From Cirrosporium novae-zelandiae (Eukaryota): DNA of 64,000 nucleotides. The notes below the pieces were generated by a model. It was not told the DNA's origin and did no database searches. It saw nothing but the letters and a program-made list of their open reading frames with translations. Positions 1 to 64,000 of this stretch are shown here, piece after piece. The translations under genes were made by a program, and so were the position numbers. The stretch spans positions 682,001-746,000 of the forward strand of contig JAPETS010000002.1 of the NCBI GenBank assembly GCA_026023565.1. Reading direction: 5' to 3'. The first letter of the stretch is position 1. Each line of letters starts with the position of its first letter.

Positions 1-1152
1 GCATTTTGTTTAAAGATCTTAGGATGAAAAAGTTAGTTTGATTCAAAATTCAATTGAAAGAAAAATTTCGTTGAACAGTTCAAATAGTCCCCTTTGGAGG
101 TTTTATGAGTCGGGCCTTACCGAGTTACACCGACCTTATAAGCCCCGAGGAATAGACTGACTCTCAGTCAGATATGGAAGGTGAAACTGTCAATTGGGTA
201 ACAGTGGCTGGATTTATTCCGTCACATATGTGGAAGTAAACAAAGTAGTAATAAAGGGGAAAAGGACTCAGATGTTTGAAAATGAGGTGAAACCTTTTCC
301 TTATTAAGTAGCCATTGGGAATTTTGTTCAAGTAGAATCGAATGAAAGAAAAGCCACATCTTAAGAACAGTCTTCGCACAAGGTAATTAATGACTACAGG
401 AATTTTCAGATATGGGACTCTAATACAGGACGTGTACCAGCTGTATGAGCCAGCTGCGACAAGGGGATGAGATAGTAGACATTTTCATAAGGCTGAAGGC
501 GTGGGGATATCAAGAAGAGGACTCCAATCAGTGGAAAGAATTGAGATAATTGCATATGGGGTAAAGGAGGACATGGAAAAGATAATAGAGAGCTGAAGTC
601 AGCTTCTTGGATGCTTCTGTTCAGCTGAGCCCCATTTTAGTTGCATATATGGATTTTATTGAAAATCAGTGGACCAATGGTTCGGATGATAGGATGGATG
701 GATAAGCACAAAGTTTGGAAGGATTCCATATTGCTATGCCCTTGTTGCTTTTTTCTCTCTTGTCAATGAGTCAATGAGAGGCAGAGTATTATTAACATTC
801 TGGGGTCTTTGGAGCTCCGAGGGAGGATTGTTGGTGATATCAGACCTGCAAGCCCAATGTGGCAATGTGACAAGAGTTGCTAATTGTAGAGAGAGTGGAG
901 AGTGGAGAGTTCTTTTTAGTTAAGCCTCGGCATCTAGATTCGGAGACACCGATGTAACCGGATTACCCTAACTATGTAATTATGTACTGTAAGTAACAGC
1001 CCTCTTTCTTCTCCAGCAAACAAGGGCAGGTGGAGAAGAAGAGCGGTCTGTTGGTCTGTGCATTATCCCCCGTGTCCCCCTCTAGAATCATGATCTCTAC
1101 AGTAGAATGATATCGAGTCCTTCTTGTCTACATCTACCCAGTACCCAGCAAC

Positions 1153-1182
1153 ACCTAATTACTGTAACTACAGTAATTAGGT
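1153..1182. repeat. Perfect inverted repeat, 14-bp arms with a 2-nt spacer
   Basis: ACCTAATTACTGTA-ac-TACAGTAATTAGGT; the arms are exact reverse complements. Confidence 0.9.
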
Positions 1183-1229
1183 AACCCAGTCTAGTCCTAC
1201 TCTTGACTAGTCACTTTTATTATTCAGAC

Positions 1230-1327
1230 CGAACACAACAAACGGCCAAGCTTCCTCGGTCTCAACGAACCACGAACACAACAAACGGCCAAGCTTCCTC
1301 GGTCTCAACGAACCACGAACTCAACAA
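1230..1327. repeat. Tandem direct repeat, 43-bp unit, 2 exact copies plus a partial third
   Basis: CGAACACAACAAACGGCCAAGCTTCCTCGGTCTCAACGAACCA at 1230 and 1273, then a degenerate CGAACTCAACAA at 1316. Confidence 0.95.
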
Positions 1328-1450
1328 CGAATGGCTGAAGTGGTGAGCCATACAAACACGCCCTTGCGGGACCTTGCAACATTTTGAAGAAATGGACATA
1401 ACATGAAAAGAATGTGAATGCATCGCCAGCCTTCTGCATAGTCAGCCAAA

Positions 1451-4400
1451 ATGCTCTCCGCCTTTACTGCTCGCCCAATCGTCGAGCTACGCCAACGCGA
1501 TAAATCCAAGATCGAATCTTTGCTTGCTTATGGTGAGCTCTTCCACCTATATTCCTAGACCTACAGATAGAGACTCACATTATTCAGGTGATCGGATCCT
1601 TGTCGGTCTGAATAGCGGTAGCCTCAGAATATACCGAGTCCTTGAAGTATCAGATGATGCTCCCGTCAAGAATACCGCGAACTCCGAAGACAACAGTTCT
1701 GAACCACCACCAAAGCCTCGACCGAACGAACTTCTTCGAGAGCAGGAAAGGTTTTCCAGACATAAGATCGAACAGCTCGCTATAATTAAAGAAGCAAATA
1801 TACTTGTTTCACTTTCGAATGGCTATGTCTCCCTTCACGATTTGCAAACCTATGACCTACAGCAGCAGCTCAGCAAGACAAGAGGTGCCGTTGCCTTTGC
1901 TGTGACATCAAATATCGAAAGAGATGAAGCCACAGATATTCCTTCTATAGTATCTAGGTTAGCAGTGGCAGTGAAACGAAGGCTGCTGCTGTGGACATGG
2001 CGAGACATGGAATTATCACCAGAAAATGCTGAGATTGCCCTTGCCAGCAGCATCAAAACGCTAACCTGGGCTACGGGTACTAAGATTGTTGCTGGCCTAA
2101 GCTCAAGCTACGTCCTAGTTGACGTGGAAAGCCAGACCATCTCGGACATCGTTGGACCAGGAAGTATTGGCGGAGCCTCAGGCCAAGAACCGAGTAGACT
2201 GGTTGGTGTGGCAAGTATGGGATATATAGGTATGGGTGGTATGGCACCTAAGCCACTGGCAACACAATTAAATGAGGGCCAAATGTTACTGGCAAAAGAT
2301 ATAAATACTCTTTTCATTGACACTGAAGGCAACTCTTTACAAAGAAGACAGATTCCATGGTCAACTGCCCCAGATGCAGTTGGATATTCGTACCCTTACC
2401 TTTTAGCTCTACAAGTAGCTGCAAAAGGCACCTTGGAGCTCCGAAACCCAGAAACTCTGACTTTACTGCAATCAATTGCCTTGCAAAATGCAAAGATGCT
2501 ACATGTTCCGCAGCCAAACGTTAGCTTAGCTCATGCTGGGAAAGGCTTCCTTGTGGCTAGTGACCGAGCAATTTGGCGAATGGAGGCTTTGGATTACGAC
2601 TCTCAGATTGATGCTTTGGTTGACAAAGGCATATATGATGAAGCAATCAGTTTACTTGGAATGCTTGAAGATGCTCTTGTCAAAGACAAGCAGATAAGAC
2701 TACGGGAAATAAAGATGTTGAAGGCTGAAGTTCTTTTTTCCCAGCAGAAATATCGTCAGTCGCTCGATTTATTCACTAAGGTTGCCGCTCCGCCAGGAAG
2801 AGTTATTAAGCTCTATCCGAAGCTCATCGCGGGAGATTTATCAACTAGAGAGGAAACACAGCGGCAGCAATCAGAATCGGAACAATCACCCGAAGTAGAT
2901 GGTCTTGCCGAAGCTTCTCAAGCGCCTGCGACCCCCGTATTATCGGCGGTCAAGGCTATCAAAAGAGAAGAGCAGGACGGTACAAGCGATGCATCCAGTA
3001 TTCGATCAAAAGCCGAATCTTTAAATGCCGAGAAACCTTTAGGTAAGTGCTACGGTAAGCCTTCAAATTCCGTGATCGTGTTTGCTCACACAAACTACAG
3101 AAGGAAAAGATCTCAAGAAGGCTGTTCTCGAACTTCAAGCCTTCCTTGCCAGCACTCGAACAAAATTACAAAGATATCTTAACTATGACGGAACACTTAA
3201 GGACGCACCAGATTCGTATCAAAACGGCGAAACCGTAGACCTGAATATTGCTTACCAGGAGCTCGTAGGAAGTGATGGTGTGGTTACAGACGAAGATCGT
3301 GCACACAAATTTCTTGAAACTGCCAAGCTTGTCGACACAACCCTATTTCGAGCCTACATGTACGCCATCCCATCTTTAGCAGGCTCACTCTTTCGTATTC
3401 CCAATTTCTGTGATCCCGAGGTCGTGAATGAAAAGTTACAAGAAAATGGAAGGTACAATGACTTAATCGATTTTTACTTTGGGAAGTCGCTTCATCGACC
3501 AGCTTTAGAACTTCTCCGTCAATTCGGCGAGGCTGAAGAGAAAGATGAGAATGCACCCCAATTGCATGGTCCTAAGAGGACTGTTGGCTACCTCCAAAAC
3601 CTACCACCGGAAAAAATTGATCTTATATTAGAATTTGCGGAATGGCCTTTGCAGGTGGATCCAGACCTTGGCATGGAAATATTCCTGGCTGACACAGAGA
3701 ATGCCGAAACTCTTCCTCGAGATACGGTTCTTACATTTCTGGAAAACATGGATCTTCGCCTTGCAGTTAGATACCTGGAACATGTCATTAACGAACTAGA
3801 CGACTTAACCCCAGATCTCCATCAACGCTTGATAACCATGTATCTCGAAATGCTCAAACGCAAAGTTGACTCCTCTGCGGAATTACCCTCCTCCGAAAAA
3901 GAGCAGGAGGAACGTGAACACTGGAAATCTAAATTCCTTGATCTTCTCGAGAAAGGCCAATACTCACCTGCTAAAATGCTTGGCCTGCTCCCACGAGATG
4001 ACCCTCATTTTTACGAAGCACGAGCTATTGTGCTTAGTAAGATGGGGCAGCATAAGCAAGCACTTGAAATTTACGTGTTCAAGCTAGAAGATCCGGAAAA
4101 GGCCGAAGAATACTGTAATCGGATTCATCTTGCTGAAACGACCACGCCAAGTCAAGTTCATCTGATTAGTGTGCCACGATCTGGGAGTATAGATCCGATT
4201 TCAGAGACCTCGTCTATTTACCACACACTTCTAGGTCTATACCTATCACCCCCTCATCCGTACATCCCTCAAATTAACCCCGCCCTTTCTCTACTTTCGA
4301 AACATGGGTCCCGTCTCCCAGCGTCCTCGACCCTCAATCTCATACCAGAGACACTTCCCATTAAGGACTTGGAATTTTATTTCAGAGGAAGAATCAGATC

Positions 4401-4710
4401 GTCAAATACTATTTTCAATCTTGCGAGGATGGAGGCCGGGTTGAGGAAAAGTGAAGTGGTTAAGGCACAAGCAGCACTCTTGTTGGGAGATGGGCTCTCT
4501 CCTGGAAGTAAAGGAAGAAATCGCAGAGCTACCATTGATGAGGAGCGAGTTTGTGGGGTTTGTCATAAGCGGTTGGGAGGAAGCGTCATCAGCATTTTTC
4601 CTGAGTGAGTACTCTTCAGTGATATCTCTATAATCCCATCCATCTGACAAGATTGTAGTAATGCTGTCGTACATCTCGGGTGCGCGAATCGACGACCAAT
4701 TTTCTCATAA
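1451..4710 (+). CDS. VPS39: Vacuolar sorting/HOPS subunit Vam6/Vps39 (CNH domain, clathrin-like repeat, C-terminal Zn-finger remnant)
   Basis: ATG 1451 gives MLSAFTARPIVELRQRDKSKIESLLAYGDRILVG. GT-AG introns 1533-1587, 3043-3100 and 4605-4658 join the ORFs in frame. Motifs VDTTLFRAYM and CGVCHKRLGGSVISIFPDNAVVHLGC; stop TAA 4708-4710. Confidence 0.95.
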
Positions 4711-5823
4711 TATTGCTACAAATGATGTTCGGAACATTTCTTTTTGGTAAAGAACAAATAGGAGCGTAGTGACATTAAATTAGGGGGAGAAAGTGATTCT
4801 TACATATTTTTTGTTGATACCCATGTCAAACATAGATAAACTTTATAGATGCATTCCTTAGTGGCGGCTTTTGTGTTGTCCTCTAAATATTGCAGAGATG
4901 TAGGCCTTACCACGCTCTATATTGCTTTGTGGTTGCATGTGTATAAGATTAATGTTAATGGTGTTGTAGTGATTGAATCCATAGCATGTTGATAGCCATC
5001 TAGCATTGAAGCCATAAAAGAATATTTAAGTAGACTAGCATACTAGATTAACAACATGAAACTCTCTTTAATGGGGGCTACTTGGATGAAAGAGAGGTTA
5101 GATTTGATAATGTAGATACCTAGTAGTCTATATTATTAGCTGAAGAGTGGATGTAGAAATAACCGACGCCTGGGTAAAAGCGATAACACTGAGGTCAATC
5201 TCACGTGTAACCTGGCGCTTGTAAGCGGGGGAAATTGAATATTCCGAATTTTTTTAGCTGCGGGTTGACGGTTAACAAGGGTAGTAGTGACATTCAACAG
5301 AGCGCGTTTAACTCATCAGAGCTGGCAAAGCTACCACTTTCTTCAAAATTCTTTCAATTCAACCACTACACCTCCTTCGCATCTAATACCTATCCTCCAT
5401 CCTCTTCGCGAGTTCATCTAGTAGACCTGTTGTTCAAAGAAACATCCAACCAAGGCTGCAAGAAAAGCGACCTGCACCGTTCTTTTTCTTGCATTGGTTT
5501 TAAGGCTACCTACCCACAACTAACATCCCAGAACCTTCACTGTTCTCCTAGCAACAACTTAACCTCATATCATTGCCACTACCTTCCGAATTCACTTTAT
5601 ACTGAGCTTGTCTAATTCAACATCTCTTCCGGCTACTTCGCTTGAGCCTCTAACGTAATATACAAAACTCATCGGTGCTCATTAAATTTACATTTCCCCA
5701 CCTTCCTTTTTGGCTCGCTCACCTGAGGAATATCATCCTCCGTGTGTTCTGACAGGTTTCATGCGAGCTTGAGTGAGCTCTTCGAACTTCCCATGAGTGG
5801 ATTCTTAGAAAGATATAGCTATC

Positions 5824-8800
5824 ATGGGCCGAATCAGAAAGGTGGCGGGGCCTAAGCATGAGGCGACTTTGGTATGTTGGCAAACCTATCTATTAACCCA
5901 ACCGATCTTGGCTAACATAGAGTTCGTATAGTCTCCTGCTCTCGCATCTTTTGTATCCGGTTCTATTTCTTTACCCTTGGCTCGATTACCATCCTATCTG
6001 AGCAACTTCCCGAAGAGATGGCCTTTTCCAAGAGGCGATTTATACCACTGGATACCCTTACTAAACCGCTTCGATCAGATCCTCGAGAGTTTCATTCGTG
6101 AATATGGTTTGCAGACGGACCCACAGACAGTACCTTTCTCTACTCTGCTCTTGGTCAAAGGAGTTCCTTCGGAAAATAACCTTGAAGAACTTGAAGGTGG
6201 ATCCTCTGAATCTGTAATCCAAGAGCTAGGATTTGGGATAGAAGGCGATAGAGAACTCGTGGAGTCGATTCTCTCCTTCTCAAAACTCTTACTTGAGAAC
6301 TGTGGAAACCGAAGCCTGTATAACAGCAGTGAGCGCTTAAGCTCTATCCTGAATACAATATCTCTTACACTCGTTTCTTCAACACTACGCCTAAGTCTTC
6401 GGCTTGCTCAACGCTACTATGCCTCACGCCCACGGATAAGTAATCCTCAGGGGCTCTCACAAAGTCACCTTGCCCTTCACTACAATATCGACCTCGGCAA
6501 TGTGGAGAAGCTAGCTGCGCCATTCTCAAAACCTGTATCATCTACAGGGCTGTCACCAGTCTCAACCCCTACTGTAACACCTAGTGGAAAGGGAAAGGAG
6601 AGGTATTTCTTAAATACTTCTTCTGGAGTGAGGCCCGGCGCTGGTAGTCATGCGAACAACTTTGTATCCTTAGCCAGGTCATATCCCGATGAGAACTCAT
6701 TTACTCCTTCAAGCGCAAAAGAAAAGCCATCGGTCCCTTTGCCAGGTGATGAGATGAGCTGGGAAGATTGGGGCTCAGTGCGCCTTCTTTACTATGGCAA
6801 GTCTCAGGGGGGCAAAGAGCACGTGAAAAAAAGCGAACATAGCTCTGGCCATGGTTCTCATACTCCTTCAAGCCCATCCCCCCCAAGCCGAAGGGCCTCG
6901 GGACTTGGTGCTAACCATACTAGTCGACCTAGCCGTTTGTCACACACAGATGATCCTGCATTGCATAATACTTCATCGCCTACAAAGCTCATCGAAGGCT
7001 CAAATGAGGGTTTAAGGACAATGGAAATCCCATACACCGAGATTTCTACCACACCACTTCATCAGATTTTGGGCTCAAAACTAGCAGAGGTACCAGAAGA
7101 ATATCACTATGAACTGCTGAATAGGCTTCGCATTGCCTATGGCCTGAGTCACTCACTTTCCTCACGTCGAGAGATCCTTGCTATTCGTATTTTGGCCGTT
7201 ACTAATCTTGCTTACATCTATCCAGACAACATGTTCCAGCAAAAAGTACTACAACAAGAGGCCGACGAACCTAGAAGCCTACAGTTTATCAATCAGCTAG
7301 CCCAACTGGTACAATCCGCTGGCAAAGACAACGATGGGATTCCTCGCGAATTGCAAACTCTCGCACTCATCGCCTTGAACGCTCTCGCCAACCACAGAAC
7401 CAAATCGATTGATGTCTGCAATGCCCTGAGTATTAATGTTAGCCATGGTGTGCTTCTTTACGTGACTCGCAAAGCGTTGGCCGACCTTGGCACGGACGAT
7501 GAAGACCTGGCTGCGGATGAATGGCGAGATGCTCTATTTGCGATACTCGATACTTTACCTAGCATTGGAAATCGAACCGGCGATTCCCTTGTTCAGGCGG
7601 GCCTAATTCAAGTTCTAGTAGAGATGCTGAAACTCCGGACCCCCAAAGCTGAACAAACACACCCAAAAATTCTCTCTTTCTTTGATAACTTCGTGCATAG
7701 TTTTCGAGATGCTTTCTCTACTCTCACAAATGCGAGAGGTCTCGATATCATGGCTGACTTGGTGGCCTATGAAGTCCAGTCAGCTTTTGAACGTGCGAAA
7801 AATGGCGAAGGTATTCATGACGAGCATCGAACTCGAGTACTCGATTACCAAATACCATTCTTCCAGCAACAGACGCTCCGTTCCTTGTTCAAGTTCTTCC
7901 ACCACCTAATGCAACATAGTGGAGGCGGGTTTGACCGTCTAATCCGAAATCTTATTGACTCCCCTCAACTTCTAACTGCGCTACGAACGATATTTGGCCA
8001 TGCTCATGTTTTCGGCTCTACGGTATGGAGTGGCGCTGTTAACGTTCTCACTGCTTTTATTCACAACGAGCCGACGAGCTATGCTGTCATTGCTGAGGCT
8101 GGTCTTAGTAAAGTGTTATTAGAAGCCGTGACTATGTCCGAGATCACGGTACCTACCAAGCCTGAGAACGCTGATACAGGCGATGGCATGAACGATAATA
8201 CCCTGGATTCAACAAATGAAAAAAGTCCGCAACAGAAACGAGGCAGACTTGATATACTTGGAGCTCAAAACAGGGCCCCCGCTCAAGGAATTCTTCCTGC
8301 CTCAGATGCTATTTCGGCTGTTCCTGAAGCCTTTGGTGCCATCTGCTTACATTCATCAGGACTCGAGTTGTTCAACGCATCAAATGCTTTCGAAAGCTTC
8401 TTTGAAATATTTGAAAGTCCTGAACATGTTAAGTGCATGGCTGCGGAAGCCTACCTGCTTCCCAAGCTAGGCTCAACATTCGACGAGCTGGTTCGGCACC
8501 ATCCAGAGTTAAAGGCAGCTGTCTTAAGCTCTCTGCTCATAGTGGCTCAGAGAGTTGGATCGCTTTGCTCAAAACGTGCAAGTGACCAGGGCATTGGCGC
8601 GCAACTCTATGTCGACGACCAAATTGACAACAAAGAGCCTGCGCTACGCGTGGCTGGTGGTGCGCGCGCTCTCCTTGGTGCTGCCGATAATTTTGCCAAG
8701 GACGATTTCAACCAAGCAAGCGGATACAAGTATAATGAAGACGTTGATATGAACGAAATAGAAACACCATCTCGCCAATCCCTGCCCACGCAACTCCCAT

Positions 8801-11800
8801 CATCCGAAGATGTACGTGTTACAGCGGATCAGTTAAAGGCAAACGATAAGGGCGTAAATGGACCGGTGACCGTAAACAACTATCTATTTGTCTTCCTTAG
8901 ATTTCTTGTCAGCCTCTTTGACAACCAATCGACAATGTGTCATTCATTTGTCGAAGCAGCAGGTGCAGAGATCATACTCGACTATACTACAATCTCTAGT
9001 CTGCAGCATGACTTCAATTCACATACGGCTCATACAGATCTTGCACGAGTCATTCATATGCTCACCGAGGTAAAGCCGCATCTAGTACTTCCATCTATCT
9101 TGCAACGTGCACAAGAGGCTATCAACCAACTGGATTCTTTTCTTGCTTACGAAAGTGGATCTTCCTTCTTCGATGCTCTGATAAATCCTCATGCGAAGAC
9201 AGATGACCCTTCTTTGCCTGTCAAAGAAGATTTGCTTAGGAATGGTACCGCTTATGTCAAGTCACTTGTTTCGATACACACCTTAACCAACATTCTTAGC
9301 GAGGTCTTTCTGCTAGACCCTTTGCCAAGCCGCATGTCTCCTAATCATAATATTTTTGGTCAAGTCAATCTTACAGATATGTATACGAAGCTCATAAAAA
9401 GCCTTGGAAAATTACGTAGCACGTGCTTCTGGGAAGATATTCTGATCCAGAGAAGTATTCCCGAGCAATGGCAAGAACATACGGGGTCTCGAGACAGATA
9501 CACAAGCCCCTTTCAAAACCTGGAACAGACGCTTGAGTCATTGACTAGGCGGACTCGAAACAACGATCCAAACGAAAACGCAGCTAAGAGTGCTGAACCT
9601 TCGAAGGGGAATGCTGGGGAAGAGAAACTACAACCGTTGCCAACAGAATCCGCAAAGTTCAAAAATACCCAAATTCTACGTCTCCTGCTGAACAAGATAC
9701 CAGTATCTATTACGTCTTTCTTCCAAGGATTAGGTAAAGCGCTAGCGCCAAAACGTCGAGAAACCCTCCTGCGGCAGAATGCTGCTGTGGTTGCTGGGGC
9801 CTTAGCTCAGGCCGCAGTTGACCAGCTGCAAGCTCCAGCTCCAGCCATGGCCGAGCGCGTGAAAGATCGATATTCCTTTTGGATTGACACTCTTAACAAC
9901 GTCGCAAAATTGCTCATCGACCATTCCCATTCTACTCCTGAACCTCATCCGGTGTGTCTTACAATGATCCTCTCGGCTTTTAAAAATGCTGGCGGTCTAA
10001 ATATCTTGAATGATATTCTCCGTTCCTTCCGGAATGAGGTTGTAAATCCCTCAAATATAGGGATGGAAACTTCTGGGGTCCCTGATGATGAGGGCCAACT
10101 TAAGCTTGCATATGAAGGCATGGAAATCATATCTGCATTATATGCAAAGATCACTCCAGGAAAGAACATCTCAGAGGCCCCACAAACAGGAATCATGTAT
10201 TGGGAAAATAGGTTGGATCAGGTTGTGCCTCAACAATTCATCGTAGACGTGCGATATGCAATTTTACCAGTTGTGCGTGAAATGTGGGAGTCTGCGCCTC
10301 TTCTAAAAGCCGACGATAACCTTATCAAGAGCATTATAGAGATCCTTCGCGCAATTCTGGAAGCAGACGAGGAGATGGGAGCTCGCAGACGTGCCGACAG
10401 CTCGAGTCCTAAAACCAATCAAACACCAAAGCTATTTACTTTCAATGATCGTCTTAGCCAGCTTACCGCGAAAGGCTTCGACGATGACTTAGCACGTGAA
10501 GCAATGTTTAGGTGCAACAATAACGTAGGACCTGCTGAAGAATATTGCAAGGCACATCATTCTTGCTCGCGTTTACCGAGGCTGCCGATCCCTGAGTCGG
10601 CTGTCGAACAGCCTGAACTATCTCGCACTACACTTGACCGAGAAGATTCGCAGGCTACAATCCCCGAGGCTTCAGAATCTCCACGCTCCGAGAATCATGT
10701 CCCTACAGCGGAGTCTCAAGTAGAAATCGAAGAGGCTGACAATGATCAATCATCTGAAACCCCCCCTCCAGCTCCAGGTATTCCCTCGGTAGGCGGCGAG
10801 GATTTGATGAGTATTGATAACGTGCTAAATGACTTTCCGATTGCTGCTCAACAACCCTCTGAGCAAGCTCAATTAACGGAAGAACAGTCATCCAAACTAA
10901 CAACAATCGATGACCTCGAGGATGAGCGCAAAGTAGTTCGGGACAGTCTGATTGATAATTGTTTAAACGTCTTAGAAAATCACAGCGGCATTACCTTTGA
11001 ACTAGCTGACCTTATTCGAACGGCAGCCTCCAAAGCCAGTGATTCTAAAGCCTTTAGAGGGGAAGTTGGTACAACTCTTGTGCAATCATTGGTATCTTTG
11101 CAGGTTGAAGACGACTACCAACCGGAAACAAAAGACATCAAGGATTGGGGCACCAAAGCTGCTGCGTACGCTAATCTCATAGGCCTAGCTATCCAAGAGA
11201 AGGCGATGTACGACGCTGCCCTAGATGAACTCAAAGCAAACTTTAGATCTCTACTTGTCTTTATCCGGGTCTTTCCAGAACAGCCAACAGAAGAATCATC
11301 GCCCTGGATTGGACAGGTCTTACTTATCATGGAGAGGCTTCTATCAGATGATGCACAACCGAGACAGATCAAATGGACTCCACCTTCAACCGAGAACGAC
11401 TGCAATCAAGCTCCGTTGGCCGAGGCAGAGCCACCTGTCGTACCTTTAGATGACAAGCTTGAGCTTTTCAAGGCGCTTATCGAAGTTCTACCTAAAGTTG
11501 GCAAAGACCAGTCTCTTGCTGAGTCTATCATTAGGACCCTTGTTTTCTTAACTAGGGAACGACAAATTGGTATAAAACTTGGTGAAAAGCGAAATATGCA
11601 AAGACTTTTCTTGATGATGAAGCAACTATCTGGAGCATCCAATCAACGTATTTTGAATAGCTTCATGATCGTATTGCGACATGTTATTGAGGACGAAGAT
11701 ACCATAAAACAGATCATGAAGACCGAAATCGTGGCTTATTTCATGGGTAGAAATAGACATATTGATATTACCGGCTACGTTCGGCAGATGTATCATCTAG

Positions 11801-14800
11801 TTCTTCGATCCCCAGAAACCTTCGTGGAAGTGACGAATGATGTTCTTCAACTTGACAGGTATGATCGAGGTTCGCGAACCCATCATTTGATTCTGAAACC
11901 AGCGGAGAAAATGGTTGAAGATGGGACCAAGTCAACACCCACCGCCGAACAGGCAGAAGTAGTACAGGGCCAGAATGAAGAAGACAAACAATCTGGGAAT
12001 CGGCCGTCTCCAGAAACGGATGAAGCAATGCTAGACAAAGCAAAGTCTCATGAAATGAAGGCACCAATAGTTGAGCATCCCGATGGCGTTATTCACTATA
12101 TACTTTGTGAGATCTTATCCTATAAGGATGTGGAGGATGCGGTGCCCCCATCCATGAAGAACCTGCGCAAGGATCATGCTGAGGATCAACCCGAACCTGG
12201 AGTTTCTAGGGACAGCTCTCCAAGTAGCCCATCTCAAAGTCCAGCGGTATCTTCTGAGGAACCGAAGGTGCAAAAGCAAGAATTCAAAGCTGAAGAACAT
12301 CCCATGTACATCTATAGATGTTTCTTACTCCAGTGCCTCACTGAACTATTATCATCGTATAATCGGACCAAAGTCGAATTCATTAACTTCTCCCGGAAAG
12401 CTGACCCTCAAGCCGCGACTCCTTCCAAACCTCGTTCCGGAGTCCTTAACTATCTTTTGAATGCCGTTATTCCAACTGGTACGACCAGTGCAGAGACAAT
12501 ACCAGATCAGAAGAAGGCCAACACTTCCAGTTGGGCTATGAAAGCTGTTGTCGCCTTGTGCACCAAGACTGGAGAGCATGGTCTAGGGCGAGCAAAGGAT
12601 TATGCTGATGAAGAAGATGAGCCTGATCTTACTTTCGTTCGGAAATTTGTCCTCGAGCATGCTCTTAAAGCCTACAAGGATGCCAGTTCATCCAATGAAT
12701 CGATGGATTCGAAATATGCCCGTATTATGTGTCTGGCAGACCTCTTTGACCACATGATTCATAAGAGAACTAACTCCGGAATGATACAAGAGGGCAACAC
12801 ACAGCTCACTTTCTCTCACAAGCAAGTTCAGAAGCTCATGATTGAGAAGAATTTCATTTCGGCATTGACCGCATCAATAGCTGACATTGACTTGAACTTC
12901 CCTGGTTCCAAGGAAACCGTGAAACACATATTACGGCCTTTGAACATTCTTACTCGTGCTGCTATAACTCTCAGTGAAACATCTAGCATAAACACCACGC
13001 CAGGACAGACTGATGCCGATGAAATATCTTCAGCCAGTTCAGTGTCGGATCGAGATGATGATAGGGAGCAAACTCCCGACCTGTTCCGAAATTCGACGTT
13101 GGGTATGCTTGACCTTCCACGTGATGAAGAGTCAAGTTCTGGATCATCTGCCGAGGAAGACGATGATGATATGTATGATGATGAATACGGTGATGAGATG
13201 GACTACGATGATGACATACCCGAAGATGATGACGAAGTTGTAAGTGATGAGGATGAACAGGTCGGTCCAGATGGAGGTCCTTTCGAAGGTCTTCCTGGCG
13301 ATGTTATGGACCTTGAAGTAGTCATTGATCATGGCGGTGACGAGGATGACGACGAAGATGATGATGAGGGTAGTGATGATGAAGATGATGATATGATGGA
13401 CGATGAGGATCTTGATGCCGCCGAAGAAATAGTAGGTGGAGATGGTGGAAGTCTCGACGGTGATGATGAAGACGAGTGGGAGAGTGAAGATGATCACGCG
13501 GATGACTATGATGGAGATCCTAGCGACGATGACCAACTTGAAGAAGATGATGACCCTGAAGGTCCGTTGGATGATATGCTTCAAGTTCTCGAAGAACCTG
13601 GCAGCATATTCGAACATATTGAGTCAGGCGCACCAATAGACCGACCGCCAATAGAGTACATGGAGGACGATATGGGTGAAAACGATGATGACGACGATGA
13701 TGAAGAAGAAGACATGGACGAAGATGTTGCCTTGGAACCGGAATGGGACGGTACGTTCTTGATTCATTTCTGGACTATATGCGTCTTTTTACTAACCTTT
13801 GGTAGAAGAAGACGAATTCGATGCTCTTCCTCCCGCTCCTTGGAACTTTGATCCTAACGAACCATTTATTATGCCCCCAAGAGGTCAGCATCCTTTCCAA
13901 AGCCCTCCTAGCCCTTGGTCTATATTCCCACCAGGCGATAGAGGCATGTTTGGTAGGCATTCGCCATCTAACAGATCATTAATTACTGACACCTTTCACT
14001 AGGGTTACCTCATTACCGTTCTCATCGTTCATCTACTCGTCATTCTGACGATGGAGCCAATCCACTTCTTCATCGCAGAGACCGTACTACCGGACGCCCG
14101 TCAGGAGGGATATCTTCGCTCCTTCGCGAAGAAGGTTCTCGCCGACTAGGTTATATGCTTGATCCGGCTGAAGGTTTCATTGTACCCCCTATAGACGCTC
14201 CCGCCACCATAGTCAGTACTCTCATGTCTGCTGTCAGTCGCGGCACGTTTCCAATACGACAGCAAGGAGGCTCTTTCCAAGTCCATCTCAACGTCGGTCC
14301 TGGCGGTACTCTCCCAAGACAGATTCAAGCCATACTAGGACTACAGCCACCACCACAAGCTGAAGCTCCTCGATATCGAGATGACCCTACCCATGCAGTC
14401 ACCTTCACTCCTGATAATACTACATCTCGGTGGCAGGAGGAAGCAAGAATTATGTTTAACCCAAACTATGCCGAAAAGTGTCAGAGGGTCATTAATTCGA
14501 TCCTCCGCTTAATGGTCCCGCCTGCTATGGAGGAAGAACGGATCCGGAAGGAGAAAGAAGCAGAGGAAAAGAAGAGGCGCGAAGAAGAAATAGCTAAAAA
14601 GGCAGAAGAGGAACGCATTGCAAGAGAAAAGCGTGAACAAGAAGAGAGAGAACGGAAGGAAAGAGAAGAACGAGAGGCTGTAGAAAAGGCTGCCGCGCAA
14701 GCAGAAGAGGAGGCTGCACGAGCAAGGGAAGTGGGTGCTGCTAGTGCAGATGCAGGAACCTCTGGGGGTCCCGAGGCAATGGAAGGTGTCGAACCATCAA

Positions 14801-17800
14801 CGCCACAAGAGGTTGATGCTTCAGAAGGAGGTGACCACATCGGACCTTCAGAACAGGAACCTGCCCGTATTCATACAATAATTCGAGGACGAGAACTTGA
14901 CATAACTGGCTTAGAGATCGATCCTGAATATTTGGAAGCCTTGCCCGAAGATCTAAGAGAAGAGGTTTTAATGCACCAGCTAGCCGAACGCCGATCACAA
15001 GAAGCTGCTTCCGGAGAAGAACCTAGCGAAATCAATAGGGAATTCCTTGAAGCACTTCCCGCAGATATTCGAGAAGAGTTATTACAACAAGAAGCCCAGG
15101 ACCGGCGGCGAAGAGATCGGGAGGCACGGAATCGGGACACCAATGTAAACGGAAGCAATGCAGCTGCACGCGCCGAAGACATGGACACTGCAAACTTCTT
15201 GGCGTCATTAGATCCACAGTTCCGACAAGTTGTCCTTATGGAACAGAGCCCTGAAATAATTGCGCAACTTCCAGACCATCTTCGCGATGAAGCCCGCGCC
15301 CTTGGAGCTGATCGAAGATTAAACCAATATATGGAAAATTCTTCACACAGGAGTCGTCCTCGAGACCAGCACCATGGAGAAGAAACCGATGGGAAAAAGC
15401 CTCCACGAAAACAAATCATTCAGATGCTAGATAAAGCAGGTGTTGCTACATTGCTTCGTTTAATGTTTATGCCTCTCCAAGGACGTTCTCACGATAGCCA
15501 AAACAGTCTCAATGGAATTCTACACAACATATGCCAAAACCGTCAAAACCGTGACGAGGTTGTGAGTATACTACTTTCAATTCTTCAAGATGGGAGTGCC
15601 GATATCGCCGCTGTAGAGCGCAGCTTTGCACACCTCTCTCTACGTGCCAAACAAACAGGGCCCCAGAAGACTCCCCAACCCCCAAGGCGATCTTTAAGCG
15701 GACATATACCCTTCACAACTAATTCTGAAATGAGCCCATTGACTGTTGTTCACCAATGCCTAGGGGCTCTCAATTTCTTAGTATCCTATAATAAACACAT
15801 CACCTCATTTTTCTTGACTGAGCACGATCAAGCTTTTGGTCCAAAGAGCAAGTCGGCTCGAAAAGGCAAAGGCAAGGAGAACAAGGCCAGCAAATATGCC
15901 TTAAATACATTGCTCGGATTGCTAGATCGCAAATTGATCATGGAAAGTTCCAGCTGTATGGAACAGCTCTCCACCTTGCTTCAGAATATCACCCAGCCAT
16001 TAGTTTTGCTAAATGACAAGGACAAGACCGAAACCAAGACTCAAGAACCAACTCAGAATCATGAAGCGCAAAGCAACCTGGTTCCGACAGAATCAACAAA
16101 CAATCAGCCCCCAAGCATGGATGACCACCGCTCACTAGAGGATACCGCAATGACTAGTAGCCAACCTGTTGATACTTCGGCAGCTCCAAGAGAATCTCAA
16201 GAAGGAACTTCTGCTACTGTCGCACGATCGGCGTTAGACCCCCAGTCTGAAGGCTCTAAGCAACCAGAGGAAGTAAAACCAAAGAAGAAAGTCATACCTC
16301 CGGTTGTGCCTGAACAAAATCTCCGCCTTGTTGTTAGTATTCTAGGCGCTCGTGAATGCAACAGCAAAACTTTTAGGGATACCCTTTCAACGATCAACAA
16401 CATGTCTGCCATCCCTGGAGCAAAGGAGATATTTGGTCAAGAGCTTCTTTCTCAAGCTCGAAATCTAGCTGCATCAATCTTAGCGGACTTGGAGGAGCTA
16501 CTGCCTCAGATCAAGAATGCTCAAACTGGTATGGAGGTTCAAGGACTTGCCCTAGCGAAGTTTTCCCCCGCAAGTTCAGATCAAGCAAAGCTGCTTCGGG
16601 TTTTGACTGCCCTTGACTACATCTTCGACCCCAAGCGTACCTCTACTGAGAAGAAAGAATCGATAGAAGAAGAGCCTTCACAAAGCAAGGAAGCTTTCCT
16701 TGCTGCTCTTCATGAAAATCCAACGTTTGGTTCTCTCTGGGCGAAGCTCAGCGACTGTTTGGTAGCTATCCGTGAACGGGAAAACATGCTCAGTGTTGCA
16801 ACAATATTATTGCCCCTTGTAGAATCACTGATGGTTGTGTGCAAGAATACCACTCCTGTAGACACACCGGCATTCCGACATCTGCGGGCTTCTTCAATCT
16901 CAACTCCTCCACCAGAATCTCGAATGGAAAGCTTATTCTTTTCTTTCACAGAGGAACATCGCAAGATCCTCAATGACCTTGTTCGAAATAACCCCAAGCT
17001 CATGAGTGGGACATTTTCCCTACTTGTCAGAAACCCGAAGGTCCTAGAGTTTGACAATAAACGCAACTATTTCAACCGTCGCATGCATTCTCGTAACCAT
17101 GATCAGGTCAGACATACACAACCGCCATTGCAACTTTCTGTGCGTCGAGACCAGGTCTTCTTAGACTCCTTCAAGTCTTTGTATTTCAAGTCGGCCGATG
17201 AAATGAAGTATGGTAAACTCAATATCCGATTTCATGGAGAAGAAGGTGTAGATGCCGGCGGTGTTACGAGAGAATGGTTCCAAGTTCTCTCACGACAAAT
17301 GTTCAATGCTGACTATGCACTCTTCATTCCTGTCGCTTCTGATCGTACAACATTCCATCCAAATTCACTTAGTTCCGTTAACCCTGAACATCTATTGTTC
17401 TTCAAGTTCATTGGACGCATCATTGGAAAAGCGCTCTATGAAGGGCGTGTTCTTGATTGCCACTTCAGCAGAGCCGTCTATAAGCGTATCCTGGGCAAAA
17501 CAGTGTCAATCAAGGATATGGAGACTCTTGACCTTGAGTATTACAAGTCACTAGTCTGGATGTTAGAGAATGACATAACCGATATCATCACTGAGACCTT
17601 TTCGATTGAAGAGAATGATTTCGGTGCTACTAAAATCATTGATCTTATTGACAATGGTCGTAGCATCGCAGTCACCGAAGAGAACAAGCAGGAATACGTT
17701 CAGCTGGTCGTTGAGTATAAGCTGACAGGATCAGTCAAGCAGCAACTAGAAGAATTCTTGAAGGGTATGTCATATCCACATATAATTTAACCGCGTTTAT

Positions 17801-18314
17801 GTTCTAATTAAGATACGGCAGGTTTCCACGACATTGTCCCAGCAGATCTGATTTCAATTTTCAACGAACAAGAGCTCGAATTACTAATATCTGGTCTCCC
17901 TGACATTGATGTTGATGACTGGAAGAACAATACTGAATACCACAACTATTCAGCCTCGTCTCCGCAGATTCAATGGTTCTGGAGAGCTGTTCGTTCATTC
18001 GATAAGGAGGAGCGCGCTAAATTGCTCCAGTTCGTGACAGGAACTAGTAAAGTACCTCTTAACGGCTTCAAAGAACTCGAAGGCATGAATGGTTTCAGCA
18101 AGTTCAACATCCATCGAGACTATGGTAGCAAAGATCGTCTACCCAGTTCACATACTTGCTTCAACCGTAAGTTCAATGTTCCACCGAGTCCCAAGACTTA
18201 CTAACCAAATAATAAATAGAGCTTGACCTTCCAGAATACGATAGTTATGAGGCTTTGCGCCAGCAAATGTATACTGCCATGACTACCGGGAGTGAATATT
18301 TCGGCTTCGCGTAG
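5824..18314 (+). CDS. TOM1: Giant HECT-type E3 ubiquitin ligase Tom1/HUWE1 (DUF908, DUF913, UBA-like, acidic tract, UBM repeats, HECT)
   Basis: N-terminal [22 protein letters not shown]-like [17 protein letters not shown] repeats; HECT motifs [15 protein letters not shown] and [16 protein letters not shown] (catalytic Cys). Introns 5872-5931, 13751-13805, 13953-14002, 17765-17821 and 18167-18219; the protein ends EYFGFA*. Confidence 0.97.
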
Positions 18315-18888
18315 ATACCACGCAGAGAGTTACTTGGACTCTAATTTCCTTTATGGTGATGAAGGGCTATCATCATGTATTCCAGGGGTTGCATTTCTAG
18401 GCGCTGGGCCTTCTCCATTTCTCCACATATGGGATAATCAGCTGGTGGTGGATTGTTGCTTCGTTTAACCTTAAGCATCCTTAATCGGCGGCTGATGCTA
18501 GGTGTTGCTTGGTGGGGGACAGGGAAGGAGGGGGTGAAGAAGTTTCCTTTTTTGTGTTTTACAGGTTTTCTATTCGGATATGGTTCAAAAGCATGCGACA
18601 GAGCTTGGGGATAGTGCAAGGGCTTGCGAGATAGGTGACGGGTTTGACGTGTCGAAGTGCAGGATCGATTGTCTTGCCCTGATTATCTTCTCTCGGCCTG
18701 ATTTATGCAGTTGCAAAGACCGGCTCTCGCTTAGCTACTACTTCATAAGTAGTTCCTGTGAATGATATAAAAGCGTATGAAATGAATGAACTAATTTTCT
18801 TCTAACAATATCATTTCCTATTAGACTATTTGCTTATATTTAATTTTAAATAGTGTTGGGCAAAATACGGCATCTGGATAATGTATAC

Positions 18889-18906
18889 CGTATTCACGTG
18901 AATACG
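18889..18906. promoter_or_regulatory. 18-bp perfect palindrome centred on an E-box (TCACGTGA), candidate bHLH (Cbf1-type) site upstream of the PRS gene
   Basis: CGTATTCACGTGAATACG is self-complementary and lies about 360 bp upstream of the PRS ATG. Confidence 0.45.
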
Positions 18907-19269
18907 TCGAAATAATGCATACAATGATATATCTTGGCATTCTTGGCATTAATTGGTCATTAGAGATCTAGCCAATCAGAGCACTAAGATATTTATTATA
19001 TAATTATTGAAGCCTTAGGCATTGATACCCGTGACCTACCTTGTTTAGGGCCGCCCCACTTCTGCTTATAAGCACCCTCCTGCACCTCTAATTAGCTAAA
19101 TTCTGATAATTTACACATCCTTGCTCTGACAGTGATATCTGCCGGCGGAAAACAAGACCCTCCGACGTTGGACAAAGCTTCATCAACTTTTTTCAGTCTT
19201 CAGTGGGGTTACTCTAGATGCCCGCATTTGCAAAAAAACTTATCAAAGACAGTAACCATTTCAACCACC

Positions 19270-20569
19270 ATGAATTCGATCAAGCTGTTGACCGGCAATA
19301 GCCATCCCCAGCTAGCGAAGTTGGTCGCTGATCGGTAGGATCTGGAGTTTGTGTCTTTCGGAAGGAAGCAAACTAATGATACTTGTGCCCAGTCTTGGAA
19401 TTGAGCTCGCAAATACCATGGCGCTACAGTATTCAAACCAAGAGACTTCAGTGACAATTGGGGAGTCTGTCAGAGATGAAGATGGTAACCCCTCTTATTC
19501 CTAAATACCTAATCTATAGAGAAGAAATATACTAAACTCCTTCTGGTCTTCATTCTCCAGTCCACCGCTCCAGGGGATATCAACGACGGTGTCATGGAGC
19601 TCCTCATTATGATCAATGCTTGCAAAACTGCGTCTGCCCGTCGAATAACTGCCGTCGTGCCCAATTATCCATATGCACGCCAGGATAAAAAGGACAAGTC
19701 GAGAGCGCCCATCACCGCGAAGTTGATGGCGAACATGTTGCAGGAAGCTGGATGCAATCATGTCATTACGATGGATTTACATGCTAGTCAGATTCAAGGG
19801 GTATATTCTAACAACCGCTAAAAATAATACAGGAGTGGGAGCTAATTGGGCTTTTAAGTTCTTCGATGTACCAGTCGATAATTTGTTTGCTGAACCAAGT
19901 GTCCTGAAGTGGATCAGAAGTAACGTTGATGTGGAAAATTGCGTGATTGTCTCGCCAGATGCTGGAGGTGCAAAGAGGTACTTTTGCTGCTTCTCAATGT
20001 CCTCTTCAAAAATAACCCCCAATACCTAGGGCTACCGCAATTGCCGATCGCCTTAAAATCCCCTTCGCACTCATCCACAAAGAACGACCACGACCCAACG
20101 AAGTTGGCCGCATGATTCTTGTCGGAGATGTACAATCCAAAACCGCCATACTTGTTGACGATATGATCGACACGGCCGGCACCCTCGTAAAAGCCGCACA
20201 AACTCTCTCCGAACATGGCGCCAGTGAGATTATCGCCATTGCAACACACGGGATTCTCTCCGGTAATGCCATTGAGAACCTAAACAACGCAAAGTTGAGT
20301 AGAGTGGTGGTGACAAACACAGTGCCGGTCAGCCAGGAAAAATTGGAGGCATGTTCTAAGTTGGAAATAATCGATATCAGTTCTGTATTAGCGGAAGCTT
20401 GTCGGAGAACACACAACGGCGAAAGCGTAAGTTCCTTGAGGAGTGGATCTGAGAAGGATCCTTGACTCGATATCCCCCCCCACCACCAAAACTTGTACCA
20501 CCATCTTTGATCATCCCTAACCCCTGTTGTGCTTGCTTTCAGGTTTCCTACCTTTTCTACGAGCATTAG
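19270..20569 (+). CDS. PRS: Ribose-phosphate pyrophosphokinase (PRPP synthetase, Prs2/3/4-like)
   Basis: [71 protein letters not shown]. Introns 19335-19392, 19485-(19519 or 19546), 19801-19858, 19978-20029 and 20427-20542; the protein ends [11 protein letters not shown]. Confidence 0.93.
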
Positions 20570-21465
20570 ACGTGATATGGGAGTATAAACCCCTTCATGT
20601 TTAGGTTGGCATAGGCGCAGTTATTTTTTCAGGGGTAGGATAAACGGACAGTACCTACTAATTCTTGCAAACTGTGATATCCGGATTCTTTCACATACAT
20701 TTCCAAGAGAAGATGCACATTCTGCAAAGTAAAAAAAGAAGAGGTAAATATCAAAATTACAAAAGCTACGTATGTATGTGTACCGTGAAGATATCCTAGC
20801 AAGAGGATTAATGAACAATTGAAGACGAGAGAGGCACCCACAAACACTAGAACGGGGATATTGGGGAGTTCCATCAAGTGGATAGACAGATGCATAGATT
20901 TGAGGTTGGAAATTGGGGGTCGGATTAAATATCTAGCCCTCTATCATTTACTTTTTCTCTTATCCAATAGAATTGGTTTATATTTTTGTTTTTTTTGTAA
21001 AGTCAACTATGGGTATGGTACGAATAAATCACACGACATAGCTTCAGAAAGTCCATCTCTAACTACCTCAATAGCCAAAGGGGGAAGGGGATCCAGGCTA
21101 CTTGGGGCCGAGGCACGTCATGGAACTCCATAGTGTTGGCTACAATGGGCCCTCAAACCGGCGAGACAATATAAATCGGCGCGTACATTAAAGAATCTCG
21201 AGAATGAAATATTGAAAAAAGCCTTCCTTGTTTTCACCTATAATAGTAAACAAAGACCGCTAAGTGCCTCATTGGAATCCGTTTCCATTTTTTTTGCTAT
21301 CTCATTCGCAAAAAAAGACACTCAGCTGTTGATGAATCGCTGATATATCATTATCCATCATACCAGTACGTGTCTCTTTGGTCTTTAAGTCATCTCACGA
21401 GCTGCCCTCCCTATCATCCCCTCACTCCTTTTCCCCGTTTCCCTAGTGCTAACGTGGATCAACCT

Positions 21466-22331
21466 CTACTTGCGCATGCTAGAGGCCCGGCGCTTCTTCA
21501 GGTCGGCCTTTTCGGCCTTCTTTTCGTGAACACGCTTGGCGAGGAGTTGGGAGTACTCGTTCTATGATGCAGAGTGGTACGTATTAGTAATCTAGTTTTC
21601 TGAACTCAATTGTAGAATATCCTTACGGCAGCATCCTTGGCAGCTTCGGCTCTCCTGCGCTTGAGGGCAACGAGTCTGCGCTTGTGTTGGAGACGTTGAG
21701 GAGTAACGAGACGTTGAATCTTGGGGGCTTTGGTGTAGGGTTTGGCGCCCTCTTTCTTGGGTACAACCTCACGGCGAATGACGTATTTGCGAACCTGTTT
21801 TTTTTTGGATTGTTAGATAGACCTGATAGAGATTGAAGGGGGCAGTTTAGCAGGTGGAAGGAAACTTACATCGTCGTCCTTGGTAAGACCCCAGAACCTT
21901 CGAATCTTTGTAGCACGCTTGGGGCCCAATCTCTTAGGGTGAACGCTGGCCTCATCGGTCAAACCTGGAATCTCTTTCTCGCCAGTCTTTACGATGCTCA
22001 GAGCAAGCACAGCCAAATCCATGCCGACAATGCATCCCCTAACACTCTTTCTCTTCCTCTCACCAGTCCGTCGTGGGCGGTAGCAGCTGTGGCCATCAGA
22101 GAGTAAAAGGCGAACACGAGTAGGATGCATAACACCCTGCTTCATTGGGAAACCTTGCTTGTCGTTGCCACCAGTAATCTTGAAGATATATCCCTTGAAC
22201 TCATCACCGACACTGTCTCCGGGGACTTCAGCACCCATGCGACGTTCCATAAAGATGCGTAGCTTGCGCTCTTCTTCCACTTCGATCAGTTTCTGCGACC
22301 CGTTGGCCGGATAGGAGATGTTCAGCTTCAT
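21466..22331 (-). CDS. RPS6: 40S ribosomal protein S6 (eS6)
   Basis: [41 protein letters not shown] and the C-terminal phosphosite RRASSMRK*. Introns 21869-21795 and 21626-21562. Confidence 0.99.
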
Positions 22332-24909
22332 CTTGACGGTGGGTTTGGAATGGCCAAGATGGTAGCTGTTCCTGTGCGTGCGTCGAGTTAGTTGTTAGAA
22401 AGCGGCGAGGTGGATTTGGGTCGACTGTCGACTTTCTGATGTTGTGCTGAACCTTTTGGTGCTGGACAACTTTTCTGTGGGAGGAGCTAATCCCAGTTAA
22501 GCGAGCCAATAACATTTAGTGATTATAGGGCTTAACCGGAGCCTTTCCTAACTTGGAATTTGAAATCTTGGAGAACTTGAGGAGCTGTAGACAGCATGCA
22601 CAAACACATTGAATTAATTAATTCTTATACTCTATGGGCAATTTACATATCTTTAATTCCAATTAAAAATAGCCATTCAAGTTAACTAGATTTGTTGATT
22701 GAGATGCTTGGGTTTTGGATGGAAAAGAAAGCGCTCAACGCCAGCGTGCTTCATTTCTGGCATCTCCGCTGGGGCCATCGACAGGCTCATCATCAGGTTC
22801 ATGAAGATCTTTAAGCTGAAACTCTTAGATGTATATCTAGGTACACAGCGATGGTGCAAGGAGCTTCTAAAAAGCACCATAACAACGCATGAAATTGAGC
22901 CATACTGTGTCACATCTTCAACAGACTTCTACTAACCTCAATCTCCCAAACCTTAGCCCGACAATTTGATGCAAATGTGATAGTCTAGGGCGAAGGGTTC
23001 ATACCAGAAACATGTCGCAAACAACAGAGCCTACAAGACAATTAGTCTTAGATCGAAGGTGTCTTGTCGAAATTCAGCGTGGAGCTACAAACGTCAATCC
23101 CACAGGATGTGACATGATGGTTCAACATGGCCCAATCTAGAGCGCTTGTTTTCCGGGATTTACCAGTAAGTAAAAGAGACGCGGAACTGACAGCGCCTAC
23201 AAAGCAGATAGGCCTTGGGTCGGATGCCTTGTTACACAGAACGACATCCTGAAGCATCCTCCCGTTCACTTTCAAGATGAAAGGGCTGAGGTTCCACTGT
23301 CCTTCCTTCATCAACGTTGGAAGCCTGTATCTTGATAGGCAAAGTCACTAGCTAGTCTAAGAGGGGTTCAAAAAAGGAAATGAACCTCCCGTGCAAAGAT
23401 CCTGCATACTCCAGCAATTGTTGTGTCTGATAGCTCATCTCAAAGTTGAAGCTTCCTTCCGAAATTTAGATCTTGTTCATATGAACCGGACACTGGCCCA
23501 ATTCGGTCACTTCTTCGAATTGTGAAGAGGCCTACTCACCATTCTAGGTGCCAAGTATTGATTTTGATTGAAGATTAATATTAATGCAGATCTCGTTCTG
23601 CCAGAAAGCTTTTTGGATGACAAATATAGCAATAATTAATGTAACAAAGTGGCCTGGTTCATATGGACACAACGGAAGCAAAACGTGTTTGATTTTGTGC
23701 ATTTCACCCCGGATTCAATTTCTACCTCACGATACAATGCAAGCACCCGTTGATCCGAACCTCTACCGACATCTTCATTTTAATTCAAGGATGAAGCGGT
23801 CAACACTCCTCTACTAAGGCCTTCATGTCTTGGTCTTGAAACTTGGACCTCATCGGGGGTCAACATGACTCTTAGGTTCTAAAACACCACCAAAAGATGA
23901 GCTGAAAATATCTGCAAGCAATTACTTATCAAGTTCTGTCTTTCCCGATTTATTTTCAAGGCGTTAAACAGTTGTGCCAGAACCTGCGCCCATTTTCATT
24001 TTAACAGCCATACTTGGTGAAATTATGCTCCAAGTTGCGTCCCTTACAAAGCCTTACAAAGCCAAGCCTAGATAGTGTTGATATCCGCTGTCTCTTTGAT
24101 GAATGTTCGTCTCATCCGAATCTTTCTTATCGAGATCATAGATTTGACAATATGCACTTGCAAGTTTGAAATATGGACCAGTAATCTGGGCCGATGCATG
24201 ATGAGAGTCAGGCGGATGAACTGTCTGATCGTCTGAGTTGTTCCTGAAAATCCGCTCAGTCATTCAGATATTGGATGATCTGTATGGAATGTCTCTTGAT
24301 ATTTCCATGCTCCAATTTCATTACCCATGAATGTTTTGAAGATTTAATGACTATGACATTCTTAACACTTAGAGATCTACCCCTTAGGGTAATATAAGCG
24401 AAAGGGGTGTTTTTAAATTTCTTTATCCCATTATGGCGGGTTGCCCTAAGCAGTCCTGTAGATGCTCCAAATTTGCAGATCGCCCTGTATCCATTGCAGA
24501 TATAACCTGAAAATGTCCATGCTGATAGGTCCGTTTGTTAGTCCGTGTCGTTCTGCATTCCACGTTCACATGATGGTATTGGCTCGCTGATTGGGTGTCT
24601 TACTCTTCCGAGATGGTGTGCATAGCTCCGCATTCAGTCGAAACATCGAACAAAGAAAACCATCCACAATGGGCCACAGTTTTGGCCTAGCTCTCAGCTC
24701 TACATGTAGTAAACCTAAGGCTAACAATTGCATACAGAGATGGTTTGTATCCTTCTCCCAACAAAGAAAAGAATAGTCATGAATTTTGGAAGAGGAAGAA
24801 TAATAGCCTACAAAGGAGACGGACTACTCTATTGGACTTCCTCAATTTTCTGGAGCAAAGACGGATATCAAAGAGGCCCATCGCCTCTAGTGAGCATACT
24901 GCTGTCACG

Positions 24910-27240
24910 ATGTCCTTCCATCGGATACTCCCCAACCCAGCAGCATTGCCATCCACAGATATGCCTGGGAGGTCGATGACCAGAAGCACAACCAGCCTTC
25001 TGCACCATAAAATTACCCCTGATTCTATTTCAACAGACAACAGAGAACCGGACAATGAGTCAAGGCACTCATCGTTGAGCAAGTCTTCCTATAGAGGTGG
25101 ATCAGAACGCTCGTTAAGCCAAAATTCAACCAGAGACTGTACACAGAATATTGAGGAGACAACTTTAAATATTCGGACAGCCCGAAAAAGAGCAGGCCCG
25201 ACTATAGAAACTGATATCCACCCATCTCTGCCAACATCTGCATCGGGTCCTCTATCAGGAGGCTCATTTGGTCGCTCTGGAGAATTACCAAGTCACGTCT
25301 GTCTACGCCAGCCAGACCGCAAAGTCCCACGTCCCCGAAATGGTAGGTACTATGCTCTCTTTATTTGATAAAGATCTATAATTCATTCGATCAGGGCAGC
25401 GGGGCTTTATTAAATCCTTTGTTAAAACTTCCTTGTGCTAACACAAAGATTTCTTCCAGCCTTTATCCTTTATCGCCAACATTATTCAGCCTCTGTCGCT
25501 GCCCAGAACCCAGGCCTCTCAAATCCTGAAATATCAAAGATCATCGGCGAGAAATGGAGACAGCAACCGCCTGAAGTCAAAAACGAGTGGAAGATCCTTG
25601 CAGAGGTATTTGTAACTTGAACATCCCTTATATTCATTATTAATTCCAAGTAGGAAGAGAAGCTCCGACACCAACAACAATACCCAGATTATCGATACCA
25701 ACCCAGACGTCACGGGAGAAATAATAGTGTATCAACTCCTTCAACAAACTCATCGGGACTGAACAGTGACGGTTCTGACCGCTGCCCCAAGTGTGGTGGG
25801 CGGACAATGACAACGCCTTCTACTCCATTATCACCATACCAAGCATCAACTACACCCTTGACTGGCCCAGGCGCTAGTCATTTTTTCCCACTTATGGGTA
25901 CTCCTCGCGGGCCGCCTCCTAGATATAATCCGCAACCCCCTCCGCCTCATGGAGTAGCTGGACTTCCCCAACTAGCTAGCGTACGAGATTCCAGAGACTC
26001 TCGAGATCCCCGAGCTGAACATAGGGATCCTCGCGATATACGAGATCTTAGAGAAAGAATTGACATTGGAACATCTGTATCTCAATCGCCGGATCCGAAG
26101 CGCCGACGATTAAATAATAGCGTTAGCTATGCTTCGGGGTACCATACGCCAACATCCGGCCATAGCACCCCCTTTCCTTTCCAGCAAGTTAGCCGAGAAT
26201 CCTACGATCGATCTCAGATTTCTCGAGGGTCCCCAACATTGATGGGGCCACCTCCTCGTCCTCGAGGCCCATCGCATGATCCTTCACTTACCTTAGCCCC
26301 TCTCAAGATTCAGGTGAACCAGAGCAGTAGCAGCAATCAAGACAGTATAAAGGCAATGGTCATGTCTATTCACTACCTAAATAAAATCAAAGTCCTTAAA
26401 AAGATATCACCCCCCCTTCCTAAGCCAAATCCCACTTCCCCTACTCAAGATATTCGTGGTACCGTCGTTGCACTCGAGGGCAATATATCCGGAGTTGAAG
26501 TTGTTACACGCTATCTCCAAGAGAAATTGACGCCTGGGGACGAGTTTAACGTCAAGTTGTTTGAAAAACCACTTGAAAGCTGGCCCAAAGAGAAGAAATT
26601 TGAAACATACTTAGAGCTTATAATGAAGTGGCATCATACTTGCAAAGACATAATGAAATTTATTACCACCATACCAGGAAGCGATAAAGCTGCACCAACA
26701 GAAGAGACTGACGGTACAAGTACGGCGGCTGAAGAAAAACCTGGAAGGCTCTCGACGAGGAAATTATCAAATGACCAACAGGTCCATTCGAAATCATCAG
26801 AACATTGCTCTCCCTCTCTCTCCTCAATCTCCCCTCGAACTAGTCAGCCCCCTTCCAAAAACTCCTCTCCCCCACGAGATACATCTAATGCACCTATTCC
26901 CATTGCTTTGGTCCCAAACTATCAGCTTACCACTTGTGACATCTTCTCATCTCATATGCCCATTAACGACTCGTATTCCGCCATTGACCACTGGCAGTGG
27001 ATGGCAACGTTATGGCGGGGTTGCGTAGGAGCTGATGTTACCGTTATCGTAACGGAAGTTGAAGACAATAAGGAGATGGAGAGATACGGTGGGGGGACAG
27101 GTGTGGAGGTCAGGCTAGCGGATGAGAATGAGAGGGCTGTTGTTGTGAGGAAGAGGAAAGGGCAGGATGTAGATGAGAGGGCATTGAGAAGGGTGGGATT
27201 TGAAGTTGAAGAGTGGGTTAGGAACAGGGGTAAAGGATGA
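24910..27240 (+). CDS. MATA/SOX-type HMG-box transcription factor (Rox1/Rfg1-like)
   Basis: The spliced HMG box reads KVPRPRNAFILYRQHY...NPEISKIIGEKW...EEKLRHQQQYPDYRYQPRR, followed by CPKCGG and C-terminal HWQWMATLWRG. Introns 25343-25459 and 25606-25653. The start at MSFHRILP (24910) is my choice; the frame is open further upstream. Confidence 0.9.
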
Positions 27241-27721
27241 TCAAAGTGTGCAAATTGATTATTCTCGAAGATAAGATAATACCTTCATGTGAGGCTGGGT
27301 GGTTTGGGAAGGTGGTTTTTCAGGGAGAGTTTGGTATTCTAGTGGAACAACAGGACTATTTAAGTTTCTTATGTGCTAACTTTTGTAGCATAATATATGT
27401 ATAGATCTGTTGATATATATCAAGTCTTCACCGCCAAGGGCAGAGGGGGATGCAACGGTTATAATATAGATAGGCTGTTGTGGCTGTGTAAAATATTTCG
27501 CCGGGTCTAGGGGAGGGTGTTAGTATTTTAGGTGAACACATGTTTTGATATCGATTACTCTATAAGGTATTTTGTTGTCGCAATGAGGCCGTAATCGGAC
27601 TTTATAGTGGAGGTTTCGCATATGGCGCCCGCATCGCAACCCCGCCCCCACTAATTATGATGGCTGCCCTTATCCATGGTCTGGATTATTTTCAAACTCT
27701 GAAGGAAACATACATCTGGCA

Positions 27722-28649
27722 ATGGCAGCAATTATTCTTTCCCTTTCCGGGCCTTCATCAAGTGGAAAAACTACCCTCGCTCGCCTTCTGCGGGAGATCT
27801 TCCCACATACGACGATTTTGCATGAGGATGATTTCTACAAGCCGGAAAAAGAACTTCCCATGATTAAAATGTCAGATGGGAAGGAATATAGGGATTGGGA
27901 CTGTACAGAGTCATTGGATTTGGATGAATTAGAGAAGACTATTGATGTGAGTAGAGCTCAGATCTTTGCATCTTGTGGTTAAGGAAACTATGTGGTGGAA
28001 TATGAGTATATTTTGAATAACAAAGCAGTTCTAAGAGATGGCGGCCATCACTATTGCAAATGCGCCCAACTAACATGTCCTTTTTGTGATCTAGTAGTAT
28101 ATCCACGAGCATGGAAAACTTCCACCGAATCCCTACTCCAAAGAAGACCAAAACTTCGCTGGTCCCTCTGGGGTCTCTCCGAGTCTCATCGCATCATATC
28201 GTACACAGGTCCTTGCTTCTCCCACCCTCTCCAGGCTCCTCTCAGATGACCATCCCCTCTTCATTCTTGATGGATTTCTCCTCTATACCCCTGCTCTCTC
28301 TTGTATTTGTCAAAAGCTTGACATCAAGCTGTTCCTCCTCTCGTCTTTCGAGGCGGGCAAGTCGCGGCGCGAACAACGTCCCGGTTACGTGACATTACCA
28401 GAAGAAGAGTTTTGGGTAGATCCGCCAAGATATTTTGAGGAGGTGGTATGGAAGCACTTTAAAGAAGACCATGGATTTTTGTTTGAAGATGCAGATGTGG
28501 AGAAGGAGGTTAAGGGTGATGTGGTCAAGAAATTGAATCTCAAGGTGTGTCGAGGTTCAAGGGAATGGAGTATGAGTATGATTCTAGGATGGGCATTCGG
28601 AGAGGTAGTGGGGGCTTTAGAGAGGATAGAGAATGGGAAGAAAGAATAA
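27722..28649 (+). CDS. NRK1: Nicotinamide riboside kinase
   Basis: P-loop SGPSSSGKTT, HEDDFYK, DWDC, SKEDQN, ILDGFLLY, RREQRPGYVT and FWVDPPRYF. One intron, 27947-28097. Confidence 0.92.
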
Positions 28650-29036
28650 AGAAGGTAGGGAAGAAGGGGATACCCTATAGACTAGAGCACATGGATGAGT
28701 TATGATATCTACAATTTACATACAGGAGAGCTTTACATAAATAAGGTGAGACTTTGATTAATTACTATATATTGATGTTGTTACTCGACACAGGGATGAG
28801 CTTGACAAGGCTATAAATACTTATAGGAAATTTAACCAATAATATTGCGTACATTGCTTCTAGATTTGATAGTTTGATTATTTTAATGCCTATATCCAAT
28901 TCTCATCTCACCGTTACTACTGTAATTCTATGACTCTCAGTCCTATAAACAATAAAAGAAAAAGGCTGAAAATTCTCACTTTCAACTTATCATCTTTCAG
29001 ATCAGATGAGGGTTTCCGCTTTTCCCGCATTTCAAA

Positions 29037-32000
29037 ATGACTCAACAGTGCCAACTTCCTACAAGCTATGGGCTAGCTGAAAAGCTCATTTGCCTAACTT
29101 ATCAAGTACGTTTATCCTCAGCATCTAAATATTACTCGATCTTGATTTTCATCAGGAGATAATTCCCTGTTATGCTATTGATCTACCACCCGAACTTGGT
29201 ACCGACAAGTACGAGTGGACTCTACTACGGAATAAAATCCAATCGAACGAACTCATACGAGATCTTCTTATGCGTGTTCATTCAGACCTTCGGGCTGGGA
29301 GTGAGCACCAGCTTGCTCACTGGCAGTTCATTGCTGATCTTGACAATTACGTCCCTCTTGGGATTCTTAGAATTGAAGGCCTGCAAAATTATGCTACCAT
29401 CGGTAATATGAGGTTGCGCATTTCACCATTATACGCACATCCGGAGGGAAATGATATCTGGACAGAGCTTAACCATAAGGAGCTCGGTACGTTGGTGGAC
29501 AGGATCAAGTCCAGCCCTAAGGAGGGTTCCTGTATCTCAATCTACACATGTGAAGCGCTCATCCATCTCAAAAAGGCAAACTGGATTCGAATATTTTATA
29601 GACCGCATCCAATGTCAGATGCAATGGCTAGCCTAAGAGTCTATTTCTTGCCAACCGATTGTGGACAGCGCTTCGTGACCGACAGGCGGAATTCAAAATT
29701 TGTAAGATATGTACGACATGTGTTAGAAGAGATCGATACCGCTCTGGAATCATGGGTTGGTTGTTTTAATCCGTCTTCTATACTCAAACCATTCTTCAGC
29801 CCACCTGCAGGAGAACAAGAGTCACTTTTCTATATCTTCAACACCTTATCATCTCCCTCCCCCTCACCTAATAATGTAAATAGTCCATACGCAACAGATG
29901 CTATGCTTAACTGCCTGGAGGATGGAATTGCGATTGAAGGCTTAAAGACTAAACTTTACCCATACCAACGTCGTTCTGCCGCTTCCATGATTCAACGTGA
30001 GAGTCTTCCAGCAAAGAGTTCGGATCCGAGATTTGAAAAGTGTGTGGGCCCAAGTGGTAGCACATTTTACTTCGACCGACAGACGACTATTATCCTCAAG
30101 CACAGACCTACATACGAGGATGCACGTGGTGGTATCTTGGCGGAGACCATGGGCTATGGCAAAACACTCATCACGTTGGCTGTGATTCTTGCCACCAAAG
30201 GTCATTTCCCCGAGATTCCGCCTCAATATGTTGATGAAAGCCCACTCCCACGACCGAAGACGGCTTCACTATTAGAAATGGCGGCTACCTGTATAAAAGC
30301 ACATAGTATCCCGTGGAGACCATGGTTTCAAAAACTTGAGGACCAGACCGGTACTTCATATAGTAGCTGTATAGAAGCTCTCGAACAAAGGGTTTGCTCT
30401 TACGAACTTCGAATAACTTCAAATGATCCAGCTAGACGGAGCAAACGAGCGCCGATGGCTGCATGTCAATTGATAAAGATGTGCTCAACCACAATTATCG
30501 TCGTTCCTCCAAGTTTACTTGTGCAGTGGCAGAGTGAAATTATGAAACATACAGAAGGTCTTCGCGTTCTCGTAATGAATTCTCTTTCCACCAATACTCC
30601 TCCAGCCGATGAGATAAGTCGATATGACATCATTCTCTTTTCGAAAAATCGATTCGATGCCGAATTTAACTCCGGTCATCGGAATCTACAATACCAGCTA
30701 TTAAATAAAGCATCTCACGCCAGCCCTCTCTACAGTCTCCATTTTCTACGTATCGTCATTGATGAGGGTCATGGTTTTGCCTCTACTAATACCTCTTCGG
30801 TACTGCTCATGGAAAACCTCCATGTACAAAGTCGATGGATTGTCAGTGGGACTCCCTCGAATAAGATGATAGGAGCCGAAGTTGGACTTGCTGCATATGA
30901 GACCAATGAAGTTGCTGCTTCTTCATCCTTGGGTGTCAATCAAGTGCTTCAGAATAGAAAAATTAGCGTACTTGACAACCAGGAAAAGAAAGAGCTCCAG
31001 AAACTAGGGACACTGGCCCAGAATTTCTTCAAGATTCAACCGTGGTCAAATTTGAATTCTGACACAGCATCCTGGCAAAAGTATATCCTGCCCACAGATG
31101 CTACAGGCAATAGACAAAAGGCTGTGTATTTGAGACGAGTATTGGAAGGACTTTTGGTACGTCATACCTGGTCAGACATTGAAAAGGAGCTTCCACTTCC
31201 TCAACTTTACAACAACATCGTGTACCTTGAACCTTCATTCTATGATAAGCTCTCTCAAAACTTATTCGTTGTTAATTTAACATCAAACGCGATTACTTCG
31301 GAAAGAGTTGATAGAGATTACATGTTCCACCCAGCAAATAGACAATACTTGAAGACTCTAATATCCAATTTAAGACACTCTGGATTCTGGTGGTGCGCAT
31401 TCTCCGAAGAAAGCGTGCAGGAGACGCTTCGGGTAAGCAGAGTGTATCTCGAAAAACAAGATAAAGTCTTAAGTCAAGCAGACAAACAGCTTTTGATAAA
31501 TGCAATTGCGATTGGGGAGAAGGCGTTGAGTTCTCTAGGCTGGAACGCATTCTTCCAATTAGGAGAAATTGGCGTGTTCGTTGACGACTTTCCAGAAAAC
31601 GCCAAAGCCCCGTGGGCTCTTCCTGGCTCCACAAATTCTATGCTTCTTGGAACAACCAAAGCAAGAGAAGCCCAAAAGTTCGTTGACAATCAGCTGTATG
31701 CTCTAGATCCATTCAATGGCCTTTTAGAGCAGGGAGAAACCGTTATGGGCAATGCATGGAGAGCTGGTCCTGACCCAAAAATACGTGATATTGAGGGGAA
31801 ACAGAATGATAGAGTTCCAGGGGTATGTAAGGTTGCTATTACAGAGGGACAAGTGACACGAAATCCAATTCTGGATGCATCTCGCCGTAGGCGGCTCCAG
31901 GGAGCCTTCGTTCCATCAGCCACGACGAGGTCAAAAGCTAAGGCTAAGCGTAGCTCGGGTGGTCCCCCTGTTATTTTAAAAGGAATCAACATTCCCTGGA

Positions 32001-33352
32001 GTCCAAAAATACAGAAATCAGCCCTCAAAAAATCCAAAGCGACTAATGTTCCACAAGTATCTCCGTTTATTACCAAACCTAAGATTGTCGGTACTTCTTC
32101 TGCAAAACTTAGTTACTTGATCGACCGTGTTCTTGTTTTACAGGAAGAAGAGAAAATCATCATATTTTACGAGGACAACAACATCGCCTTCTGGCTCGCT
32201 GAAGCTTTAGAGCTTGTCAGCATCAAATTTCTGATTTACGCTGGTACCCTGACGTGGCAGCTGCGAGCCGAGTACCTGGAGACTTTCAACAAGCCAGAAT
32301 CAGAGTTTAAGGTTTTGATCATGGATCTTGGTCAAGCAGCTCATGGGTTACATATTGCCAGTGCTTCAAGGATATTTTTTGTCAATCCAGTTTGGCAATC
32401 GAACATCGAAGGTATGTCTTATAAGAACTTCGCCGGACCGCCCCCAGCCGGCATATTTACGTCTCCTGTCTAGTATATCTCTTGTCTCGCACATATAGCT
32501 AATCTCAAATTGCTAATAGCACAAGCAATAAAGCGTGCACATCGAATTGGCCAAACTCGTCCAGTGTACGTCGAAACCCTTGTCCTCCGCGATACTCTCG
32601 AACATAAAATGCTACAACGCCGCAATGTCATGACAGCGTATGAAAGCGAACATGCAAAAGATAGTTTACTAGATGACGTCACTATGGAACATGTTATCCA
32701 GGAACAAGAATTTATCCCATTTGCTAATGGCGATGAAGGAATGGAAGAACAGATGGCGAGGTTGAATGTTCCACAGCAGCTGTTTGGGAGGTTTCTAGGA
32801 GTTGAGGAAACGACAGGAAGAGTGAGGAAAAGTAGTAATGATGGTCGCTCATTTGGCAGCCCTAAAAAGAAGAGGGCAAAAGTGACATTTCCATCCCTAA
32901 GTGATACCCAAAATCTTGATGTTGAAGTCAAACAATTTGGCTTACCACAGTCTCCCCTACATAGACGGTCAAACTCCAAGGCTAAGAAATTGGCCCGCTT
33001 CCAAAATCCAAGTGAAAGCATGGAACTGGATACCCAATTCTCTCCTTCTTCATTTACACCATCTTCCCTGCAATCTTTATCCTCATCCACTCCAGGGCAA
33101 CGTCACACTACCCCTGAATCCTACGACCTTACATCACAGCACGCACAAACCCGAGATGTATACATGCAAGATGGAGAAGAACTACCGCCTTTGTCGCCGA
33201 GCTCGCTTTTCGGCGGCAAGCCCAATAAGCCATCGCTACCCCCTCTTGCTCCTCCTAATGCTCCGTCTGCGAGAGAAATGGCCCAGAGAGTTAGATCTCC
33301 AACTGCTCCTAAAGGCAATAGCTATCTAAATGAATTCGATGGGAACGAGTAG
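29037..33352 (+). CDS. SNF2-family helicase/ATPase (Rad5/Rad16-like group)
   Basis: LYPYQ, GGILAETMGYGKT (motif I), IVIDEGH (II), WIVSGTP (III), AAHGLHI (V), EAQAIKRAHRIGQ (VI). Introns 29106-29155 and 32412-32519 keep the frame. Confidence 0.9.
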
Positions 33353-33808
33353 ATGATAATCAGGACGAATTCTTACGATGGCCAAGGAGCCATGAAGTAG
33401 AGTCACTGATGAACATGGTGTAAGCCTTTTTTTCAAAGATATAGACGTATTTTTTTTTCAGCCTGCATTACTGTTTTTAGCTTTATGATACCCTTTTTAA
33501 TTCATTATGAGATGAACTAACTATGGGTTTGGCTGGGTTATCAAGAATATGGTCCCAGGGGGTCTAGATATGTTTTTGTATGCGCTCCGCCTTGTATTAT
33601 ATTGCTAATAAACGTGATAATAGATCAATGAAAGCAAGTATTTAAAAATAGCACACCCACAGCACCCACTATACAGGGAAATACACCTTGGTAGAAAGCT
33701 GCATTATTTTGTTAAAAGGACTCAAATCTCTTTTCCAACTCCAATGAAACTCTAACACAACCAACCCCCTACAAACATCCAATCCCCCCCCCCCCAAAAA
33801 AAACCCTC

Positions 33809-34606
33809 CTATCTCGTCGACCTTTCCACCGCCCTCTCAAAACACCCCTCCCGCTCCCTCACCGTCATTAACCCCACCGCCCACGCACTCCCCCCCAGCA
33901 ACACATTCTCAGCTCCTCTTCCCCTTCCATTTCTATTTCTATTTCTACTACTCCTCCTCTTCCCTGCCAACAACATCTCCTTCAACTTCCGATCCACGTC
34001 CTCGAATTCCTGCCACATGAGCGTGGCGCACGGGATGGAATTTAGAGGTGTTTGAATGTCGGGGACGCAGGTGTCTGTGAATTGGAGCTTTTTGGTTGTG
34101 CGTAGGAATCGGAGGGGTTGGGTTATTAGGGTTAGATCGGGTAGTTGGGGTTGTTGTTGGAGTGTGGGTGTGGGTGTGGGTGGTGGTTCCCCTCCCGTTG
34201 TTGTTCTTCTTGATGATGTTGTTTTCTCTTTGAATGGAGGAAATGTCCTTCTGAGCCCATCGGCCCACCGTTTGGTATCTCTCCACACATCAAGGCTGGA
34301 CCTATTATTATTATCCCCATCATCATCATCATCTCTACCACCCAGCGAGACGAGCACATCCGGTCTCCATTTCCATTTGCTCGACCAGCATTTGTCCATT
34401 ACTAGGTCTACGAATTCGAGAACCTTGGCGCGGAGGGAGAGGAGGGAGCGCGCGTGCGCGGTTCGTGCTGTTTTGTGGGGGATTAGAGGGGGCGCGTGGA
34501 TTATTAGGTGGATGTGGGTTATTGTGGGGATTAGAGGGGTGGTAGGGGTGAGGGAGGGGGAGATGTTGGTGGGGGTTATCGTTATGGTGAGGTGGGTTGG
34601 GGGCAT
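33809..34606 (-). CDS. Hypothetical protein, 265 aa, with low-complexity insertions
   Basis: Open ATG-to-stop frame. Globular-looking segments (IHLIIHAPP, LRAKVLEFVDLV, LITQPLRFLR) alternate with poly-D, N, T, PT and Q tracts. No family recognised. Confidence 0.55.
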   Translation of the reverse strand: MPPTHLTITITPTNISPSLTPTTPLIPTITHIHLIIHAPPLIPHKTARTAHARSLLSLRAKVLEFVDLVMDKCWSSKWKWRPDVLVSLGGRDDDDDGDNNNRSSLDVWRDTKRWADGLRRTFPPFKEKTTSSRRTTTGGEPPPTPTPTLQQQPQLPDLTLITQPLRFLRTTKKLQFTDTCVPDIQTPLNSIPCATLMWQEFEDVDRKLKEMLLAGKRRSSRNRNRNGRGRGAENVLLGGSAWAVGLMTVREREGCFERAVERSTR

Positions 34607-35130
34607 AGCCTATTTGTTTGTTGGATGGTTGGTTGGTTGGTTGGTTGATATAGGGAGTGGGTTTGCATAAGTTATTCGTAGGTAATTTTAATGGTCGTTA
34701 GTGGTGTTGTGAGTGACTGACTAGGATCATCAGGTCTGGGAAAAGGAGGAAACTAGAATATAAAGCGTTGTCGCGCTGTTTTTTAATATGCCAATAGGCA
34801 TAGATGAATGGATAGATTTAAGAACACAGATCCCAAAAGCTTTCGATATTGTTCTTGAACCAGCATACAAAGTCATAGTAATATTGTCCAACGTTTCAAC
34901 AGCACGATCATTCTAGAATATTATAACGGACAAAGAAAAACCAATTTCGAACAGCCCCCTCTCCGCTGATCTGAGTTTTACTGGTAATAGCATAATATTC
35001 TCAGCTAAGCCCCCGGAACTGGGTTGGTTACTTTATGAGGAATAGAAGATCATTGTAGATATTAAACAGTAGTGGATTATATTTCTTCGAGTGACAGGAG
35101 AAGAACACTGATACCAGTGTGACCAATCAC

Positions 35131-35160
35131 TAGCGCTCTTGGGAATCGAACCCAACCTGG
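35131..35160 (-). other. tRNA-like 3' half (T arm/B box plus acceptor 3' strand), no 5' half found
   Basis: The minus strand reads CCAGG TTGGG-TTCGATT-CCCAA GAGCGCT A: a perfect 5-bp T stem and a B box matching GGTTCGATTCC. Confidence 0.4.
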
Positions 35161-35775
35161 TATTTATGGCATCCAACAATAGGTACTTCGGGGTCCTATC
35201 AATATAATGGTATTTCTAATGACTATGGTTTCAAAAGTAAGAAATAGAAGTTGATAGTATACGTATAGTCATAAATTGGAATGAAAGGATAAAAATCAAC
35301 GGTAGCCGAAGCCATTCCGAGACCTGAGCCGCTTAACGTTCATGGCTTGTTCGCTATTAGTAACACTCCTGGGTTGCAACAAACATTAGAGCTTCGAGTA
35401 TGACACAAACACAAATAGGAGAAAGAAGTTCTCACGATATAAGGACATGAAACAAAAACACCCAACCAGCCCAATGATGAGCCAGCTGTGCGATACGTTA
35501 TGGACACGTAGGCATGATCTCTACAAAGGTTCTTGAGACCTATTATATCTGTTCAATCAAGTGAAACCTATTGATCATCGCTAGACCAGCTAAATTAGCA
35601 CTCGTGGCATCTTAAAAATGGCCAGCTCGGTCGCCTTGAAGGACTTATCCTAGAGCCTTAAATCAAGCCAGAAATACCAACATACTATGTAGTAAAACCA
35701 AATCCATCGAAGCTGGATTCTACTCCTTAGGCTAAGTGCCTATGGGCCAATCTCGAGTCAACCTCAGGTCTTGAT

Positions 35776-36075
35776 TCAATTGTCTTCAGCTATTATTTCC
35801 TCCCCGTAATTCTCTTCTTCCTCAACCTCAACTTGCAGCTGTTTGTTTGACCCAGCCGCCTTTGTGTCTTCCATTTTTTGTGTTAACAGGGTGTTTATAT
35901 CCCCTTGTAGTTTGACCACGGATTCCCGTAGCTCAGCCAGGTATGCAGTCTTCTCTTCGATATTGGAGGGGGTTGAAGTGTTGGAGAGCGGATAGGTGAA
36001 GAGTTTGGAGTCAGTGGGAGAAGCGTAGGTAGCCTTAAGGGTAGGTTGAGACGAAGAAGAATGTTGAGATGACAT
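35776..36075 (-). CDS. GON7: EKC/KEOPS complex subunit Gon7/Pcc2
   Basis: 99 aa with LKATYASP, KTAYLAELRESVVKLQGDINTLLTQKMED and C-terminal EEENYGEE. Confidence 0.88.
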   Translation of the reverse strand: MSSQHSSSSQPTLKATYASPTDSKLFTYPLSNTSTPSNIEEKTAYLAELRESVVKLQGDINTLLTQKMEDTKAAGSNKQLQVEVEEEENYGEEIIAEDN

Positions 36076-36698
36076 CGTCGAGGTTGGTTAGTTGATGAGA
36101 AGTCTGGTTTGGCTGCGGAGAAGGATTTTCAACTTAATATTTTGAGTTGTTTTCTGTGGCTGTGCAAGAAGTAAGAAATACTTTACGTATAGTACTTCTT
36201 ATGTAAAGTACCTAGGTAAGGTATAGCTAGATATGCACTTATACAAGCTTGTTTCAGCCTAAGGCTTGATGTGGCACGTGCCCTGGTGATCATATACCTT
36301 AATTAGTATAGTACTGTAATTATGTTTGTTTGTATGTTTGTGTTTGTATGTTCGTATGTATGTGTGTATGTATCGTCTTGTACCTTTTATTAGATTGAGA
36401 TTGAATCTTTCGGCCTTTCCGACTTCGCGGCTATGAAACCACTTTCCCATCTTTCATCTTTCATCTCCCCATCTCCCATCTCCCCATCTTAGCTGTCCCT
36501 AGTTCTTCCAATGATGCTACCTGGAGTAGATCATTGTCGCCTTTTTTATGATAAATGAAATAAATATTTCCCCCAACATCATAATAAATTATTACCCATC
36601 CGTTATATGATTTGTCGCTGAACTCTATCTTGCATCCCGCATCCCGCATCCCGCAGTTGTTTCACCACACAGCTACTTGTTGACAATCTCATGTAAAG

Positions 36699-39281
36699 AT
36701 GGATTCTTCAACCCATCGAAGGACCGGTAGCCGCTCGCCTCTTCCTCCCAAACCTCCAGCTTCTCCGCCAGCTTCTTCTTCCTCTACTCATTCCCAACGA
36801 AACCAATCCCCATTTAGCGAGTCGTCTGAGTCGTCTCAAGCTACCATTTCATCCGCGGGCAGACGCCCAGTTTACACCCAACAAACAGGTCAATACAACA
36901 TCAATACTTCAATCCCCAATTTCTCCCGTCCATCTAACCATTCAAACGAAGGAACCATAAGGAAAACCTCGCCATTCCCCCCATCCATCGAGTTACAGAG
37001 ACATCGCCCAAGGCAACATTCCCAGGGCTTTTTCGAACCATCTTTACCCTCGGCATCTTTGACGGATCACAACCATATGGGTGCTCTTTCAGCTTCTCAA
37101 ATCGCAGCGCAAGCTGCTATGCAGCATCATCCATCTCTTCAACATATGAGGAAGCGATCGCAAACAGTTCCAAATCCTAGTGATCCTCTCGAGCCTTCAA
37201 ATAGCCGTTCTGTGTCTACTAGCACTTCTACATTACATGTCCCAACAGCAAATGCAAGCCCTCATCCAGGATATCATAATGGTTTGCCAGGAGGGAATAA
37301 GCTCGCTGCTACTACGGCCGCCAATATCGCATTCCCTCGAACAGTATCGCCAAACCCTCCTGTGGAGCCTGTAGCGGAGAAAGAACCAAAACCAAAGTCT
37401 GAAAAGTCCAAAATGAAACTATTCAGTAAACCAAAACATATCGGAATATACAGAGATAAAGATGCTGGGAGCAGAGAAAGGCCGCCATATTCTCCAAGTA
37501 AAATAAGCTTCACCCGACCTAGTGGACTCTCAACAATGGTAAATGCTTCATCCACCAGCCTAGTAGATACATTGAATACGAGTGGAGCGCCATCATTATA
37601 TGCATCTGCAAATAGTTCCACTACGGCTTTGGGGCAACCTGAACGCCCCGGAACAGCTGACAGAGAAAAGTCCCATAAACACCATTTCTTAACTCGCCAA
37701 AAACTCAAACTAAAAGACAAAGAGGAGAGGCATTTGGCACTGTCCTCTGCATCCAGCAATTCAAAGCCAGTTGATCCCAATGCTCCTCAGTCCCTCTATT
37801 CCTTCGCACCTAGTTCCCCCGGTCCATCTACTACCTCTTTCGCAAAATCTATGAGCGGTCTTGATCTCCGACATGGAGGTAAAGCACTTCGAGACAAGCG
37901 CAAAGAAGAAAAGGCAGCCCTAGCTGTTTCGTTCGAGCCGCCGCCTCCCCGTGATAGCGAAGACGGACACAGTCGTTCCTTAGACTGGCCCGTCGGTCCC
38001 AGCAGCAGCAGTATTATGTCCGCCCCCTTCCTAACATCCCCGGCAATCCAAGCAGCCCCTTCTATCATGACTCCCACCTCTTCTGGCGTTGATTTCCTTA
38101 CCAGCACTTCTCTACAGGGGTTTGGAATCAACAACATGACGCCTGATGACGTATGGGATTTCTTAAAAGCGAAACTTTTGATCATCTTTTCGGGTGAAGA
38201 TGTCCGGATTGCCGTCGAAGATCTCAATCGTCTTGTTCTTGTCTATGTCCAACGTTGTATTCAAAAAGCAAACCCGTTTACCATCATTGAAGATTTGCGC
38301 GACCTTTTCGACACCGGCTTCAGATCTTTAAACCAAGCACTCCGCAATCCGCCTTCACCCCCGCATGCGACGCCAACTAACCAACCACAAGACCAGCTCA
38401 TACCTCTTCTTGTTGATATGTGGCTCTTCGTATTTGGGACTGTTCTTCCATTCATGCAGGCTGTTTTTCTTCCTCTTGACCTTGAATTCAAAGGACACGG
38501 CTCTCTCATGACCTCCCAGGAGGCCATCGATTTCTGGGGCTCTACCCGTTCTATCAAAACTTTTGATGCCGAAACGCCGACTTCGCCATCCGAAACAGTC
38601 CCTCAACACCCCTTTGGTGAAGATTTCTCCACACGCCGCCTCTTGCTTCTTTCGTTTCGGGATACAATCATCCTCCCCCGACATACGGCTCTAAAAACTA
38701 CATTCTCCCGCCTTTCTCTAGAATCGCTTTCCTTAGATTCATCTTCTAACGTCCTAGGAAGTAATGTGGACATACCAACCTCACCTACATCAAGGCCGAG
38801 TACTGCAACATCCACCTCCCTAGACCCTCATCTCGCCTCATTCAACTCCCAAGGCAGCACACTTCTGGGCTCAACCTCTCCATCTACAATTCTTCCCTCT
38901 AGCAATAGTGTCTCTCACCACCGCTCTCGTGCGCAATCCAACTTAAGCCAATCATCCAACCCCTCTAATCACATATACCCTCTCCCCTCCACAACTCCGC
39001 AATCCCTCGACGCCTCCAAGAAAATCACCGAAACAGTTGCCCGCACCTTGCAACTCCTGTCCATTCTCGCAGGCCTGCAGTCGGGAGATGAATCCCAGAT
39101 GGCAATCGAGAGTCTAGGCCGTGAGTTAAAGCACAACTGGCTAGGGAGGGGCCGTACCGGACGAAATCGGAGGGGCTGGGTCGGGAGTAGAGTTAAGGCA
39201 GGTCATATGTACGCTAGCAGTGTGGTGGGTCAAGGAAATGGACAGATGCCGAAATGGGGTACCGTGGGGGGTATGTTATAA
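36699..39281 (+). CDS. HbrB-domain protein (Bit61/PRR5/Protor family, TORC2-associated)
   Basis: Ser/Pro-rich N-terminus, then WDFLKAKLLIIFSGEDVRIAVEDLNRLV, WLFVFGTVLPFMQAVFLPLDLEF, FRDTIILP and NWLGRGRTGRNRRG. Single exon. Confidence 0.88.
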   Translation: MDSSTHRRTGSRSPLPPKPPASPPASSSSTHSQRNQSPFSESSESSQATISSAGRRPVYTQQTGQYNINTSIPNFSRPSNHSNEGTIRKTSPFPPSIELQRHRPRQHSQGFFEPSLPSASLTDHNHMGALSASQIAAQAAMQHHPSLQHMRKRSQTVPNPSDPLEPSNSRSVSTSTSTLHVPTANASPHPGYHNGLPGGNKLAATTAANIAFPRTVSPNPPVEPVAEKEPKPKSEKSKMKLFSKPKHIGIYRDKDAGSRERPPYSPSKISFTRPSGLSTMVNASSTSLVDTLNTSGAPSLYASANSSTTALGQPERPGTADREKSHKHHFLTRQKLKLKDKEERHLALSSASSNSKPVDPNAPQSLYSFAPSSPGPSTTSFAKSMSGLDLRHGGKALRDKRKEEKAALAVSFEPPPPRDSEDGHSRSLDWPVGPSSSSIMSAPFLTSPAIQAAPSIMTPTSSGVDFLTSTSLQGFGINNMTPDDVWDFLKAKLLIIFSGEDVRIAVEDLNRLVLVYVQRCIQKANPFTIIEDLRDLFDTGFRSLNQALRNPPSPPHATPTNQPQDQLIPLLVDMWLFVFGTVLPFMQAVFLPLDLEFKGHGSLMTSQEAIDFWGSTRSIKTFDAETPTSPSETVPQHPFGEDFSTRRLLLLSFRDTIILPRHTALKTTFSRLSLESLSLDSSSNVLGSNVDIPTSPTSRPSTATSTSLDPHLASFNSQGSTLLGSTSPSTILPSSNSVSHHRSRAQSNLSQSSNPSNHIYPLPSTTPQSLDASKKITETVARTLQLLSILAGLQSGDESQMAIESLGRELKHNWLGRGRTGRNRRGWVGSRVKAGHMYASSVVGQGNGQMPKWGTVGGML

Positions 39282-39844
39282 TTTAGGCAAGTGAGGTGAA
39301 GCAGTGCAGAGTAGATCAATGTGGTTTCAAGTAAGCGGTGTATACGTGGATAGAGACAAAAAGACAAACTGGGCGTTTGAGTTTGGATTCGGATTTGAAT
39401 TTGGGCTTTGGCCTGGCGGTCTGGGATTTAATGGGAGCCCTTGTATTTCAAACAAGCTGGGAAGGAAAGCATCTGGATGGTGTGTACGGTACGGTACGGT
39501 ATGGTATATGTCGAGAGCCCAAAGGCTCCGTCAAATCGGAAAATCAATGTATTGTTAACAAGGTTGGGTTGAGCTGACTATGATGGAACGGATGGAATGG
39601 ATAAGGTGGGTAGGTATACCCGATGAGACGAGATTGAATCTTTCCCCCCCCCCAAAAAAGAGAGCGCATAATGTGCAATGTGCAAATGCAAAACGCGATT
39701 TGTACAACCGTGAACGGAATATATCATGCAAGAATTCGGGATTCCCTTTTTTGCCCTGGCTCCCCGCCCAATTTAGGATTAATCACTTTTATTCTCAGGA
39801 AGCATCTGTAATCACCATGCATGCGTAGAAACATATGTTCACGT

Positions 39845-39862
39845 GAAAGGAAATTTCCTTTC
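39845..39862. repeat. 18-bp perfect palindrome between convergent genes
   Basis: GAAAGGAAATTTCCTTTC is self-complementary and overlaps a TTCACGTGAA E-box. Confidence 0.85.
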
Positions 39863-40268
39863 GTACGTTGTTTAAAGTGTACAGAAGTTAGAAGCGTGGT
39901 TAGTAGCCACTGAGGAAGTCCACTCGGTTGAAAGATCGAATTTCATTACAGAGGACCGACCTTTCACTGCGGTATTTGGTAAAGGTATAATAAATAATTA
40001 ATGCAACCAATCAAGCAAATGACGTTTATGAAATAGGAAAACAGGACAAGTTTTAAAATCATAGTTTGTTCGAATTAAGTTAGTATGTTAACGACAAAAA
40101 AAAGAATATATCGATGCTACATATAATAAAGTATATACAACATGAAATGAGGGTATCTAACTATCTATGAAAAAAAAATAGTTTTAAACTCCATCCCTTA
40201 TACCTTGGCCATTTGTCTGTCCTTTCTACCCTTCATTTCTTTTGCTTTCAAGAAAAGTATGCTCGCTT

Positions 40269-43200
40269 TTAACCATCTCCTACAGCGTCCACTCTAACGC
40301 CACCATCACCTTCCGTCATTGTTGTAGCCACTGTAACAACGCTATTATTTCTTTCACGCTCCCCCATTTCATCATCGCCATCTGATTGACTTTTTGAGTT
40401 TCTTGAAGGCGCAGTCGTTGCCCTTTTGAGAGGTTTGAGATTAAGGCCAATACTATTTTCATTTGTAGATGTGGATGAGGCTGAAGAAGTCGAAGGGTCC
40501 CCCGCCCCATCCCCGCCTGGAGGAGAACCATGACTGCCTGACATGATTCTCTCGAGAACTGCAACGCCGGGTTCGGCTCTTCGCTGGAATCCCCTTCGTC
40601 CAATGCTCATAGCCCCCAGTGCTGGCCTATACCTTCCATTACCTCCATTGCTACTGCCACCACCGCCACCAACTCTTTCCAACGCCCTGACTGTTAAAGC
40701 AAGTTCTCTTTCTAGCTCATCTTTGGCCTTTATATCTGTATCCCCTGATGCAGAATGCAGCTTTCTTCGATAAGCACGGAGGGTTCGACAGACCTGTTCA
40801 GTGCTCGTGTTCAGGCTTCCGAACTCCGAGATGTTACTGGCACTTTTGGTTCTTGTGCGAGGCGCCAAAGGTTGGCGACGCTTTGGATTTCCTACGGTAG
40901 CACGAGGAGAAGGAGGTGTAGGAGACCGATCACGTATGCTTTTCGCGGGGGTTTTTGCTGGAGTGAACAAGTTAGGTTGGGTGTTGGTAGGAGAACGACG
41001 ACTTGAAGGGAGAGGTGGGACAGGAGAGTTGGTGTTGAGTTTAGGTGCTTGAGCATGGAGGGAGTGTTTCGAGGTACGTTTACGTATTCGAGGCGGAGAT
41101 TGTGCTCTGGGTGTGGGTGCTCTGGGTGTGGGAGAATCTGCGCCATCATCGGGACCTTGGAAACTAGCAATTTCTGCTCGAGAAAGGATCCGGCGAATTG
41201 GTGGTCTTGATGCGGTAGGTTGGGGGGTGTTTGATCTTTCTTCCGGTTTTTCTCGCGGCTGGGGCGGCTCTTGGGGTGAAGGAGGCTTAAAAGAGAGATC
41301 CCAGATCATAATTGTGCCATCGAGCCCTGTACTAACCACATGGGATATCGAGGCGTCGCATGGTCCAAATTGCGTAGGTTCTATGAGCATTATATCACTG
41401 ACTCCTTCTGTGTGGCCAAACTCCCTGGTTAACAGAATATCCGTGTCGTAATCATATACTCGAATTGACTTATCGGTAGAAGCGACTCCAACTAGAACAT
41501 TGGAACCCGAACTAGGCCCACTTCGGGTTACTGCGAGCGAGTCCATGACCACACTATCATTACTTTCCGGGTCCGATGCTCGAAATGTATGGATATGCCG
41601 TCCAGAAGTAATATCATACTTCTGCACTTGTTTATCGGTTGTTGAAGCAATGAGCAAATCGGGTTGTTGAGGAACGATTGTCATTGACACTGGGCTTGCC
41701 TTGAAGGTAATAACCCGTAGACAAAAGTAGGCGACCGCTGATTCTTCAGCTGCCTCCCTGGTAGCACGCTGCCGTATGATAATTGTTCTATCTGAGGAGG
41801 ATGAAAGAAGTTTGTCCCCATCGTCGAGAAAAAGAAGGCCATTCACAGCGCCAACATGGTCGTCCAGAGTCTGGACTAGGTCAAACCCCTGCGTTGTTTT
41901 CTGGAATAATTGCACCATTCGATCCCTACCACTAGTCGCTACTAGGGTGGCTCCGGCCTTCTCATGAATGCTAATATCAGTAATTTCTCCTGCATGTGCT
42001 CTCACATCTGCAATCGCCATCCCATTAACGCCATTTAAGAGCCTAGAATATACATATTTAGCTCTTTAACAACCGCCTAACGTTGACAAGACTTACCTCA
42101 CAACACCATATTTATCCCCTGAAATAAAATTATCAGCCTCTGCCGTAGCCCTCAAAACTCTAAGTTCGTTAATTATATCATCATCGTTGCCTTGTAATTG
42201 ATCCACCGTAACTTGAAAGCTGCCTAGGTCATTTCCTTCTATATTCCAGAAACGAACCAATCCTCCCGAAGACCAGGTAAAAAGATCAGCCTCGAATTTG
42301 TTCGGCTTTTGCAGAGGCCTCACCCCTAGTACAGAATCTTGATGTGCAGACATTATTCGCGAGATTGATTTAATCCGCGCTCGGCCCTCATCAATGGCAA
42401 TTTCATGTATTTTAATAGAATGATCCGAATCTACTGAAATCAAATGGTCTGACATAATACCCATTGAAATCACTTTCAAAGAGGATTCTTGTGTAGCTGC
42501 ATGTAGAGATGGAGATGGAGGTGTGCTTTGTGAAACAGTTAGATTGTGAAACGGAATGGCCTGGATCTGGCCTGATTTTCCTCCTATCCATGCTTGGTTT
42601 TTAGGAGGATCGACTGCGATTGAGCTGATACTAAAACCAGCATGTGTGATAACGCTCAAACGTTGGTCACCGCTAGTATCATCAAGTAGACATATCTGAC
42701 CTTTATCGGAACAGACAATTGCTTTTTCAGAAGACAAGGCGGCGACGCAAGAAAAGCTGTCGTCGATTAATGAATTAAGGATGCAGTTTCTGCCTGCAAG
42801 GGCCCTAGGTGTTAAAGGTGAAGGCGTAGGTGTAGCTAGACTTTCTAAATTAAATCGGTGGATTTTGTTTGGTGAAATAGGAGCCATATCACCAACCCTC
42901 CAGACTTTGATGTGTCGCGTTCCCACCCTATAGAACCGCGTTAGCCAGCATTGGCAAGGGGAGGACAGTTTCCTACGTTATTAAATTGGTTCCCATCCAT
43001 GCGGCATGGCGGACGTTGGACGTGCACTTATTGGAAGAAAACAATCGTGCCGAGCCATTCTTTGCATTGATAGACCAGATGAAAAGAAAGCCATCGTTCA
43101 AGTTTCCAAGAGTAGCAAGGTACTGTGAATTGGGGCTAAAAGCAATGGCTCTCACCCCGAACGAATGGTCCATAAGAACCGAAAGCGGTATATCGGAAGC

Positions 43201-43856
43201 TGCATCAAGAGCAGTGGAAAATATCAAAACCCGAGGGTTATAACCGGTCTATTAAGGTTAGTAGAAAATTTGAGAGATCAGATGCCATTGAAGATACGTA
43301 CTTCACCAACAGCCAAATATTTGCCATCGGGACTCAACGAAACACATGTAACACTCTTAACTCTCTCCCTCGCCGTCCATGTTTTCGAGCTTGAATTATC
43401 TCCCCAGTCAGCGCCTGGCGATCCAGTCGCAGACACTCCAAATCCTGCATCTCGAAGGGAAGCGACAGTTCTATTGCGGTTTTCCGGAGTACCTGTAGGT
43501 GTAGAGGGACTATAAAAAGAAACGGTAGGATTGACGGGATTTGTTTGCGGTCTTGCCCGAAAGAACCGCTGTGAAATTTCAAGATTGTCATCTAAATGTG
43601 CTAGTATTGCTGCAGATCCTGCACACAGTGCAAAGGTTCGTTCGGAAGGTAAAGAATCGAAACCACAAGGAGAAGAAGTAGTGGTGCCGATAACCCGTCG
43701 CAAAGAAAGAGATGGTTGGTTCCAATTTGAACGGGCTTGAGACCGAGAAGGCGGTCTTCTATTAGGATAAGGAGATGTTGCGGGCGAAAGAAAAGGCCCA
43801 GAAGCATTGTTCGAAGTCGCAGGTCTCACCCTGGAGGTTGAAGGAGTGGATGCCAT
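40269..43856 (-). CDS. WD40-repeat protein, MAPKBP1/WDR62-like
   Basis: LSLRRVIGTT, CVSLSPDGKYLAVGETGYNPRV, DHSFGVRAIAFSPNS, GHTEGVSD and DGTIMIWD, followed by a Pro/Ser-rich tail with EQVCRTLRAYRRKL. Introns 43301-43249, 42976-42928 and 42096-42043. Confidence 0.88.
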
Positions 43857-44372
43857 GGCTTCATGGTCGGAGCTTCATGCGATCTGTGGATTTGAGTTGA
43901 AGGAAAGGGCATTCCAAGGCGGTGGTTGAATTTCGTTCGCAGGGTTTTGATGAAGTGAACCGAGCGAAAGTTGTAAAGGTGAAGGTGAAGGTGGAGGTGT
44001 GTAGGTGTGTGTAGGAGAAAAGGTAAACAGGCACGAATAGGGAAGGTTCGAGCGAGAGAATGTCTGATTAGGTCAATTGAAGGATGCTCATACCTTCAAT
44101 GAGCATATATGCCATTAAATATTCATGAAAGTATTTCAGGACATGATTATCGATGAACTGTTGAGTTTCGATTTTATTTTATTTTATTTTTTTATTTTTA
44201 TTTTGGACGTTGAATGGGTAGGGACTGCACGGGCTATCTCCTAAATTCTAACAGCAGCTGGTGGTCGCGTAGAATACCATGTCCATCCTTGCTTGGATGC
44301 TTGAATCCAACGCTAACTCCGATTCAGCCCCAGGTGAGTCCTTACTATGTACAGCTAGTTAACTGGCACGGT

Positions 44373-44423
44373 TGACTGACTGACTGGCCTGGCTGGCTGG
44401 CTGGTTGGCTGGTTGGCTGGTTG
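44373..44423. repeat. Compound tetranucleotide microsatellite (TGAC/TGGC/TGGT)n
   Basis: tgactgactgactggcctggctggctggctggttggctggttggctggttg. Confidence 0.85.
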
Positions 44424-44764
44424 CTTTGCACGTCATCTACACAGTCCCAACTTATCATCACCATTCCAAATATTGTCCACGTTTGACAATTCCATTCATT
44501 AAAAGTAGTGGTGATAATAACCTCCAAAATCCCAGATCCTCGGGTTTTGCTTGATATGCACCATCCCATCCTTCCCGTCTTGTGCCACATAACGCCAATG
44601 TTTAAGTGCCAGCTTTTCGTCATATCCTTGCCACGATGCTTCCATTATCCGAAACTCCAAAAGAACTGATTGTCTTCCACGAAAACGCATACGATGAATT
44701 AGACTGAATGACTGACTGACGACGATGTCAACAGTTATGTGGACCATCTAGATAAATCCGAGCA

Positions 44765-45199
44765 TCAGGTCGTGCATCGAATTCCACTCCACCGCCCGCC
44801 CATTTCGCAGAATTCCATCACAAGTTCTTTCATCCTCCTGAGGAATTCAACCGTGAGACTCGGGAAATCGTCTGGTGGTAGTTTGTTGTCATCGTCCTCA
44901 TCCTCATCTTCATCACTATCACCTTCATGATAGCCTGTATACCAGTTTGGTTCCTGGATCGACTCTGATGTGTCGGAGACTCCACTGTCTAGATAGTAAT
45001 CGCTACTGGGAGCGTTGCAGGCATGGTCGGCTGGAGTACGTGGCTCTTCAAATAAACCATAGGTAGATGAAAGCGTAGAAGATGATATTGCTTTTCGGTT
45101 TGTTGATCTGTCTGATAGAGAGGGATGGTATTGGGGTGGACAGGCAAAATCACGTATCGCTGTAGATCGAGGTGGTGAACAGCCCACACTGCGCATCAT
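44765..45199 (-). CDS. Small hypothetical protein, 144 aa, with an acidic tract
   Basis: ATG-initiated ORF with a DSDEDEDEDDD tract and an amphipathic C-terminus (EFLRRMKELVMEFCEMGGRW). No family recognised. Confidence 0.5.
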   Translation of the reverse strand: MMRSVGCSPPRSTAIRDFACPPQYHPSLSDRSTNRKAISSSTLSSTYGLFEEPRTPADHACNAPSSDYYLDSGVSDTSESIQEPNWYTGYHEGDSDEDEDEDDDNKLPPDDFPSLTVEFLRRMKELVMEFCEMGGRWSGIRCTT

Positions 45200-46076
45200 C
45201 TTGATAGATCCTTAAGCTGCTATTTTGTAAGGAATATTGAGAAATTCGATGGCAGAGAAAAATGTATGAACCAGCCTAACTAAAAAGATGGTATTATAAC
45301 GAAGGTCGGTTATGGGTGAGGGTAATCAGAAAGTGAGAAAAACATTAGGTGAGGGTCGTGGTTGCGTTTGCAATGCGACTAGTTATTTGACAACGCAAAC
45401 ACATTGTTTGTACATGATGCCATGTGAGTAAATGAAAATATCAAGAACCAGACGCTAAGAGGACCCTGACCAACAATACTAGACTTTGCATTTCTTTTAG
45501 AAAGTGCTTATATTGAAGCAGCAAACAGTCATGCTCACTTCGTACGTGTGAATATTGGTTGTAGTAGAGCTCCATGTAGCATGGTTTTTAAGGCTACTGA
45601 TTGGATTCCTTAGGTCGAACATGCGATGGCTCGAGTTGCAAGTCCCTTAAGGACGTCGAGTATGATAGCAATAATATTATGTTAACGTTCATTTGACGCC
45701 GATGACGACCTCTTTGGTCCTAGTACAAAAGGGAATATTAGGTCTAAAGCGCTGTTTAGCAGAAGCTGGAATCGTTTTGTTTCAATCCCAGAGAAGATGG
45801 CATAAGTTCGAAAAATATTTTCATTTCCTTTATACCACAAAACTCCTCCAATCCCCCACGCCGTTGTTCATACATCATTACCATAATTCTTTGAATTCTT
45901 TGTCGTCGGAATTCATGACAATAAGGCTCCTCAGTCTCAACGACCCGAGGTTAAGTACCCGCTCGTCATTTCCTAAGCACTAAAACAGTTCATTTTCGAT
46001 TCAATCCAAAACGATTTAAGTGATATTCACAAACAAGCAAGCCCGAGGTATCACTCGAGATTGCAGCAATCAACTC

Positions 46077-46702
46077 CTATGCCCTATCAGGAATGAGTCC
46101 CGACCTTGCATCACAAGCTTTTCCCAAAAGAATACATGACTGGGGAATATAAACGATGGATAAGGGGATTATAAAAGGAATAAAGAATATTACTTACAAT
46201 AAAGCCAATGTCAGATCTCCTCTGATGCTAGCTTTAAGTTCCACCTCGACTTCTAGGTTTAGATCCAGCTTTAACTTCAGACCATCTTGTTCATTAGGAT
46301 CACTTTTCTTCTTTGTTGATTGTTGCGACTGCCTATTCCGATTTCCCGACATGGGCATTTGCTGTTGTTGCTGTTGCTGCTGTGGTTGCATCTGTCCGTT
46401 TTGCGCTCCACCGTATCCCATTTGACCGTTCATGCTTGATGGTTGAAGTTGCATGCTATGTTGGGCTTGAGAGCCGGCTAGGGCTCCATTTTGCTGAACT
46501 TGAGCTCCAGATTGAGCCATCGATTGTGGTGGACGTCTAGAGCGACGTCTCCGGGCTAAAGGAGAAGAGATGATATCAGTTTCCAGTACTATAATCTACA
46601 CGGCCTATGGATGAGATTAATACCTGGTTTCTGGGGCTGGGGCTGAGGCTGAAGTTGGGATTCCGTCTCAGAGGAATAGGTTTCCTCTGCTTCAGTAGAC
46701 AT
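46077..46702 (-). CDS. Q-rich hypothetical protein with C-terminal LKLKLDLNLEVEVELKASIRGDLTLALL motif (paralog A)
   Basis: ATG 46702 gives MSTEAEETYS. Intron 46623-46556 joins in frame to the ORF at 46520-46194. Probable terminal intron 46197-46084 and 7-nt last coding exon (G GCA TAG); the unspliced stop is at 46194. Confidence 0.8.
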
Positions 46703-48293
46703 TTTTCACAGGTAAGATAACAACGGTGGGTTGCAAATAGATATACTATGGAATGTTTAGAGAGTTGAAAGTATATTGTTCAAATATGCCTGTAAATAGT
46801 GGGGGGTTCAGAGTGAGATTGCAGCACGTTGTATATGCACGATAGACAAAAACACGTCTTGAGAAAAGATTTTCGGAAACGGTGAACGGAACGAAAGCAA
46901 ATGATAGTATTGAGGGTGGCGGGGTGAATGGGAGTGTTTGAAAAGAAACCTGCTTTGAGAATTCCGACAAAATATCTCAGCCTACAAGTACATGCATAGG
47001 AGTGATAGGTGAAGAGGTAAAGGTAATAATGGCATGATGGGTACGAAAGTAATGTGGGGATGGATTTAGATTTGAGGAGATGGAATAATCCTTTCCCCCT
47101 CATACATCATTGGAACAAGGGGGGTAGTGATCACAAGTAGTCCACTCGAGTGATAAGACCAAGATTGACTTAAATGACGGGATTTAACTGTGGGCTTTGG
47201 GTTTTTGGGCTGAGGCGAAAGTATATTTTGGATGCATGGTTGGAAGGCTGGAAAGGCTGTGCTTTTCCCAAGAGCTTGTCTTTAAACGTCATACTTTACT
47301 TTAGTCCTGTCTCCACAATAACCATCCCCCCATTATCTCTTTTATTTGAAAAGTAATAATGTTGAAGTATATACTCATGGGTAAAATTAAGTGAGCGTGT
47401 CCACGTACACGATAACCCAAATGGCACTAAGTACTGGATGGATGCAGGGACAATCCCTCCTTATATTATTACACTTGAAACCAGCAAACATATGTATAAT
47501 ATATTGTGACTATGTTTTGTATTTTTTTATTACCTAGTTACGTACATATATTGTAAGTTAAAAAATCATTCTATGCTCCATCTAGATCAATCTCTCTAGC
47601 TGCCGTAATTTAGATGTTAAATCTAAGATTCTCTAAATGTCTAAGCGATCTACCAAGTAGAGGAGATGGTAGCTTGTTGCAGCTACTTTAACCGATTCCC
47701 CAACCCTACACCGCTCAAGATGGCATAGATAGCGTGACATTGAGAAACGTTTGATTCATTTCTACTGTACATGTTAAAATGCTTGATACCTGGTTTTACG
47801 GTCAGAAGTACTCGGTGATTACGCATACGCTTACCAAGTCTGGCTTAGCCTGCATTATTTATTCATGCACTATTACACGGTGCAGTTAAAATGTGACCTT
47901 TTCGGCCTCCTGGTCCCCTGTTCAATTCCCTGGAGGTGTGGTTTATTCTGCGATCACAGTGGATCGCCGAGGTGGCCCACCATTACCAATCTTAAACTAA
48001 ACATGAACTAATATTATGAGTTCATATCCATGGATCCCTAAACCACCATGAACGAATGGCGGGTTTTCTTGCGTCATATCCTCTCGAGGTCCTGTTTGAC
48101 AGCACTTCTGTCAAGTTCGGAAGCCGAATAGTTACACCTGATCAGCATCTTGGGTGTAAAATAATTCCTGCTTCTTTCATCCTACCTGCAAATGGTTATC
48201 TCATCGCTGCATTCATCCGCTTTATCAATAACTCTGCTTACCCCTCTCATTGCCCCTTATATCTTCATCATATCCATCTCTTAAAACCTCAAA

Positions 48294-49116
48294 ATGTCTG
48301 CTGAAGAAACCAACAAGACTACCGAATCCAAACTTTCTGCCGGTGCCAACGGAGCAGGTAGTGCATCATTAGCAGGAGGCATCAACGGTTCAGCATCTCG
48401 TAAGACCTCCCAGCAGACCAAGAAAACCCCACCCAAACTACGAAAGAAGTCCCAACAGCTAGACAATCAACCTGCCATCGAAGACGAGCCTCAACAACAG
48501 CCAACTCCAGAGAAATCAGATCTAGAGAGAGAACAAGCACCCGAACAATCAGACACCGCCGAACTCTCAGAACCCGAACCCGAACCTGAGCCAACCCCAG
48601 CACCTAAGAAGAAACCGCGTCGGCGTAACATGTACCAGGATAGTGACACTGACAGCACTTCTCAAGGCCAAATGGAAGCGTATCAACAATCCCAACCTAA
48701 GCCCCAGCGCAGGTCACGTACCAAGCCAAGGTATAATGGTGGAGGTGGAGGAGGTCCCATGGATGCCGTAGGCCAGGTCGGTCAGACCGTTAATGGTGTC
48801 GCTGGAGGTGCTGGAGATTTAGTCCAAAATACGGCTGGCAATGCTGTTGGACAAGTTGGTAATGCTGCTGGCGGTGTCGTTGGACAAACACATGAGGCGC
48901 TTGGTGGCTTACTCCATTCAGGCCAACCACAAGGCGGCGGCGATAAAGGCAAAGATGAACAGTTGAGATTGCGGCTTGACCTTAACCTCGACATCGAAGT
49001 TCAATTGAAAGCCAAGATACATGGTGATTTAACTCTAGGCTTATTGTAAGGAAGCCCTTCTCACATTTCCCTCCTCCAGCTACATGCTAACTGACTTTCG
49101 GTCATAAAGGAACTGA
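48294..49116 (+). CDS. Q/G-rich hypothetical protein with C-terminal LRLRLDLNLDIEVQLKAKIHGDLTLGLL motif (paralog B)
   Basis: 251-aa ORF with PE repeats and AVGQVG repeats. Probable terminal intron 49046-49109 (GTAAGG...GCTAAC...AAG) and 7-nt last coding exon (G AAC TGA). Confidence 0.85.
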
Positions 49117-49584
49117 TATTTCACAGTTCTTAATTTTACCACGAGATAATACGGTTGGATATGCGAACACGGCGTGAAAAGATTTTCGGCCTCATCGACA
49201 CGAAAATTTACGTTTGTATTATGAATGGCGTTGGGAAGTTGTCATGGCAGGACGAAGGTATGACGACAGGGTGAATGACAATATATTATGATCAAAATTT
49301 AAAGATTCTCTGTATTCTCTGTATCCCCTATTATTGTCATTGAATTAATGCACTGTAGTATGCAATGTAAACTGAGAGGAAGAATTGTTTACTTACGTCA
49401 TTAATCTGTTAAGAGCACAACTTGTAATGAGGAAGATGAGATGTCTAGTCTAGTGCCTTCACTAGTAACCCTTTAGATCCTAGCCCCTGCAAACACCTAG
49501 CCCGCTAGTGGGACTCCTTCGCCTACAAACATCTTTCACATTTCTCTTCCTCTCCTCTTCTTCTTCTTTTTTCTTTTCTTCTTT

Positions 49585-49740
49585 ATACTTACCTTGAGTC
49601 GAAAACCGCAATCAAAAAGGCGGTTCTTCAAAGGCAGAATCCTGCATTGCACAGCGCGGTGGTGATGCCTTTCGAGTAGTCTTCGGGCTCCTCGGACTCG
49701 TAATTTTTGATGGCTATCCTTTCTGTGGGTCCTTTTCATC
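49585..49740 (+). ncRNA. U1: U1 spliceosomal snRNA
   Basis: 5' ATACTTACCT (5' splice-site pairing); closing helix TGAGTC (49595)/GACTCG (49695); SL-I AACCGC-AATCAAAAAG-GCGGTT; SL-II AAAGGCA...CATTGCAC...TGCCTTT (U1A loop); SL-III with a C-TTCG-G tetraloop; Sm site AATTTTTG at 49702-49709; terminal GATG...CATC stem. The 3' end is approximate. Confidence 0.93.
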
Positions 49741-50345
49741 ATCCTTCCCGCTTTATGCGGGAGTCTGAAGAAGAGAGCTGGTTAATATATGTGCGTTTGA
49801 ATGATGTTCGAGGGAGGTATGGTCAAATTAAAATAATCAGTAGCTGGTGAAGTTGATAACGCAGGTTGACTTACTTTTGTTATGAGGTAGGCCTTTTCAT
49901 TGTATTACTTGACTTGGACTGATTAGCATTTCCATCCCTTATTCTCAAAATTAAAGCCATCCAGTTATATTAATGTACATTCAATATCCTGTCTTTCTAA
50001 TACAAATGATGGTCACTACTGTACTGATTCATAAACTACGGGAGTTGTGGATGATTCCCACGTCTGCCACGCAATTGGCAAGAACGACTCTCATAGACGT
50101 CTCTAGGAGAGATACCTATATAAGTGGTTACTTCCTGTTGGACAGACATGCCCTCTTCTTGAAAAGTGTCTTCTTTTCAGATAATCTCTCCAGTTTACAT
50201 CAGTTCAATGTACAAAGCAAAGGCCTTTTACGCTTCACAACTTCGTCAATCCCCTGTGGTACGAGCTGGCTTGTTATCCCCCCCCCTCTCTTGCTGGAGC
50301 CGCTACACAATATCCCTTGATATCGTTATAACTTTGAATACAGAT

Positions 50346-52575
50346 ATGATGTCAATAAAGTCTAAGGTAAGTGCCCCGGCCGCTTTCTAACCGTTTTCAC
50401 CTTTTTCATGCTGATAGAGACTTGACTGAAAAGGAGCAGATTGTTCCCAAGGCTTCAAACCATTTTTGCCTTGATCGACGTAGACAAACAAGGAGCGAAC
50501 CAGTATTTAATGGCTCACCAATGAGCCTTTGCTCCGACGCGCCCGGTTATGAGCCTCCATTATCCAAGGAATCTACCACTCGTTCTACTGTAGTCAGAAT
50601 TTCGAGCGAAGACTCCAATCGAAGCGAGGATATTCGTCGTCTATTCAAGGGGAGTCGAGCTAAATTGGGTACAACTATTATCGTTCCTAAGGGTGAGGGT
50701 TCTCCTAAGCAAGAAGAACTAGTTGAGGGTCGACTATCATACAGCGCTGCCGAATTAATAGGAATTGGAAGAGCATACCACAGCAGAATTGGACCAGGAC
50801 AGAGGCCGAGAAGATTCGATCGTATACTTGAAGAGTTCATGGGCACGGATTTACCAAAAGGGACAGCACGAAAGGATCCAACCTTGAAATTGACATTAGG
50901 GAATGCTAATTGGAGATACCCAACCCCTTCGGAGGTAGCCCATAGTGCTAGCCTATTAACAAAGCCGAATTTTGATCCAGCCATTGTCGACTTTGCCCCG
51001 GCTCCAACCCCAGCCCCAGCCCTAGCCCCATTTCCAAGTTTAAACCCTGCCGCTACTTCTTTTGCTCCTGCATCGATCCCGTCAATGGCCTCGACATGGC
51101 CTCCGTCAGGATCATCTGCTACAACTCGTGCTTCTGAGGAGGGCTTCCCAGAGGATTTAGATGATACTACGGATCTCGGTTTAGGCTATTTATCGCAGCA
51201 GACAGGGATACCGCGGCACAAGCTCAAGAAGATGGTCAGAACCTTGCAATACCAAACTCGTTTAGTTAAGGAAGGTAAGACTCTACGAAAGGACGGTGGG
51301 GATCCATCCAAGAGCTCTACCAAATTAAAGGATATCAAAAACGAAGTCGAAGGAGAACGGGAAAAAGATATCAAGAATAGGCCTACTCCTACTACAGTTG
51401 GACCAGCCATTCAATCACAAGATGAATTCTTGCCACCCTTACCATTCACTACTATCGGTTGGGCAACACCACAACATCTAGCCAGCTTAACAGGATCAAG
51501 TCCCCCAGGAGCGATGGCGGAACATCTAGCAAGGTTAACAGCTCTGACTCATCCGGAATTATATCCGAACATGCATCTTCCAATCCAGCCATATCCTGAG
51601 ATGAGGGAAAATCTCGACAATATTGAGACAATAAGAGAGCAACAAAGAATGATTGCGGCTCATATTGCCAGCCTGTCTAGACAGTTGTCTAAGGGTAACT
51701 CACAGGCACGACCGCCGATTCCGTCTTTTGAGCCTCCACCACAGCCTCCAATGTACAGTACTATTCCTCCTCTCTTTGACTCAACAGTAGATCCCATGTT
51801 TTGCACGTTTCCAGGCAAGATTGGTCGGAGAGATTTAGACCATCAACCACACTTGTTGCCAACCATTACTGAGTCTCTGCCTTCCATATCTCTATCTCGT
51901 TCAGACACACTCCATTTCTGTAGCTTGGAGGCCTCCAACCCACCTTTACTTGGCAAAGAGATACAAATATGTGATGACTCGAACCGTAAATATGGGTCTG
52001 AGATTCCATCAACTCATGCGCAAAAAAACAAATCGGGTCGAGGCAAGATAGTTGATTGGGATAAGATAGGTCACTCAAGAAATAGTGCGGCAAAGCCCTC
52101 GGTGACCGCAATGAATATACCCTTGGGCTCATCCGAAGTTGCAGAAAGCTCTTTCAATAGCGATTCTATGCGTGATAGCAGCCAAAATTTTGAATCTTGG
52201 ACTATTATATCTAAACCGGACTCGAGAAAGTCACGATCTAAGACTAGCCTATCGGAAGGTAGTATTGCGACCTCGACCACACGTACGCCATCGGAAGGGT
52301 ATCAACGGACAAGTAAATCGAGGTCTACGAGGGCTAGCGAAAGTACGGAGAGTACCCTTCCGTCTATTCCCGAAGATTCTTCGAACGACACCGAGGAAAC
52401 ATTCCGGGACCTGCTTGAGATGCATCTGAAGAGGCTTCAGACCCTAGAGCAAGGTCTTGAGGAGCATTCACATTTATTGATGACCCAAGCCAAGGCCTTA
52501 GCTCTCAGAGCAGATGTAATTTCCAAGGAAAGACGCAAGCTTGGGAAAGGGTTTGATCGCTTGCAAAAAAATTGA
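50346..52575 (+). CDS. Hypothetical Pro/Ser-rich, largely disordered protein (~720 aa) with a C-terminal coiled coil
   Basis: 2.2-kb open frame. Plausible start ATG 50346 with intron 50367-50439 joining in frame. C-terminal heptads LEMHLKRLQTLEQGLEEHSHLL. Confidence 0.7.
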
Positions 52576-52994
52576 TACATTTGGGACACCCGATGTGTTA
52601 ACAGACAAGATAATGGATTATGAATTATGGATCATGGGCTATGTTATGGGAATAAAAGGAAAAATAACTGCGGTTCCTGTTTTGCCCGGTATTTTTGTGC
52701 CTGCTGTTTTGTGAATGTCTTTTCTTCAAAGGCATTAGGATTTGTATAACATGGATGTCTCGGACTGCGCTATACTGCTCTTATTCATTATGATAACAGG
52801 AGCAGCCCCCTTGTCATGAAGGAGAATTGAATTTGAATTTTGTGCAAGTAGTATATTTGATAAATATTTTTTTTTTCTTCCTTCAGGGTATAATATATCC
52901 TTCTTTCCATCATCCCCTAGTTTTAATTATATATATAGAATTAACCGAGGCCAAAGGAACTAGAAAACCCATTGGATCCCTAGCCCAAGGCCGT

Positions 52995-54481
52995 TTATGC
53001 TGCAATATACGAAGTATCAACCCAGTCGGAGTAATCGGAGCCCAAGACATCGGTGATAGAGAGGGCGCTGGAAAGAGTAGTGGCAAAGCTGGCCCTGGTG
53101 CCAGAAGCACCATCACCGGAGTTGTCATATTCGGCGAAAGTGACGTAATCAGTACGCTCGTCATCAGTGTTCCAAACTTCCCAGCCAGCACTGTTAACAA
53201 CATCAGAGAGGACCGTGTTCTGGAAGATGACACGGGCATAGTCCTGCCATGGGCGGCCGAGATAAGTTCCTCCCGAGGAAGCGGACGAAGAGGTGCTGTA
53301 GTCGACGGTAGATTCATTGATGACATAGTAGCCGTCATCGTCGGAGGAACGGCCGCTGGCAGTGATAGTGCCATCGGCCGACACACCAATGTCGCTTGAG
53401 TCGATCCACACAATACCTTCCTGGCCGAAGATGAAATCCGTGGCACCCTCGATGTAGCATTTTCCATATACCTGATAACCCTGTTCCGCAAGCAGGGTAT
53501 CCTGGTAGCCGGTGAGCTGGCAGCCATAGCAGCCGAAATAGTCACCGTAGGCACTGAGAGCGATGGCCTGGGAACCCTCGCCGTACGAATTTGCGATGTT
53601 CACGTTGTAAATCTTGACGTAGTCACTCTGAACGCGAACGGTGCCGGTTTCATCATCATCGTAGTCGCCAGAGGCTTGGCTGAGGTCGTAGGTGATGGTT
53701 GCACCGTTTCCGGAGTACGAGCTTGTGTCGGTGGTGTAGCCATAGATGATAAGGGATGAGGCGAGTTCTGGGATTACAACTTGTTCATTGTAGGTTCCTT
53801 CGTCAATGAAGATGGATTGCTCGGTTGTGGTGCTGGTATCAAGAGCATCGACAGCATCTTGGACCTGTAACGTGTTAGAGATCAGGTCGAGGGGTTTTCG
53901 AAGCAGACAAAAAAAAAAAAAAAAAAAGGTTAGGAGATACATACCGTGCTGTAGTCGCCCGACGAGCCAACTGTCAGAGCACCGTCTGGGGCACTAGTCC
54001 TGCTAGTTCCAGTAGAGGAGGCAGCGACCGAGGACTCAACCTACGTGTGTTTTATTAGAAGATTTGAAATTTGAAATGAGTTGCCAAAAGGAATACATAC
54101 CGAGCTGTAATCAGCGGACGAGTTGCTAGATGAGCTGCCAGTGGAAGCACTATATGCGGCGCTGGATGTAGCAGAGCTAGCCACCTCATCTACAGCAGAG
54201 CTAACTGCATAACTAGCGGCAGAGGTACTTGCGACAGCATAGGCAGAAGATGCGACCTATGCGCGTGTGTTAGTTAGGCGACTGGTGGTTTAAAGGTAAG
54301 AAACATAGATTGTACGAGGGAATATACATACGGTGCTGAAACCGCTTGATGAGCCATCCGAGGAGTCACCCGACGGGCCCATCTGCCAGTCACCATTGGG
54401 AGAACCCCCTCCTTGAAAGCCGGAGAAGTCTTCTGCGAGGACGTATCCTGCTAGAGACAGAAGAGAAACGAGGGTATACAT
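52995..54481 (-). CDS. Secreted pectin methylesterase (CAZy CE8) with a Ser/Ala-rich N-terminal linker
   Basis: Signal peptide MYTLVSLLSLAGYVLA; CE8 motifs GTYNEQV, SQAIAL, GYQDTL, IEGATDFIFG and YLGRPW. Phase-0 introns 54331-54257, 54100-54041 and 53944-53865. Confidence 0.95.
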
Positions 54482-55959
54482 ATTTGTTTGAAGGAAGGGT
54501 TGAAAAGAATGATAGGATATACGAAGCACACAAAAAAAGAATGGAATTCGAAGAAGAACTACCGTTGATCAACAAGGTAGATGGAATTCTTCACTATTGA
54601 TGCTTACGGGAAAGAATAAAAAGATAATGGAATGGAATAAATGGAATGGGACTCTCTCTTCTTAATAGAAAGCGCAAATAGAAAATCTCCATCATGACTC
54701 GCTGGGAAAAGGGTTTGAAACTTCAAGTGGTAGTTTTATCTACGACATCGTTTGTTGCTTTCGAAACAATAGTAATGTGAGGATCTTGGAAATATTTTAG
54801 AGCCAGTCCTAAGTAGGTTACCAAGGCAAGATTATCGAGGACAATCTGGGTAGACCAAAGCGACATTTATATTAAAAGTACGTTTCACGATTCATATACC
54901 GTGTTTGCCAAGGGGCCATTGTTGGTTCTAGACGGGGAAAAGCTTCATAGGCAAGATGGAAAAGTCTTGAACGTCTTGACTCTTGCTTATTTTTTTAAAC
55001 GAAATAAAACAAATATAGAAACATTAGGTTATATTATTCCATAGTCAAATATAAAAGTAAACACATTTTATTTAATTATTTTCTTCCCTCGTTTATTTTT
55101 CTATTGTGATTGTGATTATGGGTGGAATCGGGGCAACGATTGAAACGTCATCTATTAATAATAATAATTAATGTATCGTAGTTCCCCGTTATTCCGTCCC
55201 CCAACTCGGAGGATACCACATCAAGATAAAACATTTGAACTCGTCCCCACAATCCAATCAATATGACGAATCCATGGGATGTTTTTGCTTACCTCAGTTC
55301 TTAGTTGTACTGAGTATGTTGGGGGTGTTCTGACGTTGTGTAACTTCTTCCCGCTTCTCCCTCGTGTGCCCTATTATTGCCTAAGGCATCCAGTCACATC
55401 CCATGTGATAGTCACGTGCATTACTAGCTTCAAACCTTAATTTTAAAATCTACAAATAACTAAAAAATTCTCTCTTCATTTCCTTTTCTTCTTCAGTCGA
55501 CTTTACTTGTATGTTCCCCCCCCCTCCAAACCTTTTATGACTATGATAATCGACCACCTGCTAACTCCCCAACAGCATAGAATCAATTCTATAGTAAACG
55601 TCCTCTACTGAGCTCCTTACAAGAGCCACAGTACCCCAACCTGGCTGATGACTGCATGTCCTCAGCGCCCTAGAGTGAAGCCTTTATACTTCCGTCATGC
55701 CTCTCGAGGTGTGCTCTCTTTAGAGAGAGGAAGTGGTGATGATCTCAACCCTTTTGTGCGTTTGGCTTCGGTCGGTACAATTGGGTGGGTGTTGATGGAG
55801 GTCTGACAGGTCCATTTTTCATTGAGCTGCCGCTTTATGTGGGAGGTTGAAGAAGAATAGAGACTATTTTTGAGGATCTCAAAATGGTCTATTTGATAGG
55901 TCTACTTGAGACTTGGGTAATGTTACGGTTCCTCAGCACATGCCCGACTAGGCCAGACT

Positions 55960-55979
55960 GCTAGGGCATATGCCCTAGC
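55960..55979. repeat. 20-bp perfect palindrome
   Basis: GCTAGGGCATATGCCCTAGC is self-complementary. Confidence 0.9.
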
Positions 55980-56226
55980 GTCACCTTAGATTCTAGACCC
56001 CAGTCAACAATATCCACACCAGCTACACCCTACTATTAGACATCATAACAGGTAATTTCCATGCATTAATTACCTGTTCAGAAGAAAGTCACCGTAGCTC
56101 GGAAAACATCATGAGAGTCAATATTTTGTCATTCCTATGTACTTCTAAAGCATTATATCCAAGCGCATAACTCATACATCATCAAACATATACATCATTA
56201 TTTTCATAGTCCTTTGACATCAAACC

Positions 56227-56796
56227 TCATACCAGAAGCATCCCCCCACAAATCATCAGCAACATCCACGCAAATATTTTGAGTATACTCGTATCAAAAT
56301 CAAACTGCTTTTTCCCCGCACTAGGGCTCACAATAGCCGTACACCCCCTCGTAGTTGGGATTCCATCCCCGACCATCGTCAGTGTTGTCGTCGGACAATT
56401 ACCATATACCACCCCCACGGCCCCCGCAGCCTGTGTTGTCGTAGCTTGCACGACTGTCACGTACACGACTCCTCGTATTGTTGTGGTGACCTGGGCATAC
56501 ACCGTCGAAGTCACATGTTGCGTATACACAGCTTGTCCCTGACATTGATTCCCAGAGGGACAGCAAGCTATGGCGCCGGTACCGTCAAGAGCGCAGTATT
56601 GGCCATCAGAACAGCAATAATTGCTGAAGCCTTTGTCAGAGCAGGAGACCAAGTTACCACCGGAGTAAGAGGGGTTCCCCCCGACGTAGATGGCGGTGTA
56701 AAAGCTCCCGTAATAGGTTTGCGCCGCTGTGAGGGCGGGGAATAACGCGAGGAGGAGGGTTAAGAAGGGGAGGAAGAAAGAGCGAGGGGGTAACAT
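56227..56796 (-). CDS. Small secreted Cys-rich, probably GPI-anchored cell-surface protein (189 aa)
   Basis: Signal MLPPRSFFLPFLTLLLALFPALTAA; C..CC..C..CC..C cluster (SCSDKGFSNYCCSDGQYCALDGTGAIACCPSGNQCQG); Thr-rich stalk; hydrophobic C-terminus after SPSAG. Confidence 0.8.
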   Translation of the reverse strand: MLPPRSFFLPFLTLLLALFPALTAAQTYYGSFYTAIYVGGNPSYSGGNLVSCSDKGFSNYCCSDGQYCALDGTGAIACCPSGNQCQGQAVYTQHVTSTVYAQVTTTIRGVVYVTVVQATTTQAAGAVGVVYGNCPTTTLTMVGDGIPTTRGCTAIVSPSAGKKQFDFDTSILKIFAWMLLMICGGMLLV

Positions 56797-57497
56797 TGGC
56801 ACGGGACTTTCGGGCTGGGGCGCCTGAGCTGTTCTACTTATACTATTAGAGGGGGGAAACCTTAGCATTAATTTAGACGAATAGTGAAGGAGGTAATTAA
56901 TTGAACGAACCCTTTGGGGGAGAGGGGGAGAGGGGGAGAGAGAGGACGAGAAAGCAATGGAAAGCAAGCCAAAAAAAATTAGTATAAATGAACAAAGACG
57001 AGGAGGAGGATTTTATTAACAGAAAGTCTCGTAATTAACAATATGTTGAAAAAAGAAGAGAGATGGAGCAGGGCATTTTTAGACACACTTCCAACAGCAC
57101 ATGCAGATGGAAGAAGCACGAGATTACAAGACTTGCTTTGCTGCGTTGGGAGAGCCCTTTTCATTCTTCCCGGGCAAAGCAAGCAAAGCAAGCCACTTCG
57201 ACGTCATCGTACTGATGTCACATTGATAGGGCTGCACGTGGGCTGCTAATTATGCGACTACAACAACGCTTACAGTAGTACATCAGGTACTGTTCTGTTT
57301 GAACTACTGAGAGCCCTCCCCTCATAATTAGGCAAATTCTTCTTTCTCCACTTTGTTGGACTTTTGGACATCAATCCTTTTGTGCTTTTGTGAAACTTAA
57401 CCCTTTAAAACCTTCTAATCCAAATCCAAATATTCTGCAAGGCAAGGCGTGTGTGCCAGGCACGCACGCTAGGGCAAACTTCAACAACACCAATGCC

Positions 57498-57508
57498 TAA
57501 TAATGATG

Positions 57509-57543
<35 letters not shown>
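57498..57543. repeat. (TAA)n microsatellite
   Basis: taataatgatgataataataa... run. Confidence 0.95.
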
Positions 57544-57544
<1 letters not shown>

Positions 57545-58669
57545 TTGTTTGTTCTCTCAAATGAGAGATTAGTACAACCATCAACCGATGTTCGGGCTCT
57601 AATTAAATCCAAAGCAAAGATGTCCCCCTTTGGGTTGATTGTTTACTTCATCTCTCCTTTCAACTACAGTATCGAGATCCGAAGGCTCGGTCAGATATAC
57701 AGAATTTTCATTATCCGCACGAAAGCAATTACTAACTAAGGAAGCAAACCTCCGAAGTTCCTTCTCTAGTCCTGTTTGTTGTGATGGTCCTGTACCTGAA
57801 AGGAAGGAGAAGACTCAGGAAAAAAGGTGTTATCCGTTTTGGAGGAGGAGGAGGAGATATTTAGTGAAAGAAGTTGCTGTAACTACAGCTTTCGCTGAAT
57901 GTCCGAGCATATATACACAAAGGAATTTAATTATTGGAACTCCTATTAATAAACACAGGAGGGACAAACAAACAACAACAACTCTATCGAACTCATATAT
58001 ATATAATTTCTTAGTCGATCCTTCTAATTATAATTTCTAATTCTAATTCTACTAGTCCCAAGACAGAAGAAGAAGAAAAAACGAAAAAACGGACGTTCCA
58101 ATGCAATGACACAGTATGTAAAAAAAGTTATCTCTCTTCTTCTTAGATATTACCATCCATCCCCATAAAATAAAATAAATGGCAGAGACTATAGCAGATG
58201 GAGAAAAAAACTCTATGATATCCCCTTCCCCTCCCCTTCCTTAGACACACAAGGTCCAGATAAATACGCCGTGATTAGGTGTTAATTAACTTCTAATTAA
58301 TAATCCCGTCTTAAGATAAATGGATAGAATGATTAATGAATGAGATTTTTTTGATAATGAGGAGGGGGGGAGAGCTGAGATGATGACGGCCTCCTTGGTT
58401 GATACTTATTTGTTGATTAGATGTGAATTGAACGAAGGAGGGGGGGTTATTTCGGAAGATAAATTTTTAAAGAAAGTGGGAAGTGGGAAGTGGAAATGGA
58501 AATGGAAAAAAAGGGACTTCCTTCTTTGCTCTAGTATTGGGATTTTACTGTGACCATAATACATAATACGTTAATATTGCGCTGTAACTATGTTAAACCA
58601 AAAAGAAGAAGAAAAAAACCAAAAGGAACCAATGGTAGTAGTACATCGCACCCATCCCATCAATCCCAC

Positions 58670-59371
58670 CTACAACCCCAACGGATTCTCCCCCGTCTGT
58701 TCCTTCCCCCCAAACCCCTCCCCCCTCAATTTCTCCCACTCCCTCTCTTTCCTCTTCTCCTCCCTCTCATCCAGCCGCTTCAAATCCTCATTCCCGCACC
58801 CAACGCCCAACACCCCCCCCCAAGCCTCACCCGCCTTGAACACCCCGCCCACGGTCGAACCCACCAGTGCGCCTACGGGCTGGGTCGTCTTTTCGAAGAC
58901 TGTGCCTAGGGGCTTGCCAACGGGTGAGAGGGTCTTTGAGATTTTTTGAGAGGCGCGGGCGCCGGGGGCGGAGAGGAGGAGACCTTCGGATGAGGAGGTG
59001 CTGCTTAGGTTGTAGGCTTGGGAGGTTTTGTTTTCTTTTTTTTTCTGTTGAGAGTCTTTGGGGTTGGGGTTGGGGTTGGGATCATCTCCTTGTTTGGCCG
59101 ATGGGGTTTCGGTTTCGTCTTTGGTGGCGGCGGGGTTGGAAGTAGACGATGTCGGATCCTCAGATTTCGATTCTGTTTCTTTAGTCGCTATAGTGGTGGT
59201 GCCGACTTGATCACCCAAAGGTAAATGCGTAGGAAACGCTTCCTCTCCCCCCTCTCTCGACGTTTCCTGAGACATAAGACCCGATTCTTGAATTCGTTGT
59301 TGGAGCTCTTCTGCCGTGCCGGGGGGAATCACACCCGAGTCTTGGATACGTCGGAGGAGTTGTTCTGCCAT
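58670..59371 (-). CDS. Hypothetical fungal protein, 233 aa, ending GGKEQTGENPLGL
   Basis: ATG ORF with an internal repeat (AEQLLRRIQDSG / AEELQQRIQESG), a Gly-rich amphipathic segment (PVGALVGSTVGGVFKAG) and a conserved-looking C-terminal tail. Function unknown. Confidence 0.75.
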   Translation of the reverse strand: MAEQLLRRIQDSGVIPPGTAEELQQRIQESGLMSQETSREGGEEAFPTHLPLGDQVGTTTIATKETESKSEDPTSSTSNPAATKDETETPSAKQGDDPNPNPNPKDSQQKKKENKTSQAYNLSSTSSSEGLLLSAPGARASQKISKTLSPVGKPLGTVFEKTTQPVGALVGSTVGGVFKAGEAWGGVLGVGCGNEDLKRLDEREEKRKEREWEKLRGEGFGGKEQTGENPLGL

Positions 59372-59993
59372 TCTTTCTTTCTTTGTTTCTTTCTCTCTCT
59401 CTCTCTTCCTTTTTGGTTTGGGTTTTTAGAGAGAGCTGGAGATAATGGTTCTAAAAGGGGTTTTCTTTTCTTTTTTTTTGGGGTAGGGAAAATGGATTGG
59501 CGGAAAAGTTTAGAGTGAATGAATGAGAGTTGGATACTTATCTAGAGATTATCATGGCATAGGAATGGTGTTTTGGGGATGACGTCGATGACGTTGTGGT
59601 TGGCGGTGGTGGGCGAAACCCTGGACCCTGAGGTCCGTTTTTTTGGTCGGCTGATTTGAAATTTGAATTTCGTGTAACCTGTAGGTGGTATTGCTTTTGG
59701 GGATCCATGTACTTGGGAGAATTGGTAGCAAATCATTGCTATGATTGTTTTGTTTTGTTGTGGGCTTAGAAGTCCAACGGTTATTTCATGGTTGAAGGAG
59801 GCGAATCCACATACATAATATTTACAGACAAGGCCCCCCCTTCCCATTGAATGAGACCATACAGAGAAAAATTGTTTGCAAACGTTAAATAGGATATGCC
59901 CACACAGATTTGAACCAATTCGTTATCTATTATATTTTTTTAAAAATTATCAATTTCAACAAGTAAAATGAGTACATGGTAATCTGTACAACA

Positions 59994-62184
59994 TTATCGA
60001 TGCTGCTGCCCAGGGTCATGACGGTCAGTCACATCATGTTCATCCGATATTGAAGACGCCGCTATTGAACCGGCAGCCAGCGAAGCCAGTGAATCTATCG
60101 AGGTTCTCTCATCCGAGCTTAATAGCTCCTCCCGCTCGCCCCCATGCCCCCTCATTTCCAGCCCAATCTGAGGCGCATTCTTCATTCCTTCCTCCACCGC
60201 CGCATATCCTCCGTTGGATCCGTGCAATCGGTATCGGAAAAGATATACTAGTGCGCCAGCAGCAGCAAGGAAACAACAGGCAAAGAGAATTAGAAACACG
60301 CCTAGAAGAACGCGCACGTCGCGGACCAAAGCGGTTATCCGAGCATTGAGCTTTGAAGATTTAACTGTAAGTTTGGCTAGCTTATCTTTGGCTTCTTGGA
60401 TCGACAAACTGCTAGCTTCGGTAAGCTCATCGTCGTCAAACTCGTCGTTTGAATCGCTATCAAACGAACTCCAGTTTGGAGGCATCGTGGTTACCTCCAC
60501 ACTCGAGTTCCCTAGCCTTTCGCCTGTTTTTGAAACACCCTCGGCTATGACATATTTCATGAATCCGTCGGCTTGGTACATGGTTTCAAAGCCCGTTTTG
60601 TTAGTACTGCCAATCAGAATCCAGTCTGCCGCTGTTGAATGGTCATTCTTGGCATAAAAATTCCAAGATGTAACTTCTGTTGCACCATTCCAGCTCACAT
60701 AGTACACCGTTGTGGTTGCCCCCGCCAATGGGGTGGTACCAAAAGCAAAGGCCTTCACGACCGGTGGTTCCTCAGGTTTACCAGTGAAATTGAACTTGTA
60801 TGTGCGGTAAGTCTCAAATCGATGGGATGCGAACTGCGCTTCCAGCACCATTTCACCGTCGGGCGTATACTCGCTCAAATAGCTGTTAGCACTCCATCCA
60901 ATGAAGGTGTTCAAATTGTTGAGAATTTGAACGTTTCCTCGTTTTCTGGTTAGTTCGTGGTCGGGTCGGTCCCATTTGTGTACCAAAGACGCCTTCATCG
61001 TGGACGTGTCTACCTTTATCACCATTCCCGAGGAATAGGATGCTATCGATGTACCAAGATCGGCTGCGTTGTTCAGGAATGAAATAACTGTGATGGAGCC
61101 ATTCTCATATCGAAACCGGGCATCATGCTGATAAGCGAAATCAAAACCTTCCATCTTAAAATCGCCTTCAACGCCTCCTAGCTGCCAGATGATGTGGCCG
61201 TCTTCTCCAGACACTTTGTATATGGCGCAAGTATGTCGCCCAGAAACAAGATAGTCTCCGTCGGCATTTTTATCAATAGAGTTCATGTGGATGTAATCCC
61301 ACGTACCCGCGTCCATGATGGCACCCAGCGAATAGGGGACGTTTGTTTCGGATTTGGTAAGAGGGATATGGGTTAGCCCACTCCACTTGAAGTTCGCGGA
61401 TTCCGTATCAATGTCCATCTCGACAAAACCGTTGTCGGTTACGCGACCAGTCCCATGTTTCCCATCGAGTTCGGAGATGTCGGTTTCCTCAACCTGTTCT
61501 GCAACCATCAGAGCAGTTTTGCCTCCCTCGATGACATTGAATTCGTGCATGTTGAACTTAGGGACCCCATCCACCATATGAACGGTCTTTTTGAGAGTAA
61601 AGCTATTATCGACAATCCACCCAACCCCTCTCTTATCTTCCTCTTCATTTTCTTCGGGCGCGAGAATCATGGACATGGCTAATGAGCCGTCCAATTGTTC
61701 AAAGACCCTGAAGTCGCATGTGGGTCGGTTTTTGAGCAAGCACGCTCCGCTCCATACTAGATTCTATTGTCCCATGCTATCAGGACTCGTGGTCGAAGAT
61801 TTCTAGGGCTACTAGGAAGTGGGGAGAAAACATACTCCTTCATTGTCATATATATGAGGACCAACTTGGCAGGTTTCGTACCTATCCGAAGTGACAGATT
61901 CGTATAGATTGGCGTATGGAGCAGTAAACCAGTAGCCCGGTGTTACGCTCTCTGCTTTATAGGTTGTAACATTAAATTTTGGCGGCCTAAGTTCTGGCCG
62001 CTACAGTACAGAATCAAAGGTCAGCTTCAGGACTTGAAAGTTAGAAGGTTGGGAAGGGGAAACGGACTGTGATATAAGTAGCTAGGTCGTCATCCTCATC
62101 GAATTGTGATGCAATAGTACTTTTTGGTAGTAGTAGTAGTAGTAGCAGGGATATGAAAAAAGATGTTAAGCATGGTAAGAACAT
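59994..62184 (-). CDS. Arylsulfotransferase (ASST)-domain protein with signal peptide and C-terminal transmembrane helix
   Basis: TRPELRPPKFNV, GPHIYDNEGNLVWSG, NMHEF, WDYIHMNSIDK, YLVSGRHT, IIWQLGG, YQHDARF, YVSWNGATEV and GFET; TM helix VLLGVFLILFACCFLAAAGALVYLF. Introns 62067-62001 and 61835-61764. Confidence 0.9.
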
Positions 62185-64000
62185 TATTCTAGAAGTTCCA
62201 GAAAAAGCAAAAAAAAAAAGAACAATATGGATAGGATTATAGATCACGACAGCGGGAGCAGAATGGCGACATAAAGTCAAGGGAATATTTGGTATATGTA
62301 AGTACCAGGTACCTTGGGAGTGACCCCTCCACAAGGTACAAGACGATTCCACGCCCCCAATTTCAGCATTAGTAGAAGAATGCTTAGAAGGGAGACGTTG
62401 CTTGGTGGAGATGGGGCTGGATGGACTGGATGGGCTCAGATGGGGACAGATGGGACAGTTGGGATTGAACCATTCCTTCATGCCAAGAAGCTCCGGTCAG
62501 GGTAAAAGAAGCTCAAGAGGGATCAAAGAGGTGCCAAGATAGCCCGATTGAGGAATTTCCAGGGGGGGTGGACTCGACGGGGCACTCTGGGCACTTGGAC
62601 CGAATTAACTTCCAGGTTGGTTGTTGCTTTTGCCAAGACCTCCGTTACTTACAGAGCCCATACCATACCACGTATATCATACAGTACCATAACTATTCAT
62701 ACTTTACCTGACAGACTTCCTACCATTAGAAACCTTCATCTTTGCTACCTTTACCCGAGTTCTCCCCTTTGACTCTTCTCCTCTCTTGCGTCCTTTGCGT
62801 CAAATCAATCGCGCTAACAGTCGAGGGGAGGAAAAAAAAAAGAAAAAAATTCTTGGCAGGTCTCGGACTAAAAGTGTTAACCCTAGTAAAAGGAGTACGT
62901 ATGTCTTATCCATCACAAGTCGATCCAAAAGTCGATCCCAGTCTTTTCTCCCTCTCCCCCCCCAATTTATTAATCCCCACGCCTACGTATGCTACTCCAC
63001 GACTAGATCAGCATATTGCGAATGCTTTTTTTATTCTATTATTCTATTATAAATTAACGCGCTTAAGACACGAAACCTGCTACAATTTACAATTCATCAT
63101 CACATTCATGCGCACATACTCCCCAGTACGTGTGCATTCTTGTAACGGCCATCTTTATACAATCTTCACTATGACTGTGGCTGAGACCACGGCTGAAGAG
63201 ATGAGTGTCTGACGTAATCACAAAGGATCAGTGAAGACGGCAGAGTAATCCAAATTCGGACTCGATAAATCAAAATCATGAGGCTGTAGGATCAGCGGGA
63301 TTTTATCTAGACGAGTAAATAATTCCTTCTTAGTTAATTAGGACTAATTAGGGATCAATTGAGTTCGGTCAACAATTCGATTTGCCTTTCTTGGTAGATC
63401 AGATCTTTCCCGAGTCTTCCTTGACCCTTGCACATAACTTCTTGGTCCTTGGCCCCCTTGGCTGCTTGCCCGAGGAGCCTCCAAATATCCAAATGTCTTG
63501 GCTTGACTATTCCCGGCCAAAGTCAAATGTCTGTAAGCTTATCTTTCGACATCTTTTTATCCCTTTTATATCCCTTTTATGGCTTTTATGCTTTTATCCT
63601 TTAGCAACTAATTATCTTCTCTTATGAATTTATACAGAATTCAGCGTCTATCTAAGATACCAGGTAATGGGTGGAATCTCTCACAGCCATCTAAAGCACT
63701 TGCGAAACCAATCATCCCCTGCTCTGAACCGTTAATCCCACGCCCGCTAATGCTATCCATCCATTAACCGGCAATCATTTTCTAAAGGCTATCGAGTAAT
63801 CAAAAGTTCCAACCTGTCATTAAACTCATCACACGTGTATCAAAATCCCCTACATCTACATGTTTCTAACTCGAGCCGCATCATCCCTTTGCTTTTCCGT
63901 CTCTGTGTTTGTCGAGAACCCCAATCCAGCTGCCTTCTTCCTTCTCCCCTTGCGGTTCCCAAATTTCTCATCAAACTTTTTGATCGCTGATAATGAACTC

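Follow-up and report, generated by a model that had tools for sequence, protein, structure and literature searches.

What do two neighbouring fungal genes have in common when their proteins can be aligned only over their last residues, and what might that shared end do? The window, by which we mean the whole stretch of 64,000 nucleotides analysed here, is intron-containing fungal DNA from a genome of 31.4 Mb, and it carries two divergent genes, A (147 aa, three exons) and B (252 aa, two exons), whose models contain no internal stops when read through. A sequence-only reading of this DNA had placed the two genes head to head about 1.6 kb apart and had quoted a C-terminal peptide for each; the distance from ATG to ATG is 1591 bp, and both peptides are present in the window where that reading put them. 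The parts of the locus are as follows.

46077..46083, minus strand: last micro-exon of gene A, which probably completes Leu, adds Ala and stops (..LLA*), as the endings of homologs suggest
46084..46197, minus strand: intron 2 of gene A, 114 nt, phase 2, within the last motif codon; GTAAGT donor, predicted acceptor
46198..46280, minus strand: A-subtype 28-aa alternating motif (G before the motif, K2, E14), from the alignment and variant counts
46198..46555, minus strand: exon 2 of gene A in the gene model, with an Arg patch, a disordered Q/S/G-rich body and the C-terminal motif
46533..46553, minus strand: Arg patch of A, RRRRSRR; Arg clusters are a trait of the family
46556..46623, minus strand: putative intron 1 of gene A, 68 nt, GT..ACTGAT..AG, from splice signals and the open frame
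46624..46702, minus strand: exon 1 of gene A, opening with the ATG at 46702, its first part acidic and rich in P/Q; GT donor at 46623
46703..48293, no strand: shared upstream region between the ATGs, 1591 bp, a candidate bidirectional promoter
48294..49045, plus strand: exon 1 of gene B in the gene model, coding for disordered stretches (S/T/K, P/E, Arg), the 11-mer repeats and the C-terminal motif
48606..48626, plus strand: basic patch of B, KKKPRRR
48759..48914, plus strand: B residues 156-207, 11-mer repeats rich in G/A/V/N and periodic in the manner of an amphipathic helix, as B-subtype proteins typically have
48963..49045, plus strand: B-subtype 28-aa alternating motif (Q before the motif, R2, R4, Q14, K18), from the alignment and variant counts
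49046..49109, plus strand: intron of gene B, 64 nt, GTAAGG..GCTAAC..AAAG, at a position identical to that of A intron 2
49110..49116, plus strand: last micro-exon of gene B, which completes Leu, adds Asn and stops (..GLLN*), after spliced homologs

The bodies of A and B, which had been called non-alignable, give a best BLASTP E of 9.7, and the basic patch ascribed to both proteins is found as RRRRSRR in A and KKKPRRR in B. A poly-Q body had also been described; this holds for the A of the window, where the exon-2 body is 27% Q, but not for the family, in which many A orthologs are D/E/Y-rich. Over their last 32 residues, A and B show 63% identity, and 20 of the 32 columns do not vary. When the genome is searched with B, A is matched at E = 2.3e-7, and A and B are the sole matches at E <= 10; a divergent query on the same genome again returns A and B alone, in a search that scores best candidates only. 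The alternating hydrophobic pattern proposed for the motif is confirmed by its moment at 180 degrees, which is 0.95 for B and 0.88 for A, values that none of 5000 shuffles reaches. The helical moment at 100 degrees is 0.02 (B) and 0.11 (A), with 99.5% and 77% of shuffles higher. Among six divergent loci compared, no convincing conserved promoter element was found in the shared upstream region.

The same pattern extends through the family. The motif is carried by 330 of the 337 proteins collected, as 126 distinct 30-mers, and in these variants aliphatic residues account for 98-100% at the odd positions 1-19, 23 and 25, with beta-branched I/V retained at positions 11, 13 and 19. N8, A17, G21 and D22 are present in 100% of the variants, K16 in 99% and E12 in 98%. 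The odd positions, which would form the hydrophobic face, read LLLLLIVLAIGLLL, and the polar face runs in the order R/K, R/K, D/E, N, D/E, E, Q/E, K, K/S/R, H/R, D, T; the 3528 motif residues include 17 aromatics and one Pro. The variants fall into 67 of A type (G before the motif, K2, E14), 48 of B type (Q/T before the motif, R2, R4, mostly Q14, K18) and 11 others. Position 14 is E in 100% of A and Q in 83% of B, and position 2 is K in 94% of A and R in 100% of B; such fixation within each subtype indicates two maintained paralogs. A and B are ancient subtypes, and in both an intron interrupts the final codon of the motif.

A GT donor follows the second base of that codon in 93 of 116 metagenome copies (62 B, 31 A), and the position of A intron 2 is the same in all 31 A-type copies of the metagenome loci. 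The remaining 23 copies are all B and end in ..LN*, 22 of them being contigs of 1.0-1.5 kb and one an intronless genomic copy. The 22 short contigs look like spliced transcripts, so B homologs do undergo transcription and splicing; for A, no spliced copy turned up in the metagenome loci, which were anchored on B. The 109 full-length proteins, chosen for ending 0-1 residue past the motif, have by that choice 0-1 residues beyond it, and the residue after the motif is A in 7 of them.

In these 109 proteins, the bodies are poor in order-promoting residues (mean ILVFWYC 0.13), a 19-residue hydrophobic stretch occurs in 7, and at least 5 Arg within 10 aa occur in 58, against 2.6 expected from shuffles. 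The ESM Atlas model of the whole of B, with a pLDDT of 0.45 and a pTM of 0.11, is in line with disorder; in the Atlas, whole B matches only unnamed Ascomycota clusters, and the motif gives no usable named match. Within B, residues 156-207 have a helix periodicity whose best angle is 98 degrees (0 of 3000 shuffles), and in the same 11-mer helix test 63 of 124 B-type homologs score above 95% of the shuffled versions of themselves. A second A-type motif, SM[DNM]GP..ARA.RGEIP, is found in 22 of 73 A-type proteins and is undetectable in the A of the window, for which 64 of 1000 shuffles score as well. A D-type C-terminal motif was considered as a homolog and rejected at a profile comparison probability of 1.5%; as a query, it has no match in the window's own genome.

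How widely is the family distributed? A profile of 27 motif copies, compared with 1.84 billion representatives, matches 1066 clusters at E <= 1e-3, of which 326 reach E <= 1e-10, details being drawn from the best 150 of the 1066 matches. The last 44 residues of B retrieve 161 proteins from 166 candidates, with local identity of 73-100% among the 120 matches listed, and the C-terminal end of A as a query leads to 19 confirmed proteins from 19 candidates. The named carriers include Aspergillus, Penicillium, Thermomyces, Emmonsia, Exophiala, Aureobasidium, Pseudocercospora, Cenococcum, Pyrenophora, Coniochaeta, Trichoderma, Podospora, Diaporthe, Icmadophila and Pycnora, genera that we take to span the main classes of Pezizomycotina. 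Outside the ascomycetes there is one Lentinula edodes record with two motif copies; no yeast name occurs among the matches listed, which does not imply absence from yeasts. Of 33 candidates on viral contigs, none was confirmed. A single locus was found in 185,579 prokaryotic genomes, in a Lapillicoccus MAG, with a divergent A/B pair, a GTAAGT donor after the motif and a GC content of about 50%; it is read as fungal DNA and was rejected as a prokaryotic occurrence.

Pfam finds nothing over cut-off in B or in exon 2 of A, and 26 of the 27 motif copies match no family at E <= 10, the other matching Stu2_CTS weakly (E = 0.44). A PDB sequence search with the motif gives no match at E <= 10. Among homologs of near length, 119 of the 120 listed are without precomputed Pfam annotation and one has PF00239. 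There are fifteen longer matches, of 441-2000 aa; the 9 of these that were examined look like gene-model fusions or terminal-intron read-throughs and are probably not true domain fusions. Literature searches by motif string, gene id or description, with most subscription journals and supplements outside their coverage, did not find the family, nor any published localisation, phenotype, co-expression or biochemistry for it. An12g10450 is not in the ortholog table of PMC4869263, and the available parts of PMC3689799 and PMC5309816 hold nothing relevant to the family. A screen in A. oryzae demanded E <= 1e-100 between species (PMC10023807, available part), a cut-off that short proteins of the A/B type probably fail.

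Homologs do occur as linked pairs, and the motif matches no characterised domain in Pfam or the PDB. A metagenome scan confirmed 409 stretches, and the best 80 by likeness to B were analysed. In this test, which runs in one direction from B to its partner and on loci from which the Sordariomycete B variant is absent, a second motif gene lies 1.3-2.6 kb away in 36 of the 80 loci (23 sequence groups). Among loci that extend 2.8 kb or more upstream and 2 kb or more downstream, 20 of 20 have the partner (12 sequence groups), and each of the 44 partnerless loci has too little sequence for this on one side or both. The 36 paired loci comprise 24 tandem pairs (B then A), 7 divergent A/B pairs as in the window and 5 divergent pairs of B with a B-like gene; a third, more divergent paralog is present in two loci. 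KAB8249252.1 and KAB8249253.1 are neighbours in A. flavus, the tags BDV35DRAFT_390337/390338 are adjacent, as are BDV59DRAFT_205254/205255 in A. ambiguus, and the fused gene model P0185 reads A then B. The earlier prediction of linked divergent pairs is thus upheld for linkage, by the long loci and the adjacent tags in two Aspergillus species, but not for orientation, given the 24 tandem pairs. Linkage is conserved and orientation is not, and linkage persists through inversion, as both tandem and divergent forms exist.

A WD40 gene near the pair is common to the window and 3 loci, and a DUF2470 neighbour occurs in 11 of 24 loci. This synteny may mean that linkage is partly an inherited duplication history, and since the neighbours are also syntenic, linkage alone is no proof of physical partnership. 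In 4 loci a DUF3659 gene adjoins the pair, and 3 public gene models show it fused with B; the DUF3659 gene of the window's own genome is unlinked to the pair. A and B belong to a real, unnamed and widespread family of linked paralogs whose common motif likely serves self-assembly.

What, then, would the motif assemble? We propose, at a rough probability of 0.55, that A and B co-assemble inside the cell, where their amphipathic beta-strands would build a fibre or shell that bears disordered tails, the formation of a polymer being what we infer from the sequence pattern. The two proteins would be subunits of a single intracellular structural assembly; in each, a disordered tail, long and charged, would be joined to an amphipathic beta segment, the 28-aa motif at the C-terminus. 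The beta segments would pair edge to edge, probably in antiparallel fashion and with a turn at His-Gly-Asp, giving a sheet with one face all aliphatic and the other charged and salt-bridged. The aliphatic face would be buried against a second sheet in a fibre, or against lipid or gas in a shell, with the tails and their Arg and acidic clusters pointing outward. Through its 11-mer amphipathic helix, B may anchor the assembly at the surface of a membrane or of lipid, and the pair would stay linked because both subtypes are required together.

A strict period of two residues runs through all 28 positions, and the helical moment is close to nil; this counts for co-assembly, as do the conservation of both faces, the subtype-fixed residues, the terminal position of the motif, the bodies poor in order-promoting residues and the linked partner. 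A docking peptide usually has one conserved face and fewer residues; conservation of both faces over 28 residues, at the terminus of fast-evolving disordered proteins, suggests contacts on both faces and at the edges, as in a self-assembled sheet. The invariant Gly-Asp would fit a three-residue turn that preserves the hydrophobic phase. Charge complementarity of the polar faces is best in the antiparallel registers i+j=14 and 26 for AA, BB and AB, and these equal scores mean that a heteropolymer is not favoured over a homopolymer. Against A/B pairing, the partner is a second B-like gene, not A, in 5 of the 36 paired loci.

The only model, an AlphaFold2 prediction for a single 32-aa chain, is one helix (H2-31) with a pLDDT of 94 (94, 94, 86, 69 and 68 in the five models), and it counts against co-assembly, although it conflicts with the absence of helical amphipathicity, and short isolated peptides are often modelled as helices. 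This confident helical model, together with the Leu-rich composition, would suit a motif that forms a small coiled-coil bundle, either of A with B or of one kind alone. However, the helical hydrophobic moment lies at or below shuffled values, no heptad is present, and I/V at positions 11, 13 and 19 together with the invariant Gly21 speak against a bundle, which we hold to be highly improbable. A different use of the motif would be to dock, as a strand, onto a globular partner that is itself conserved, by beta-augmentation or as an EAR-like LxLxL/DLN co-repressor signal; A and B would then be disordered regulators acting in parallel, with the Arg patch as a nuclear or nucleic-acid signal. Adaptors are typically small disordered proteins with a single terminal motif, and Arg clusters are strongly enriched in the family. 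The EAR repression motif has the consensus LxLxL or DLNxxP; the A/B motif contains LxLxL and also DLNL, but the proline of DLNxxP is missing, and the 28 residues conserved on both faces go far beyond an EAR motif. TOPLESS, moreover, is a plant protein, and the family includes saprobes and lichen fungi, with named homologs that have no hydrophobic N-termini. In favour of docking, the papers listed for the string DLNLD deal mostly with plant R2R3-MYB repressors. Docking would leave the obligatory pairing unexplained, and we consider it unlikely.

The two proteins could also be protectants like LEA proteins, perilipins or synuclein, which, in cells at rest or drying out, would cover membranes or lipid droplets by means of the 11-mer helix of B and the Leu face of the motif, with no defined polymer. 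Proteins with 11-mer amphipathic repeats include LEA group 3, the perilipins and alpha-synuclein, and like them B has, in residues 156-207, an 11/3-helix periodicity at 98 degrees that precedes an aggregation-type segment; the bodies are hydrophilic and disordered, and DUF3659 stands beside the pair in the 4 loci and in the 3 fused gene models mentioned above. LdrD, one of the proteins that regulate lipid droplets in A. oryzae according to the available part of 10.1101/2022.11.24.517872, is a DUF3659 protein. Yet the repeat of B is short, G-rich and absent from A, the helix test is passed by only 63 of 124 B homologs, there is no Pfam LEA or perilipin match, and the DUF3659 gene of the window's own genome is unlinked. 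Helices that coat lipid accept substitutions, but the motif has N, A, G, D and K residues that do not vary, and a protectant role seems to us improbable. The sequence-only reading had drawn an analogy with fungal amyloid signalling, in which an NLR template acts on an effector, as in the HRAM/HET-s, PP, sigma and PUASM systems. Like those systems, A and B are neighbouring genes of Pezizomycotina with a common short C-terminal motif, comparable to the hydrophobic beta-sheet motifs of about 25 aa found there, but the analogy fails on architecture and composition. In the signalling pairs, the motif is at the N-terminus of the NLR and the C-terminus of the effector and is rich in N, Q and G (10.1101/2022.03.16.484565, available part); in A and B it is C-terminal in both partners, charged and Leu-rich, with N, Q and G making up just 340 of the 3528 residues, and its high conservation and nearly single copy number set it apart from NLR loci, which are polymorphic. 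No NLR was found among the recurrent neighbours (24 loci and the window) or the nearby window genes, and no NACHT or NB-ARC Pfam in the 15 longer matches. Pfam detects no HeLo, HeLo-like, PNP_UDP or sesB effector domain before the C-terminal motif in exon 2 of A or in B, and A, B, the recurrent neighbours and the nearby window genes scanned have no NLR, HeLo or enzyme domain. By Pfam, the motif matches none of HRAM, PP, sigma and PUASM, and the PUASM pattern FxGxGxQxxGxGxF, as given in the available part of its source, differs. Because no NLR or effector domain is seen, amyloid signalling of the HET-s type is very unlikely for A and B, and we treat this explanation as largely refuted.

For co-assembly of A and B, partial parallels exist. 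The curli proteins CsgA/CsgB and the Streptomyces rodlins RdlA/RdlB are adjacent paralogs thought to build one beta-rich polymer, but they are bacterial and secreted, whereas A and B are fungal, without signal peptide, mostly disordered and without a sequence match to them. The SPA proteins of Neurospora are disordered proteins of filamentous ascomycetes that aggregate at the septal pore, and A and B resemble them in disorder and in host range. GvpA is a small protein in which a beta-hairpin and helix give a dense hydrophobic face lining gas vesicles, with salt bridges between monomers (PMC9994262, available part). Clustered paralogs are common to GvpA, whose fold is alpha-beta-beta-alpha, and A/B, but neither Pfam nor the PDB gives a sequence match at E <= 10, so the comparison is at most one of working principle.

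This last parallel leads to a bolder form of the shell: the A/B family might be the wall protein of fungal concentric bodies, an independently evolved eukaryotic analogue of gas vesicles, in which the Leu-only face would border the gas inside, with the disordered, charged tails as the outer layers. Concentric bodies have a proteinaceous wall and a gas-filled centre, are about 0.3 um wide and occur in lichenised and non-lichenised fungi (PMC12536064, available part). In the literature searched on concentric bodies, no paper was found that names the wall protein. The fit of A and B is suggestive only, and we rate the idea as a long shot; the family is present in Aspergillus and Trichoderma, for which we know of no reports of concentric bodies, and this counts against it. 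If it were true, the protein of a long-described structure would be identified, and eukaryotes would gain an analogue of the gas vesicle.

More generally, a 28-residue element about 80-97% identical across the main classes of filamentous ascomycetes is carried by a linked pair of genes for which we found no family name, structure or paper. Such constraint on the motif points to a basic cell-biological role, and if A and B do polymerise, they would constitute a new intracellular two-component beta assembly.

Genes of several kinds recur near the A/B pair. Relatives of the window's MABP1/WDR62-like WD40 gene adjoin it at three homologous metagenomic loci (L006, L054, L058), and an SNF2-like gene lies near it at six. 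The corresponding window features are listed with a third gene, whose product has no Pfam match at E<=0.001:

29129-33352: SNF2-like gene, putative counterpart of the recurrent SNF2-like neighbours
40269-43856, minus strand: MABP1/WDR62-like WD40 gene
58670-59425, minus strand: disordered protein that ends in ..ENPLGL and contains an amphipathic, G-rich stretch

A disordered protein carrying a DUF3659 unit is possibly a further component, and it ends in an alternating motif of its own (..DIxLxVxxTxxxIxITIRIPT..), distinct from that of A and B. It adjoins the pair at L038, L042 and L072 as well as at L070, and in the public Sordariales gene models P0188, P0192 and P0198 it is joined to B in one protein. 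A search of the C. novae-zelandiae genome with this type of protein as query did not recover it; the genome holds a large DUF3659 gene, unlinked to the pair.

L070:2954-4912, minus strand: long disordered DUF3659 protein with one unit, adjoining the pair
C. novae-zelandiae C105:27685-33001, plus strand: large gene with 14 DUF3659 matches

Aspergillus appears to have two A-type and two B-type genes. A. niger An12g10450, the ortholog of protein model P0092, is judged by its identifier to neighbour An12g10440, which a table in PMC4869263 lists as a putative glycosyl transferase (Afu4g14070, AO090010000193). At two loci a third, more divergent paralog of C type lies downstream of B and A, and immediately after it comes a repeated half motif, read in a different frame:

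L008:9495-9648: C-type paralog
L014:13753-13906: C-type paralog

A divergent A/B pair is also contained in a Lapillicoccus MAG chromosome (L108, OZ255840.1:4937765-4943851), with about 50% GC and a spliceosomal-type donor 3' of the motif; the pair is probably of fungal origin, its DNA having been misassembled into the bacterial record.

Public gene models often miss the terminal micro-exon, so that the predicted proteins either run on into a tail (..LLYV..) or are joined to the product of an adjacent gene, for instance a TrmE/MnmE GTPase (examples of missed micro-exons are P0186-P0191, P0194 and P0092), and the motif family may lack a name for this reason. P0200 of Lentinula edodes, a single predicted protein with two motif copies, probably represents two fused tandem paralogs, and suggests that the motif family and its pairing extend to Basidiomycota.
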